From a virus (taxonomy: Duplodnaviria; Caudoviricetes), in IMG/VR virus record IMGVR_UViG_3300020045_009723, positions 1 through 42,644 of that record: 42,644 nucleotides of DNA; one strand, written 5' to 3'. Each line of letters opens with the position of its first letter. Positions within the stretch are counted from its first letter, which is position 1. The notes below the pieces were generated by a model, which did no database searches, was not told the origin of the DNA, and saw only the letters and a list, made by a program, of their open reading frames with translations. The position numbers and the translations under genes are program-made. This document shows, one piece after another, positions 1-42,644 of this stretch.

Positions 1-121
1 GTTCGGACTTCACGCATCGTCAATAATAGTACCTGAGAATGAATTCTGCTACAAACAGCAGGTTCTTAGTCTATTCTACAAACAGATTCAGGGCGACAAC
101 GTACCAATTGGCTTAAAGCGA
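1..121 (+). repeat. Terminal direct repeat, copy 1 (121 bp, identical to 42524-42644); assembly circularisation overlap
   Basis: GTTCGGACTTCACGCATCG...GGCTTAAAGCGA is present at both ends, and an ORF reads through the junction. Confidence 0.95.
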
Positions 122-652
122 ATATTTGAAGAAGGGCATTCGATTCACCAGAAATGGCAGAGGTTGTTTCTCAGAGGTGGTCTATGCGATATGGATGCCT
201 TAGATGTAAGTCAGTTTAAAAAGAAGTACGACCTTAGTTACACACCTGATGCTGCACCAGTTGAGATCGGCAAGTACGAATATGTAGTTGAGATCAAATC
301 AGTAAATTCATTCCAGTTTCAAAAGATGACGTCGCATCCTTCAGGTGCCAAGCAGCTAAAGTTGTACATGCATCTAGCTGGGTATGAACGTGGCTTTGTT
401 CTATGTGAAGATAAAAACACGCAGAACGTTAAAATATTCGTACATCACTACGTACGTGAAGAAGTACTGGAGTATATTGAAAGATTAGAAGCAATTCAGG
501 AGTACAAGGAAAACCTGATTCAGAACAGTAAAATGGTAAAAGGTATATGTGATTCATCATCATGTAAACGAGCGGTGAAATGTAATATGCGAGATGCATG
601 CTTTAATGTTGGCATCGGAAGGGTGAGGCTTGGTGCTAACCAAAGTTGTTAA
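1..652 (+). CDS. 3' part of the Cas4-like exonuclease
   Basis: Motifs HASS..C, GxxIH, TPD, VVEIKS, QLxxYM and a C-terminal Cys cluster (CDSSSC...C...C) match the Cas4/AddB-type layout. Confidence 0.8.
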   Translation, partial: FGLHASSIIVPENEFCYKQQVLSLFYKQIQGDNVPIGLKRIFEEGHSIHQKWQRLFLRGGLCDMDALDVSQFKKKYDLSYTPDAAPVEIGKYEYVVEIKSVNSFQFQKMTSHPSGAKQLKLYMHLAGYERGFVLCEDKNTQNVKIFVHHYVREEVLEYIERLEAIQEYKENLIQNSKMVKGICDSSSCKRAVKCNMRDACFNVGIGRVRLGANQSC

Positions 653-899
653 TCGCCACTTTGAAAAGTACGACATATATATAGGTAGGGGTACGAAGTG
701 GGGCAACCCTTTTATGATCGGTAAGGATGGCACACGAGAAGAAGTGATCGAGCTCTACCGACAATATGTGTCTAACAACCCAGAGTTGATGGGCGATCTG
801 TGGGAGCTCTACGGAAGATCACTAGGTTGTTCCTGTAAACCAGCACCGTGCCATGGTGATGTATTGGCAGAATTGGCGGAACGGTTTTGTATAAGTTAA
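630..899 (+). CDS. DUF4326 family protein
   Basis: DIYIGRGTKWGNPF...LGCSCKPAPCHGDVL signature. Confidence 0.85.
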   Translation: MVLTKVVNRHFEKYDIYIGRGTKWGNPFMIGKDGTREEVIELYRQYVSNNPELMGDLWELYGRSLGCSCKPAPCHGDVLAELAERFCIS

Positions 900-1441
900 T
901 ATCAGTAGGTATTGATCAGTCATATACTAGATCAGGTATATCAATATCAGCAGATGGCGTATTAAAGAAGGTTACTTCTATACCCTTCAAAGGATGTACC
1001 ACAAAGACAGATAAGAGGCGGGAAATTGCTCAAGTACTTCATAAGGTGCTGACATCGTCTCGCCAGACGTCCACCAGGACAGTCATTATAGTAGAGAGAA
1101 TACGAACATTCAGTGGTAAGGATGCCTTTCTTTCAATGAACTATATTAAGGCTACGGCAGCTTTAATAGCAGTGATCGTAGATGTAGCGGCAGGGTATGA
1201 TGTGCCTGTATTTAGTGTTGATACCAGAGCATGGAAGTCAAAGATAGTAGGTACATCAAAGGGAAGTAAGGAAAGCAATAAGTTGAAAACTATCAAGCAT
1301 GTCAAACGTCTAGGCTTTGACGTATCCAGTAAAAACAAAAAAGGCAATATTGTATATGATGATGATGCAGCAGATAGCGCTTGTATCTCATTGTACGCAT
1401 TTCTCCCCAAGTCGACACGAATGTTAAAACGTGAGCATTAA
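887..1441 (+). CDS. RuvC-like Holliday junction resolvase
   Basis: RNase H-fold acidic residues: GIDQSYTRSG, IIVE, WKS, DDAADS. Confidence 0.75.
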   Translation: MYKLISVGIDQSYTRSGISISADGVLKKVTSIPFKGCTTKTDKRREIAQVLHKVLTSSRQTSTRTVIIVERIRTFSGKDAFLSMNYIKATAALIAVIVDVAAGYDVPVFSVDTRAWKSKIVGTSKGSKESNKLKTIKHVKRLGFDVSSKNKKGNIVYDDDAADSACISLYAFLPKSTRMLKREH

Positions 1442-1538
1442 ATAGACAGTAGATGCCATTTTTACCCCGTATCATAGTATCCTTTAGTTTGGTATATTTA
1501 ACACACGGGAAATACTAAATTTAAAGGAGCGGTATAAA

Positions 1539-1910
1539 ATGGAAACGAACAACAAAAAGAAGTTATTGGTGATTGCACTATGCAGGAAAGATGGAGAAAT
1601 CAAGTTACGCCACAAAACGTTTGACGTGTTGGCAGAAACAAAAACCAAAATGATGATCAGGAACGGAAACAGTAATCCTATTCTTGGTGCAGAGAAGCAA
1701 ATCGTAATTCGCAAATGTGATTTGGATACGATCATTACCACGGGAATGTGCTCGGCTCACGTTTACCTTCTAATGGATACCGAAGAGGTTGACAGAGCTG
1801 CGGTTAGAAAGTGGTATAAGCAGTTAAAGCAACACACAATGCAAAAGCTAGAACGCAAGGTTAAATTCGTTGAATCACTTTACGAAGAAGTTCAAGAGCT
1901 TAGTATATAG
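1539..1910 (+). CDS. Hypothetical protein
   Basis: 123 aa ORF with AAGGAG SD. Confidence 0.75.
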   Translation: METNNKKKLLVIALCRKDGEIKLRHKTFDVLAETKTKMMIRNGNSNPILGAEKQIVIRKCDLDTIITTGMCSAHVYLLMDTEEVDRAAVRKWYKQLKQHTMQKLERKVKFVESLYEEVQELSI

Positions 1911-1959
1911 TATAGTATATATAGTATAATAGCGATTGGTGTGAAAATGAAAATAAACG

Positions 1960-1988
1960 TTTACACACCAATTGCTATTTGATACAAT
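1960..1988 (+). promoter_or_regulatory. SigmaA-type promoter with extended -10
   Basis: TTTACA-N17-TACAAT with TG at -15/-14, preceded by AAATAAACG. Confidence 0.8.
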
Positions 1989-2047
1989 AGGAATGTGGCA
2001 CCCAATGATGCTACTTAGTTCTATAGATTAGAGAGGTGGAAAACCAA

Positions 2048-2839
2048 ATGGCAGTTACATCACAAGAATTCAAAAGCATGCACGAATTCCTGAACTACCT
2101 TAATGAGGCACAAACAAACGACAGATTCTTAGGTTCGCGTTTGGCATCACGTGATACGGACAGAGAATTCTACAAAACGTCAAACTTTCAAGAAGCTGTT
2201 GATTTGGCAAAGAATGGTTGGAATGTGGTGGCGGCACAAATTGAAACTAAACTCAAACTAATGGCAAATCAAGTTGAAACAAAAACAACTACAAGATCGA
2301 GATACGATGTGGCAGGCTTTCAAGCTTCGGTACCGAGATACTTACAGGGCAATCCAATGAGCATGGTGAACCAATCTAAAGCGGTTCAAAAGCAGAAAGT
2401 AATTACTATCGTAAAACACATTGGTTATTTAGGTCACATAAAATCAAATGATATTATTGAGTATTCAACTAGGGCACTTCAGATAGTGAAAAAGGTTGAG
2501 GCACAAGGTTACAGAGTTAACTTAGATATTATTTCCCCAGTAGAAGATCGAAGAGGTAACACAATAATTTGTAGGGTGAGAATAAAAAACGCCTCTGAGA
2601 GATTAAACGTCGCCAAAGTCGCTTTCCCCTTAGTTCACCCGTCAATGCTTCGCAGATTGGTTTTTAGTTTTAGAGAAACACACCCACAAATTACACCAAC
2701 GACGTGGCAAATTACAGATATGGGAATTACAATCCAAAATGTAGATGTGGTGAAAAAACTTCTGAACCCGGGAGAATATTATCTCCACAATGTAATAAAT
2801 GATGTAGACGAAGCAATAAAACAAATGCAGTTGAAGTAG
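2048..2839 (+). CDS. vWA-like partner of the MoxR ATPase (DUF7192-like)
   Basis: YDVAG..VPRYLQGNP..M, G(Y)RVNL and HPSMLRR motifs; lies next to a MoxR AAA gene. Start moved to ATG 2048 from the SD position. Confidence 0.6.
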   Translation: MAVTSQEFKSMHEFLNYLNEAQTNDRFLGSRLASRDTDREFYKTSNFQEAVDLAKNGWNVVAAQIETKLKLMANQVETKTTTRSRYDVAGFQASVPRYLQGNPMSMVNQSKAVQKQKVITIVKHIGYLGHIKSNDIIEYSTRALQIVKKVEAQGYRVNLDIISPVEDRRGNTIICRVRIKNASERLNVAKVAFPLVHPSMLRRLVFSFRETHPQITPTTWQITDMGITIQNVDVVKKLLNPGEYYLHNVINDVDEAIKQMQLK

Positions 2840-2870
2840 AAAACGCAAATAAATTGAAAAACTTTTCAAA

Positions 2871-2893
2871 AGGGGGTATTCGCCCCCTGTTTT
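2871..2893 (+). terminator. Intrinsic terminator-like hairpin overlapping the next promoter
   Basis: AGGGGG-TATTCG-CCCCCT-GTTTT; TGaTATACT extended -10 follows at 2897-2905. Confidence 0.55.
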
Positions 2894-2966
2894 CTATGAT
2901 ATACTATAAATGTGGTGAAACACATGGCCACAAATTAGTTCTAAGATTAGAAAGGCGGAAACAAAC

Positions 2967-4037
2967 ATGGCATCGACAATGATTAGTTCAATCAAAGCAG
3001 CGAAGATTCAGCACATCGAGAAAAGCTGGAAATACGAGGGACACTGCTTCGTACGTACTATTGATGGTAAAGATCACAAACGCAAAATTCACACTTCCAA
3101 GAAACTAACTGGTAAAGCTTTCATTAACTTAGACACTGACGTTTTCAGCTTCACCTGGAACGGCAACAGAGCTGAAGGTATTGAATGGATCGGTAACTAC
3201 AAAACTGGCGAATACAAAACCTTTGAAGAAGTCGTCAAGGCAGCTGAGCTAATCGCTTCCCCGAAAATGGTATTCATTGAAGATACGGACGACGTGGTTA
3301 AACACGAAAAATACATACAAATCAAAACCTGCATTGAAAATGACATTCCGGTATATCTGGTTGGCCCTGCTGGTTCTGGTAAAAACCACACACTTGAACA
3401 GATCGCAGACGAACTCGGACTTGACTTTCACTTCACAAATTCAGTGCAGCAAGAATTCAAACTGACCGGATTCATTGATGCTGGTGGAAAATTCCACGAA
3501 ACAGAATTCTACAAAGCTTTCACAAACGGTGGTTTATTCTTCCTCGACGAGATGGACGCTTCGATACCTGAAGTTCTGGTTCTACTGAACGCGGCGATCG
3601 CCAATAGGTACTTTGAATTTCCGAACGGCAAGGTTGATGCACACGAAGATTTTAGAGTGGTATCTGCAGGAAATACGGTTGGTTCAGGTGCTGACGAACA
3701 GTACACTGGCAGATTGGTGCTAGACCAAGCTACACTTGATAGATTCAGCATTATAGAATTCGACTACAGCGAGAAAATTGAGATTCACCTTGCTAAGGGA
3801 AATGCTGATCTGGTATCCTTCATACGGGACCTGAGATCACAGGCTAAAGAAAAAGGAGTTAGAGCTACATTCTCCTACAGATGCATTTCAATGGTGGTCA
3901 AACTTGAAGGCAAACTAGAATTGACTGACGTAATGCTGATGGCAGTGGTTAAAGGAATGGACAAAGATACAGTAAGAACCTTCCAATCAAACGGTTATAC
4001 CAGATACCACCAAGCACTAAAAGCGGTTCAGGCATAA
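2967..4037 (+). CDS. MoxR/CbbQ-type AAA+ ATPase
   Basis: Walker A GPAGSGKN, Walker B FFLDEMD, HEDFRVVSAGN, LDQATLDRF. Confidence 0.9.
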   Translation: MASTMISSIKAAKIQHIEKSWKYEGHCFVRTIDGKDHKRKIHTSKKLTGKAFINLDTDVFSFTWNGNRAEGIEWIGNYKTGEYKTFEEVVKAAELIASPKMVFIEDTDDVVKHEKYIQIKTCIENDIPVYLVGPAGSGKNHTLEQIADELGLDFHFTNSVQQEFKLTGFIDAGGKFHETEFYKAFTNGGLFFLDEMDASIPEVLVLLNAAIANRYFEFPNGKVDAHEDFRVVSAGNTVGSGADEQYTGRLVLDQATLDRFSIIEFDYSEKIEIHLAKGNADLVSFIRDLRSQAKEKGVRATFSYRCISMVVKLEGKLELTDVMLMAVVKGMDKDTVRTFQSNGYTRYHQALKAVQA

Positions 4038-4073
4038 AGCCTGAGCCCTTTGGCTTTGAGGGAGGTGAATAAA

Positions 4074-4334
4074 ATGGACATAAATAAAATGGACGTAGTC
4101 GCAGTTACTATAGGTGAAAGCGTATGGTCAATGCTTAGGCATGCAGCTTACGTTGCAATTCAGATCGCAAAGGATAAATACAAAGCTGAGAGAGTAAATG
4201 CAATTGTAGCACTTGAGAAAGGCAACACGATTGAAATGAGAAAAGACGTTTTTACAGATCGAATTAAAATGCTTTCAGAAAAGAACAAATGGAAACGCAA
4301 AGGCTTCAAGGTGCACTTTGTGGAGGTGAAATAG
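4074..4334 (+). CDS. Hypothetical protein
   Basis: GGAGGTG SD before ATG 4074. Confidence 0.7.
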   Translation: MDINKMDVVAVTIGESVWSMLRHAAYVAIQIAKDKYKAERVNAIVALEKGNTIEMRKDVFTDRIKMLSEKNKWKRKGFKVHFVEVK

Positions 4335-4658
4335 TTGAAGTTCCAGAATCCGTACTGGGGCAACCAAACAAAGATTGAGCTCCTTCAAAAGTGGCTCATA
4401 ATTCACAGTATTATATATTATGAGTTGAACACCTCAGTGGTCAGCGATGCAATGTATGATCAGAATAGTAACCAATTGATTGAGCTGATCAAAGCTGACA
4501 GGCAGAGCTTCAGGAGCTCACGTTGGTATAGAATCTTCAAGGACTTTGATGGTAGTACAGGCTTTGATCTTTATAGCAAATTATCAAGTAAAGAGCAGAA
4601 CGAGCTGGAACATTTGGCAATGCAAATTGTCAAGTTAAAGGAGGTTAGAGATGGATAA
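4335..4658 (+). CDS. Stand-alone NAD-dependent DNA ligase subdomain Ia-like protein
   Basis: HSIIYYELNTSVVSDAMYD resembles the LigA Ia motif HxxxYY..(P)xxSDxxYD; there is no adenylation domain. Confidence 0.7.
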   Translation: MKFQNPYWGNQTKIELLQKWLIIHSIIYYELNTSVVSDAMYDQNSNQLIELIKADRQSFRSSRWYRIFKDFDGSTGFDLYSKLSSKEQNELEHLAMQIVKLKEVRDG

Positions 4659-4884
4659 AGTATTCAGAAGATATACTTTGTTGGGTATATCAAAACAAAA
4701 CGGGCAACTTGAATGCACCGTGCTCAAAAATGGCAAACCGCATAAGCAATACAAAATAGGCTTTCATGCGTGCTGCCCATGTCAAATGCACTCCAAGACT
4801 TGTGAAGTAATGACACAAAGGGAGAGTGATCAACTTGCCCATGATGGAAACGATAAGCATTCGGTGCAACGTGTGCCAGAGTAG
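4651..4884 (+). CDS. Small Cys/His-rich hypothetical protein
   Basis: AAGGAGG SD; HACCPC..H..C. Confidence 0.6.
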   Translation: MDKVFRRYTLLGISKQNGQLECTVLKNGKPHKQYKIGFHACCPCQMHSKTCEVMTQRESDQLAHDGNDKHSVQRVPE

Positions 4885-5038
4885 AGCATCGCTCAGGATT
4901 CACAAAACGGATACACATATCAAATTAATTAAGGTTTGTTCAGAAGCAAATTGCAGAGCAGGAGACACAACGGAAACGTTTGAAAAATTAGTATTGGAGG
5001 ATACAGGTGATGATCGACATGTTAGCAGACGCTATTGA
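4826..5038 (+). CDS. Small putative zinc-ribbon protein
   Basis: CNVC...CSEANC; start uncertain. Confidence 0.55.
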   Translation: MINLPMMETISIRCNVCQSRASLRIHKTDTHIKLIKVCSEANCRAGDTTETFEKLVLEDTGDDRHVSRRY

Positions 5039-5129
5039 AAATGGTGGTTTAATCATTAGAATACCTGCAGCCTTATTGTTGGTGGAATGTATAGCAATTA
5101 TTGGTTGGTGTTTATCTCAGTGGCTGTAA
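5010..5129 (+). CDS. 39-aa membrane peptide (not in the ORF track)
   Basis: GGAGG SD; MIDMLADAIENGGLIIRIPAALLLVECIAIIGWCLSQWL. Confidence 0.55.
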   Translation: MIDMLADAIENGGLIIRIPAALLLVECIAIIGWCLSQWL

Positions 5130-5587
5130 AACGTTCAGGCAAGTTCTACAGACGAAATGAATCCGAGGTAATGACTTCGCTAGGGTTAAAACCAACTAAA
5201 GGTTCAGGTGCTGGCTGGATTGAAAAAGAAGATGGGCAGAGTGAACATGTAATTGCCCAGCTAAAATCAACCGATGCAAAAAGCATACGAATTAATATGC
5301 TGGACTTGCAGAAACTAGAACACAATGCTTTGGTCAGCCACAAGCTGCCAGTGTTCTTTGTTCAGTTCTTAGAAACGAATGACGTGTATCTATTATGTAG
5401 GCCACTTGATCTACCAGACTTGGCCCAGTACATCCAAACAGGGCGATATGAAGTGACCGATCAAATACTAATAGAAGATGTTAAACATGAAAGGAAAGTA
5501 GCGTTAATCAGTTCAGGAAACAGAGAACAATACCATGCAGAAAGGGAAGAACATTATGCCAGAAATAAAAGTAAAAGCCGTAGGTAA
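5120..5587 (+). CDS. PD-(D/E)xK nuclease, Hjc/resolvase-like (QxK variant)
   Basis: E..GSGAG..KEDG...AQLKST...KLPVFFVQF pattern; start probably GTG 5120. Confidence 0.6.
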   Translation: MAVKRSGKFYRRNESEVMTSLGLKPTKGSGAGWIEKEDGQSEHVIAQLKSTDAKSIRINMLDLQKLEHNALVSHKLPVFFVQFLETNDVYLLCRPLDLPDLAQYIQTGRYEVTDQILIEDVKHERKVALISSGNREQYHAEREEHYARNKSKSRR

Positions 5588-5918
5588 ATACCACGGGCAT
5601 TCAGTTAAACCAAACGGCGCAGTTGATCTTAGCTTTAAACTTCCTTACGACGAACTTACATCAGTAGTTAAAACCCTCCAAATGCTTAACGTGAACATTA
5701 CAATTATGGCAAAGATCGAGGACGACAAACCAATAAAACTAGGAATGCTGATGCTAAAGAACGTTACCATTGATCACGATGGTGAAGCGGTTCTTAAATT
5801 CAATTCGCAGCTTGACTACGTTGAGGCAGACAATATCAACGACTTGGCCAAAACAGAACGATTTACTTTATTAATGAAAGCAGAGATCGAAGCGGAAACA
5901 GAAGCGGATGACGAATAG
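5556..5918 (+). CDS. Hypothetical protein
   Basis: AAAGGGA SD before ATG 5556; acidic C-terminus. Confidence 0.7.
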   Translation: MPEIKVKAVGKYHGHSVKPNGAVDLSFKLPYDELTSVVKTLQMLNVNITIMAKIEDDKPIKLGMLMLKNVTIDHDGEAVLKFNSQLDYVEADNINDLAKTERFTLLMKAEIEAETEADDE

Positions 5919-6156
5919 GATGGCTAACAACTTCGTTCAGCTGTCTAAAGCGAAGATTCAAGAAACAAGATTTGCTGTGACGAGCCAAAACGTTAGAGAC
6001 GGTGGATTCACTATAGCACAGCAATTGGTAGTTAATGAAGGTAAGCGAAGAACGTCGGTGTTTATGAAGGAAGCGATGCACTTAGACTCATTAGAGAACC
6101 TTTACAACCTTAGGGATTCATTAAACGAGGCAATTCAAATAGTCGAAAATAGTTGA
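5908..6156 (+). CDS. Hypothetical protein, possibly PC4/Whirly-like ssDNA-binding fold
   Basis: A pattern of beta strands followed by an amphipathic helix; the fold call is weak. Confidence 0.55.
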   Translation: MTNRMANNFVQLSKAKIQETRFAVTSQNVRDGGFTIAQQLVVNEGKRRTSVFMKEAMHLDSLENLYNLRDSLNEAIQIVENS

Positions 6157-6165
6157 AATAAAACG

Positions 6166-6194
6166 TTTACAGATCATGTATATTATGGTATACT
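6166..6194 (+). promoter_or_regulatory. SigmaA-type promoter with extended -10
   Basis: AAACG-TTTACA-N17(ending TGG)-TATACT. Confidence 0.85.
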
Positions 6195-6252
6195 TATAAC
6201 GTGGTCGCTTTGATCGACCAGAATTAGTCCTAAAGATTAGGGAGGTAGAAAG

Positions 6253-6393
6253 ATGTTTGAGATTGGTAACAAGGTGTATTTCTACGATGAGGAAGGTTAT
6301 ATGGACACCCTTACTGTTCGTGACGAAGAGGACAACGAATATTATACCGATTTGGTAAATAACGGGTGTATCAGGATATTCAAAATTGTATAG
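6253..6393 (+). CDS. 46-aa acidic early protein (not in the ORF track)
   Basis: GGAGGT SD; MFEIGNKVYFYDEEGYMDTLTVRDEEDNEYYTDLVNNGCIRIFKIV. Confidence 0.75.
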   Translation: MFEIGNKVYFYDEEGYMDTLTVRDEEDNEYYTDLVNNGCIRIFKIV

Positions 6394-6489
6394 TGGTTTA
6401 AAGTTACCCAAGGCAAATCAAGCCTTAAAATAAAGTAAAATTAAAAGCTCTACGGAGCGGTGCGAAACGCACAAGAAAGGAAGATTCAA

Positions 6490-7146
6490 ATGGCGAAAAA
6501 ATGGTTAGTAGGCGACGCAGTTCGCGCAATCCAATCCGGAGACAAAGAGGCAGTTCTTGACATCGGCAGACGTTATCCTCTATTCCTAGTAGCAGCGGCT
6601 CCTGGCAATATTCAAGGTTTACTGGAGATCATTGATGCAATCCCCGATTACGTTTCAGCCAGAAAGATTGAATCCGTTTTCCGAGGTGAGGTTGCCGACG
6701 GTGCTGATGGTGATGACGATGAGCCGACCGTGACTCCTGAAAAAACCTCCAAGAAGGAGAAAGAGACTGCTAAGGCCCCTAAAGAGGAAAAGAAAGAAAA
6801 ATCCGGTAAAAAAGCCAAAGCTGATGACGATGACGACGATGAGCCAGCTCCTAAAAAAGGAAAGAAAGACAAGAAAGCGGCCCCTGACTTTGACGAGATG
6901 GACCTTGACGAACTGAAAGAGTACGCTGAGGAACACGAAATTGACCTGAGCGACCTGTCCAAGAAAGAGCTCAAAGACGAAGACGCTGTTCGCGAAGTGG
7001 TAGAAAAAGCTGCAAAGAAAGCTGCCAAAAAAGCAGCTGAAAAGGCTGCTAAAAAATCCAAAGCTGACGACGACGATGAGCCAGCAGCCAAGAAAACTAA
7101 AAAAGGTAAAAAGTCCGATGACGACGACGATGACTGGGACGTCTAA
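6490..7146 (+). CDS. Lys/Asp/Glu-rich low-complexity protein with HeH/Rho-N-like motif; putative DNA-binding protein
   Basis: Globular N-terminus, then K/D tracts, DFDEMDLDELKEYAEEHEID, AAKK repeats, ending DDDDDDWDV. Start ATG 6490 follows AGAAAGGA. Confidence 0.75.
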   Translation: MAKKWLVGDAVRAIQSGDKEAVLDIGRRYPLFLVAAAPGNIQGLLEIIDAIPDYVSARKIESVFRGEVADGADGDDDEPTVTPEKTSKKEKETAKAPKEEKKEKSGKKAKADDDDDDEPAPKKGKKDKKAAPDFDEMDLDELKEYAEEHEIDLSDLSKKELKDEDAVREVVEKAAKKAAKKAAEKAAKKSKADDDDEPAAKKTKKGKKSDDDDDDWDV

Positions 7147-7171
7147 ATAGACTCCGGCACCGATCAATACG

Positions 7172-7203
7172 GGAGGGGCCACAAAAGTGGTCCCTTCCAT
7201 TTT
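7172..7203 (+). terminator. Intrinsic terminator
   Basis: GGAGGGGCCAC-AAAA-GTGGTCCCTTCC-ATTTT. Confidence 0.75.
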
Positions 7204-7229
7204 CGTTATAGAAGGGCGGCTGAGATTAG

Positions 7230-7580
7230 TTGACGCTGAAAGAACTGCTTAGACTCGACATGAGAGTTAAGGAAAACGCAAAGAAACTGCAGAATGCACT
7301 TTTAATACTTCCGTTTTTTGAAGATCGAGAAAAAGTGAACATGTCAGACCTTGAAAAGCTAGTGGCAAAACACGAAGAGAAATACCCAATAATGCTATCG
7401 TACATAATGCCTACTCCTAAAGTTAGTGGTGACCCGAAATACTACTCATTCATGGTGAAAACGTCAGACACACATGAACACGTTGACACAATATATGCTT
7501 TATCAATGTTTGAAGGCTTTGCCAAAGTATTGCTCCTTATGTATTCATGGTCAAAAAAATACAAGGACGGTAAACGATGA
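7230..7580 (+). CDS. Hypothetical protein
   Basis: 116 aa ORF with ATGA overlap to rnhA. Confidence 0.7.
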   Translation: MTLKELLRLDMRVKENAKKLQNALLILPFFEDREKVNMSDLEKLVAKHEEKYPIMLSYIMPTPKVSGDPKYYSFMVKTSDTHEHVDTIYALSMFEGFAKVLLLMYSWSKKYKDGKR

Positions 7581-8026
7581 AAGTAAGAATTTATACAGAC
7601 GGTGCATGTAGCTGCAACCCTGGCCCTGGAGGTTGGGCAGCAATCATTCTACTGCCAAACAAAGTAGTCGCCATTGACGGTAATGATCAACGGACAACCA
7701 ATAACAGAATGGAATTGCAGGCAGTAGTTGAAGGATTACGTTTTGCTAAATCGCTTGGACATGCTAACGTTGACGTTTACTCTGATAGCGCATACGTTGT
7801 AAATGCAGTTGGTAAAGAATGGCTAAAGAAATGGAAAAACAATGGTTGGAAAGCAGCTAGTGGTGAAGACGTTAAGAACAAAGACTTGTGGTTGCAACTG
7901 CTCGGATTGCTTGGAAGGTATATTCGTATCATTAAAGTAAAAGGCCACTCAGGCGATACATTTAATGAAAAAGCAGACATACTCGCAAGAGCTCAGGTTG
8001 ACTTAATCAAAGAGCAAATGTCATAA
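7577..8026 (+). CDS. rnhA: Ribonuclease HI
   Basis: IYTDGACSCNPGPGGW, TTNNRMEL, SDSAY, WKNNGW, VKNKDLW, VKGHSG..NEKADILA. Confidence 0.95.
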   Translation: MKVRIYTDGACSCNPGPGGWAAIILLPNKVVAIDGNDQRTTNNRMELQAVVEGLRFAKSLGHANVDVYSDSAYVVNAVGKEWLKKWKNNGWKAASGEDVKNKDLWLQLLGLLGRYIRIIKVKGHSGDTFNEKADILARAQVDLIKEQMS

Positions 8027-8028
8027 AC

Positions 8029-8057
8029 GTCAGCTCCTGGTTGTCAGCTGGTCAGCT
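8029..8057 (+). repeat. 29-bp intergenic element; inverted copy at 16400-16428
   Basis: GTCAGCTCCTGGTTGTCAGCTGGTCAGCT; 25/29 identical to the reverse complement of 16400-16428. Confidence 0.8.
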
Positions 8058-8110
8058 CCTGAATTTCTCCAAAGGTGAATCTACATTAGAATAGGGGAGA
8101 TATAAAAGAG

Positions 8111-8488
8111 ATGCAATTTACCGTTAAGTATTTTGAAAGGCAGTTTAATGACGAAGTATCAAAACAGGCATATTTGAAAGCTTGCAAATGGCTTGCACAA
8201 CACGTGATCGGCAAAGTTGAAGTTGGAGATTCATTTCATAGAATTACGAAAGTGAAAGATACCGACTTACCAACTTTCAAGTTAGAACTGTTTGCAGCCC
8301 TGGAAAGTGGCAGTCTTAAATCTAAGTTCTGTGAAAGATGCAAATCATTTCATAAATCGTTTTACGTCAACCAAGAGTACAACTGCAATGCATGTAAACT
8401 AGTGGCATTTAACAGTCAGGTTGACGAAAAGCTTTCAATTAAACGTGGTTATAGGGCGGAACGATTAAACTACATAATAGATAAGTGA
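8111..8488 (+). CDS. Hypothetical protein with CxxC...CxxC zinc motif
   Basis: FCERC...CNCNAC-like motif (CERC, CNAC); GGGGAG SD. Confidence 0.7.
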   Translation: MQFTVKYFERQFNDEVSKQAYLKACKWLAQHVIGKVEVGDSFHRITKVKDTDLPTFKLELFAALESGSLKSKFCERCKSFHKSFYVNQEYNCNACKLVAFNSQVDEKLSIKRGYRAERLNYIIDK

Positions 8489-8490
8489 TT

Positions 8491-8511
8491 GGAGGCTAAC
8501 AGCCTCCTTTT
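8491..8511 (+). terminator. Intrinsic terminator
   Basis: GGAGGCT-AAC-AGCCTCC-TTTT. Confidence 0.75.
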
Positions 8512-8533
8512 ACCCAATTAAGAGGAGGACGTT

Positions 8534-9199
8534 ATGCCCATTGTTTATCGTAAACTATTTACGGACGAAACTGAAGAAGAATTGCTAAAAATGAGTCGGC
8601 AGGAAGCCACTTTAAACTTAACTGACAAACAGATCAGCTTTTGCGAAAACTATTCACGCACTAACAACGCAATATTGGCTGCTAAAAAGGCTGGGTATGC
8701 TCACAAATCATCACACGGTATTGGTTGGAAACTAAGGCAAATTGCTGACGTAAATCGGTACATTATGTGGTTGAAAGCAAGAGCAGCTAAAGGCGCAATA
8801 ATAAGTGCTGCTGAGATCATTGACCTGTATGCAAGAATAGCATTTGCAGATGTTACAGACTTTGTGACGATAAAAAACGGTAGGGTAAAGTTGATTGATG
8901 GTGCAGAAATTGATGGTCAACTAGTTACAGAGGTTAAGCAGGGCAGAGACGGAATAGGCATAAAGCTTGCAGATCGCCTTGCAGCCGCACAAAAACTAGA
9001 ACGTTATTTTGACGTAATGCCTGCTGATTGGAAGCAGAAGATCGAAGAACGTAAAATCGAAATACTTCAGCAAAGGCTGGAACTTGATAAACTTAAATCA
9101 GGGCTGGGAATTGCAGACACTATTGACGATGGGTTTATTGATGCTTTACGCGGTACTGCTGAAGAAGTATGGGGTGAAGGCGATGACGATATGTCCTGA
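8534..9199 (+). CDS. Terminase small subunit
   Basis: LTDKQISFCENY..NAILAAKKAGY HTH; IAFADVTDF; IKLADRLAA. Confidence 0.9.
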   Translation: MPIVYRKLFTDETEEELLKMSRQEATLNLTDKQISFCENYSRTNNAILAAKKAGYAHKSSHGIGWKLRQIADVNRYIMWLKARAAKGAIISAAEIIDLYARIAFADVTDFVTIKNGRVKLIDGAEIDGQLVTEVKQGRDGIGIKLADRLAAAQKLERYFDVMPADWKQKIEERKIEILQQRLELDKLKSGLGIADTIDDGFIDALRGTAEEVWGEGDDDMS

Positions 9200-9272
9200 G
9201 TGCGGAAATGAATTAGCACGCACTGGTGGTTGCATCATTTGCTTTGTTTGCGGGTGGAGCCCATGTCATTAA
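9183..9272 (+). CDS. 29-aa zinc-ribbon peptide
   Basis: MTICPECGNELARTGGCIICFVCGWSPCH, after a GGGGTG/AAGG SD. Confidence 0.6.
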   Translation: MTICPECGNELARTGGCIICFVCGWSPCH

Positions 9273-9439
9273 AGATCGTTAGAGTTAAAATGCAGGATGG
9301 AGTTGTGGTATGTGCACGAGATGAATGCAGCACCAAATACTGTCATAACTACATACCTACAAGATGCGTAGAAATAATGATACCTAACCCAAACAGAGAA
9401 TTTAAAGAAAAAGGTAAATGCAATGAACGCCGTAATTAA
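9263..9439 (+). CDS. Small Cys-containing hypothetical protein
   Basis: GGTGGAG SD, ATG 9263; 4 Cys. Confidence 0.55.
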   Translation: MSLKIVRVKMQDGVVVCARDECSTKYCHNYIPTRCVEIMIPNPNREFKEKGKCNERRN

Positions 9440-9608
9440 CCACGACAGAACTTGCATTTGCATTGAAAATTCATTAATAAATAAAGCTTGTAATAACCCG
9501 ACTTGCAAACACATTTCATTGGCAGAGGTGAATTGCAAATCCTGCTGTTCCGACTGCACATTAAAGAAAGATTCGTACTGCGACGTTAAAGCAGTGCCAA
9601 AGGAGTGA
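9423..9608 (+). CDS. Small Cys-rich hypothetical protein
   Basis: 9 Cys in 61 aa; overlaps both neighbours. Confidence 0.6.
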   Translation: MNAVINHDRTCICIENSLINKACNNPTCKHISLAEVNCKSCCSDCTLKKDSYCDVKAVPKE

Positions 9609-9871
9609 TTGTAGTGAAAGACTTTATTATATGGTTGAAGTCTGGTGAAACTATTCAAGGAACAGCAACCGAATCTTCACTTGATCAATTAGAACATGCA
9701 TGGAAACTAACCTGTGACATGGTTGGTAAAAAAATTGTATCGTTTAAAGAGGTAGACGGAAACGTTATAATTGATTTAGCTAGAATAGAAGCTATAGCAA
9801 TAAATGATTGTAAAGCAGAAGTTGTAGTGGTTCCGTTAACTGGACATGAAAATTATGGAGGTACATGTTAG
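9605..9871 (+). CDS. Hypothetical protein
   Basis: AAGGAG SD; GTGA overlap with the upstream ORF. Confidence 0.65.
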   Translation: MIVVKDFIIWLKSGETIQGTATESSLDQLEHAWKLTCDMVGKKIVSFKEVDGNVIIDLARIEAIAINDCKAEVVVVPLTGHENYGGTC

Positions 9872-10156
9872 ATGGCATCAATAATAAACGCTATACCTAA
9901 CCCTGTAGCTAAACGCGTAGCAGTCCATTGGAGTGAAGGTGATATAACCAAAGAGATACTATGTTTAGGGATGCAGGAAGCTGAACAGCATAGAGCACGT
10001 TTGAGAGTAAAAGGCTTTAGGCCCAAAATAGATTTAGTACATATTATTAGTAAATTCGTAGTAGAAATAGTAATGGAAAACTATGACCAATATGTTATAA
10101 ACGAAAGAAATAAACGTAGCCCACTAGGAAAGAACTCCAATGGCAATAGCAAATAA
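9872..10156 (+). CDS. Hypothetical protein
   Basis: GGAGGT SD. Confidence 0.65.
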   Translation: MASIINAIPNPVAKRVAVHWSEGDITKEILCLGMQEAEQHRARLRVKGFRPKIDLVHIISKFVVEIVMENYDQYVINERNKRSPLGKNSNGNSK

Positions 10157-11489
10157 AGCACCATTTAGGTTTGTTCCTTTTAGTAAAAAACAGAGGCAAA
10201 TATTAACATGGTGGGTAAAAGGGGTAAACGAAAAAACTGGCCAGCCTCTTTCCCCACACGCTGAGAAAGACGTTATCATAGCAGACGGAGCAGTTAGGAG
10301 CGGGAAGTCACTTATAATGAGCCTGTCTTACGTCCTGTGGGGTATGGAGAACTTTAACTATGTAAACTTTGGAATGGCTGGAAAGACAGTTGGAAGCTTT
10401 AAACGAAATGTTTGGCTATTACTAAAACTAATGTTAAGACTACGTGGTTATTCAGTTGCTAAAATACCTGATACGGATAGTTCAAATGCTTTCGTTGTTC
10501 GTAAAGGAGATGTAGAAAACTACTACTATATCTTTGGTGGTAAAGACGAAAGATCACAGGACTATGTAGCTGGATTCACGGCAGCTGGCTTCTTCTTTGA
10601 TGAAGTAACACTAATGCCTGAGAACTTCGTTAACCAATGCGTTGCTAGATGTTCTGTTGAAGATGCTAAGATATGGTTTAACTGCAATCCTGATGGGCCA
10701 TTCCATTGGTTTATGAAGGAGTGGATAGAGCAGTTAGATGCCAAGAATGCAGTAAGAATAAGCTTTCTAATGGAGGACAATCCGTCACTATCCAAGAAAG
10801 TAAAAGAGCGGTATAAACGTAGCTTTAGCGGTGTATTCTATGATAGATATATATTAGGTTTATGGGTAGTAGCAGAAGGTATTATTTACTCCATGTTCCG
10901 GAAAGAAATGGTTATACCTAGAGTACCCAAAGGAGTAAAGATCAACAAACGTTGGGTAGGAATAGATTATGGTCAGAGCAATGCCACAGTCTTCCTGCTG
11001 ATCGGCCTTGGTTCAGATGATAGATTATATATACTAGACGAATACTATCACGTGGGCAAAGAATCACAGATTCAAAAGTCCCCTTCAAAGTACGCCAAAG
11101 ACTTTAAAAAGTGGTTGATCAAAAATGGTGTAGAAGGGATGCCAGTAGTTACGGATAAGAAATTCATTGACCCATCCGCTAAAGGCTTTATGCTGCAAAT
11201 GCACGAAGAAGGTGTACGAGGTATATGGCAGGCAGATAATGAGGTGCTTAAAGGCATTGAGTTAATAAGCTCTGTAATTGATAACGATATGTTGAGAGTG
11301 TTGGCCCATTGTAAGTTTACTATTCGAGAGTTATCTGCTTATAGTTGGGACCCTAAAGCACAAGAACGTGGTGAAGATAAACCAATCAAACAGAACGACC
11401 ATGCATTGGATGCTTTAAGGTATGTAGCTAATGGTATTAGAATGATACTACAGAAACTGATAGTGGAGAACCAAAGGAAAGCGGCATAA
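10140..11489 (+). CDS. Terminase large subunit (PBSX/Terminase_3-like, probably headful)
   Basis: ADGAVRSGKS Walker A, FFFDEV Walker B, NCNPDGP, GIDYG, FIDPSA, NDHALDALRY. Confidence 0.95.
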   Translation: MAIANKAPFRFVPFSKKQRQILTWWVKGVNEKTGQPLSPHAEKDVIIADGAVRSGKSLIMSLSYVLWGMENFNYVNFGMAGKTVGSFKRNVWLLLKLMLRLRGYSVAKIPDTDSSNAFVVRKGDVENYYYIFGGKDERSQDYVAGFTAAGFFFDEVTLMPENFVNQCVARCSVEDAKIWFNCNPDGPFHWFMKEWIEQLDAKNAVRISFLMEDNPSLSKKVKERYKRSFSGVFYDRYILGLWVVAEGIIYSMFRKEMVIPRVPKGVKINKRWVGIDYGQSNATVFLLIGLGSDDRLYILDEYYHVGKESQIQKSPSKYAKDFKKWLIKNGVEGMPVVTDKKFIDPSAKGFMLQMHEEGVRGIWQADNEVLKGIELISSVIDNDMLRVLAHCKFTIRELSAYSWDPKAQERGEDKPIKQNDHALDALRYVANGIRMILQKLIVENQRKAA

Positions 11490-11495
11490 TAAACG

Positions 11496-11524
11496 TTTAC
11501 TTATATTATACAGTATGGTATACT
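11496..11524 (+). promoter_or_regulatory. SigmaA-type promoter of accessory island 1
   Basis: AAACG-TTTACT-N17(ending TGG)-TATACT. Confidence 0.8.
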
Positions 11525-11621
11525 GGTGGTAGGAAGGCCGTTTGATTTTAGTGGTTACTGAAGTTCAGAACACAAAAAAGTTAGAACGGCCTTTATTATA
11601 GCTTTTGAAAGGAGAAGGGTT

Positions 11622-11819
11622 ATGTATTTCTTAGCTTTGTTTTTTCCGCCACTTGCAGTTCTGCTGTGTAAGAAGCCGTTTCAATCTATGCTCAATCTAT
11701 TACTTACATGTCTGGGTTGGATACCAGGAGTAATTCATGCCATTCTAATAGTATCCGAATACAGTAGGCAGAAACAAACAGTAATGGTAGTTAATGCAGT
11801 GAAAGGAGAAAGGCAGTAA
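11622..11819 (+). CDS. YqaE/Pmp3-family small membrane protein
   Basis: LALFFPPLAV...LNLLLTCLGWIPGVIHA signature. Confidence 0.9.
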   Translation: MYFLALFFPPLAVLLCKKPFQSMLNLLLTCLGWIPGVIHAILIVSEYSRQKQTVMVVNAVKGERQ

Positions 11820-11930
11820 ATGGCTAAATTTGGTGAAAAAATCACTTGGGGATTGGTTACTCTGGTGTTTGGAATCTTATCTGTTGTAGCCATTGCAACA
11901 ACTATAGTGTATACAATCTTAAGGGATTAG
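11820..11930 (+). CDS. 36-aa single-TM peptide (not in the ORF track)
   Basis: MAKFGEKITWGLVTLVFGILSVVAIATTIVYTILRD; AAAGGAGAAAGG upstream. Confidence 0.7.
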   Translation: MAKFGEKITWGLVTLVFGILSVVAIATTIVYTILRD

Positions 11931-11945
11931 AGGAGAAAAACAGCA

Positions 11946-12119
11946 ATGAATGAAGATCAGCAAAAGCTTCTTGAAGAACTGATGGAGGTTCTAAACAAGA
12001 GCCAAATGGATGCATCTGAAATGTTTCAAGTAATATACGAAATAGAAATTAATTTGAGTAATTTAATGGATAGTGTAGTTAATCTTGAAACGAAAGAAGA
12101 TACTAGCCTGGAAGATTAA
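11946..12119 (+). CDS. 57-aa highly acidic protein (not in the ORF track)
   Basis: GAGGAG SD; MNEDQQKLLEELMEVLNKSQMDASEMFQVIYEIEINLSNLMDSVVNLETKEDTSLED. Confidence 0.75.
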   Translation: MNEDQQKLLEELMEVLNKSQMDASEMFQVIYEIEINLSNLMDSVVNLETKEDTSLED

Positions 12120-12136
12120 ACAATAGTTTCCTATTT

Positions 12137-12157
12137 GGAGCCAAAAGGCTCCTTTTT
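12137..12157 (+). terminator. Intrinsic terminator closing island 1
   Basis: GGAGCC-AAAA-GGCTCC-TTTTT. Confidence 0.8.
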
Positions 12158-12170
12158 ATTTTGGAGGTAA

Positions 12171-12491
12171 ATGGTGACAAACTTTAAATTGATCATGGGT
12201 GATGAAAAACTGCCTATTGGTTACGAATTAACTGGTCATGCATCAAATAGTATTGTATGTGCAGCAATCTCTGCTCTCGCTCATTCAACAGCAGAAGGGC
12301 TAGAGAAAGTACTTAATTTGGACGTTGTAGTTGAAACTGATGAGCAACGTGGTTATATGAAATGTACTTATACTATTGGTTATAGTGATTGTAAATATTA
12401 TGGGGCATTCGCTTTGATCAAAACGTTGGTTAACGCTTTGCAGTCCGTTGAACGTGATTACCCAGGAAACGTTATATTTATTATGTCGTGA
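12171..12491 (+). CDS. prp: Prp-family (DUF464) ribosomal-processing-like cysteine protease
   Basis: GYELTGHA...IVCAAISAL..T..GL His-Cys dyad motif; C-terminal L..V...YP.NV; 106 aa. Confidence 0.85.
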   Translation: MVTNFKLIMGDEKLPIGYELTGHASNSIVCAAISALAHSTAEGLEKVLNLDVVVETDEQRGYMKCTYTIGYSDCKYYGAFALIKTLVNALQSVERDYPGNVIFIMS

Positions 12492-12501
12492 GGTGAAAAT
12501 A

Positions 12502-14037
12502 ATGTCTTTAATATACGAGGGAATGCCTTGGCCACCAACTAACTTTTTAACATGGAAAGCGGCAGAGCATTCTGCTTGGTACTCTGGTGATTCAGAAATA
12601 TTAGCCAACTTTTATACTGGTTACTTGGCAAAGAACGTGCTTGATCTTCCATACACTGGAATCAACAGGGAACAATTTTGGGGTAGGCAAATAAAGAACC
12701 AAGGTGAAATCGTTGTTCATGTACCAATAGCTGGAGACATAGCAGAAACATCTGCTAATTTTCTATTTTCAGAATCGCCAACGATCAAAGTAGTAGAGGC
12801 ACATGAGGCATCAGCAAACAGCACATACAAGAAATCGCAATCATTAATGGACATTATGCTTGAAGAAAGCGGCTTCTTTAGAAAGATATTAGAAGGTGCT
12901 GAGGCATGTGCTGCCATTGGTGGAGTATACATCAAAATAGCATGGGATAATGAGATCAGTGATTACCCAATACCAGTTGTGGTTCAGAGTGATCGTGCTG
13001 TACCTGAGTTTACGTTTGGCATTCTAACGGCCGTTACGTTTTGGAAGGTTGTTCGTGAAGAAAAGAGCGGTTCCGTTATTTGGCGGTTACTTGAAAGATA
13101 TGAAAAAGGTGGAATAAGCTATACTTTGTACAAAGGTACATCGGATAGGCTTGGTAGGCAGGAGAACCTTAAAGCAATCGAGGAAACACAAGATCAGTTG
13201 GAATACGTAATTACGGTAGACGAATTGTTAGTTGTGTATGTTCCAAATATCCTGCCAAACAGACTGGATAGAAACTCCTATTTAGGTAGATCAGACTATG
13301 CTGGTATTGAAGGCCTGATGGACAGCCTAGACGAAGTATTTAGTAGTTGGGTAAAGGACATTGCATTAGCTCAGGGTAAAATCCTTATTCCGGAATCTTT
13401 CCTTGGGGTAGATGCTAGGGGTAATAAAAAACATAATCTGGATACAATGGTTTATGTAACCCTTGACATTGACCCTACATCTGTAGATGGTGCTAAGATT
13501 ACGGTTAATCAATTTGAAATACGTGCTGACGAATTTGAGAAAACCAGTTTAAATCTAATGGATAGAATAATCACATCTGCAGGGTATAGCCCGCAAAGCT
13601 TTGGGTTAAACATTCAAGGAAGAGCTGAGAGTGGCACAGCTTTAAGCATGAGAGAACGGAAAAGCTTTGCAACCAAAGGCAAAAAGGAAAAGTATTGGGG
13701 GCCAGCACTAAGGCGATTGGTGCAATTAATGACATTGGTGTATAACGAAGAATTGTCCGGAAGTATTGACGCGGACGCTGTTCTGTCAGTTGCTTTTAGT
13801 GATGGTGTAACTAATGATGTGAATGAACTTTCCAATTCAATTAAACTGTTATCTGATGCAATGGCGGCATCCACTTATACCAAGGTTGCTATGCTTCACC
13901 CGGACTGGGATAAAGAACAAATTGAGCAGGAAGTTAAAGTTATCATTGAAGAAAACAACCTTGGCCCACAAGAACCACCTGATCTAACTGGTGGTAACTT
14001 ATTTACCAATCCAAACGACAAATCAAAGCAGGTGTAA
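12502..14037 (+). CDS. Portal protein (A118/SPP1-type)
   Basis: Position after TerL; LGRSDYAGIEGLMDSLD, GYSPQSFG, ESGTAL; start ATG 12502 after GAGGTG. Confidence 0.9.
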   Translation: MSLIYEGMPWPPTNFLTWKAAEHSAWYSGDSEILANFYTGYLAKNVLDLPYTGINREQFWGRQIKNQGEIVVHVPIAGDIAETSANFLFSESPTIKVVEAHEASANSTYKKSQSLMDIMLEESGFFRKILEGAEACAAIGGVYIKIAWDNEISDYPIPVVVQSDRAVPEFTFGILTAVTFWKVVREEKSGSVIWRLLERYEKGGISYTLYKGTSDRLGRQENLKAIEETQDQLEYVITVDELLVVYVPNILPNRLDRNSYLGRSDYAGIEGLMDSLDEVFSSWVKDIALAQGKILIPESFLGVDARGNKKHNLDTMVYVTLDIDPTSVDGAKITVNQFEIRADEFEKTSLNLMDRIITSAGYSPQSFGLNIQGRAESGTALSMRERKSFATKGKKEKYWGPALRRLVQLMTLVYNEELSGSIDADAVLSVAFSDGVTNDVNELSNSIKLLSDAMAASTYTKVAMLHPDWDKEQIEQEVKVIIEENNLGPQEPPDLTGGNLFTNPNDKSKQV

Positions 14038-14039
14038 GT

Positions 14040-16109
14040 ATGACGGTATCAACTGAAATAAATAGTTTACTAGCAGATCAGTTGTTTGCCATTTATTCGC
14101 ACGCTGAAATGTTAATGATGGATAAGGTAGCAAAAAGGGTAGCTCGAGGGCTGACAGGGCCGACGTGGTCAACCGAGAAACTAGCAGATGTTCTATCATC
14201 TAAGGCAGAGTTAAAGGCTGTTGTAGATGACCTGACGACGATAGCATCAAAGAGAGTAGATTCAGCAATTGTTGATTCATATTTGAAAGGTGTTAATTCA
14301 GCAGAGAAAGATCATGGCCTACCAAGAACAGTTTTAAGGAACATGGAAGTTCCTGGTCATTTGCAGCGTTTGGTCCTAGAGTCCAATAAAATGATCGTTG
14401 GAACCAGTGCTCAAATACTTAGGGATGTAGACGATGTGTTCAGAAAAACCCAAGCAGAGGCAGCATCGTTAGTTCTTGCTGGAGTGGATACAAGAAAGCA
14501 GGCTGCTCAACGGATGCTGAACAAATTTGCTGATCGCGGAGTAACAAGCTTTGTTGATAAGGCAGGCAGAAACTGGGAAATGGCGTCATATACTGAAATG
14601 GCAACCAGAACGGTCACTGCTCATGCTGCTCTGCAGGGCCACATTGACCGTCAGGCAGTGATCGGAAATGATCTTGTAATAGTATCAGCCAATGGTACAT
14701 CATGTCCTATATGTCAGCCGTGGGCAGGTAAAGTTCTTAGTATAACAGGTAATACGGCTGGTTACTCGACAGTTCAGAATGCAAGAGATTCAGGGTTATT
14801 TCATCCAAATTGTAGGCACATCGTTACGGCATTTTTCCCTGATGTCCCTGATGCCCCTACACCTGATACATCAGCTTATAATCCTGAGTCCTATGAGATG
14901 ACACAGAAGCAAAGACACAACGAACGTCAGATACGTAGGTGGAAACGGCGAGAGGTTGTAGCAATGTCTCCACAAGAACATCAGTTTGCTTCAGGCAAGG
15001 TTAGAGAATGGCAGGCAGCACAACGTCAACTGCTTAAAGAATACGAAGATAAGTTTGGTATAGAGTTAAAACGAAAGTATGATCGAGAAAGTATAGTTAA
15101 TAGAACAGGAAAAGCTGGATCAGACGGCTCGCCTAATTGGACAGAATTTAAACCACGTTATATTGCTGGAGCTAAAGCAAAAGCAGTTAAGAAAACTGCA
15201 GTTAAAAAAGAAGTTGCTAAGGCGAAAGAAATACTTGGCTTTAAACCCGAGATCACAAAACCAACACCTATTCCAGAAGGTGCTAAGCAAGTCAATACTA
15301 AAAACATACCTACGTTGAAGCATTTAAAGGATAGGCAAAAGAAGTATGTTGAACAATCATTTTCCGCAACAGCCGACAACGACCCAAAATATGATGTAAT
15401 TAAAAACAAATTAGAGTTATTGGCAGAAAATAGTGTAACACGCACCAGGGTATCGGAAGAAGTACTAAATTATATTGTTGCCGATGGAAGGTTTAAGAAC
15501 CAGTTTGAGGTTGGTAGATCACGTGGAACATACGACCCGTCTTTTAGACGTCAAGCAAGCAATAAGTTGTTTGGTACAAAGAGAGGAACAGCCAAGGAAG
15601 ATTATGAATTTTATGGGTATCTTGGCCATAAAGATATAGTAGAGGATATAGTAGCGGCACATCCAAGGCAATATGGTGATGTTGTTGTTACTTTAAAACC
15701 GCATGTTCGTGAAAGAACAACGTTTACTATTGATGATAGTTTAGGTCCAGCAACAAACGAAAGAATGGTAGCTTCTTTGTTAGAAGATGTGAACCCTGTA
15801 AATTTAAGACTGAGAGATGCCGAAGAATTATACAACATGCCCGTAGAAAAGATGAACCCAGTTGACGTCGTAGACACTTGTTACATCAGGTATGTTGAAG
15901 CGCAGTATCATGGCGGTTTAACTATTGCCGACATTGAAAGCGTACACATAGAATCAATTAGTTTGGAAGATATTAGGCCAAGCACTATGGAAAAAATGAA
16001 AGAACACGGAATATCAGTTCACTCCTACAATGTTGGTGACGCTAAATGGTATGGCACGGATAAAGAGAAGCGAAGAAAACAGATAAAAGTAACTCAGTTA
16101 GATTTATAG
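14040..16109 (+). CDS. Minor capsid (MuF/gp7-like) protein with a C-terminal DUF3626-like putative toxin domain
   Basis: N-terminal DKAGRNW..Y.EMATRT, CPICQPWAGKV, GLFHPNCRH, QKQRHNERQIRRWKR. C-terminal FKNQFE..S.G, YGYL, QYGD, RTTFT.DDSL, YVEAQYHG. Confidence 0.85.
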   Translation: MTVSTEINSLLADQLFAIYSHAEMLMMDKVAKRVARGLTGPTWSTEKLADVLSSKAELKAVVDDLTTIASKRVDSAIVDSYLKGVNSAEKDHGLPRTVLRNMEVPGHLQRLVLESNKMIVGTSAQILRDVDDVFRKTQAEAASLVLAGVDTRKQAAQRMLNKFADRGVTSFVDKAGRNWEMASYTEMATRTVTAHAALQGHIDRQAVIGNDLVIVSANGTSCPICQPWAGKVLSITGNTAGYSTVQNARDSGLFHPNCRHIVTAFFPDVPDAPTPDTSAYNPESYEMTQKQRHNERQIRRWKRREVVAMSPQEHQFASGKVREWQAAQRQLLKEYEDKFGIELKRKYDRESIVNRTGKAGSDGSPNWTEFKPRYIAGAKAKAVKKTAVKKEVAKAKEILGFKPEITKPTPIPEGAKQVNTKNIPTLKHLKDRQKKYVEQSFSATADNDPKYDVIKNKLELLAENSVTRTRVSEEVLNYIVADGRFKNQFEVGRSRGTYDPSFRRQASNKLFGTKRGTAKEDYEFYGYLGHKDIVEDIVAAHPRQYGDVVVTLKPHVRERTTFTIDDSLGPATNERMVASLLEDVNPVNLRLRDAEELYNMPVEKMNPVDVVDTCYIRYVEAQYHGGLTIADIESVHIESISLEDIRPSTMEKMKEHGISVHSYNVGDAKWYGTDKEKRRKQIKVTQLDL

Positions 16110-16139
16110 TTTACAGTTAATATAGTTTTATGGTATACT
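16110..16139 (+). promoter_or_regulatory. SigmaA-type promoter
   Basis: TTTACA-N18(ending TGG)-TATACT immediately after the minor capsid stop. Confidence 0.7.
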
Positions 16140-16164
16140 GACATTAGAAAGTGTGGTGATTCAA

Positions 16165-16380
16165 ATGTTTGAAGTAATAGCGTATCGTGGCAGTGGTCAA
16201 TTCTTAGTTAAGCAGAACGGTAAGTATTATCTTGTAAACTTGAGAACTAAAGAAGCTTGGTTGGCTGACCCACCTGTTAAACCCGACATGTTTCTCAAGT
16301 TAGGCTACTGGAATGATTTTACGGTTAATTTAAGTGTGCCAGAGAGAGATCAGATAAAGGAAATACTTTCTAAGGTATAA
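16165..16380 (+). CDS. Small protein, candidate immunity partner of the upstream toxin domain
   Basis: ~71 aa, directly downstream with its own promoter; function inferred from position only. Confidence 0.6.
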   Translation: MFEVIAYRGSGQFLVKQNGKYYLVNLRTKEAWLADPPVKPDMFLKLGYWNDFTVNLSVPERDQIKEILSKV

Positions 16381-16399
16381 TTCCATGGAAACATTTTAA

Positions 16400-16428
16400 A
16401 GCTGACCAGTGATCAACCAGGAGCTGAC
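16400..16428 (-). repeat. Inverted copy of the 8029-8057 element
   Basis: Reverse complement GTCAGCTCCTGGTTGATCACTGGTCAGCT. Confidence 0.8.
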
Positions 16429-16494
16429 ACAAATACATAAATAGAGCCCAAAAGGTTGATGTAAAAACCAGCATCAATGTTTGCAAAATAGTTC

Positions 16495-16522
16495 TTTACA
16501 TTCCCTGTATATTTGATATAAT
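16495..16522 (+). promoter_or_regulatory. SigmaA-type promoter of accessory island 2
   Basis: TTTACA-N16(ending TGA)-TATAAT. Confidence 0.7.
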
Positions 16523-16568
16523 AGTATTAGGTTGTATTAAATTTTAGTACTCGAGAGGAGAACGGCAG

Positions 16569-16742
16569 ATGAAAGAATGGTTTATCGACTTCGTAAACCC
16601 AGAAACTGGTCACACCGATGCTGTTATTGTTAAGGCAGAAACTAGACCAGCAGCAATTGCAGAATTCCAAACCAAGTATTCTTGCAGTGATATTATGGAA
16701 ATTAGAGCTTGGAGGGAAAAGAATGAATGTAGTGGTTCTTAA
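16569..16742 (+). CDS. 57-aa hypothetical protein (not in the ORF track)
   Basis: GAGGAG SD; MKEWFIDFVNPETGHTDAVIVKAETRPAAIAEFQTKYSCSDIMEIRAWREKNECSGS. Confidence 0.7.
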   Translation: MKEWFIDFVNPETGHTDAVIVKAETRPAAIAEFQTKYSCSDIMEIRAWREKNECSGS

Positions 16743-17055
16743 ACCTAGTGGAGAGATCGAACACGTGGTGATCAAAAACTCATTGAACGACTTTCAAACT
16801 TTAGTTGGTGGTTATATTGAGGTTGTATCTCCTAAAGCGTTAAAACTTCCAAACAGTTTCGTAATGGTGGTCAACGAGGAAGGACGCTTGATAGGCCTAC
16901 CAATTAACCCTTTAGCTTCAAAGATTTATGGTGGAACAATAGTCGGAACGGTTGTATTTGTTAGAACTTGTGGTGATGATTTTGCCGAAAGCACATTAAA
17001 ATGGATTGATCATTTAATGCAAACGTTGACCGCTTGGAAAATTGTTCTTACATAA
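16723..17055 (+). CDS. DUF3846 family protein
   Basis: LNDFQTLVGGYIEVV...VVNEEGRLIGLPIN..AS...IVGTVVF; start ATG 16723 after GGAGG. Confidence 0.85.
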   Translation: MNVVVLKPSGEIEHVVIKNSLNDFQTLVGGYIEVVSPKALKLPNSFVMVVNEEGRLIGLPINPLASKIYGGTIVGTVVFVRTCGDDFAESTLKWIDHLMQTLTAWKIVLT

Positions 17056-17084
17056 TTAGTTTTTAAAATCAAGTCTTAAAGATT

Positions 17085-17113
17085 AAGGTTGCTCTTGTGT
17101 GGGCAGCCTTTTT
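17085..17113 (+). terminator. Intrinsic terminator closing island 2
   Basis: AAGGTTGCTC-TTGTGT-GGGCAGCCTT-TTT. Confidence 0.75.
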
Positions 17114-17181
17114 ATATGTGTCCAAACATGATGACGTTAAAAGCTTTGTAATGACGCACTCATGCGGTTAAAATGTGAAAG

Positions 17182-17802
17182 GTGGAAACTCTAGTGGCAG
17201 ACTTTAAAGACATTTTGGAAAAAAACCCACAGGCGTTCGAAGGGACAACCCATTCTGACAATTATGCAGCATTAGCAACTAAGCTCGGTGAGCTGGGCTT
17301 TGATGTTTTGATCAATGACAAAAAGGCTGCAGAATTCGTACCCGCTTCTAGGCTTAACGACGTTGTTTCGCAAAGAGATACGTTTAAAGGTCAAGTTGAA
17401 GGTGCAAACAGGGAACTTGAGCAAATGAAGATTGCTGCAAAAGACAACGAACCACTTAAGCTGCAATTGCAAACACAAATTGATCAAAACAACGGTTTGC
17501 TCAAGGACTTGGAAACAACCAACGTTAAGATGCACGTCGTCATGGCAGCCAAAGACGCAATTGATGCAAATGATCTTTTTCACTTCATCAAAATGGATAA
17601 TATTCGTGTTACCAATAAAGGTGATGTGGTTGGGGTGGATGCAGAAGTTGAACGTCTTAGGAAAGAAAAGCCTCACTTGTTTGCCAGTCCGGATAGTAAG
17701 CGAAAAGGTGGAATGGACCATAAAGGCGACAAGTCAGAACCCGCTCTTGGTGGTGGAATGAACAGTTTGCTTAGGAGAGCGGCAGGAATTCAGGTTCGTT
17801 AA
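17182..17802 (+). CDS. Capsid scaffolding protein (GP20-like)
   Basis: FVPASRLNDV, coiled coil, LRKEKPHLF; directly upstream of the major capsid gene. Confidence 0.85.
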   Translation: METLVADFKDILEKNPQAFEGTTHSDNYAALATKLGELGFDVLINDKKAAEFVPASRLNDVVSQRDTFKGQVEGANRELEQMKIAAKDNEPLKLQLQTQIDQNNGLLKDLETTNVKMHVVMAAKDAIDANDLFHFIKMDNIRVTNKGDVVGVDAEVERLRKEKPHLFASPDSKRKGGMDHKGDKSEPALGGGMNSLLRRAAGIQVR

Positions 17803-17826
17803 TAAAAACATGGGGGAATGAATCCA

Positions 17827-18798
17827 ATGAAAGAAAGAAAGTTTAATCTAAGCTTGTTTGACGTTTATAACAGTTTGGTTGATCGTACTGGTTCTTCCGC
17901 TTTAATGCCGGAAGATGTTGCTCGTGAGATCGTACAAGGCGTTCCTCAATTCTCCAGCATTATGCAACTGGCAACAAGAGCTCCGAACATGTCCCGCAGA
18001 CAACGTCGTGTTCCAGTTCTTAGCACTCTGCCCACTGCGTACTTTGTTAATGGCGACACTGGCCTAAAACAAACTTCGCAAATGGCGTGGAGCAACAAAT
18101 ACTTTGACGCAGAAGAACTTGCGGTCATTATTCCTATTCCTGAAGCAGTTCTTGACGACTCTGACTATGATATTTGGGGTGAAATTAAACCCAGAATCAT
18201 GGAAGCTCTCGGAATCGCTTTTGACGCCGCAGTTATGTTCGGCACCAACGCTCCTGCTGTTTGGCCTGATGACCTTTTGACAGCATCAACTGCTGCAGGT
18301 AACACAGTGGCACTCGGAACTGGGGCTGACATCTATGATGACATCCTTGGCGAAAACGGAATGTGTGCTTTGGTTGAAGCCGATGGCTTTATGGTCAATG
18401 GTCATGCAGCCCATACTTCAATGAGAGGCAAATATCGTGGCCTGAGAGATGCAGCGGGAAATCCAATCTTCAAGTCAACTGTTCAAACAGCCACACAGTA
18501 TGATCTTGACGGTGCCCCTTTATTCTTCCCACTCAATGGTGCAATGAATCCCGCTTCTGCCCTCCAGTTCTGTGGTGATTGGAAACAATTGGTGTACGCA
18601 ATACGCCAAGACGTTACCTACAAAATCCTTTCAGAAGCTGTAATTCAGGATGGTTCTGGTGCTATTGTTTACAATCTGGCCCAGCAAGACATGGTTGCTC
18701 TTCGTGCAGTAATGAGGCTGGCATGGCAGGTTCCGAATCCAATCAATCGAATCAATGCAACCGGAACACGGTTCCCGTTCTCTGCTCTTACTCCTTAA
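17827..18798 (+). CDS. Major capsid protein (HK97 fold) with Prp-type leader
   Basis: LMPEDVAREI, AEELAVIIPIPEAVLDD, NLAQQDMVALRAVMRLAW; N-terminus MKERKFNLSLF. Confidence 0.92.
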   Translation: MKERKFNLSLFDVYNSLVDRTGSSALMPEDVAREIVQGVPQFSSIMQLATRAPNMSRRQRRVPVLSTLPTAYFVNGDTGLKQTSQMAWSNKYFDAEELAVIIPIPEAVLDDSDYDIWGEIKPRIMEALGIAFDAAVMFGTNAPAVWPDDLLTASTAAGNTVALGTGADIYDDILGENGMCALVEADGFMVNGHAAHTSMRGKYRGLRDAAGNPIFKSTVQTATQYDLDGAPLFFPLNGAMNPASALQFCGDWKQLVYAIRQDVTYKILSEAVIQDGSGAIVYNLAQQDMVALRAVMRLAWQVPNPINRINATGTRFPFSALTP

Positions 18799-18836
18799 TC
18801 CAAAATAGTAATAATTGAAATTCGGAGGTGCTTAAC

Positions 18837-19469
18837 TTGAAATTAAATCTATTTTCTGGCTTCTACCCTTTCAACCCTAGCCTTGGTCAACAGATACAAA
18901 CTGACGTGGAAGGCACTTTAGCTGATAGAGCTTTTATTGCTCACGTTCAATATTCCGCAGCTGTCGCAACTGCTGCCGGTACAGCTGCCGTTCTTGCACT
19001 CTTTGCAACCGCATCTGGTGCCGCAACCGTAAAAACTACAGGATTTACCCAACCTACATGCCCAAGAGTTGTTACGGCAACTACTGATGGAACCGCTGCT
19101 GACATCAAAGCTGTTCAGGTGTTGCTCGAGGGTACAAACTTTGCTGACGAAGTGATTACCGAAACGCTTCCCGTGTTCACTGAGAACACAAAGACAACCG
19201 TTACTGGCGCAAAGGCTTTCAAAACAATTACAAAGGTCACTGTTCCTGCAATGGATGGCGATGCTGCAACTGTTTCAATTGGTGTAGGTGAGGTTCTTGG
19301 TTTGCCTTACAAACTGACACATAATACGGTTTTAAAGGCATATCTTGGAAATGCTCTTGAAGGTACCGCCCCTACGGTCACAGTCAGCTCTACTGCTCTT
19401 GGCAGCAACACTGTTGATCTTAACAGTTCGCTGAATGGTTCAATCGTTGACGTTTACTTAATGGTGTAA
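18837..19469 (+). CDS. Probable capsid decoration protein with Prp-type leader
   Basis: Thr/Ala/Val-rich and directly after the capsid gene; GGAGG SD then TTG gives MKLNLF-SG. Confidence 0.7.
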   Translation: MKLNLFSGFYPFNPSLGQQIQTDVEGTLADRAFIAHVQYSAAVATAAGTAAVLALFATASGAATVKTTGFTQPTCPRVVTATTDGTAADIKAVQVLLEGTNFADEVITETLPVFTENTKTTVTGAKAFKTITKVTVPAMDGDAATVSIGVGEVLGLPYKLTHNTVLKAYLGNALEGTAPTVTVSSTALGSNTVDLNSSLNGSIVDVYLMV

Positions 19470-19483
19470 TTTAAACATTAGTT

Positions 19484-19509
19484 GGGCCTTCGGGCCCTTC
19501 AATTCTTTT
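19484..19509 (+). terminator. Terminator-like hairpin with C(UUCG)G tetraloop
   Basis: GGGCC-TTCG-GGCCC followed by a T-rich tract. Confidence 0.7.
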
Positions 19510-19524
19510 TAGGGGGTGTAGAGT

Positions 19525-19881
19525 TTGAGAGTACTGATGCTAAAAACTACTTCTTTTAATGGTCGCAAACAGCAAGGCGAAGAACATGACGTTGAAGGCA
19601 TAACTGCCAAGCGATGGATAAAAAACGGTATCGCAGAGGAATGCGTTGAACTTCAACAAGTTGTTATTGATGAGCCCATTGCAGAGCAAATTGATGTCAA
19701 AGACGACGTTGAAGAAAGTGACGACGTTAATGACGAGTCAGCTGACGTTGACGTTGTGCAAGACATTGACTATGAGTTAATATCTAACAAAGACTTGTAC
19801 AAGATGTGTGTTGAACGTGGTCTGGCAGTTGAACAGAGGCAGAACAAAAAGTACTATATCGACGCTTTAACAGCAGAGTAG
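19525..19881 (+). CDS. Head-associated protein with acidic linker and C-terminal HeH/Rho-N-like motif
   Basis: AKRWIKNGIA N-terminal motif; DYELISNKDLYKMCVERGL. Confidence 0.7.
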   Translation: MRVLMLKTTSFNGRKQQGEEHDVEGITAKRWIKNGIAEECVELQQVVIDEPIAEQIDVKDDVEESDDVNDESADVDVVQDIDYELISNKDLYKMCVERGLAVEQRQNKKYYIDALTAE

Positions 19882-19895
19882 AGTGGTGATACGTT

Positions 19896-20300
19896 ATGGC
19901 CATTTATAAAGCATACGCTACTACAAGTGATTTGGCCACATTCCTGTTTACGACAACTCAGTTATTGAGTTCAGACGCCAGTAGGTTGTTGGCAAGAGCT
20001 AGTGAATTAATTAAGCAGGTCACGTTGAGCAACATTGAATCAGACTCTATGTCAGCAACTGTTAAGGCCGATAATTTAGAAGCAGCAAAATTGGCGGTAT
20101 GTGCTCAAGTTGAATATTGGTTGGAGCTTGGTGGTCAAGGTATGACATTGGTTGGTCAAGTAAAAAGTTATGATGCGGGCGATATTAAAATGACGTTCGA
20201 TAAACCACTAACGTATTTGGCGCCAAGAGCTAAAGCATATTTATCAGATCGTGGGCTGCTTTATAGGGGGATTCGTTCCGTAGGGAGTGATGAAGATTGA
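19896..20300 (+). CDS. Head-tail adaptor
   Basis: RLLARASELI, KLAVCAQVEY, A.AYL...GLLYRG. Confidence 0.8.
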   Translation: MAIYKAYATTSDLATFLFTTTQLLSSDASRLLARASELIKQVTLSNIESDSMSATVKADNLEAAKLAVCAQVEYWLELGGQGMTLVGQVKSYDAGDIKMTFDKPLTYLAPRAKAYLSDRGLLYRGIRSVGSDED

Positions 20301-20623
20301 ACCTATACTACCCGTCACACTTAGACGTAACTTCAGTAGTCATCGTAATTACGCAAGGGTTAGGCTCTGGTGGAGCACCAAGTGTGGTGGAAACTAAAAC
20401 AACCAAATGTAATTTTAGTGAAAAGTCAAAGATCAAATATAGTAGTGAAGGTGAATCCACAAGAATAGTTGGTAGCTTAACCTTTCGTGGCGATGTCGCT
20501 TCTTCAACCCCTATTTTGGCAGGTAATGTTACAATAAATGGTGCTGTATTTAAGATATTTTCTGGTTCAAGAGTGCGGAATCCGGACGGAACAATAAACC
20601 ATGTTAAGTTAGAATTGCAATGA
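20297..20623 (+). CDS. Head closure protein
   Basis: Synteny; RNPDGTINH..LEL C-terminus. Confidence 0.7.
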   Translation: MNLYYPSHLDVTSVVIVITQGLGSGGAPSVVETKTTKCNFSEKSKIKYSSEGESTRIVGSLTFRGDVASSTPILAGNVTINGAVFKIFSGSRVRNPDGTINHVKLELQ

Positions 20624-21000
20624 AGTTGAACATTGTTTTTAAACCGACAGCAATTAAAGCTTTAACAGGAGCTCAACGAAAAGCAGCATTGATGACTGCA
20701 GAACAAATGTACCATGAGTTGGTAACGACTCAGGTTATGCCGTTTGATGAAGGCACACTGCAGAATATTCAAACAAATATTGGTGTAAGTAAAGATCACG
20801 GTGGTACGGTTGAAATTGTTCACGACACACCTTATGCTGCTAGATTATACTTTCATCCGGAATATAACTTTAGCTTTCTAATTAATAGAAATGCACAAGG
20901 TATGTGGTGGGAAGATTGGATTAGTGGTTCTAAGAAAAAACGTGCTGCAACTTTGTTTAGACACTTTTACTCTAAAGAAGCATCGAGGTACGTGAAATGA
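20620..21000 (+). CDS. Neck/tail completion protein (minor capsid 2-like)
   Basis: MPFDEGTLQ, TPYAARLYFHPEYNF. Confidence 0.8.
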   Translation: MKLNIVFKPTAIKALTGAQRKAALMTAEQMYHELVTTQVMPFDEGTLQNIQTNIGVSKDHGGTVEIVHDTPYAARLYFHPEYNFSFLINRNAQGMWWEDWISGSKKKRAATLFRHFYSKEASRYVK

Positions 21001-21404
21001 TGACAGTTGAAGAACTTCGTGCACACCTTGCTACACATTTTAGTACGATCACTTTTTACAGTGGCACAATCAACAAGTCAGCATCTTGCGTTGGAATATA
21101 CCTACAAAATGCACCTCCAAACAATGCAATAGGTGGTTTTTCCAATTCATCATATTCAGTATTAGCAGTTAATCTTTTAGTGCATTGGACGGAAGATTAC
21201 AATGTGAGTGCAGGAATTGCCTATAGTATTTATGATTATGTGAGTGCTTTACGTGATTCGTTTATTGGTACAACTCCAGCAAGGAGAAGAATTGCTACAA
21301 TAGAAATGCAATCAAGCCATCCAATTGGTGTAGGTAGGGACGAGCTTAATATTTGTGAATTATCTATACCATGTAAAATCTTTTATGAAAGGGAGGTCAC
21401 TTGA
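20997..21404 (+). CDS. Tail terminator protein
   Basis: Synteny; LLVHW, PIGVGRDE..ICE. Confidence 0.75.
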   Translation: MMTVEELRAHLATHFSTITFYSGTINKSASCVGIYLQNAPPNNAIGGFSNSSYSVLAVNLLVHWTEDYNVSAGIAYSIYDYVSALRDSFIGTTPARRRIATIEMQSSHPIGVGRDELNICELSIPCKIFYEREVT

Positions 21405-21405
21405 C

Positions 21406-22152
21406 GTGAAAAAGTTTAACTTACAATTGTTTTCCACAACTGGTGTTCATCCGGTCCACAACAACGTTTTTAAGATTGGCACCGTAGGGAGATCATCGGA
21501 AGCCAATGACTTGAAGCAGCCAAAGGATTTGGAAACGTTTCAGCTAACTGTTGATGGTTCCGTTGAAGATTGGACCCCAATGGACACTGCTGGTTGGGTT
21601 CGTCGTGCCGTTACTGGTAAAGGTTTATCAATCAACTTTAAAGGCAAAAGAAACTACGGTGACGACGGAAATGACTACATTGCTGGGCTTTTGCTGAAAA
21701 CTGGGCAGGACGTCGAAACAATACTAGAATGGACGCTTCCAAACGGTGATAAACTTACCATGAATTGCATCGTTGATCTTAAGTCAACTGGCGGTGGGGA
21801 TAGTACAAACATTGATGCTCTCGAGTTTGATGTTTTATCTGATGGGTTACCTGTTTACGTTTCCGGTTCTGAAGTGGCCGACCTTACATTTGTTTGTACT
21901 GATGCAGTTGCCGCAGGGGCCACTGAGATCACATCGGTATCGCCAGCATTGACTGGTGGAAACAGCTACATGTACAAGATCAATGGTTCTATTCCTGACT
22001 TGGATGACGTTATCAGCGCAGCAACGGGCTGGACTGCATACACAATTAATGATGACATCATTGTGGCTAATGGCAATAACATCGTCCTTGTTGAGATCAA
22101 CGGTACAAACCTTGCCAAAAAAGCAGGAACGGCTGTTTCTGTAGTTGCCTAA
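21406..22152 (+). CDS. Major tail (tube) protein with Prp-type leader and C-terminal accessory domain
   Basis: GGGAGGT SD then GTG 21406 gives MKKFNLQLF-STTG; EDWTPMD..GWVRRAVTGK, GKRNYGD.GNDY. Confidence 0.85.
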   Translation: MKKFNLQLFSTTGVHPVHNNVFKIGTVGRSSEANDLKQPKDLETFQLTVDGSVEDWTPMDTAGWVRRAVTGKGLSINFKGKRNYGDDGNDYIAGLLLKTGQDVETILEWTLPNGDKLTMNCIVDLKSTGGGDSTNIDALEFDVLSDGLPVYVSGSEVADLTFVCTDAVAAGATEITSVSPALTGGNSYMYKINGSIPDLDDVISAATGWTAYTINDDIIVANGNNIVLVEINGTNLAKKAGTAVSVVA

Positions 22153-22180
22153 TAAAAACAGTTTGGTTTAGAAAGGAGGT

Positions 22181-22507
22181 GTGGTTGTGGCAAGAATTGT
22201 TAATATCACAGATAAGCTTACTTCGGGTAAACCGGAGATTCAAATTGGAGACAAGAAATTTGCAGTCAATAACTCTGTTAGTACTGTTCTTCAATTTGAG
22301 GAGTTAATTACCGTCAAGTCCCAAAAAGGAATGATTGCTAGTATGGAACTGGCCCTTGGTAAAGAGGCATGCGAAGAGTTAAAAATTGAAGACTACAGCA
22401 TGGATAATTTTCAAGTGTTAGTTATTGCCGTTATCGCTGCAATGCAGGGCGAAACGTATGAGGCAACTGCCGAGCGGTTTCAGCAAGCCTTTAAATCTGG
22501 AGTTTAG
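22181..22507 (+). CDS. Tail assembly chaperone
   Basis: Between the tail tube and tape measure genes; AAAGGAGG SD. Confidence 0.8.
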   Translation: MVVARIVNITDKLTSGKPEIQIGDKKFAVNNSVSTVLQFEELITVKSQKGMIASMELALGKEACEELKIEDYSMDNFQVLVIAVIAAMQGETYEATAERFQQAFKSGV

Positions 22508-22853
22508 TTGGTACGATCTTTACGAGGACTGGGACCTGATTGAATCAAGTTTTGCAAAGCAGTACGGTATTCGTATTAGAAGTGAATCACAAACAATGCC
22601 TTGGTGTGAGTTTAGTACGTTGCTTACAGGTTTGATGCCTGATACTCCTCTTGGCCAAATAGTTTCGATACGTTCGGAACAGGACCAAAAGGTTATTCAG
22701 GCATTTAATTCCGCTCAGAGGAATATTTATAGTAGTTGGCAACGTAAAGTGGCCAGTGTTAAACTGCAAGATAAAGACAAGCTTGATCGCGAAATGAATG
22801 ATTTATCCAAAATGTTAAAAAGTATGTTTGGTAAAAGGAGGGATGCAAAGTGA
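22479..22853 (+). CDS. Second tail assembly chaperone segment (Gp15-like), probably reached by frameshift
   Basis: WYDLYEDWDLIESSFAKQYGIR...LLTGLMPDTPLGQIVSIRSE; no SD plus start codon upstream of the conserved block. Confidence 0.7.
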   Translation, partial: FSKPLNLEFSWYDLYEDWDLIESSFAKQYGIRIRSESQTMPWCEFSTLLTGLMPDTPLGQIVSIRSEQDQKVIQAFNSAQRNIYSSWQRKVASVKLQDKDKLDREMNDLSKMLKSMFGKRRDAK

Positions 22854-25105
22854 CCGAAAGTGCTGGTTCAGTCAAACTGGATTTGGAACTCAATGAAAGC
22901 GGCTTTCAAAGACAGTTAAACGGGGTAGCTAATAAAGCTAATGGAATGGCTTCTGCCTTTTCAAATTTAGCAATGGCCGCTGGCGTCGCCTTTTCCGCAT
23001 ACGAAATGATTAATTTTGGAAGAGGTGCTACCAAGCTTGCATCGGATTTGCAGGAAGTTCAAAACGTTGTAGACGTTACATTTGGTTCAATGGCGGGGCA
23101 GGTTAATAGTTTTGCAACCACCGCTATAGATCAATTTGGTTTATCCGAGTTAAGTGCAAAACGCTTTTCTTCCACGATAGGTGCAATGCTCAAGTCCTCG
23201 GGTTTAACTGGCCAAGGAATGACTGATATGTCTCTGGGTGTTACCAAACTTGCAGCAGATTTATCATCATTTTATAACTTAGATCAAGCTGACGCTTTTT
23301 ACAAAATCCAGGCAGGTTTATCGGGTGAGATCGAACCTTTGAGACGTCTTGGAGTTAATATGACTCAGGTAAACCTTGAGGCTTATGCAATGTCCAAAGG
23401 TATAACCAAGTCATTCCAGAAGATGACTCAACAGGAGCAAACTCTTCTTAGGTACAATTACCTTCTCAATGCAACCAAGGACGCTCAGGGAGACTTTGCA
23501 CGAACATCTGATAGCTGGGCAAACAGTACAAGGGTATTAACTGAGAGGTGGAATCAGTTCAAGGCAACAATGGGGCAAGGTTTTATCAATATTTTTGCCA
23601 ACGTCCTTGGTGGTTTAGGGGCTATAATAGCCAAGCTCCAAATCGCTTCGTTGTACTTTAAAGCATTTACTGAGTTGGTGTTTGGTTCGCAATCCAAGGT
23701 TGCTGAAACGGCAGTTTCTGCGCAAGATGCGTCAGCTTCAATTGGTGACATGGGTAAAGCCGTAAAAGAGGCTGGCAAGCAGGCTAAGAAAACATTAGCA
23801 CCGTTTGATCAGTTAAACATGCTTACGTCAAATATATCTGAAGGGTCAAGCGACGTAAGTGATGCTTTAACAAACGTCGGTGGAGGTAGTATTGGTGGAG
23901 ATACAGTAACAACTCCAACAATTAATACCGCAAAATTAGATGAAATAAATGCCAAGGTGAAACTATTTGTTGACTCTGTTAGGCAGCAGTTTGCTGATTT
24001 ATCAAGCATAGTTACACTACATAGCAATGGCATAATCGCCAGCATTGCAGGAATTGCCGCAGCCTTTACAACGTTTTTGGTTATTTCTAAATGGTCAGCA
24101 ATCGTGCAAGGTGTGACAATTGCCTTTGAAGGACTTGGTGTAGCTATTGGAGCAATATCGTGGCCAGTCGTGGCAGTTGCTGCGTTGGTTGGGCTATTTG
24201 TCGCAGCAATAGTTAATCTTTGGAAAACAAACGAAGGGTTTAGGGATTCTTTAACTACCGTCTGGAATAACATTACGTCTTTCCTGTCAAATGTTTGGAA
24301 TAACATTTTGAGCCCTATTTTGGCAGAGGTCGTTACGACCTTTAGGTGGTTGTGGGAAACACATTTAAAAGCAACCGTAACTGCGTTCGTTGGTTTTGTC
24401 AACAGTTTAATAACTGGTGCCGCTGATATATTAAACAAGTTCGTATTTCCTGTGCTGAACGCCATAGTTAACGCTTTTGGCCCAAACATCGTTAATACAT
24501 TCAAATTGATCATAAACGTAATAGGTAGTGTTATTGGTATTGTAGCTGACGTTGCATCGTCAATTTTCAAAATATTAGGTGGAATAATTGACTTTCTGGT
24601 AGGTGTATTTACTGGAAATTGGAACAAAGCATGGGGCGGCATAATGGGAGTGTTTACTGGAATTGTAGAGATTGTCGCTAGGCCAATAATGGGAATTATA
24701 AACGTAGTGATAGACATGATAAACTATATGATTCGTAGTTTGAATAACATACGTATTGATATTCCAGATTGGGTACCCGAGTATGGTGGGCAAAGCCTAG
24801 GGTTTAACGTTAAACAAATTCCAAAGCTTGCACAAGGTGGATTGGTTCATCAACCAACCCTAGCAATGGTTGGTGATAATAGAAATGCACGCACTGACCC
24901 AGAAGTTGTAAGCCCTTTGTCTAACTTGAAAGCGATAATGGTAGAAGCGCTGGCATCAATGCCCGGGTTTAATAATGGAAATAATTCTTCTGCCAATGCA
25001 CAAGAAATTGTATTACAAGTTGGCGAAACAGAATTTGCAAGATTAATAATTAGTTCTGTACATAACTTACAGAGACAAACAGGGGTTACATTGCTCACAG
25101 TCTAG
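22850..25105 (+). CDS. Tape measure protein
   Basis: 751 aa; ASDLQEVQNVVDVTFG, GEIEPLRRLGV, amphipathic W/F repeats, IPKLAQGG..PTLAMVGD. Confidence 0.92.
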   Translation: MTESAGSVKLDLELNESGFQRQLNGVANKANGMASAFSNLAMAAGVAFSAYEMINFGRGATKLASDLQEVQNVVDVTFGSMAGQVNSFATTAIDQFGLSELSAKRFSSTIGAMLKSSGLTGQGMTDMSLGVTKLAADLSSFYNLDQADAFYKIQAGLSGEIEPLRRLGVNMTQVNLEAYAMSKGITKSFQKMTQQEQTLLRYNYLLNATKDAQGDFARTSDSWANSTRVLTERWNQFKATMGQGFINIFANVLGGLGAIIAKLQIASLYFKAFTELVFGSQSKVAETAVSAQDASASIGDMGKAVKEAGKQAKKTLAPFDQLNMLTSNISEGSSDVSDALTNVGGGSIGGDTVTTPTINTAKLDEINAKVKLFVDSVRQQFADLSSIVTLHSNGIIASIAGIAAAFTTFLVISKWSAIVQGVTIAFEGLGVAIGAISWPVVAVAALVGLFVAAIVNLWKTNEGFRDSLTTVWNNITSFLSNVWNNILSPILAEVVTTFRWLWETHLKATVTAFVGFVNSLITGAADILNKFVFPVLNAIVNAFGPNIVNTFKLIINVIGSVIGIVADVASSIFKILGGIIDFLVGVFTGNWNKAWGGIMGVFTGIVEIVARPIMGIINVVIDMINYMIRSLNNIRIDIPDWVPEYGGQSLGFNVKQIPKLAQGGLVHQPTLAMVGDNRNARTDPEVVSPLSNLKAIMVEALASMPGFNNGNNSSANAQEIVLQVGETEFARLIISSVHNLQRQTGVTLLTV

Positions 25106-25119
25106 GAGGTGTGTAGAAG

Positions 25120-25479
25120 ATGCTGTTAAAAATTAATGACGTGGAAATTGTTGCATACCCGAAGGAGTTTTCTGTCACATCTTTGGACTTGGACAATGGT
25201 GAATCCACAACCAGGACGGCAGACGGCACATTAAATCGTGATAGAGTTGCGGTCAAGCGACAGATAGATTTGGCGTGGGGAGTTCTTAGCTGGTCAGAGA
25301 TGTCCACTTTGTTGCAAAGCATACAAGACGTGTTTTTTGAATTTTACTATCCTGACCCATTAGATGGAACTTACGCAACCAGAACATTTTACGTAGGAAA
25401 TAGACCTACGCCATTTGCAGTTGCCATTGGTTCAGACGTAAAGTGGTCCGGGTTGAAAGTAACTTTTACGGAAAGGTAA
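25120..25479 (+). CDS. Distal tail protein (DUF6711-like)
   Basis: RTADG.L.RDRVAVKR...FYVGNR...TFTER; directly after the tape measure gene. Confidence 0.8.
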   Translation: MLLKINDVEIVAYPKEFSVTSLDLDNGESTTRTADGTLNRDRVAVKRQIDLAWGVLSWSEMSTLLQSIQDVFFEFYYPDPLDGTYATRTFYVGNRPTPFAVAIGSDVKWSGLKVTFTER

Positions 25480-25483
25480 AATT

Positions 25484-27121
25484 ATGTATGAAATTTCAGA
25501 TTTATTTAAGGTGTATTTATCCCAGTTAGACAGACAGTTTGAAACGTTAGTTTTTATAGACGATGTACTTTACGATAACACTTCCGTGATTGATCTTACT
25601 ATTGAAGATAGCGTAATTGCATCTGAGGATTTTACGTTAGGGATTGTAAATTCTGCCAAGTTGTCAATATCCCTTAAAACTGAAGACGTAATAGTAGCTA
25701 ACGCCAAAATAGAACCATACGTACGAATGAATGGTGATGGAGGGTACACGGAATACCTCCCACTTGGTGTGTATTACGTTGATTCTAGGAATTTCCAAAA
25801 TCAGGTATGGAAATTTACGTGTTACGATAGATTGATTTTAACTCAGCAGGAATATATTTCTGCACTAACTTTTCCGGAAACAATGCAAAATGTATTTGAT
25901 GAAATATGCACACAATTAAGTTTTGTAGTAGATGACAGTGTTACAATAAATCCAACTTACATGTTTCCTTATAACCCTGTAGAATTGTTTACTATTCGTG
26001 AAATGTTAGGGTTTATCGCTTCTGCTCATAATTCAAGTGTAAAAATGACCAAAGATGGAAAATTGACTTTCGTTTCTTACTCAGCATCGGCAACATCTAC
26101 TGCGTTAATTGCTTCTGATTACTTTAAATGTAATGTAACCAACCATGTAAAAACATACACCAAACTCGTTGTTGTTTACAATACCGATGGTGAAACGTTA
26201 GAAGCTGGTAGTGGTAGCATAGAAAACACGTTAAGTGTTTACAATCCGTTTGCAACGCAGGATATAGTTGATGATGTATTTAGTGTAATTAATGGTTTGT
26301 CTTACGCACCAATTATTATGGATTGGCGTGGTAGGCCAGACGTGGAGGTAGGCGATGCTGTAGAAATTACTTTACGTGATTTGTCTGTTATAACAACTTT
26401 GTTGCTGACTAATAAATGCATGTACAAAGGTGGTCTGAAAGAAACTTCTACCGCCCCCGCCTACTCACCACAAAAGAGCGAATTTGACTATAAAGGCAGT
26501 ATAAAGCAACAAGCTGCAAACGCAATTAAACAGAATGATGTGTACTACGGAGTCACAATTGGAAGAAACAACGGGTTAAAAATAGAAAGATCAGATGGAG
26601 TAACAAAATCCACGTTCAACAGTGACAAGATAGAGATTACAAAGAATAACAATCCAGTTTTTTACGTAGACGCGGATGGCAATATTCGCGGAGACGGTAG
26701 TGGCTTGGATATTAGTGCAAACGAAAGCATAACAATCAAAGCCGATAAAACAGTTGTAGACGATCTTGGAAATACAGTTTCCGTTCATGCATCAACAATA
26801 ACTGCCTTGGACGACAAGATTACACTTGAGGTATCCAGGGTAGATACAGACGTGAACAACTTGCAATCGGATATGATCGACGTGAAAACCTACATGAGGT
26901 TTGACGAAAATGGTTTGGAAATAGGTAAGTCAGACAGTCCGTTGCAAATTACCATTAGCAATTCAGAGATGGATTTTTTAGATAGTGGTAAAGTTGTTGC
27001 TTACGTCAATGGCCAAAAAATGTACATTGACGCGTTGGAAGTGTTAAGTAGTTTGATTGTTGGTGCCCACAAAATAGAAAAATATGACGCTGACACAACG
27101 TTGGTTAGGTGGGTGGGGTAA
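25484..27121 (+). CDS. Tail tip / baseplate hub (Tal-like) protein
   Basis: PLGVYYVD, CYDRL, WRGRPDVEVGD; coiled coil then YMRFDENGLEIG. Confidence 0.8.
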   Translation: MYEISDLFKVYLSQLDRQFETLVFIDDVLYDNTSVIDLTIEDSVIASEDFTLGIVNSAKLSISLKTEDVIVANAKIEPYVRMNGDGGYTEYLPLGVYYVDSRNFQNQVWKFTCYDRLILTQQEYISALTFPETMQNVFDEICTQLSFVVDDSVTINPTYMFPYNPVELFTIREMLGFIASAHNSSVKMTKDGKLTFVSYSASATSTALIASDYFKCNVTNHVKTYTKLVVVYNTDGETLEAGSGSIENTLSVYNPFATQDIVDDVFSVINGLSYAPIIMDWRGRPDVEVGDAVEITLRDLSVITTLLLTNKCMYKGGLKETSTAPAYSPQKSEFDYKGSIKQQAANAIKQNDVYYGVTIGRNNGLKIERSDGVTKSTFNSDKIEITKNNNPVFYVDADGNIRGDGSGLDISANESITIKADKTVVDDLGNTVSVHASTITALDDKITLEVSRVDTDVNNLQSDMIDVKTYMRFDENGLEIGKSDSPLQITISNSEMDFLDSGKVVAYVNGQKMYIDALEVLSSLIVGAHKIEKYDADTTLVRWVG

Positions 27122-29052
27122 TGGCGAGTGGTAGTTTTGGGGCAACAACTGACAATGCGTATATATCTGGAACACTATCTTGGAGTTCGGTACCCAATAC
27201 TGAAGGTAATTATTCAGATGTTACTGCTGAGTTAAGGCTGTCAAGAACAAATAGTTATACTACGTATGGAACGGGTACGTGGTACTTGGATATTAACGGT
27301 ACACAAAATTCCAGATCTGCTGCCGTTTCTATTAGCTTAGATTCAAACACGTATATTATAAGTAACACAGTTAGGGTTTATCACACTGACGATGGCAGTA
27401 AGCAAATCAGCATTTCAGTTACTGGCGGTATTCCTGGTACTTCTTACACAGCAACTTATTGTAGCGGTACGGTATCACTGGATACAATCCCCAGAGCATC
27501 AACCATTACAACGTTTAACAACTTTACCATAGGTGATAATATTCCTGTGGTCCTGAACAGAAAGTCTGGTTCATTCACACAAGATATACATCTTTATGTA
27601 GGTTCAACATTTGTATGTGCTCGCACCAACGTAGCAGACAATTATACTTTGGTGTTAACTTCTGGTGAGCAGGACATAATTTATAACGCAACCCCTAATG
27701 GTACTTACATAGGTGTAGTTTTATATTGTTTAACTTACTCTGGTGGTGTTCAGGTAGGTTCAACCCAGAACAAAGTTGCTAATGCTTCTGTTGGAGTTTC
27801 AATCATACCTGACTTTACAACAATAACGTCTGCTGAAACAATAACAGCTGTCAGCACAAACGTTGGTCTGTTTGTCCAAAACCTGAGTAGAATATTATGC
27901 ACGATTACAGGTGCAGCAGGAATTAAAGGTTCTACTATTTCAAGTTATCAATTAAGTATAGATGGTGTAATCTATAATAGCAGTTCTGCAACTTCAGGTG
28001 CAATAAATAAAAGTGGCGATATTACGGTATCTGGTACGATTACGGATAGTAGAGGTAGAACTAAAACTAAAAACGTTACCGTGAATTTGTTAGCGTATTC
28101 TGTGCCAAGCATTGCTGGGTTTAATGTAACGAGGGCTAATTCTGATGGTTCAGACAACCCTATGGGAACGTATGCCAAGGTTGCAAGTTCAGGGAGTGCG
28201 CAAAGTTTAATCAACTCAGTGGAGAAAAACACTCTTACTTACAAAATATACTCTCGAGTCAGGGGTACATCAGATTGGGGCGCAGCTAAGAAAACGGAAA
28301 CAATTAGTGGTTTAACATTAAGTGTATCAGATGATCTATTCAGCGGTTACACAGCAACATCGTCGTACGACTTTAGGTTAGACATACTAGATAAGTTCAA
28401 TACTGCGTTGTCTGTAGACGTCCTCCCTACTGGCCAAGTTACAATGTCTTGGGGTAACAACGGTGTAGGCGTAGGTAAGGTACACGAACAGGGTGGGTTA
28501 GATGTTTCAGGAGCTGTTTACGAAGACGGGGAGCGGTTAAAGCAGTGGGAACCAGGGGATATAAAAATTACCGCTTTGGTGAACGCTTCTAGTGGGTGGT
28601 TGTTGTGTAATGGTGCTGCGGTATCCAGAACAACGTACGATGCTCTGTTCGCAGCTATCAGTACTACCTACGGAGCAGGTGATGGTAGTACCACCTTTAA
28701 TGTGCCAAATCTTAAAGGTAGGGTGCCAGTTGGTTTGGATTCTGGACAAACAGAATTTGATTCGTTAGGGGAAACTGGAGGAGCAAAAACACACACCCTT
28801 GCATCTGCTGAAATGCCTATTCATACGCATACGCAAGATGCTCACGTTCATGAGCAGAATGTGTCAGCAAATCCGTCTTCTGGTGGAAATGGAATTAGGC
28901 AGGATTACGATGCTGATGTGGTTGGCGCTAGCGCTTATACTCAAGGAATCAATACTCAAAGTGCTACAGCTACCAACCAAAATTCAGGCAGTGGTGGGGC
29001 ACACAATAACTTGCAACCATATATTACTTTAAATTTCATCATTAAATACTAA
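27121..29052 (+). CDS. Minor tail/fibre protein (DUF859-like) with tail collar domain
   Basis: H.DDGSK, LDTIPRAS, TDSRGR; GWLLCNGAAVSRTTYDALFAAI..TYGAGDGSTTFNVPNLKGR; AHNNLQPYITLNFIIK. Confidence 0.88.
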   Translation: MASGSFGATTDNAYISGTLSWSSVPNTEGNYSDVTAELRLSRTNSYTTYGTGTWYLDINGTQNSRSAAVSISLDSNTYIISNTVRVYHTDDGSKQISISVTGGIPGTSYTATYCSGTVSLDTIPRASTITTFNNFTIGDNIPVVLNRKSGSFTQDIHLYVGSTFVCARTNVADNYTLVLTSGEQDIIYNATPNGTYIGVVLYCLTYSGGVQVGSTQNKVANASVGVSIIPDFTTITSAETITAVSTNVGLFVQNLSRILCTITGAAGIKGSTISSYQLSIDGVIYNSSSATSGAINKSGDITVSGTITDSRGRTKTKNVTVNLLAYSVPSIAGFNVTRANSDGSDNPMGTYAKVASSGSAQSLINSVEKNTLTYKIYSRVRGTSDWGAAKKTETISGLTLSVSDDLFSGYTATSSYDFRLDILDKFNTALSVDVLPTGQVTMSWGNNGVGVGKVHEQGGLDVSGAVYEDGERLKQWEPGDIKITALVNASSGWLLCNGAAVSRTTYDALFAAISTTYGAGDGSTTFNVPNLKGRVPVGLDSGQTEFDSLGETGGAKTHTLASAEMPIHTHTQDAHVHEQNVSANPSSGGNGIRQDYDADVVGASAYTQGINTQSATATNQNSGSGGAHNNLQPYITLNFIIKY

Positions 29053-29081
29053 ACAAATACTAAACTGAAGGAGGAATTAAA

Positions 29082-29726
29082 ATGGCAAAAACTAGGGGCG
29101 ATTTATTGAGATCAGACAAAAACGTGTTGGTGGGTAAGAATCAAACGTACGCACTTCTGGTAGATGCTAGTAGAAATGCGGTACTTGATGGAAGTGGAAA
29201 CGAACAATTAGCAGACTTGGAGGTGGTTGCTGGTAGGCTTCAGGTTTGTGCATCGTTAATTGGTAGTACAGGTAGTAATCGTGCACTCAATACCAGACCT
29301 GATGATACCACGGCCTACACGGCTGGTGATGTTATAGGCACATTTACTTTTACCGACATACTTGACACAGCAGGGCAACGCTTCTGCATCAATGCAATTA
29401 GCTTGCTGATTTACGCCGCGGCGTTACCGTCCGGTATGACGACATTCAGGGCAAGGGTGTACAATGCTGCTCCAACAGCGTTAGCGGACAATGCGCCTTG
29501 GGTGCTTGCTGATGCTGATAGAGCGTCTTATCAGGGATACATTGATATTACGGCTACCGTGGAGGATATGGGCGGTACGTTAGGTTGTCAACACATGTCT
29601 GATGGTGTACTACTTGAGGGCAAGGGCGCAACGGGTAGCCGTGATTTGGTGGTTCAACTTGTGACGAATACCGCGTGGACACCGACTGCGTTGACTGTAA
29701 AAGACTTAGGACTGAATCTTGTTTAA
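29082..29726 (+). CDS. Putative virion/tail accessory protein
   Basis: AAGGAGG SD; RPDDTTAYTAGDVI; beta-rich. Confidence 0.65.
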   Translation: MAKTRGDLLRSDKNVLVGKNQTYALLVDASRNAVLDGSGNEQLADLEVVAGRLQVCASLIGSTGSNRALNTRPDDTTAYTAGDVIGTFTFTDILDTAGQRFCINAISLLIYAAALPSGMTTFRARVYNAAPTALADNAPWVLADADRASYQGYIDITATVEDMGGTLGCQHMSDGVLLEGKGATGSRDLVVQLVTNTAWTPTALTVKDLGLNLV

Positions 29727-29738
29727 GGGGGTGGATTT

Positions 29739-31373
29739 ATGCTAATAGGCGGTAAAAAGTTAGCTGTGATAAAGCCATCCTCAACTCTCCCTCTCGGCAA
29801 CGTCGCTGAATATCGCATGCAAAGTGCTAATATGCTTAAGTATTCGGAAGATTTTAGCAATGCGGTGTGGACCAAGGCTTCCGGGTGTACGGTGATAGGC
29901 AAGGAAATTACCACGACAATAACGACAAACTATTTTTACCAAACGTTTAGCGTTGTTGCAGGTTTAACTTATTCTATCCGGTTTAAATCTACAGCAGGAA
30001 CGGCGGTTTCGCCGACTTATAGATTGTACGATGCAAGCAACACCACTTTTATCATAGGTGCAACAGGCTATACCGTAGGTGATACAGTTTCAATTACTGT
30101 TACTGCTCCGGCAGGTTGTACATCTATTCGCGCCTATCCTGTGTTTAACGTGGGGACAATCGGCACGATTACAATCTCAGAAATACAGGCAAGCTTAGGT
30201 GCTGTGCTTCCAACCTACGAAAAAACCACAGACCTGCAGTCCATCTGGAACAGCAAGCTGAGTCAAATGGCTGTGAGCAATTTGGCTTTGTGTGGTAATT
30301 TCGCTTTGGATACTAATGCTGATGGGGTGGCAGATAACTGGTCAATTAGCGGGTCTACCTCGGCAAAATCGGTAGCTAATAATATTCAGAGCTTTACTGC
30401 TAGCGCACAAAACACGTTTTTAAGACAAATTCTAACAAGAGTAGTAGGGCATAAATATTTTTATGCGGTATGGGTAAAGGCTGGCAGTAATTTAGTGATG
30501 CTCAATAATGGGGTAAGTGCATGTACTCACTCAGGAAGCGGTAATTTTGAAAGGCTATGGTATATCGATACCGCGCCAAATACGGGTAGCCCTTCACTAA
30601 GTCTCTACGATACTAGGGCATCAGGATGGACAGAAATACAGGTCAAAGAAGCTGTAAACATTGACCTCACCGATTTATTCGGCGCAGGATTCGAACCAAC
30701 ATTAGCACAATGTGGCAAGATGTTTGCTAATGGGTTTGACGGTACGCAAAACATGATGCTGCCCAAATACAATGGCTACAACGGTAGTACTTCTGCTCCT
30801 ACAGGTGATGTGAACGATTTTGTATGGCAGGGTGATAAGGCTAGTCCTACCGTGTCGCAATATGGTAAATTGCCGTACACGATTGATGTTAATAGCGATT
30901 TTACATTGTACGCGGTTGTGTACATAAATCCATCTGCTCCTGCTAGTTCAGAGGCTTACTGGAGTTTCGGAAATTCTGGTGTATCTACTCAGTATTTATA
31001 CTTGTCACGTTCTACGACTGGCAATTTAGTTGTTTCTACGATTAACGATGCAGGTGCAAACGATGGCACAACGTCAATAGCTGGAGGTTCTTTAATAAGC
31101 GGTGTTAGATTGTTGAAAGTGCAAGTAAAAAGCGGTAAATTGACTTTAAAAGATGTTGGTGGAAGTCAAATATCTAATGAAACTACTTTGTCTGGTACTA
31201 GGACTTTTAATCAATTAAGTATAGGCGCATTAGTTAGGGCTACCGCAAGTCTTTACACTAACCAACCTATTTATTCTATCGTTCAATACCCCTTCGCAAC
31301 CTCCGAATCCTATGACAAACAAGTCCTACGTGCTGAACGGAAAAGGCTCAAAGCTTGGGGGGTGACGCTATGA
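29739..31373 (+). CDS. Putative receptor-binding protein with tandem carbohydrate-binding-like and LamG-like domains
   Basis: NMLKYSEDFSNAVW, NLALCGNF..D.NADG.ADNW, IDLTDLFGAGFEPT, and a C-terminal beta-sandwich. Confidence 0.65.
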   Translation: MLIGGKKLAVIKPSSTLPLGNVAEYRMQSANMLKYSEDFSNAVWTKASGCTVIGKEITTTITTNYFYQTFSVVAGLTYSIRFKSTAGTAVSPTYRLYDASNTTFIIGATGYTVGDTVSITVTAPAGCTSIRAYPVFNVGTIGTITISEIQASLGAVLPTYEKTTDLQSIWNSKLSQMAVSNLALCGNFALDTNADGVADNWSISGSTSAKSVANNIQSFTASAQNTFLRQILTRVVGHKYFYAVWVKAGSNLVMLNNGVSACTHSGSGNFERLWYIDTAPNTGSPSLSLYDTRASGWTEIQVKEAVNIDLTDLFGAGFEPTLAQCGKMFANGFDGTQNMMLPKYNGYNGSTSAPTGDVNDFVWQGDKASPTVSQYGKLPYTIDVNSDFTLYAVVYINPSAPASSEAYWSFGNSGVSTQYLYLSRSTTGNLVVSTINDAGANDGTTSIAGGSLISGVRLLKVQVKSGKLTLKDVGGSQISNETTLSGTRTFNQLSIGALVRATASLYTNQPIYSIVQYPFATSESYDKQVLRAERKRLKAWGVTL

Positions 31374-31534
31374 AACCAAACGTCATAGACACATCAAAGC
31401 TAACAAAGGCAGAACGCATCGAAGCGTTCAAGATGCCGAAAAATATTAAGCTCAAAAAAGACAAGGACAAATGGAAACATGACACGCGGAAGGAAATTAT
31501 CTTGACGCACTTTCCAAGCGAGGTGATACTGTGA
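31370..31534 (+). CDS. 54-aa basic protein (not in the ORF track)
   Basis: GGGGGTG SD; ATGA and GTGA overlaps on both sides. Confidence 0.6.
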   Translation: MKPNVIDTSKLTKAERIEAFKMPKNIKLKKDKDKWKHDTRKEIILTHFPSEVIL

Positions 31535-31800
31535 TACTACTTTTTGCAAGCAAGCTAGAAGCAGACACCCTGTTAAAACAAAATCCCGTTCTACCTTTTT
31601 CGGGGATGATTTTGTGGGCAGGGAGCGCGAATCCGCAGTTTAACTTCGACAGCGAAATCAGTGTAGTAAGCTACTTAGAGGGTGCTGACGGTCGGTGCGC
31701 CATGCAGGTGTACTTGGACGAATTGGACGCTGATTGGCTTGTTGCACAGGGATTTACTTTGGTGGAGAGTTTGCCGAGCGATTGGGTGTATAAGGAGTAA
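31531..31800 (+). CDS. Hypothetical protein (tail-fibre-associated)
   Basis: GAGGTG SD; ends LVESLPSDW. Confidence 0.65.
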   Translation: MILLFASKLEADTLLKQNPVLPFSGMILWAGSANPQFNFDSEISVVSYLEGADGRCAMQVYLDELDADWLVAQGFTLVESLPSDWVYKE

Positions 31801-31842
31801 CCTACAAATAAATAAAGAAACGTAAAGAAAGGGGTAGCAACG

Positions 31843-32031
31843 TTGGAAGGTGATAACACTTGCAAAGATCACAGTGGTTGTGTGGCTGAAATAAATAGCC
31901 TCAAGATTGAGAACAAAGAGCAGTGGGATAAGATCAATGTCATAATTGTTGCTTTAAACACTAGACTTCCAATCTGGGCAACATTTCTTATCGCACTGCA
32001 AACAGGTGCAATTGGTTGGTTAGTAAAGTAG
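31843..32031 (+). CDS. Putative holin/XhlA-like membrane protein
   Basis: Coiled coil plus C-terminal TM segment; directly before the endolysin. Confidence 0.6.
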   Translation: MEGDNTCKDHSGCVAEINSLKIENKEQWDKINVIIVALNTRLPIWATFLIALQTGAIGWLVK

Positions 32032-32053
32032 GGTGTGAAAGGATTGAAAAGCA

Positions 32054-32704
32054 ATGTGGGAAAATGTTAATCAATTAGGAAAAGTCAATTTTTTAGTAAT
32101 TCATCATTCCGTTTCGGGAGATGTTTCTGCTGCAACTATTAATGACTGGCATTTAAAAAATGGCTGGGCAGGAATCGGGTACCATAAAGTTGTTAGAGCA
32201 AATGGTGTAGTTGAAGAAGGACGTCCCGTGAGTCTGCAGGGAGCTCACTGTTTAGGCTTGAATAACCAGTCAATAGGTATTTGTCTAACGGGTAATTTCT
32301 CTGCCACACCTCCACCTGCAGATCAGTTAAGCGGGTTGATCAACTTAATTAAGACGTTAAAAATGTTATATCCTGATGCCGATGTAATTGGCCACAGTGA
32401 AGCCGTTCTAGTTAGTGGTGATGCTTCTCCAACCGAATGCCCTGGCGACGCTTTTTCAATGAATAAATTGAGGGAAATGATCAAGGAAAAACCACAAGGC
32501 CCTGCATACCCTGAGTACATTATGGACACTTCAACTCCTCACCCGGACGAAAACGTTAAGGTTATTCAACGCAGGTTGGGAATTCTTGACGATGGGTGGT
32601 TCGGTCCGATAACTGATCGCACAGTAAGAAACTACCAAGCAGCAAATGAACTGGATGACGACGGCAGGGTAGGCCCGTTAACTTGGGCCAAATTATTTAA
32701 TTAA
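32054..32704 (+). CDS. Endolysin: N-acetylmuramoyl-L-alanine amidase (Amidase_2) plus PG-binding domain
   Basis: LVIHHS, GWAGIGYH, GAHC.G.N..SIGICLTGNF, GHSE...TECPG; DGWFGP.T..VRNYQ..DGRVGPLTW. Confidence 0.95.
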   Translation: MWENVNQLGKVNFLVIHHSVSGDVSAATINDWHLKNGWAGIGYHKVVRANGVVEEGRPVSLQGAHCLGLNNQSIGICLTGNFSATPPPADQLSGLINLIKTLKMLYPDADVIGHSEAVLVSGDASPTECPGDAFSMNKLREMIKEKPQGPAYPEYIMDTSTPHPDENVKVIQRRLGILDDGWFGPITDRTVRNYQAANELDDDGRVGPLTWAKLFN

Positions 32705-32710
32705 AAGGAG

Positions 32711-32941
32711 GTGACGAACGTGGATAACACAAAACATTGGTGGGAATCAAAAACCATAATCGGAGCATTGGTTGCAATCTTTTCTTCAATTCTTGGTTTT
32801 ATAGGGTTTTCTGTTGAACCCGAAATGCAAACAGAATTCGCCGATCTAGTTGTAACACTAATTTCCGTAATTGGTGGATTGATCGCAATTTGGGGTAGAG
32901 TGAAAGCTGGCAAATCAATCAAATCGGGTAAAAATTACTAA
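32711..32941 (+). CDS. Holin (2 TM)
   Basis: KHWWESKTI, two hydrophobic helices, IWGRVKA. Confidence 0.8.
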   Translation: MTNVDNTKHWWESKTIIGALVAIFSSILGFIGFSVEPEMQTEFADLVVTLISVIGGLIAIWGRVKAGKSIKSGKNY

Positions 32942-32949
32942 AATAGATT

Positions 32950-32975
32950 CGGAGGGCATTTGCTCTCCGTTTCTT
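32950..32975 (+). terminator. Intrinsic terminator ending the late region
   Basis: CGGAGGGCA-TT-TGCTCTCCG-TTTCTT. Confidence 0.8.
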
Positions 32976-33010
32976 AGTTTACGCAGCTAAACGACCATAA
33001 AATTAGGGTA

Positions 33011-33039
33011 TTTACAGATCACAAACCGTATGGTATAAT
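33011..33039 (+). promoter_or_regulatory. SigmaA-type promoter of the replication operon
   Basis: TTTACA-N17(ending TGG)-TATAAT. Confidence 0.85.
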
Positions 33040-33105
33040 GACAAAGATGCAGATTTGCACATGATGTGCACAAATTAGTATAGTAGAAAAGGGAGATGTT
33101 AGCGA

Positions 33106-33756
33106 ATGAAAAATGAAACACAAAGAACAGTAAGGCTGGCGGAACTGACGTCAGAGTATGAACAAAAAACCACAAAGGTGTTGCTCGAGATAGCAAAAGA
33201 GTTGGACATTTCTGGTAGGCACGATATGAAAAAGATGGATTTAGTTCGCAAAATAGTAATGAAGTATATCTCACCTTTCGATTCAAAAAGTGTGCTGTTA
33301 GAAGAAGATGCTCGCGTTGACGTAGTTAATCAGGATACTGCAGATAGAATTGGTGCAATCCAAACTGAATTAAGTGAAGCAGAGTTAAGTGAAGCAGAGC
33401 TGGACGAAATATTTGCAGAAGAATCCGTAGAAACTAAGATTGCTATGGAGGCGAAAGACGTGAAAGTTCAGTGGGACAACAACTCGTCTACCGAACTTTA
33501 CCCTGGTACAGAACGTATTTCCAAGACACGCTCTTCATACGTTTCTAACGCCCAGGTTGGTCAGTTGGTTGCTTTTAAGGTATCCGAAACTAAAGTGATA
33601 AGTGCAATGGTCAAAGAGGTTCACCCGGATTTTATGATCGTGGAAACGAAAAACGGTATCAGATTTAAAGTTGTCAATTCCAATATCGTTTGGGTAAAAA
33701 CTGGGCCCCGTTGGCCGCGCGGCATTTACTTGGCTTTGCGAGGTACAAATGAGTAA
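33106..33756 (+). CDS. Protein with N-terminal Rho-N/HeH motif and C-terminal SH3-like domain
   Basis: LLEIAKELDISGRHDMKKMDLVRKI; VGQLVAFK...IVETKNG.RFKV. Confidence 0.7.
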   Translation: MKNETQRTVRLAELTSEYEQKTTKVLLEIAKELDISGRHDMKKMDLVRKIVMKYISPFDSKSVLLEEDARVDVVNQDTADRIGAIQTELSEAELSEAELDEIFAEESVETKIAMEAKDVKVQWDNNSSTELYPGTERISKTRSSYVSNAQVGQLVAFKVSETKVISAMVKEVHPDFMIVETKNGIRFKVVNSNIVWVKTGPRWPRGIYLALRGTNE

Positions 33757-34267
33757 CACACCAGAATCGTTAATAGTTGCAATCAAATCATTCGAGGCAG
33801 ATGCGCAGGCTTTAAAAGCCAAAGCTGATGCGTTGAGAGGTAAATTGCAACTATATTTTGATAAACACCCGAAAGTTAAATCAGTTGAGGCACCAGCAAT
33901 TGGCAGTGATACATCCAAGGAGGATGCGATCATTTCGTATATTGCATCTAAAGTAGAAAAAGCGACTATCATTTATGATCTTGACGCTTTGCGGGAAAAT
34001 ATGACTTCGGAGTTATATAATGAGATAACAAATAAACAGTACACAGTGCCCAACATGCCTGCATTAATTAAGTTATTGAAGGAAAATGGTGTTAAACCTG
34101 CAGACTTCAAAAAACTTATATCGTCCAACGTTTCGCTTGATACGGACGCCTTGAACCAATTGTATTCCGTTGGTGATATAACTCCGAAAATGATTGCTGG
34201 GTGTTATACGGCAACTATCACAAAGAGTATACAAATTCGTACCAAGAAACGAGGCGTTAAAGATTGA
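33749..34267 (+). CDS. Hypothetical protein (replication module)
   Basis: 172 aa, overlaps both neighbours. Confidence 0.7.
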   Translation: MSNTPESLIVAIKSFEADAQALKAKADALRGKLQLYFDKHPKVKSVEAPAIGSDTSKEDAIISYIASKVEKATIIYDLDALRENMTSELYNEITNKQYTVPNMPALIKLLKENGVKPADFKKLISSNVSLDTDALNQLYSVGDITPKMIAGCYTATITKSIQIRTKKRGVKD

Positions 34268-35213
34268 GTTTAAACCAAATGGCAAGGACTTGGCAAAAAT
34301 CCTCCATTATTATGGTTTGCTCGAAGGTGACTCGGAATTCAAACTAGTTTGCCCGTTTCACGATGACATAAATGCCAGCATGAAAGTTGATATTGTATCA
34401 GGTTCATTTTATTGTTTTGGTTGTACAGTATCAGGCGATGCACTTACATTTGTAAAATTGGTAAACAAACGCCTTTCTGAGTTAGATGCGTGCAAACTGT
34501 ATTTTAAGATTCTACGAAGTAAAAAAGTTAAAAGATTGAAACTCAAAACTGTAACAAGGACTAAGCGACGCGAAATAGATTTGCATGCATTAACAATTGC
34601 AGAAGATTACTATTTCGGGTTAAAGGCAGTGGATTGGTCAGAAGATCAGAGCCCAGAAAAGCAGTACATGGTTCAACGTGGGTTTAACGTTAAATCATTA
34701 ACTATGTGCCAAGCTAAACTTAGTTACAATCCGCATTACCCATTGATCTTCCCAATGTTTGACATGGGGGAATTTAAAGGCTGGGTATGCAGGACCACCA
34801 TGAAATCAATAGAGAAGAAACGTAAGTACTTGTACAACGATGGCTTTAGTCGAAGCAATACTTTAGTTGGCAACTATAATTCAAAAGTAGTTGTTCTCGT
34901 AGAAGGTTACATGGATATGGTTAAAATGCAAATGTTCGGATTGAAAAACGTAGCAGCCATTCTTGGGTGGAAAATAACGCAGCAACAGATTGATAAACTT
35001 AAAAAGAATGGAGTAACTACAGTAATTTCTGCATTGGACAATGATCTTTGCGGAAACAAAGGAACTCAGTATTTGAAGAATTATTTCTCAGTAGTTAGGT
35101 TCCAGTTTCCAACTGGTGTTAAGGACCCTGGGGACATGAACCAAAAGTTATTTAATAGATCATTTAGGCGTACTAAGAAATTATATAGGGGGCACAAACA
35201 TGGGATTGGTTGA
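34263..35213 (+). CDS. dnaG: DNA primase (CHC2 zinc finger plus TOPRIM); start uncertain
   Basis: CPFHDD..ASM...FYCFGC; KYLY; VLVEGYMD; ALDNDLCG; KDPGD. Confidence 0.9.
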   Translation: MEFKPNGKDLAKILHYYGLLEGDSEFKLVCPFHDDINASMKVDIVSGSFYCFGCTVSGDALTFVKLVNKRLSELDACKLYFKILRSKKVKRLKLKTVTRTKRREIDLHALTIAEDYYFGLKAVDWSEDQSPEKQYMVQRGFNVKSLTMCQAKLSYNPHYPLIFPMFDMGEFKGWVCRTTMKSIEKKRKYLYNDGFSRSNTLVGNYNSKVVVLVEGYMDMVKMQMFGLKNVAAILGWKITQQQIDKLKKNGVTTVISALDNDLCGNKGTQYLKNYFSVVRFQFPTGVKDPGDMNQKLFNRSFRRTKKLYRGHKHGIG

Positions 35214-36009
35214 CGATATAAAAAATCAGGTGAAAAAAACAGGTACAAACAAGAAGAACATTTTGTACTTCAAATCAGGCACTAAGGTTCGCGTTCGCTT
35301 TTTGCAGGACATGGAGGAAGGCCTGGAGTTAAACTTCCATGACAGTTATGTGTTGGGTGTAAACCTTCCGTGCCAAGAGTTATACGAAAGAGAATGTAAA
35401 TACTGTGAGGACGAAGAACTTCGCCACAGAAAGCAGTACGTCTGGTCAGTATGGGACCATGAAGCTAAAGAAGTTAAACTACTGATGGGCCCCGTAAACA
35501 ACGCATCTCCAATACCTTCTCTTGTGGCCATGTACGACACCTACGGGACGTTGACCGATCGTGACTATGTAATAACCAAGAACGGTTCAGGCACGGGCCT
35601 TACATACAGTGTGGTGCCCATGGACAAAGCCAAGTTTAAGAATGAGAAAGCAAAACCATTCAGCGAGAAAAAGACAATGTCCATTATTGACAAAGCGTTT
35701 CCGGATGCAGACGACGATGCGGACGATGAACCCAAGAAAAAGAAAGGTTTTTCTAAGAAGCACGATGACGACGATGACGAACCGAAAAAGAAAAAGCAGT
35801 CCAAGAAACGTGATGACGACGACGATGATGATGACGACGAAACCGGAAATGACTACGAAGATATGTCCGCGAAAGAACTTTTCAAGGAATGTAAAAAGCG
35901 TGGCATAAAAGCTAAACCCGAGAAAAAGAAAAACTACTACGTTGAGCTGCTGGAAGAGGACGACGAAGAGTCTGGCGCCACTGACGATGACGATGAGTGG
36001 GACGAGTAA
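35200..36009 (+). CDS. Single-stranded DNA-binding protein (gp32-like, Zn-binding) with acidic/Lys tail
   Basis: VRVRFL, H...C...CKYC, DYVITKNGSG..TYSV; very acidic C-terminus DDDDEWDE. Confidence 0.75.
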   Translation: MGLVDDIKNQVKKTGTNKKNILYFKSGTKVRVRFLQDMEEGLELNFHDSYVLGVNLPCQELYERECKYCEDEELRHRKQYVWSVWDHEAKEVKLLMGPVNNASPIPSLVAMYDTYGTLTDRDYVITKNGSGTGLTYSVVPMDKAKFKNEKAKPFSEKKTMSIIDKAFPDADDDADDEPKKKKGFSKKHDDDDDEPKKKKQSKKRDDDDDDDDDETGNDYEDMSAKELFKECKKRGIKAKPEKKKNYYVELLEEDDEESGATDDDDEWDE

Positions 36010-36358
36010 TTCAAGTTTGCTAACGACTTTATTTGAGAAACAAGCCGAGTTCCAAAAGTTAGTTACTGGTGAAACGTTACCAAAGGACGATGTAAAATGG
36101 TTTTCGTATCACATGCAGGCAATAACGGAGGAGCTCGGTGAAGTTCTCAAGTCAGATAAGCGGTGGAAAACGCACAGAAATGTGCACTACGACCCTGAGA
36201 ATAAATTGGTAGAACTTGCGGATGTATTTATTTCGTGTATCAATATGGCCCTGTTTTCTGGTTTTGATGCACGTGTTCTTTACAACGCAATTGAAACTAA
36301 AATAGCAGAGAATATGGAAAAACTAGAAAAGGGGCAAACAAATGATAGTAGTAGTTGA
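35993..36358 (+). CDS. All-alpha dNTP pyrophosphatase (dimeric dUTPase/dCTPase, MazG superfamily)
   Basis: EKQAEFQ, AITEELGEV...RWKTH, ELADVF, K...N: the ExxE...ExxD metal motif. Confidence 0.85.
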   Translation: MSGTSNSSLLTTLFEKQAEFQKLVTGETLPKDDVKWFSYHMQAITEELGEVLKSDKRWKTHRNVHYDPENKLVELADVFISCINMALFSGFDARVLYNAIETKIAENMEKLEKGQTNDSSS

Positions 36359-37259
36359 AGGAATTGATAGGGTTGGAAAAACAACTCTTTGCAAAAGGTT
36401 AGAAGATAAAGGCTTTTGGTACTTCAAGGATATTTGGAACATGGTTCCGCTAGATAGTGAAGTATCGTGCTACGTAACTGGTAAGTTTGATTCAACTTTA
36501 AACATGCTTAAAATGCTGAATGAGAAAAACGTAAATGTTGTCATTGACAGGTTGCATTTGACGGAATTTGTTTATGGTTGTTGTGAACGTGGTGGCAGTA
36601 ATTTTAATATTTATCGCAAAGTTGATGAATTTTTAGCAGCATTAGATTGTATGTTGGTTTTAATGTCGCCAACGGACGTTAAAGAATCAAGCAGGCAGCA
36701 CGGTAGTTCATTAACTATGCACAACAGGTTATTTAATTTGTGTTTTGAAGAATCAAAAATTAAATTAAAGTATCGCACCATGTTTGACGGTATCAATTAC
36801 CTTGTTAGTAACATTACTGGTTGTTGGTATGATTTGTATTTTGCTTCGCCTTTTTTCAATCCAGAACAGATCGAGCGGGAAGAGTCGTTAATTGCATCGC
36901 TTCGAACAAGCGGCTTCAGAGTTTTTAGCCCAAAAGAAAGTATTTTACTAAAGCCAAACTCTTCCGATCATGACCAAGAAAAAGCATTCAATGAAAACGT
37001 TAAAGCGATAAAAAAGGCAAGTGCCGTGTTTGCCGTTACGGATGGCAAGGACGTTGGTACAATTTGGGAAGCAGGTTATGCATACGGTGTTGGTAAGCCG
37101 ATCATATACTTTGCAGAAACTCTTGGTAATAATAACTTTAACGTAATGCTTGCAAAATCCGGAAATGACGTATTTCTTTCACGAAGTCAAATTACAAAAC
37201 ACGCAATTGAACGTGCAATTGCAGGTGGCAAAATGAACTACAAAGGGTGTATCGAATGA
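36342..37259 (+). CDS. Fusion of a thymidylate-kinase-like dNMP kinase and a nucleoside 2-deoxyribosyltransferase/nucleotide N-glycosidase domain
   Basis: N-terminal VVEGIDRVGKTT, IDRLHLTEFVYG. C-terminal LYFASPFF, VFSPKE, DGKDVGTIWEAGYAYGVGKP, NVML. Confidence 0.88.
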   Translation: MIVVVEGIDRVGKTTLCKRLEDKGFWYFKDIWNMVPLDSEVSCYVTGKFDSTLNMLKMLNEKNVNVVIDRLHLTEFVYGCCERGGSNFNIYRKVDEFLAALDCMLVLMSPTDVKESSRQHGSSLTMHNRLFNLCFEESKIKLKYRTMFDGINYLVSNITGCWYDLYFASPFFNPEQIEREESLIASLRTSGFRVFSPKESILLKPNSSDHDQEKAFNENVKAIKKASAVFAVTDGKDVGTIWEAGYAYGVGKPIIYFAETLGNNNFNVMLAKSGNDVFLSRSQITKHAIERAIAGGKMNYKGCIE

Positions 37260-37795
37260 GCAGAATAGACGGTGATTTTTTAAAAAGAACGTACAGGCTT
37301 AATCACATGGTTAGGTATAACCCTTGGCCCAAACTTAACCCAGAAAACGTTGCAGCCCATTCCTTTTACACATCCCTATTTGCCCTTGTATTATGTGAAG
37401 AGTTTGGTGTTTCTCCCGGAATTAAGCTAGAGGCGTTGGAGATAGCTTTGGTTCATGACACGCCAGAGTCAGTAACCAATGACATAACACACGATGCCAA
37501 GGTCATGATGCCTGAACTAGATTCGTTGCTTGCCAAGTTCGAACGGCAATTTATTGATGACCATTTCCCGCAGCAGTACAGTTCATTATTTATGCAATGT
37601 TCCGTCGGTTCACACATTGCTCGGTTAATAGTAAAACTTGCAGATGTTCTTTCTACAGTTCAGTACTGCAACAATGAAATTTCGCTTGGCAATTCCGGAA
37701 TGAATGAAATTCTAGGGCAGGCGAGACAAAGAGTTGCTGACGTTAAAAACGAGTTAGAGGAGGCAGGAATACGATGCCAGAAAATAGTAATTTAA
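37256..37795 (+). CDS. HD-domain 5'-deoxynucleotidase (YfbR/DatZ-like)
   Basis: VRY...ENVAAHS, ALVHDTPES.TNDI, VKLAD, E..LGN. Confidence 0.88.
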   Translation: MSRIDGDFLKRTYRLNHMVRYNPWPKLNPENVAAHSFYTSLFALVLCEEFGVSPGIKLEALEIALVHDTPESVTNDITHDAKVMMPELDSLLAKFERQFIDDHFPQQYSSLFMQCSVGSHIARLIVKLADVLSTVQYCNNEISLGNSGMNEILGQARQRVADVKNELEEAGIRCQKIVI

Positions 37796-38748
37796 CTCCA
37801 GTAAAACACCCAATGGTGATCAGATTTGGTGAAAAACCAACAACAGAGTTTAAGAACAATTTGGATTCAATTAAAGTTTCGTTATTGAATGCACCGTCCA
37901 TGGAACAGCTTAGAAATTACTTGGTTCCATTTCTTGAAGCTACTTGGGCAGAGGGCCCACTTGATTCCGCTTCGCTTCCCCTTATCGAGAAAGATCATAT
38001 TTTACGCGAATGTCTGTTTGGCCGTGCATTACCAACTGCTCTTGAAACTGTAAGGTTAACATTTCTCATTGAAGGAATAAGTTTGCAGGAAGTTACACAC
38101 ATTCTGCGGTACAGAACGGCCAGTTTCTCAGCTGATTGTTCAGCAGATAAGTGGTGGTCTCATAAAGCCGCATTGGTTCCTAGTGCTATTCAAAACAGTA
38201 GCGAAATTTACCAGCGGTATCAGAAGTTAATGGAAGATGCAAAGCAGCTGTATTGCGATATTATCGACACAAAAGAAATCACAATTATGGATGCACGGTA
38301 CGTTTTGCCTAGGTGCTTTGAAACATACTACTTTATGAGTATGAGCATTAAGGACGCAATTCATTTTATCAACCAACGCATTGATCGAATGATTCAGCCG
38401 GAAACAGACAACGTTATGGCGTACCAAATGTACATGCAAATGTTGGCACGCTTTCCTATTTTATACGATGTGATCAACATTGACGAGCCAAGCTGGTTTT
38501 ACATCAAAACAGCACGAACTGGTAAATCCACAAGTTTGTACGTACCCGACGAAACAAATGACAAGTGGGAGTGGAACAGAGAGGACTTTATTTACGGTCG
38601 GCAACGGAGTGAATTGCGTGGAACGGATGTTGGTGCACGTTGTATATTTGATGAATATTTAGAAGTATTTAAAGAAGATATTGAGTTCCTTAACAGGAGT
38701 AGTAGGCGTTCGCTAGTAAAAGAATATTCGGAACAATTACAAAAATAA
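37774..38748 (+). CDS. ThyX-fold flavoprotein with divergent active site
   Basis: ALE...TFLIEGIS...HILRYRTASFS, DARYVLP...T, FINQR....QPE. ThyX scaffold, but the canonical motifs are altered, so no symbol is given. Confidence 0.8.
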   Translation: MPENSNLTPVKHPMVIRFGEKPTTEFKNNLDSIKVSLLNAPSMEQLRNYLVPFLEATWAEGPLDSASLPLIEKDHILRECLFGRALPTALETVRLTFLIEGISLQEVTHILRYRTASFSADCSADKWWSHKAALVPSAIQNSSEIYQRYQKLMEDAKQLYCDIIDTKEITIMDARYVLPRCFETYYFMSMSIKDAIHFINQRIDRMIQPETDNVMAYQMYMQMLARFPILYDVINIDEPSWFYIKTARTGKSTSLYVPDETNDKWEWNREDFIYGRQRSELRGTDVGARCIFDEYLEVFKEDIEFLNRSSRRSLVKEYSEQLQK

Positions 38749-41415
38749 ATGGATTTTCGCAATTACCTTTTTGATCTACATAGGCATGATGAATTTAGTA
38801 CGTTTGATGGTTTTGGAAAGGCAAGGGAGGCTGCTCGAAGGGCAAAAGAACTCGGGTACCCTGCGCTTGGCCTTTCCAATCATGGTAACGTTAGTGGCTT
38901 AGTTAAGCATTACGAGGCTTGCAAAAACGAAGGTATCATTCCGGTAATGGGAATGGAGGCGTACTTTCAGCCAAGTTTCGATAAAGACAAAAACACGTAC
39001 CATTTGTGTTTATTCGCAAAGAATCGCCAAGGCTGGACTTCTTTGATGAACTTAACAAATGTATCTGCAAAGGAAACGTTTTACAAAAAGCCAATAGTTA
39101 CATTTGAAAACTTAGAACAATTCAGCGAAGGGTTAATTTGCACTTCAGCTTGCGTTGCAGGCTTAATTCCAAAGTTAATCAAAAAAGGTAACTTTGATTC
39201 AGCAATTAAAATTACCAAAAAGTTCAAGCGAATATTCGGTGATGACTTTTACTTGGAAGTTCAGCCATTTAAGATCAACGAAAAACATAATGGAGTAGAC
39301 TTACAAACGTACACGAATGCTAAAATAATACAACTTGCAAGCAAGCTGAACATTGAATTGGTAATGACTTCTGATTCACATTTTGTTTCCCCTGATGATT
39401 ACGACACGTACCTAATGATGCATAAAATGTTAGGCACGAGTTACGGAGAACATTACGAACACAGGTATATGCATTCTCAGAAACGATTTGCAAAAGCATT
39501 CATGGATATGCACGACAACAAACAATTGCTAAAGTCAATTTGTTTATCAATGAAAGGCCTCGTTGAGAAGATCGAACACGAAACTATGCTGGACTTTGAA
39601 CTTGAAGTACCCGCTTACGGTGACACGCCAGAGGAGAGCTACCAAACACTTAAATCTGGATGTATCAGAACGTTAAAGCGGGAAGGCAAATGGACAGGCG
39701 AATACAAAGATCGCTTAAAGTACGAATTGCCAGTAATTAAACACCATGGCTTTCAAGATTACTTTTTATTGGTGCAAGATTATGTTCAGTACTGCAGAGA
39801 TAATGACATCGCCGTTGGTCCTGGTCGTGGTTCAGCTGGCAACAGTTTGGTAACGTATGGCCTAGGCATCACAGATGTTGACCCAATCTTCTTTCACAAT
39901 GACTTTGATAGGTTCCTAAGGATGGATAAAAAGAAGTCGCCAGACATTGACCTAGACTTTTGTACCAATAGACGGTATGAGGTGATCGAGTACATCCTTG
40001 ACAAATACCCAGATCAGTCGGCACAGATAACATCGTACGGAAACTATAAAGCTAAGTATTTGGTTGGTGATTTGGCAAAGCAGTATGATATGCCAGAAGA
40101 AGAAGTGGCGAGGCTGAAAAAGCTCCTTTCTGATTATGAGGTTCCTGGTAGTTTGTATATCAGCTTTGAAGAACTAATGGAAGATCATAACGTTAGACCA
40201 TACAATAAGCTGTACCCTGACATCATTAAACACTTTTGTAAACTGTTTGGCATGATACGATACTTCGGAAAGCACGCTGCTGCGGTTGCAATTACGAAAG
40301 GTAAATTGTGGGACAGAATTGGTATACAAAAGCAGGGTGGCCTATTTAAAACAGCATTCGACTTCAATGACGTTGAATATTTGAAAACATTGAAGCTGGA
40401 TATTTTAGGGTTAAAAACAGTTTCTATGGTGGATGAAATGGCCAAAATATCCGGAGAACACAGAAACATTTATGAAGTAATTGACGACCCGGAAATTTAT
40501 AGATTCTTTCGAGAAGGGCGATGCGACGGAATATTTCAATTCACTTCCCCGACACCAGTTCAAATGTGTGTAGATATTGGAGTTACTAACTTTGAGGACG
40601 TCGCCGCTGCTTCTTCGTTGAATAGGCCTGGACCGTTATCACTGAGAATGCATGAGCAGTATGCAGCGGCGAAAGATAACCCAGTAACTGACACGGCTTG
40701 GTATAAGCACGTTAAAGCGACACATGGTATTATCATCTACCAAGAGCAGATTATGCGAATATGCAGAGATTTGGCTGACGTCCCGTGGGACATAACGGAC
40801 AAGTTGGTTCGCTCTGATTCGCATCACATGAAGCTTGAAGATCGAGAGGCATGGAGCAAGGTGTTTCTTGACGGTGCAATAAAGAAAGGCATGACAAAGG
40901 ATGCAGCCCAACAACTTCTGGAAATGGTTTTAGGGTACGCATTTAACAGGGGCCACGCGATTGCTTACAACATGCTTTCTGTTCTTCAAATGTGGTACAA
41001 GGTGTATTTCCCCATTCAATTCTGGTCAATAGTTTTGAAGTACCAAGAGGACATTGGCAAGCGGGAGAAATTCAAAAGCAAAGCCGTTGCTGATGGCTGC
41101 GTAGTAATGTTACCCCACGTAAATTATACTGCTAGTGATTCAATCGGTAAGCTCCAAGGCGAACCAGTTATCCGTGAAGGACTAATGGTAATTAAGAACG
41201 TCGGAGACAAAGCGGCACTAACCATTGAAGAAGAACGCAAGAAGAACGGCACATACAAATCAATGGACGACTTTATGTCAAGGGTGCCAAAACGTTCAGT
41301 AAACTCCAGAGTAGTTAATGCGTTGATCGACAATGGTGCTTTAGAGTTTAACTTTGACACTTATATTAACAGAGTGACAAAGTACAATGCAACGTTGTAC
41401 ATGAAAGGAATGTAG
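38749..41415 (+). CDS. dnaE: DNA polymerase III alpha subunit (family C), compact 888 aa
   Basis: PHP domain DLHRH..STFDG, NHG, GMEAY, SDSH; GPGRGSAGNSL; PDIDLDF; KLDILGL; YQEQIM; YAFNRGHA; HhH KNVG. Confidence 0.95.
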   Translation: MDFRNYLFDLHRHDEFSTFDGFGKAREAARRAKELGYPALGLSNHGNVSGLVKHYEACKNEGIIPVMGMEAYFQPSFDKDKNTYHLCLFAKNRQGWTSLMNLTNVSAKETFYKKPIVTFENLEQFSEGLICTSACVAGLIPKLIKKGNFDSAIKITKKFKRIFGDDFYLEVQPFKINEKHNGVDLQTYTNAKIIQLASKLNIELVMTSDSHFVSPDDYDTYLMMHKMLGTSYGEHYEHRYMHSQKRFAKAFMDMHDNKQLLKSICLSMKGLVEKIEHETMLDFELEVPAYGDTPEESYQTLKSGCIRTLKREGKWTGEYKDRLKYELPVIKHHGFQDYFLLVQDYVQYCRDNDIAVGPGRGSAGNSLVTYGLGITDVDPIFFHNDFDRFLRMDKKKSPDIDLDFCTNRRYEVIEYILDKYPDQSAQITSYGNYKAKYLVGDLAKQYDMPEEEVARLKKLLSDYEVPGSLYISFEELMEDHNVRPYNKLYPDIIKHFCKLFGMIRYFGKHAAAVAITKGKLWDRIGIQKQGGLFKTAFDFNDVEYLKTLKLDILGLKTVSMVDEMAKISGEHRNIYEVIDDPEIYRFFREGRCDGIFQFTSPTPVQMCVDIGVTNFEDVAAASSLNRPGPLSLRMHEQYAAAKDNPVTDTAWYKHVKATHGIIIYQEQIMRICRDLADVPWDITDKLVRSDSHHMKLEDREAWSKVFLDGAIKKGMTKDAAQQLLEMVLGYAFNRGHAIAYNMLSVLQMWYKVYFPIQFWSIVLKYQEDIGKREKFKSKAVADGCVVMLPHVNYTASDSIGKLQGEPVIREGLMVIKNVGDKAALTIEEERKKNGTYKSMDDFMSRVPKRSVNSRVVNALIDNGALEFNFDTYINRVTKYNATLYMKGM

Positions 41416-42348
41416 ATGGCAAAAACAAACAAAGAGAAGATCATGCAGATGTGCAAAACGATTGAGCAGAAGGAAGGTGTAGGAAGTATATTTCCTATTG
41501 GTTCCAAAAAGTCTGCTTTGAAGATTGCACGTTGGTCAACTGGAATTGAGGACTTAGACTATATTTGGGGTGGCGGTGGTCCAGAGGGTAGAATCATTGA
41601 AATATTTGGCCCTGAATCCAGCGGCAAAACGTCGCTTGGTTACCACCTAATGTCACTGCATGATATGGGTTTATATATACCCATTGAAGGAACGTTCGAC
41701 TCACAGAGAGCAGCATCCTTTGGGAATAGGCCTAAGCAGATGTTCATATACCGTGCCAAGTACGGCGAACAGGCAATGGCTAAGATGATGAAATTCGCCC
41801 AAGCTGGAATGCCATTGATCATACTTGACTCAGTTCCCGCATGTAAGCCCAAGGAAGATAAAGAAAAGTTGCACAAAGGCATTGACAAAGACGAAGCAGT
41901 AAACCAGCGAATGGGTGGAGTGGCCCGTTTAATGCACCAGTACCTCCCAGAACTTGAGGAAATATGCGAATTTACTGGCACTACGGTAATTCTAATAAAT
42001 CAAGTCAGGGATAAAATGGACGCCATGATGTTTGGTGAAAAAACAGACACGCCAGGAGGCAGGGCAATTAAACATTACAGTAGCATTAGAATGCAGGTTG
42101 GCAGAAAAGGCTGGATTGAGATACCGAACAAGGACCCTAAAAATGCAGCAGTTAACCAAAAGGTTGGCTTGATAATGAAATGTAAAGTAGTGAAGTCCAA
42201 GGTGTGCAATCCTATGATGGAGGCAGAACTCCCCATGATGTTCGACAGGGGCTTCGTATCCTTTGATGATATTCCAACCATTAGAAAGGAACTAATGAAA
42301 CAGGGGAAGCGTGGCAGCTCCGTAGATGATGAGGAGGACGATGACTAA
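41416..42348 (+). CDS. recA: RecA/UvsX-like recombinase
   Basis: GRIIEIFGPESSGKTS, ILDSVPA, ILINQVRDK, TPGGRAIKHYSSIR, KVVKSKV. Confidence 0.92.
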   Translation: MAKTNKEKIMQMCKTIEQKEGVGSIFPIGSKKSALKIARWSTGIEDLDYIWGGGGPEGRIIEIFGPESSGKTSLGYHLMSLHDMGLYIPIEGTFDSQRAASFGNRPKQMFIYRAKYGEQAMAKMMKFAQAGMPLIILDSVPACKPKEDKEKLHKGIDKDEAVNQRMGGVARLMHQYLPELEEICEFTGTTVILINQVRDKMDAMMFGEKTDTPGGRAIKHYSSIRMQVGRKGWIEIPNKDPKNAAVNQKVGLIMKCKVVKSKVCNPMMEAELPMMFDRGFVSFDDIPTIRKELMKQGKRGSSVDDEEDDD

Positions 42349-42644
42349 TGGCTTCCATAGTAGATGATATTAAACGTGGAGCAATCAAAGCTGGTTCTAA
42401 TGGCACAGAAGCTTTAATAATAGAACAGAAGCTTAACAAGCTATTTTACCTTCCTGCAAATGCTAAGCTTGAATCTAAGTTTCTAAGGCAGATACTTGAA
42501 AAGGAAAGCCACCAATCTGACAGGTTCGGACTTCACGCATCGTCAATAATAGTACCTGAGAATGAATTCTGCTACAAACAGCAGGTTCTTAGTCTATTCT
42601 ACAAACAGATTCAGGGCGACAACGTACCAATTGGCTTAAAGCGA
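42348..42644 (+). CDS. 5' part of a Cas4-like (PD-(D/E)xK, Fe-S) exonuclease that spans the circular junction and continues to 652 (~275 aa in total)
   Basis: ATG at 42348 overlaps the recA stop and follows GAGGAGG. It reads MASIVDDIK...RFGLHASSIIVPENEFCYKQQVL, in frame with ORF 164..652. Confidence 0.8.
   Translation, partial: MASIVDDIKRGAIKAGSNGTEALIIEQKLNKLFYLPANAKLESKFLRQILEKESHQSDRFGLHASSIIVPENEFCYKQQVLSLFYKQIQGDNVPIGLKR
42524..42644 (+). repeat. Terminal direct repeat, copy 2
   Basis: Exact copy of 1-121. Confidence 0.95.

Follow-up and report, generated by a model that had tools for sequence, protein, structure and literature searches.

The locus raises the question of whether five genes lying between an SSB-like gene and RecA serve to replace a base of the phage DNA and, if so, which one. 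The window, i.e. the whole stretch of 42,644 nucleotides analysed, is the whole circular genome of a 42.5-kb siphovirus, with a 121-nt terminal repeat at its ends. As reported in an earlier sequence-only reading, the five genes overlap or abut between the SSB-like gene (35200-36009) and RecA (41416); all five ORFs were found on the + strand:

33011..33039, + strand: predicted sigma-70-like promoter (11/12, extended -10) at the head of the replication operon in which the cassette lies; a consensus match only, the genome's total number of such sites being no higher than in shuffles
35200..36009, + strand: SSB-like gene (PHROG SSB, E 9e-7), left border of an interchangeable slot
35993..36358, + strand: MazG/all-alpha dNTP pyrophosphatase (MazG/dUTPase_2; PF08761, E 7e-6), putative dCTPase/dUTPase; start codon ambiguous (ATG 35993 or TTG 35942)
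36342-37259, + strand: kinase::NDT fusion ORF, two domains, kinase then NDT
36342..36821, + strand: thymidylate-kinase-like NMP kinase domain (residues about 1-160), putative modified-dCMP kinase
36828..37259, + strand: nucleoside 2'-deoxyribosyltransferase (NDT) domain (PF05014, E 5e-18)
37247..37795, + strand: YfbR/DatZ-like HD 5'-deoxynucleotidase (PF12917, E 8e-18; phrog_7076, E 3e-21)
37774..38748, + strand: Cys-type ThyX-fold protein (Thy1; PF02511, E 2e-19), predicted dCMP C5-modifying enzyme
38749..41415, + strand: DnaE-type polymerase of 888 aa, the clade's core replicase and right border of the slot

Among ORFs of at least 90 aa, neither the Pfam scan (49 + strand ORFs) nor the PHROGs scan (18 ORFs) gave a match to PurZ, ThyA, deaminase, 7-deazaguanine, RNR or methyltransferase families, in agreement with the earlier statement that the first five are missing. 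A ThyA-fold synthase is absent from the window on two measures, no match to PF00303 and a best E of only 0.26 for a mini-ThyA profile run over six frames, and no glycosyltransferase is found there.

The ThyX-fold protein was modelled with a pLDDT of 84.8 and its ThyX fold was confirmed by structure comparison. The top Foldseek match is PolB (4p5b, E 3e-9), a UMP/dUMP methylase, and the Z score against M. tuberculosis ThyX is 15.3; T. maritima TM0449, M. tuberculosis ThyX and PolB all share the fold (Z 14-15, rmsd about 3 Å over 200 residues) at 15-20% identity, and the ESM Atlas comparison returned Thy1 clusters only. Equivalents of E58, R78, R80, R147, R174 (R202 in the window) and Q180 are present, and the FAD/dUMP residues are kept among homologues (R78, R147 and R174 in 59/59, R80 and E58 in 58/59). 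In contrast, the canonical RHR-x7-S-x-R-Y loop and the folate-stacking H53 are missing: the window protein has C122 at the Ser88 site, A124 at Arg90, D125 at Tyr91 and L86 at His53, as well as an E/Q86→A change, one residue lost near Q75 and a C-terminal extension, about 90 aa long and conserved. In ThyX, E86 and Q75 presumably have a base-contact role. S88, R90, Y91 and H53 are each replaced in 59/59 homologues, by C (59/59), G (55/59), D (58/59) and L (58/59), respectively. These residues have roles in methylene transfer and folate stacking, and the Y91A (>100-fold), S88A and R90A mutations slow the methylene-transfer step. The description of this ThyX as rewired is borne out, its active loop being rebuilt and Arg174 retained; the RYR change does not define the family, His being kept in 47/59 homologues.

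The Cys-type clade is mostly phage-borne, with hardly any members outside phages and phage-like plasmids, its carriers being gut siphoviruses, large aquatic phages, Geobacillus phage GR1 and the B. subtilis plasmid-prophage pBS32. A neighbourhood survey of 84 loci and the window showed that the cassette is not a chance association: a kinase and/or NDT gene accompanies the ThyX homologue in 72 loci, a MazG-type gene does so in 69 and DnaE in 65, and 77/85 have an HD or HAD nucleotidase nearby. Genes for dCMP deaminase (12 loci), thymidine kinase (17) and trimeric dUTPase (4) also occur there. The HD enzyme is swapped for an NT5C-type HAD nucleotidase in the aquatic homologues and in L017, L020 and L091; in the window, the HD protein matches DatZ (6zpa) more weakly than generic HD proteins and has Tyr at W20.

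Among sister phages, the space from SSB to DnaE serves as an interchangeable slot. It is empty, SSB being directly followed by DnaE, in 55 sister loci, including that of the cultured Clostridium phage CS266P2, and it holds a ThyA in 52 others, where the N177 site is Asp in 49/49 readable sequences, a dCMP signature (10.1101/2024.12.05.627091). The partners of the Asp-ThyA genes include carbamoyltransferase, glycosyltransferase-like and radical-SAM genes, sugar or carbamoyl transferases being frequent, and elsewhere the slot is taken by modification or methyltransferase genes; no recognisable purine pathway was seen in any sister slot. The primase relatives closest to the window include L170, which carries a carbamoyltransferase and an Asp-ThyA. 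The window MazG family (motif EE..KxWK..E..D, profile matching dimeric dUTPases and YpjD) is present in 52/52 Asp-ThyA cassettes, with L170, L148 and L236 among the top scores, and the window kinase family in 52/52 of them versus 0/70 loci without synthase. The DnaE clade comprises 80 loci, many without a cassette. The same clade being present in the 55 cassette-free loci, the idea of a dedicated polymerase was rejected in favour of a general replicase.

Restriction-site retention was compared on de-duplicated loci (18 Cys-ThyX, 34 Asp-ThyA and 23 without synthase), with a pass set at an O/E of at least 0.7 on both G/C-only 4/5-mers and GC-rich 6-mers. For empty slots, Asp-ThyA, Cys-ThyX with mini-ThyA and Cys-ThyX alone, the median O/E was respectively 0.48, 0.89, 0.90 and 0.87 on the first measure and 0.22, 0.78, 0.92 and 0.81 on the second. 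The cut-off was passed by 18/18 Cys-ThyX loci, including all 6 without mini-ThyA, by 22/34 Asp-ThyA loci (12/34 fall below) and by 4/23 no-synthase loci, which keep their sites. Only 3 tree-independent pairs are available for Cys-ThyX versus none (mean 2.5 in the same direction, 0 opposite, p 0.5, not significant), so that rank-test p values overstate the support; the largest empty-slot group is one clade. The hosts of the loci compared may differ in their restriction systems.

GGCC is kept in the window (76/82) versus 0/49 in SPO1 and 0/35 in CP-51 (40 kb each), which we take to be hmU phages. Thymine-substituted genomes thus still lose G/C-only sites, a loss that the window does not display. 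Two sites missing from the window, GATATC (0/8) and CATATG (0/4), speak for modified cytosine: they belong to EcoRV and NdeI, enzymes still able to cut 5hmC DNA, unlike HaeIII and Sau96I (PMC7653180 Table S1). On the other side, the window also lacks AGATCT (1/12.7) and TCTAGA (0/4.2), although BglII is blocked by C5 modification (PMC7653180). A/T-only 6-mers show no difference between the groups and are little avoided in any of them, which gives them low power, and GATC is uninformative, being avoided with or without the cassette (Cys-ThyX 9/18, Asp-ThyA 21/34, no synthase 18/23). Nor did the GC content of four-fold sites, a potential mark of 5mC, separate the groups. A phage methyltransferase was rejected as the source of site retention, with no family match among ORFs of at least 90 aa and no motif in a coding frame.

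The presence of this ThyX in a slot used by sister phages for cytosine modification, together with the kept G/C-only sites, makes it likely that the window phage replaces its DNA cytosine by an enzyme route not yet described. From the gene content, residue changes, slot sharing and site retention observed here, we infer every catalytic step of the following pre-replicative route, which as a whole appears probable: cleavage of dCTP by MazG would supply dCMP, whose C5 the Cys-type ThyX would modify, and the product would reach the phage DnaE by way of the kinase. Because N3 of cytosine carries no proton, Arg174 should be unable to activate it in the way it does dUMP. The invariant Cys122 would instead attack C6 while Asp125 donates a proton to N3, in the manner of ThyA-fold dCMP hydroxymethylases, the FAD site being kept. 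TrmFO, the FAD/folate tRNA m5U54 methyltransferase, works with a Cys nucleophile and a flavin-carried methylene and is a precedent for this chemistry at a pyrimidine C5, although its fold is another one and its substrate is uracil in RNA. If the ThyX route holds, the product would be 5-hydroxymethyl-dCMP or, almost as plausibly, 5-methyl-dCMP, with 5-hydroxy-dCMP as a minor candidate, and the purpose of the substitution would be escape from Type II restriction. The earlier claim that a non-canonical nucleotide is made while its competitor is removed thus survives in its conserved make-new/remove-old cassette and in its probable pyrimidine, narrowed here to cytosine; it loses the dedicated DnaE and the dNMP glycosidase.

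The latter assignment concerned the NDT domain, whose best solved relative is 6evs (E 9e-13; 5e-19 by profile). Its noted residues are Y166, N219, D237, E243, N267, M269 and a C-terminal Glu, and six NDT residues are invariant in 91/91 homologues. The set expected of nucleoside 2'-deoxyribosyltransferases (Tyr, catalytic Glu and the 5'-OH Asp/Asn pair) is found as Y166, E243, D237 and N267 in 91/91. D237 stands six residues before the catalytic Glu, where the dNMP/NMP hydrolases DNPH1, MilB and DmtZ have a Ser or small residue (in MilB, the phosphate-binding Ser97); DmtZ is without Asp/Asn at the 5'-hydroxyl positions. The Asp and Asn267 therefore point to a nucleoside transferase, and a dNMP-destroying N-glycosidase was ruled out on these residues. 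The type II base-binding Gln, presumably Q46 in Lactobacillus NDT numbering, falls in a variable column (N, F, C, S, G). The HD enzyme may dephosphorylate dUMP or modified dUMP, and NDT may strip the base and reuse the deoxyribose; this clean-up is proposed because a ThyX-derived site keeping Arg174 would still bind dUMP species, and it is a tentative step, the weakest of the scheme.

Against cytosine stand the conservation of Arg174, the dUMP activator, in 59/59 homologues, the absence of both HD and NDT genes from 52/52 Asp-ThyA cassettes, and the fact that a nucleotidase with an NDT is typical where competitor and precursor differ, as for DatZ and NDT in dZ phages. In hmU phages, a dTMPase is the nucleotidase of that kind.

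The predicted logic, pyrophosphatase, C5 synthase, kinase and phage polymerase, is that of the T4 hmC pathway (gp56 dCTPase, gp42 dCMP hydroxymethylase, gp1 kinase) and of the ThyA-fold 5mdCMP (Xp12), 5hodCMP (RB69 gp48, DLP3 gp80) and carbamoyl-hmC routes. In the sisters, ThyA cassettes of this type occupy this very slot together with MazG and kinase genes of the window's families, and C-containing Type II sites are kept in the window, a likeness not significant after tree correction. The window differs by its unrelated ThyX fold in place of a ThyA with Asp at E. coli N177, by the added HD/HAD nucleotidase and NDT, by its DnaE polymerase and by the lack of a glycosyltransferase. With dZ phages (PurZ, MazZ, DatZ, NDT/DmtZ, DpoZ) it shares the MazG-type, HD and NDT trio beside a phage polymerase; however, neither PurZ/PurZ0 nor a family-A polymerase was found among the ORFs scanned in this complete genome, the Asp/Asn 5'-hydroxyl pair, missing in DmtZ, is present in the NDT, and the site pattern points to G/C and not A/T protection.

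Other readings have to be weighed against cytosine replacement by the Cys-type ThyX. In most gut relatives, GR1 and pBS32, an Asp-type mini-ThyA lies directly 3' of ThyX, and in aquatic phages it is kinase-fused; its profile matches T4 dCMP hydroxymethylase (E 3e-9), and a nitroreductase gene precedes ThyX in GR1. The mini-ThyA could then be the real cytosine modifier and the Cys-ThyX a helper (flavin reductase, one-carbon donor or dTMP back-up), the window cassette being reduced, with partial or no modification. This is unlikely: no mini-ThyA match was obtained in the window and five other genomes (four at least 99% complete; the positive control is partly circular), yet these six genomes are spread over four positions in the DnaE tree; they still have MazG and kinase, and sites are retained in 6/6. 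A thymine substitution, in which ThyX would turn dUMP into a 5-substituted dUMP (e.g. hmdUMP) while MazG, HD and NDT eliminate dTTP, dTMP and thymidine on the SPO1 model, would suit the retained Arg174, the frequent and often NT5C-type nucleotidase, the neighbouring deaminase, thymidine kinase and trimeric dUTPase genes and the dUTPase-like MazG. We regard it as quite unlikely, as hmU protects DNA from only about 8% of Type II enzymes, GGCC is lost from SPO1 and CP-51 and kept here, and the MazG and kinase families are common to dCMP-type ThyA cassettes. SPO1-type phages also have a ThyA-fold dUMP hydroxymethylase, which the window lacks.

Ordinary dTTP supply or nucleoside salvage, with a divergent normal thymidylate synthase, a dUTPase, a dTMP kinase, a nucleotidase and a transferase, would make site retention a host effect; it is compatible with the ThyX fold, the thymidylate-kinase-like kinase, the salvage-like NDT and the non-significant tree-corrected test. 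It is nevertheless very unlikely, all three positions whose mutation slows methylene transfer (S88, R90, Y91) being changed and the sister slots holding modification or methyltransferase genes. In addition, G005 has a second, canonical ThyX and L013 an Asn-type ThyA, making dTMP supply redundant in those genomes. The earlier view that this is no simple dTTP supply is supported. Guanine substitution, by which HD and a purine-type NDT would remove dG and a G analogue shield G/C sites, is hardly plausible: G/C-only sites do not tell C from G, and the NDT is without the type II Gln and, like DmtZ, carries Asn in the acid position, but 7-deazaguanine and PurZ gave no match in Pfam or PHROGs among the ORFs scanned, the ThyX fold and kinase family act on pyrimidines, and the sister slots offer no recognisable purine pathway.

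In the literature examined, the pre-replicative cytosine-modifying synthases described are all of the ThyA fold. No ThyX-fold cytosine-modifying enzyme and no phage GR1 paper were found there, with few subscription papers covered, so that their absence is unproven. Cytosine replacement by a ThyX-fold enzyme acting on dCMP would, if true, represent a new flavin chemistry, several hundred phage proteins annotated as thymidylate synthase (637 clusters) would need relabelling, and one slot in anaerobe phages would cycle through several unrelated anti-restriction solutions. It is conceivable, though doubtful, that the Cys/Asp loop has turned the ThyX fold into a second, independent cytosine C5-modifying family in gut siphoviruses, large aquatic phages, GR1 and pBS32, with the always-linked nucleotidase and transferase forming part of the route at the nucleoside/base level and perhaps giving an uncatalogued base (e.g. 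a deoxyribosylated hydroxy(methyl)cytosine). The homologues in pBS32 and GR1 make the cytosine proposal open to experiment. pBS32 resides in B. subtilis NCIB 3610, a standard strain, where its nucleotide-metabolism genes are induced by SigN, and base substitution may bear on the unexplained pBS32-dependent cell death.

All five ORFs of the cassette proposed by the sequence-only reading were found, overlapping or abutting, and were assigned by family scans as follows:
35993-36358, dUTPase_2/MazG-like protein
36342-37259, thymidylate-kinase-like domain fused to Nuc_deoxyrib_tr (NDT)
37247-37795, YfbR-like HD protein
37774-38748, Thy1 (ThyX)
38749-41415, DnaE

The claimed absence of PurZ, ThyA, deaminase, 7-deazaguanine and RNR genes was borne out, no match to these or to a methyltransferase being obtained among the ORFs of at least 90 aa scanned (49 plus-strand ORFs with Pfam, 18 with PHROGs). 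The start of the window is repeated at its end over 121 nt, indicating that the genome is circular and complete, at 42,523 bp; in it Pfam detected portal and minor-capsid genes of the SPP1 kind and gave no integrase match. Also present are a DUF7192 and AAA_5 ATPase pair (2036-4037), a cysteine protease of the Prp family encoded between the terminase and portal genes (12171-12491) and a minor capsid protein whose C-terminal part is a DUF3626 region (14040-16109).

The Thy1 protein is a ThyX fold in its predicted model (pLDDT 84.8; top Foldseek match PolB, E 3e-9; Z 15.3 against M. tuberculosis ThyX). Its relatives number 637 when clustered at 90%, and clustering at 50% gives 52 representatives (E up to 1e-30); in 185,579 species genomes, relatives occurred on 3 contigs, every one from MAGs. 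Residues, numbered by HMMER alignment to T. maritima ThyX, were counted in the 59 locus proteins to which de-duplication at 90% reduced an initial 83. S88 was replaced by Cys and E86 by Ala in 59/59, H53 by Leu and Y91 by Asp in 58/59, and R90 by Gly in 55/59 (Ala in the window), which upholds the description of this ThyX as non-canonical; R78, R147 and R174 were retained in 59/59, R80 and E58 in 58/59 and H79 in 47/59. Cys also occupied the S88 site in 58 of 81 more distant representatives. In the accessible parts of the literature, R174 activates dUMP via N3 deprotonation, S88, R90 and Y91 help methylene transfer (PMC8316439), and H53 is the folate stacking partner (PMC11940539). Taken with these roles, the counts indicate that the flavin/phosphate site is retained and that the loop for the base and one-carbon unit has been rebuilt.

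A gene-neighbourhood search, suggested earlier as a check, supported a conserved cassette: in a set made up of 84 ThyX-homologue loci and the window, the homologue had kinase and/or NDT nearby in 72, MazG in 69, DnaE in 65, and an HD or HAD nucleotidase in 77/85. Among the carriers of this Cys-bearing family (Cys-ThyX) are siphoviruses of gut type at 45 kb and aquatic phages on contigs as long as 284 kb. Geobacillus phage GR1, a cultured phage, has a homologue with 45% identity, and the one on B. subtilis plasmid pBS32 shows 47.6%, with 41 plasmid records matching. Most carriers possess a 150-200 aa ThyA-fold gene (mini-ThyA) with the dCMP-type Asp, whose profile matches T4 dCMP hydroxymethylase (E 3e-9). 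The mini-ThyA was not found in the window or in five other genomes (four at least 99% complete) by a search whose control positives were, in 4/5 cases, already in the alignment. In four Cys-ThyX cassettes (L017:6228-7681, L020, L091, L174), the place of NDT and HD is taken by an NT5C-type HAD nucleotidase together with a protein of ~295 aa that is FAD-binding-like at its N-terminus and has no Pfam match. Immediately upstream of the cassette, aquatic loci L022-L081 encode Fpg/Nei (34 loci) and MBD4-like HhH-GPD (20 loci) glycosylases; a family-4-like UDG lies within the cassette of L007.

Sister phages were surveyed by DnaE (best 80 of 187 matches) and primase (best 80 of 203) searches, which revealed that what lies between SSB and DnaE can be exchanged.

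Slot classes among the matches listed (counts are loci, some contigs appearing twice; truncated loci L173, L214, L225, L229 and L230 excluded)
Empty: 55
No synthase: 15
Full ThyA: 52
Cys-ThyX with mini-ThyA: 20
Cys-ThyX without mini-ThyA: 14
Divergent Ser-type ThyX: 18
Third ThyX variant: 4
U32: 2

Among these matches, slot ThyA had Asp at the N177 site in 49/49 readable cases, the dCMP rule as applied in the accessible part of 10.1101/2024.12.05.627091. Its partner genes include ones for carbamoyltransferase, glycosyltransferase-like and radical-SAM proteins; carbamoyltransferase with ThyA is the known carbamoyl-hmC pairing (PMC8670742). The same DnaE borders empty slots and other cassettes, and cassette types are interleaved across the primase and DnaE trees. 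DnaE is thus the general replicase of the clade, and the proposal of a dedicated DnaE was not sustained.

Among the matches listed, the MazG and kinase families of the window were present in 52/52 full-ThyA loci, NDT and HD in 0/52 of them, in 0/70 loci without synthase and in 17/18 Ser-type ThyX loci; Cys-ThyX loci had NDT in 24/34 and HD in 25/34. The closest solved relatives of NDT are the nucleoside transferases 6evs, 7o62 and 1s2d, and Y166, N219, D237, E243, N267 and M269 are invariant in 91/91 homologues. As far as the accessible texts go, MilB has at the D237 site Ser97, which binds phosphate (PMC4081090), and the Asp/Asn pair is absent from DmtZ (PMC12884076). The retained D237/N267 pair therefore argues against the dNMP-destroying N-glycosidase proposed before; by its sequence, NDT should act on nucleosides downstream of HD, like the DatZ-linked NDT described in the accessible part of 10.1101/2025.10.22.683976. 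Since the Arg174-bearing site would still accept a dUMP species, which Asp-ThyA rejects, NDT and HD may serve to clear dUMP or modified dUMP in ThyX-fold cassettes.

Palindrome counts were compared with maximal-order Markov expectations (O/E). Loci of 11 kb or longer were used and duplicates were removed by 21-mers, which left 19/55 empty, 4/15 no-synthase and 34/52 Asp-ThyA loci and, of those entered, 12/17 Cys loci with mini-ThyA and 6/9 without. In that order, median O/E was 0.48, 0.51, 0.89, 0.90 and 0.87 for G/C-only 4/5-mers and 0.22, 0.39, 0.78, 0.92 and 0.81 for GC-rich 6-mers, in a comparison across loci whose hosts may differ in restriction systems, and weakened by the large empty-slot group being a single clade on the DnaE tree; A/T-only 6-mers gave 0.84-0.93 in all groups. 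When both G/C measures had to reach 0.7, a threshold set post hoc on known data, sites were retained in 18/18 Cys, 22/34 Asp-ThyA and 4/23 synthase-free loci. At least one G/C-only site was strongly avoided in 2/18, 8/34 and 18/23, respectively. Only 3 independent Cys-versus-none pairs exist on the tree (sign-test p 0.5). Observed/expected GGCC counts were 76/82 in the window and, in the cultured phages AB434P3 (Asp-ThyA) and CS266P2 (empty slot), 31/34 and 3/28; over 40 kb of each genome, the hmU phages SPO1 and CP-51 gave 0/49 and 0/35. EcoRV and NdeI sites are missing from the window. AGATCT (the BglII site, 1/12.7) and TCTAGA (0/4.2) are also scarce in it, which counts against a cytosine reading. 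In the accessible part of PMC7653180, taking its codes c, x and p as cut, uncut and partial, hmU DNA resists ~8% of enzymes and C-modified DNA 82-94%; EcoRV and NdeI cut 5hmC DNA, and C5 modification blocks BglII.

On balance, cytosine substitution by the ThyX of the window appears fairly probable. Its working is likely that of T4/Xp12-type substitution, of which the window is not a member since it has no ThyA-fold synthase; on the features tested, it differs from canonical ThyX, the dZ system and SPO1. A cassette devoted to dTMP supply is unlikely, since one carrier genome (G005) has a second, canonical ThyX and one locus (L013) an Asn-ThyA. No published description of such a system was found in the accessible literature, in which PMC6514825 and PMC6751061 provided background. 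In the cytosine substitution proposed, MazG would convert dCTP to dCMP, which would be modified at C5, Cys122 of the ThyX adding at C6 while Asp125 serves as the acid and FAD as the carrier; the cassette kinase and then host NDP kinase would phosphorylate the product for incorporation by DnaE. Native ThyX output and the MBD4-like glycosylases beside 20 aquatic loci would fit 5mC or 5hmC, and nearby genes of glycosyltransferase type in GR1 and L075-L079 speak for a product that bears a hydroxyl. O2-dependent hydroxylation is described for FMN-bound ThyA homologues, the accessible part of the source making no mention of ThyX (PMC13326640), and would fit poorly with an anaerobic host, the relatives pointing to a Clostridia-type one.

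Other slot cassettes were observed in sister phages. A second divergent ThyX (L099:4644-5555, L179-L202, L209) retains Ser88, with R90→Met and Y91→Pro, and is accompanied by MazG, NDT, HD, kinase and in most cases also a SAM methyltransferase; G/C sites are retained in 4/5 de-duplicated loci. The third variant (L096:9243-9998, L142) carries R90→Gln and an RHQ motif; its cassette includes MazG and kinase and has neither NDT nor HD. The slots L222:2695-4762 and L245:12872-14970 contain MazG, kinase, a 329-aa gene that has no Pfam match and by eye resembles a glycosyltransferase, and a gene of the U32 peptidase family (PF01136), without a thymidylate-synthase fold, a candidate O2-independent cytosine hydroxylation route; L245 retains G/C sites. 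In AB434P3, a gut Agathobaculum phage (L167:24141-29307), MazG, kinase, HAD/kinase-like, cytidylyltransferase-like and GT-like genes and an Asp-type ThyA, annotated as dUMP hydroxymethylase in its record, likely produce an unreported sugar-modified cytosine. Radical-SAM, glycosyltransferase and Asp-ThyA cassettes (L178:6318-8386, L197, L217, L223, L233) suggest an unusual sugar on hmC. Finally, DNA methyltransferase-like genes occupy the slot in L204:12097-13479 (C5 motif) and L124:4457-5854 (ParB-fused), so that its function seems to be anti-restriction in general.

Follow-up and report, generated by a model that had tools for sequence, protein, structure and literature searches.

ThyX is a one-carbon enzyme, and the question raised here is what a ThyX-like protein does once several of its catalytic residues have been replaced. 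The window, that is, the whole stretch of DNA that was analyzed, is a complete phage record of 42,644 bases with direct terminal repeats, in which Pfam and PHROG profiles identify genes for head, tail, and lysis functions along with a block for replication (primase, SSB, DnaE, and RecA). The protein, hereafter ThyX* (37774..38748, plus strand), is a Thy1 protein of 324 amino acids for which we predict modification of a pyrimidine dNMP at C5. Its gene is the last of four overlapping plus-strand genes upstream of dnaE. The first (35942..36358; PF08761, E = 7e-6) encodes an all-alpha, dUTPase_2/MazG-like dNTP pyrophosphatase, predicted to be a dCTPase/dUTPase. The second (36342..37259; PF05014, E = 5e-18) encodes a fusion of a thymidylate-kinase-like P-loop kinase with a nucleoside 2-deoxyribosyltransferase (NDT), and the third (37247..37795; PF12917, E = 8e-18) a YfbR-like HD-domain 5'-deoxynucleotidase. 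The dnaE gene itself (38749..41415, plus strand; Pfam/PHROG) encodes Pol III alpha, which is predicted to insert the modified dNTP. This cassette is a direct observation. Within the fusion, which also matches phrog_761, the kinase makes up the N-terminal ~160 amino acids, with a weak match to PF02223, and the NDT spans amino acids 165 to 263. In an alignment with 6evs, the NDT retains the D..GT.WE and N.M positions, and it keeps the Asp/Asn positions that mark nucleoside-type enzymes. These transferase-type features may count against hydrolysis by the NDT in the pathway proposed below.

Fold and active site of ThyX*

The ThyX* ORF is a real gene; a purine-rich, RBS-like stretch lies upstream. 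The first-pass annotation had called its product a ThyX-fold enzyme and had suggested a comparison with Pfam Thy1. That comparison (PF02511) gave an E value of 2e-19 and 70.5 bits, exceeding the cutoff of 24.8, while the score against the thyX equivalog TIGR02170, 41.4 bits, fell below the cutoff of 87.9. The structural model (pLDDT 85.5, pTM 0.86) matched five ThyX structures with Z scores of 13.4 to 15.6 and rmsd of 2.6 to 3.3 Å, the next fold reaching a Z of 5.3, so that the fold assignment stands and can be regarded as directly observed. A four-copy model of residues 25 to 260 scored 0.91, and the best of three controls scored 0.00; among solved homo-pairs, 20 of 30 reach the mark, and among single chains, 1 of 23. 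The runs had at least 91% of contacts in common and pLDDT of at least 83, a pass that may reflect memory of ThyX. FAD was included in this model, unscored. ThyX* is tentatively predicted to be a flavin-binding tetramer. It shares the fold, and by prediction the tetramer, with canonical ThyX (TM0449, 2af6, and PBCV-1 4fzb) and with the UMP/dUMP methylase PolB (4p5a), from which it differs by fixed partners (NDT and HD, kinase, and pyrophosphatase) and by ~100 extra residues; this greater length, already pointed out in the earlier reading, goes together with invariant motifs.

A search with ThyX* found 637 relatives at E ≤ 1e-3, and automatic annotation calls the family FAD-dependent thymidylate synthase. 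A profile search returned 804 cluster representatives, with Cys-x-Gly/Ala-Asp/Glu present in 55 of the 88 listed at 250 amino acids or more, and ESM Atlas matches were to Thy1 clusters only. In all five complete kin genomes tested, the ThyX-type protein is the sole Thy1 gene product.

Residues were mapped by phmmer against Thermotoga maritima ThyX (3g4c) and with a profile against Mycobacterium tuberculosis ThyX. His53, the folate-stacking residue in ThyX, is replaced by Leu86 (38029..38031, plus strand), five residues before the retained Glu58 (E91), and Leu occupies this position in 120 of the 120 relatives listed. The S88-G-R90-Y91 segment, which belongs to the RHRx7S motif of canonical ThyX, is replaced by a C122-S-A-D125 loop (38137..38148, plus strand). 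Among the 120 relatives listed (of 637), C-[ST]-[GA]-D-[KR] is present in every one and the canonical SxRY or GH..EH in none. The first-pass annotation had claimed the loss of His53, Ser88, and Arg90, adding that a proper alignment might restore them. None was restored: alignments to both ThyX references place Leu86, Cys122, and Ala124 at the three positions. The replacement of Tyr91 by Asp125, invariant in the 120 relatives listed, had been overlooked. The RxR flavin-contact motif, R112-x-R114 (38107..38115, plus strand; Arg78/Arg80), is invariant in 120 of the 120 relatives listed and, like the Arg174 equivalent R202 (38377..38379, plus strand), is retained as originally proposed. R175 (38296..38298, plus strand), the Arg147 equivalent, is retained as well. 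Arg is found at each of the latter two positions in 107 of 107 aligned loci. ThyX* therefore has the RxR motif, Glu58, Arg147, and Arg174 in common with canonical ThyX and PolB, and differs from them in having Leu for His53, Cys for Ser88, Gly or Ala for Arg90, and Asp for Tyr91. These motif changes are observed directly.

Other assignments in the first-pass annotation held in part. The change of Arg90 to Ala is correct for the window protein but does not describe the family, in which Gly is found in 119 of the 120 relatives listed and Ala in this protein alone. His79 is indeed replaced, by Tyr113, but this is not a defining change, since His is present in 7 of the 120 listed and in most of the distant kin. 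The proposed replacements of R74 by Thr and Q75 by His depend on a register that is ambiguous: the ungapped reading, T108/H109, agrees with the equal segment length and with a continuous predicted helix over residues 104 to 111, whereas the M. tuberculosis HMM alignment, through compensating gaps, places H109 on the His preceding the Gln75 equivalent. A one-residue deletion at Gln75 was dropped as a reading on account of the equal segment lengths and the continuous helix. The residue changes are family-wide and thus do not represent decay; the invariance of the new motifs in 120 of the 120 relatives listed rules out a decayed pseudo-enzyme.

In ThyX, activation of the flavin carbinolamine falls to Ser88, Arg90, and Tyr91, Arg174 activates uracil at N3, and free formaldehyde can be used, via flavin N5 (PMC8316439; PMC11940539). 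The S88A, R90A, and Y91A substitutions each strongly slow the ThyX reaction, and Y91A cuts carbinolamine consumption more than 100-fold (PMC8316439). The view that ThyX* is unlikely to be an ordinary CH2-THF-dependent dUMP methylase is therefore upheld, on account of the equivalog score (41 bits versus 87.9), the lost methylene-handling residues, and the location in a base-substitution cassette.

Partner genes of His53-less ThyX proteins

A set of 107 loci, including the window, was fetched with close and distant alignments, plus GR1 and pBS32, and neighboring genes were scanned with HMMs. As these loci also supplied the sequences for the partner HMMs, detection is biased in their favor. Of the 42 C-x-G-D loci, a group into which one locus (L027) was moved by hand, 41 have an NDT or a mutase-like FAD-binding gene nearby; the exception is cut off 580 bases upstream. 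The two partners were found together at none of the 107 loci, and at His53-less ThyX loci the NDT is mostly accompanied by HD. With identical motifs collapsed, a partner is present at 59 of 67 His53-less but only 2 of 11 His53-bearing loci (Fisher p = 6e-6, a value that overstates the case, given the kinship among the loci and their retrieval by motif). On a quick tree, 13 label changes are needed, indicating repeated partner swaps, including some inside the C-x-G-D clade. The best solved relatives of the mutase-like FAD protein are UDP-galactopyranose mutases (E = 4e-9), so both alternative partners are sugar-activating folds. UDP-galactopyranose mutases form a flavin-N5 sugar adduct.

A second set comprised 49 of 80 sister DnaE loci, chosen for an identity of ~40% or more and for more than 2 kb of upstream sequence; six of them repeat earlier loci. 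A His53-less ThyX is encoded at 14 of the 49, and NDT and HD were found together at 12 of these; at the 35 others, among them 21 ThyA-type and 5 U32-type cassettes, the count was 0. This partner pattern, again a direct observation, ties NDT and HD to the His53-less ThyX class rather than to base substitution generally. It also bears on the leading idea of the first-pass annotation, simple reduction or O2-dependent hydroxylation of a base, which we do not favor because it leaves the NDT and HD or sugar-mutase-like partners unexplained. Of the relatives, three that look like prophages come from bins labeled Clostridia, Ruminococcus, and Bacteroidales; Clostridia and Ruminococcus are anaerobes, a setting that disfavors an O2-dependent hydroxylation.

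The window also resembles the Z-DNA accessory set of DatZ, DutZ/MazZ, and DmtZ (PMC12884076), in which an HD hydrolase, a pyrophosphatase, and an NDT-family enzyme stand beside a nucleotide-modifying synthase. However, DmtZ lacks the Asp/Asn of nucleoside-type enzymes, which the window NDT has, and a Pfam scan of 59 window ORFs, from a complete genome, gave no match to PurZ/adenylosuccinate synthase.

Relation to phages with sugar-chain thymines

In phage SP-15, about half of the thymine is replaced by 5-(4,5-dihydroxypentyl)uracil, and gp130, the product of a second, divergent Thy1 gene, has been proposed to be a hydroxymethyl-dUMP synthase (PMC5977210). Two 1978 titles in the reference list of that paper state that ribose label enters the SP-15 base and that the base is made as a nucleotide/triphosphate. 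In the SP-15 record, the neighbors of gp130 are an NDT (gp127) and an SDR (gp129); the HD gene is elsewhere. Among 50,697 phage records, 10 match gp130, and each of the five tested carries both NDT and HD. From the side of the window, the NDT matches 17 phage records, 3 of which are gp130-type phages, and the best phage match of the HD protein (41.7%) is in a phage of that type, GXN1, where the NDT, HD, and ThyX-like genes follow the same order as in the window and the NDT nests with the window NDT (support 0.98).

SP-15, YerA41, and Carin-5 thus each combine a divergent ThyX with NDT and HD, a module found in the window and in 5 of 5 gp130 phages. Homology between gp130 and the ThyX* family was not detected (hhalign probability 1.5%, HMM scores about 0); a direct relationship of ThyX* to SP-15 gp130 was dropped on these results, and the link to the SP-15-type phages is therefore by module only. 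The gp130-type Thy1 proteins of SP-15, Carin-5, and YerA41, whose function is predicted, resemble ThyX* as a divergent ThyX fold traveling with related NDT and HD proteins. They differ from it in their length of ~410 amino acids, apparently a tandem ThyX by eye, and in retaining S-x-R, and their phages differ from the window in having their own A-family polymerase with UDG and in making thymine analogues.

The thymidine linkers of YerA41 and Carin-5 have masses of 104 and 88, respectively (PMC12686479; PMC13697223), the nucleoside of Pbunavirus F8 has a mass of 362 (bioRxiv 10.1101/2025.03.31.646159), and that of Pbunavirus 14-1 has a mass of 390. By calculation, dU plus deoxyribose minus O gives 346.14, equal to T+104, and one oxygen fewer gives T+88; dU plus pentose minus O gives 362, equal to the F8 nucleoside. 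The published masses thus fit dU plus sugar minus O nominally. The 346 of YerA41 is a positive-mode fragment m/z (PMC9023294) and lies one unit off the proposed structure, for which [M+H]+ would be expected at 347. The authors of the YerA41/Carin-5 and F8 studies interpret the linkers in other ways (PMC12686479; bioRxiv 10.1101/2025.03.31.646159); for F8, a tetritol on thymine in TG context is proposed, a context that hints at a post-replicative step on DNA. Biosynthesis of the Pbunavirus base was not found in the available portion of that preprint. The presence of an SDR was considered as the reason for linkers of 88 rather than 104 and was rejected: YerA41 has a gp129-like SDR, and one was not matched in Carin-5.

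The ThyX of Pbunavirus R12 resembles ThyX* in having lost His53 and Tyr91, in retaining R147 and R174, and in having a sugar-enzyme partner, a mutase-like gene 1.2 kb upstream. Unlike ThyX*, it belongs to another clade and retains Arg90, its partner is mutase-like rather than NDT and HD, and the base concerned is a thymine analogue in TG context.

Predicted chemistry and choice of base

Sugar coupling is proposed because NDT and HD, or a sugar-mutase-like partner, accompany the His53-less ThyX; it is plausible because the carbinolamine residues S88, R90, and Y91 are replaced family-wide while R147 and R174 are kept, and because ThyX accepts formaldehyde. We tentatively favor a chemistry in which ThyX* would couple deoxyribose, in place of formaldehyde, reductively to C5 of dCMP. 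The pyrophosphatase would convert dCTP to dCMP; the HD nucleotidase would remove the phosphate from a dNMP, and the NDT would cleave the resulting nucleoside, freeing or passing on 2-deoxyribose, which in its open-chain form is an aldehyde. Cys122 would add at C6, rendering C5 nucleophilic, an attack that would be needed since cytosine does not have the N3-H deprotonated by canonical ThyX. With Arg90 gone and Asp125 in place of Tyr91, the pocket would gain space and may read the 4-amino group. C5 could then attack the sugar, either as the aldehyde or as an adduct on flavin N5, with loss of water, after which FADH2 would supply the hydride that reduces the exocyclic double bond, a step in common with ThyX. 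The fused kinase, together with kinases of the host, would give the triphosphate, which DnaE would insert. The product would be a 5-(trihydroxypentyl) base for phage DNA, with a predicted nucleoside mass of 345.15 if dC or 346.14 if dU; restriction or modification data were not found in the portion of the GR1 paper available to us. A broader reading, which we consider possible and put forward guardedly, sees in the His53-less ThyX proteins of phages a large superfamily of flavin-dependent C-alkylases in which a sugar aldehyde would take the place of formaldehyde. Under this reading, the Cys clade would make a new DNA base, 5-(trihydroxypentyl)cytosine, the side chains of the SP-15, YerA41, Carin-5, and Pbunavirus bases would arise along similar lines, and the sugar would be deoxyribose from HD and NDT or an NDP-sugar supplied via the mutase-like partner.

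The acceptor base is probably cytosine, as dCMP. Cytosine is favored because sister phages place ThyA-fold enzymes of the dCMP type in the same slot upstream of dnaE (21 loci, with Asp at the N177 position); an Asp there marks dCMP specificity in ThyA-fold enzymes, which include the 5-hydroxy-dCMP synthases RB69 gp48 and DLP3 gp80 (PMC13326640). The kinases of the sister slot are 28 to 41% identical to the window kinase and the pyrophosphatases up to 58%, the best sister matches of the window pyrophosphatase (57 to 58%) being in dCMP-type ThyA cassettes, which also have the kinase in common with the window. The hydroxymethyl-dCMP pathway of T4 consists of gp42, gp56, and gp1. Such T4-type and ThyA-fold dCMP systems follow the same cassette logic, with a pyrophosphatase, a dNMP modifier, a kinase, and their own polymerase; they differ from the window in the absence of NDT and HD and in their modifier, ThyX* being an unrelated ThyX fold to which the ThyA-fold Asp177 marker does not apply. 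A stripped mini-ThyA with that Asp is found at 25 of 42 C-x-G-D loci and at 0 of 65 others. It was absent, as was PF00303, from the complete window genome, the mini-ThyA both in a search without a positive control and in a scan with local HMMs, which did match six kin genomes. The Cys nucleophile and the loss of Arg90 would also fit cytosine, given the missing N3-H, and known thymine-modifying relatives retain Arg90 and are without the Cys.

Site avoidance leans weakly toward cytosine. Site counts in the window were 76/77 for GGCC, 180/174 for AGCT, 37/50 for CCGG, and 28/45 for GCGC, with mild avoidance of CCGG, GCGC, and CCNGG; in the SP-15 piece, they were 0/17 for GGCC and 1/25 for CCGG. 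GC-only palindromes are strongly avoided by SP-15 but mostly not by C-x-G-D genomes, nor by the Carin-5 piece. GATC is avoided by 7 of 10 kin genomes (z below -5), so any protection is partial or site-class specific at best. As a test of the base, site avoidance proved weakly useful: among kinase-less sisters, five closely similar ones strongly avoid CCGG/GGCC/AGCT, whereas such avoidance is missing from three other loci; CCGG is also absent from two ThyA cassettes.

These data bear on the alternatives. If the sugar were instead grafted on dUMP, the result would be a partial thymine replacement like that of YerA41 and SP-15, as 5-trihydroxypentyl-dU (346.14). All measured sugar-chain bases in phages with NDT, HD, and a divergent ThyX are thymine analogues, Arg174, which activates uracil N3, is retained, UDG genes are present in 10 of 15 type-B loci, and both the gene order and NDT nesting shared with GXN1 and the absence of a mini-ThyA from the window would agree with uracil. 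We nevertheless consider dUMP an unlikely acceptor, in view of the Arg90-bearing, Cys-less thymine-modifying relatives, the slot in common with dCMP-type ThyA cassettes, and the contrast in palindrome avoidance between SP-15 and the C-x-G-D genomes. Rather doubtful, too, is a one-carbon or oxygen modifier, that is, a hydroxymethyl-, methyl-, or hydroxy-dCMP/dUMP synthase working through Cys122 and Asp125, with HD and NDT cleaning or swapping nucleotide pools. A Cys nucleophile and a pocket acid mirror the ThyA-fold hydroxymethylases (PMC13326640), whose slot in sister phages ThyX* fills, and NDT enzymes of Z phages hydrolyze or swap bases (PMC12884076). Yet 0 of the 21 ThyA-type and 5 U32-type sister cassettes need NDT or HD, the interchange with a sugar-mutase-like gene is unexplained, and the folate-stacking His is gone; the glycosyltransferases that adjoin the ThyX gene in GR1 and L027, which such a modifier could account for, suit a polyol handle equally.

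An ordinary, divergent dTMP synthase amid generic nucleotide-supply genes would account for the kept ThyX fold and predicted tetramer, the automatic annotation, the lack of any other Thy1 gene in all five of the complete kin genomes tested, and the absence of ThyA from the window. It is nonetheless very unlikely, since H53, S88, R90, and Y91 are lost together and invariantly, the S88A, R90A, and Y91A substitutions each strongly slow ThyX (PMC8316439), and the score falls below the TIGR02170 cutoff; moreover, 9 of 11 His53-bearing phage ThyX cases are without such partners, and a dedicated dNMP kinase would be superfluous.

ThyX* is a real, new ThyX-fold variant in a DNA-modification cassette, with a predicted mechanism. 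A search of CC-licensed PMC and bioRxiv found no description of the family or of sugar-aldehyde use by ThyX, and the available portions of PMC7824862, PMC8989533, PMC5954106, and PMC10237291 contain nothing on the family. Deoxyribose coupling by ThyX*, if true, would constitute new flavin C-C chemistry, placing a five-carbon sugar onto a pyrimidine, and would mean that common gut-type phages carry a DNA base so far unreported. This pairing of genes could also offer a concrete route to the dihydroxypentyluracil side chain of SP-15, which has lacked an explanation since the 1970s, as well as to the linkers of YerA41, Carin-5, and the therapeutic Pbunaviruses, and the sequence marker of a lost His53 with an NDT or mutase-like partner could spot modified genomes in which the gene is annotated as a plain thymidylate synthase. 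Cultured carriers are at hand in Bacillus subtilis 3610, on pBS32, and in Geobacillus phage GR1, whose homologues are 47.6% and 45.2% identical to ThyX*, respectively.

Thy1 loci of phages with modified thymines

In SP-15, gp127-gp130 encode a tandem nucleoside 2-deoxyribosyltransferase (NDT), an SDR and a divergent Thy1, adjoining one another (L114, 38729-41910), and constitute a candidate dihydroxypentyluracil pathway. In YerA41, the NDT-like gp086 (L118, 11380-11916) scores above the NDT cut-off despite carrying a mannosyltransferase annotation; a distance of 2.3 kb separates it from gp081, the divergent Thy1. Pbunavirus R12 encodes an unannotated FAD protein of the UDP-galactopyranose-mutase-like type near a ThyX lacking His53 and Tyr91 (L120, 3627-4628 and 5848-6765); the modified thymidine of Pbunavirus may originate from this pair.

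Further ThyX clades and alternative occupants of the slot

A second His53-less ThyX type has an E-S-Q-M-P loop, the motif having been read in four of the eight loci (L150, 7914-8822; also L149, L151, L154, L156 to L158, and L186), and its companions are an NDT, an HD 5'-deoxynucleotidase, a kinase, and a methyltransferase. The third clade, with a G-G-R-D loop, comprises 16 loci (L055, L058, L063, L089, and others); it has a mutase-like partner together with a dUTPase-NT5C fusion, and no kinase was detected in these 16 loci. Kinase-UDG fusions, FkbM/TylF methyltransferases, sugar epimerases, and glycosyltransferases were observed beside type-B ThyX* in L030-L043.

In sister phages, the slot upstream of dnaE that ThyX* occupies in the window holds a U32-peptidase-family protein, a kinase, and glycosyltransferase-like genes (L180; L183, 5783-6862; L184; L187; L189). 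Thymidylate synthase is absent from these five cassettes, which may encode an oxygen-independent dCMP hydroxylase with glycosylation. Two or three consecutive divergent ThyA-like genes are also found in cassettes (L148, 8498-9935; L006, 4895-8454).

Mini-ThyA, a stripped ThyA-type protein of 150-220 aa, is present in L007 (11002-11595), L113 (12975-13427), and 23 more loci. It retains the Cys, RS, and H-x-Y and has Asp at the N177 position; the copies of Geobacillus phage GR1 and the B. subtilis element pBS32 additionally have Asn at D169, which PMC13326640 describes as the mark of 5-hydroxy-dCMP synthases.

GATC content and other genes of the window

GATC is almost wholly avoided in kin genomes G003 (0/54), G005 (0/102), G010 (9/151), G006 (19/109), and G001 (35/151), unlike in the window (139/132). 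Two pieces assigned to one Cas4-like exonuclease cluster (42348-42644 and 164-652) are consistent with a single gene divided by the ends of the record. The window also encodes a DUF7192 and AAA_5 ATPase pair (2036-4037), a stand-alone NAD-ligase Ia domain (4335-4658), a Pmp3 membrane proteolipid and a Prp cysteine protease in the terminase-portal interval (11622-11819 and 12171-12491), and a minor capsid protein whose C-terminal domain is DUF3626 (14040-16109; E = 7e-7).
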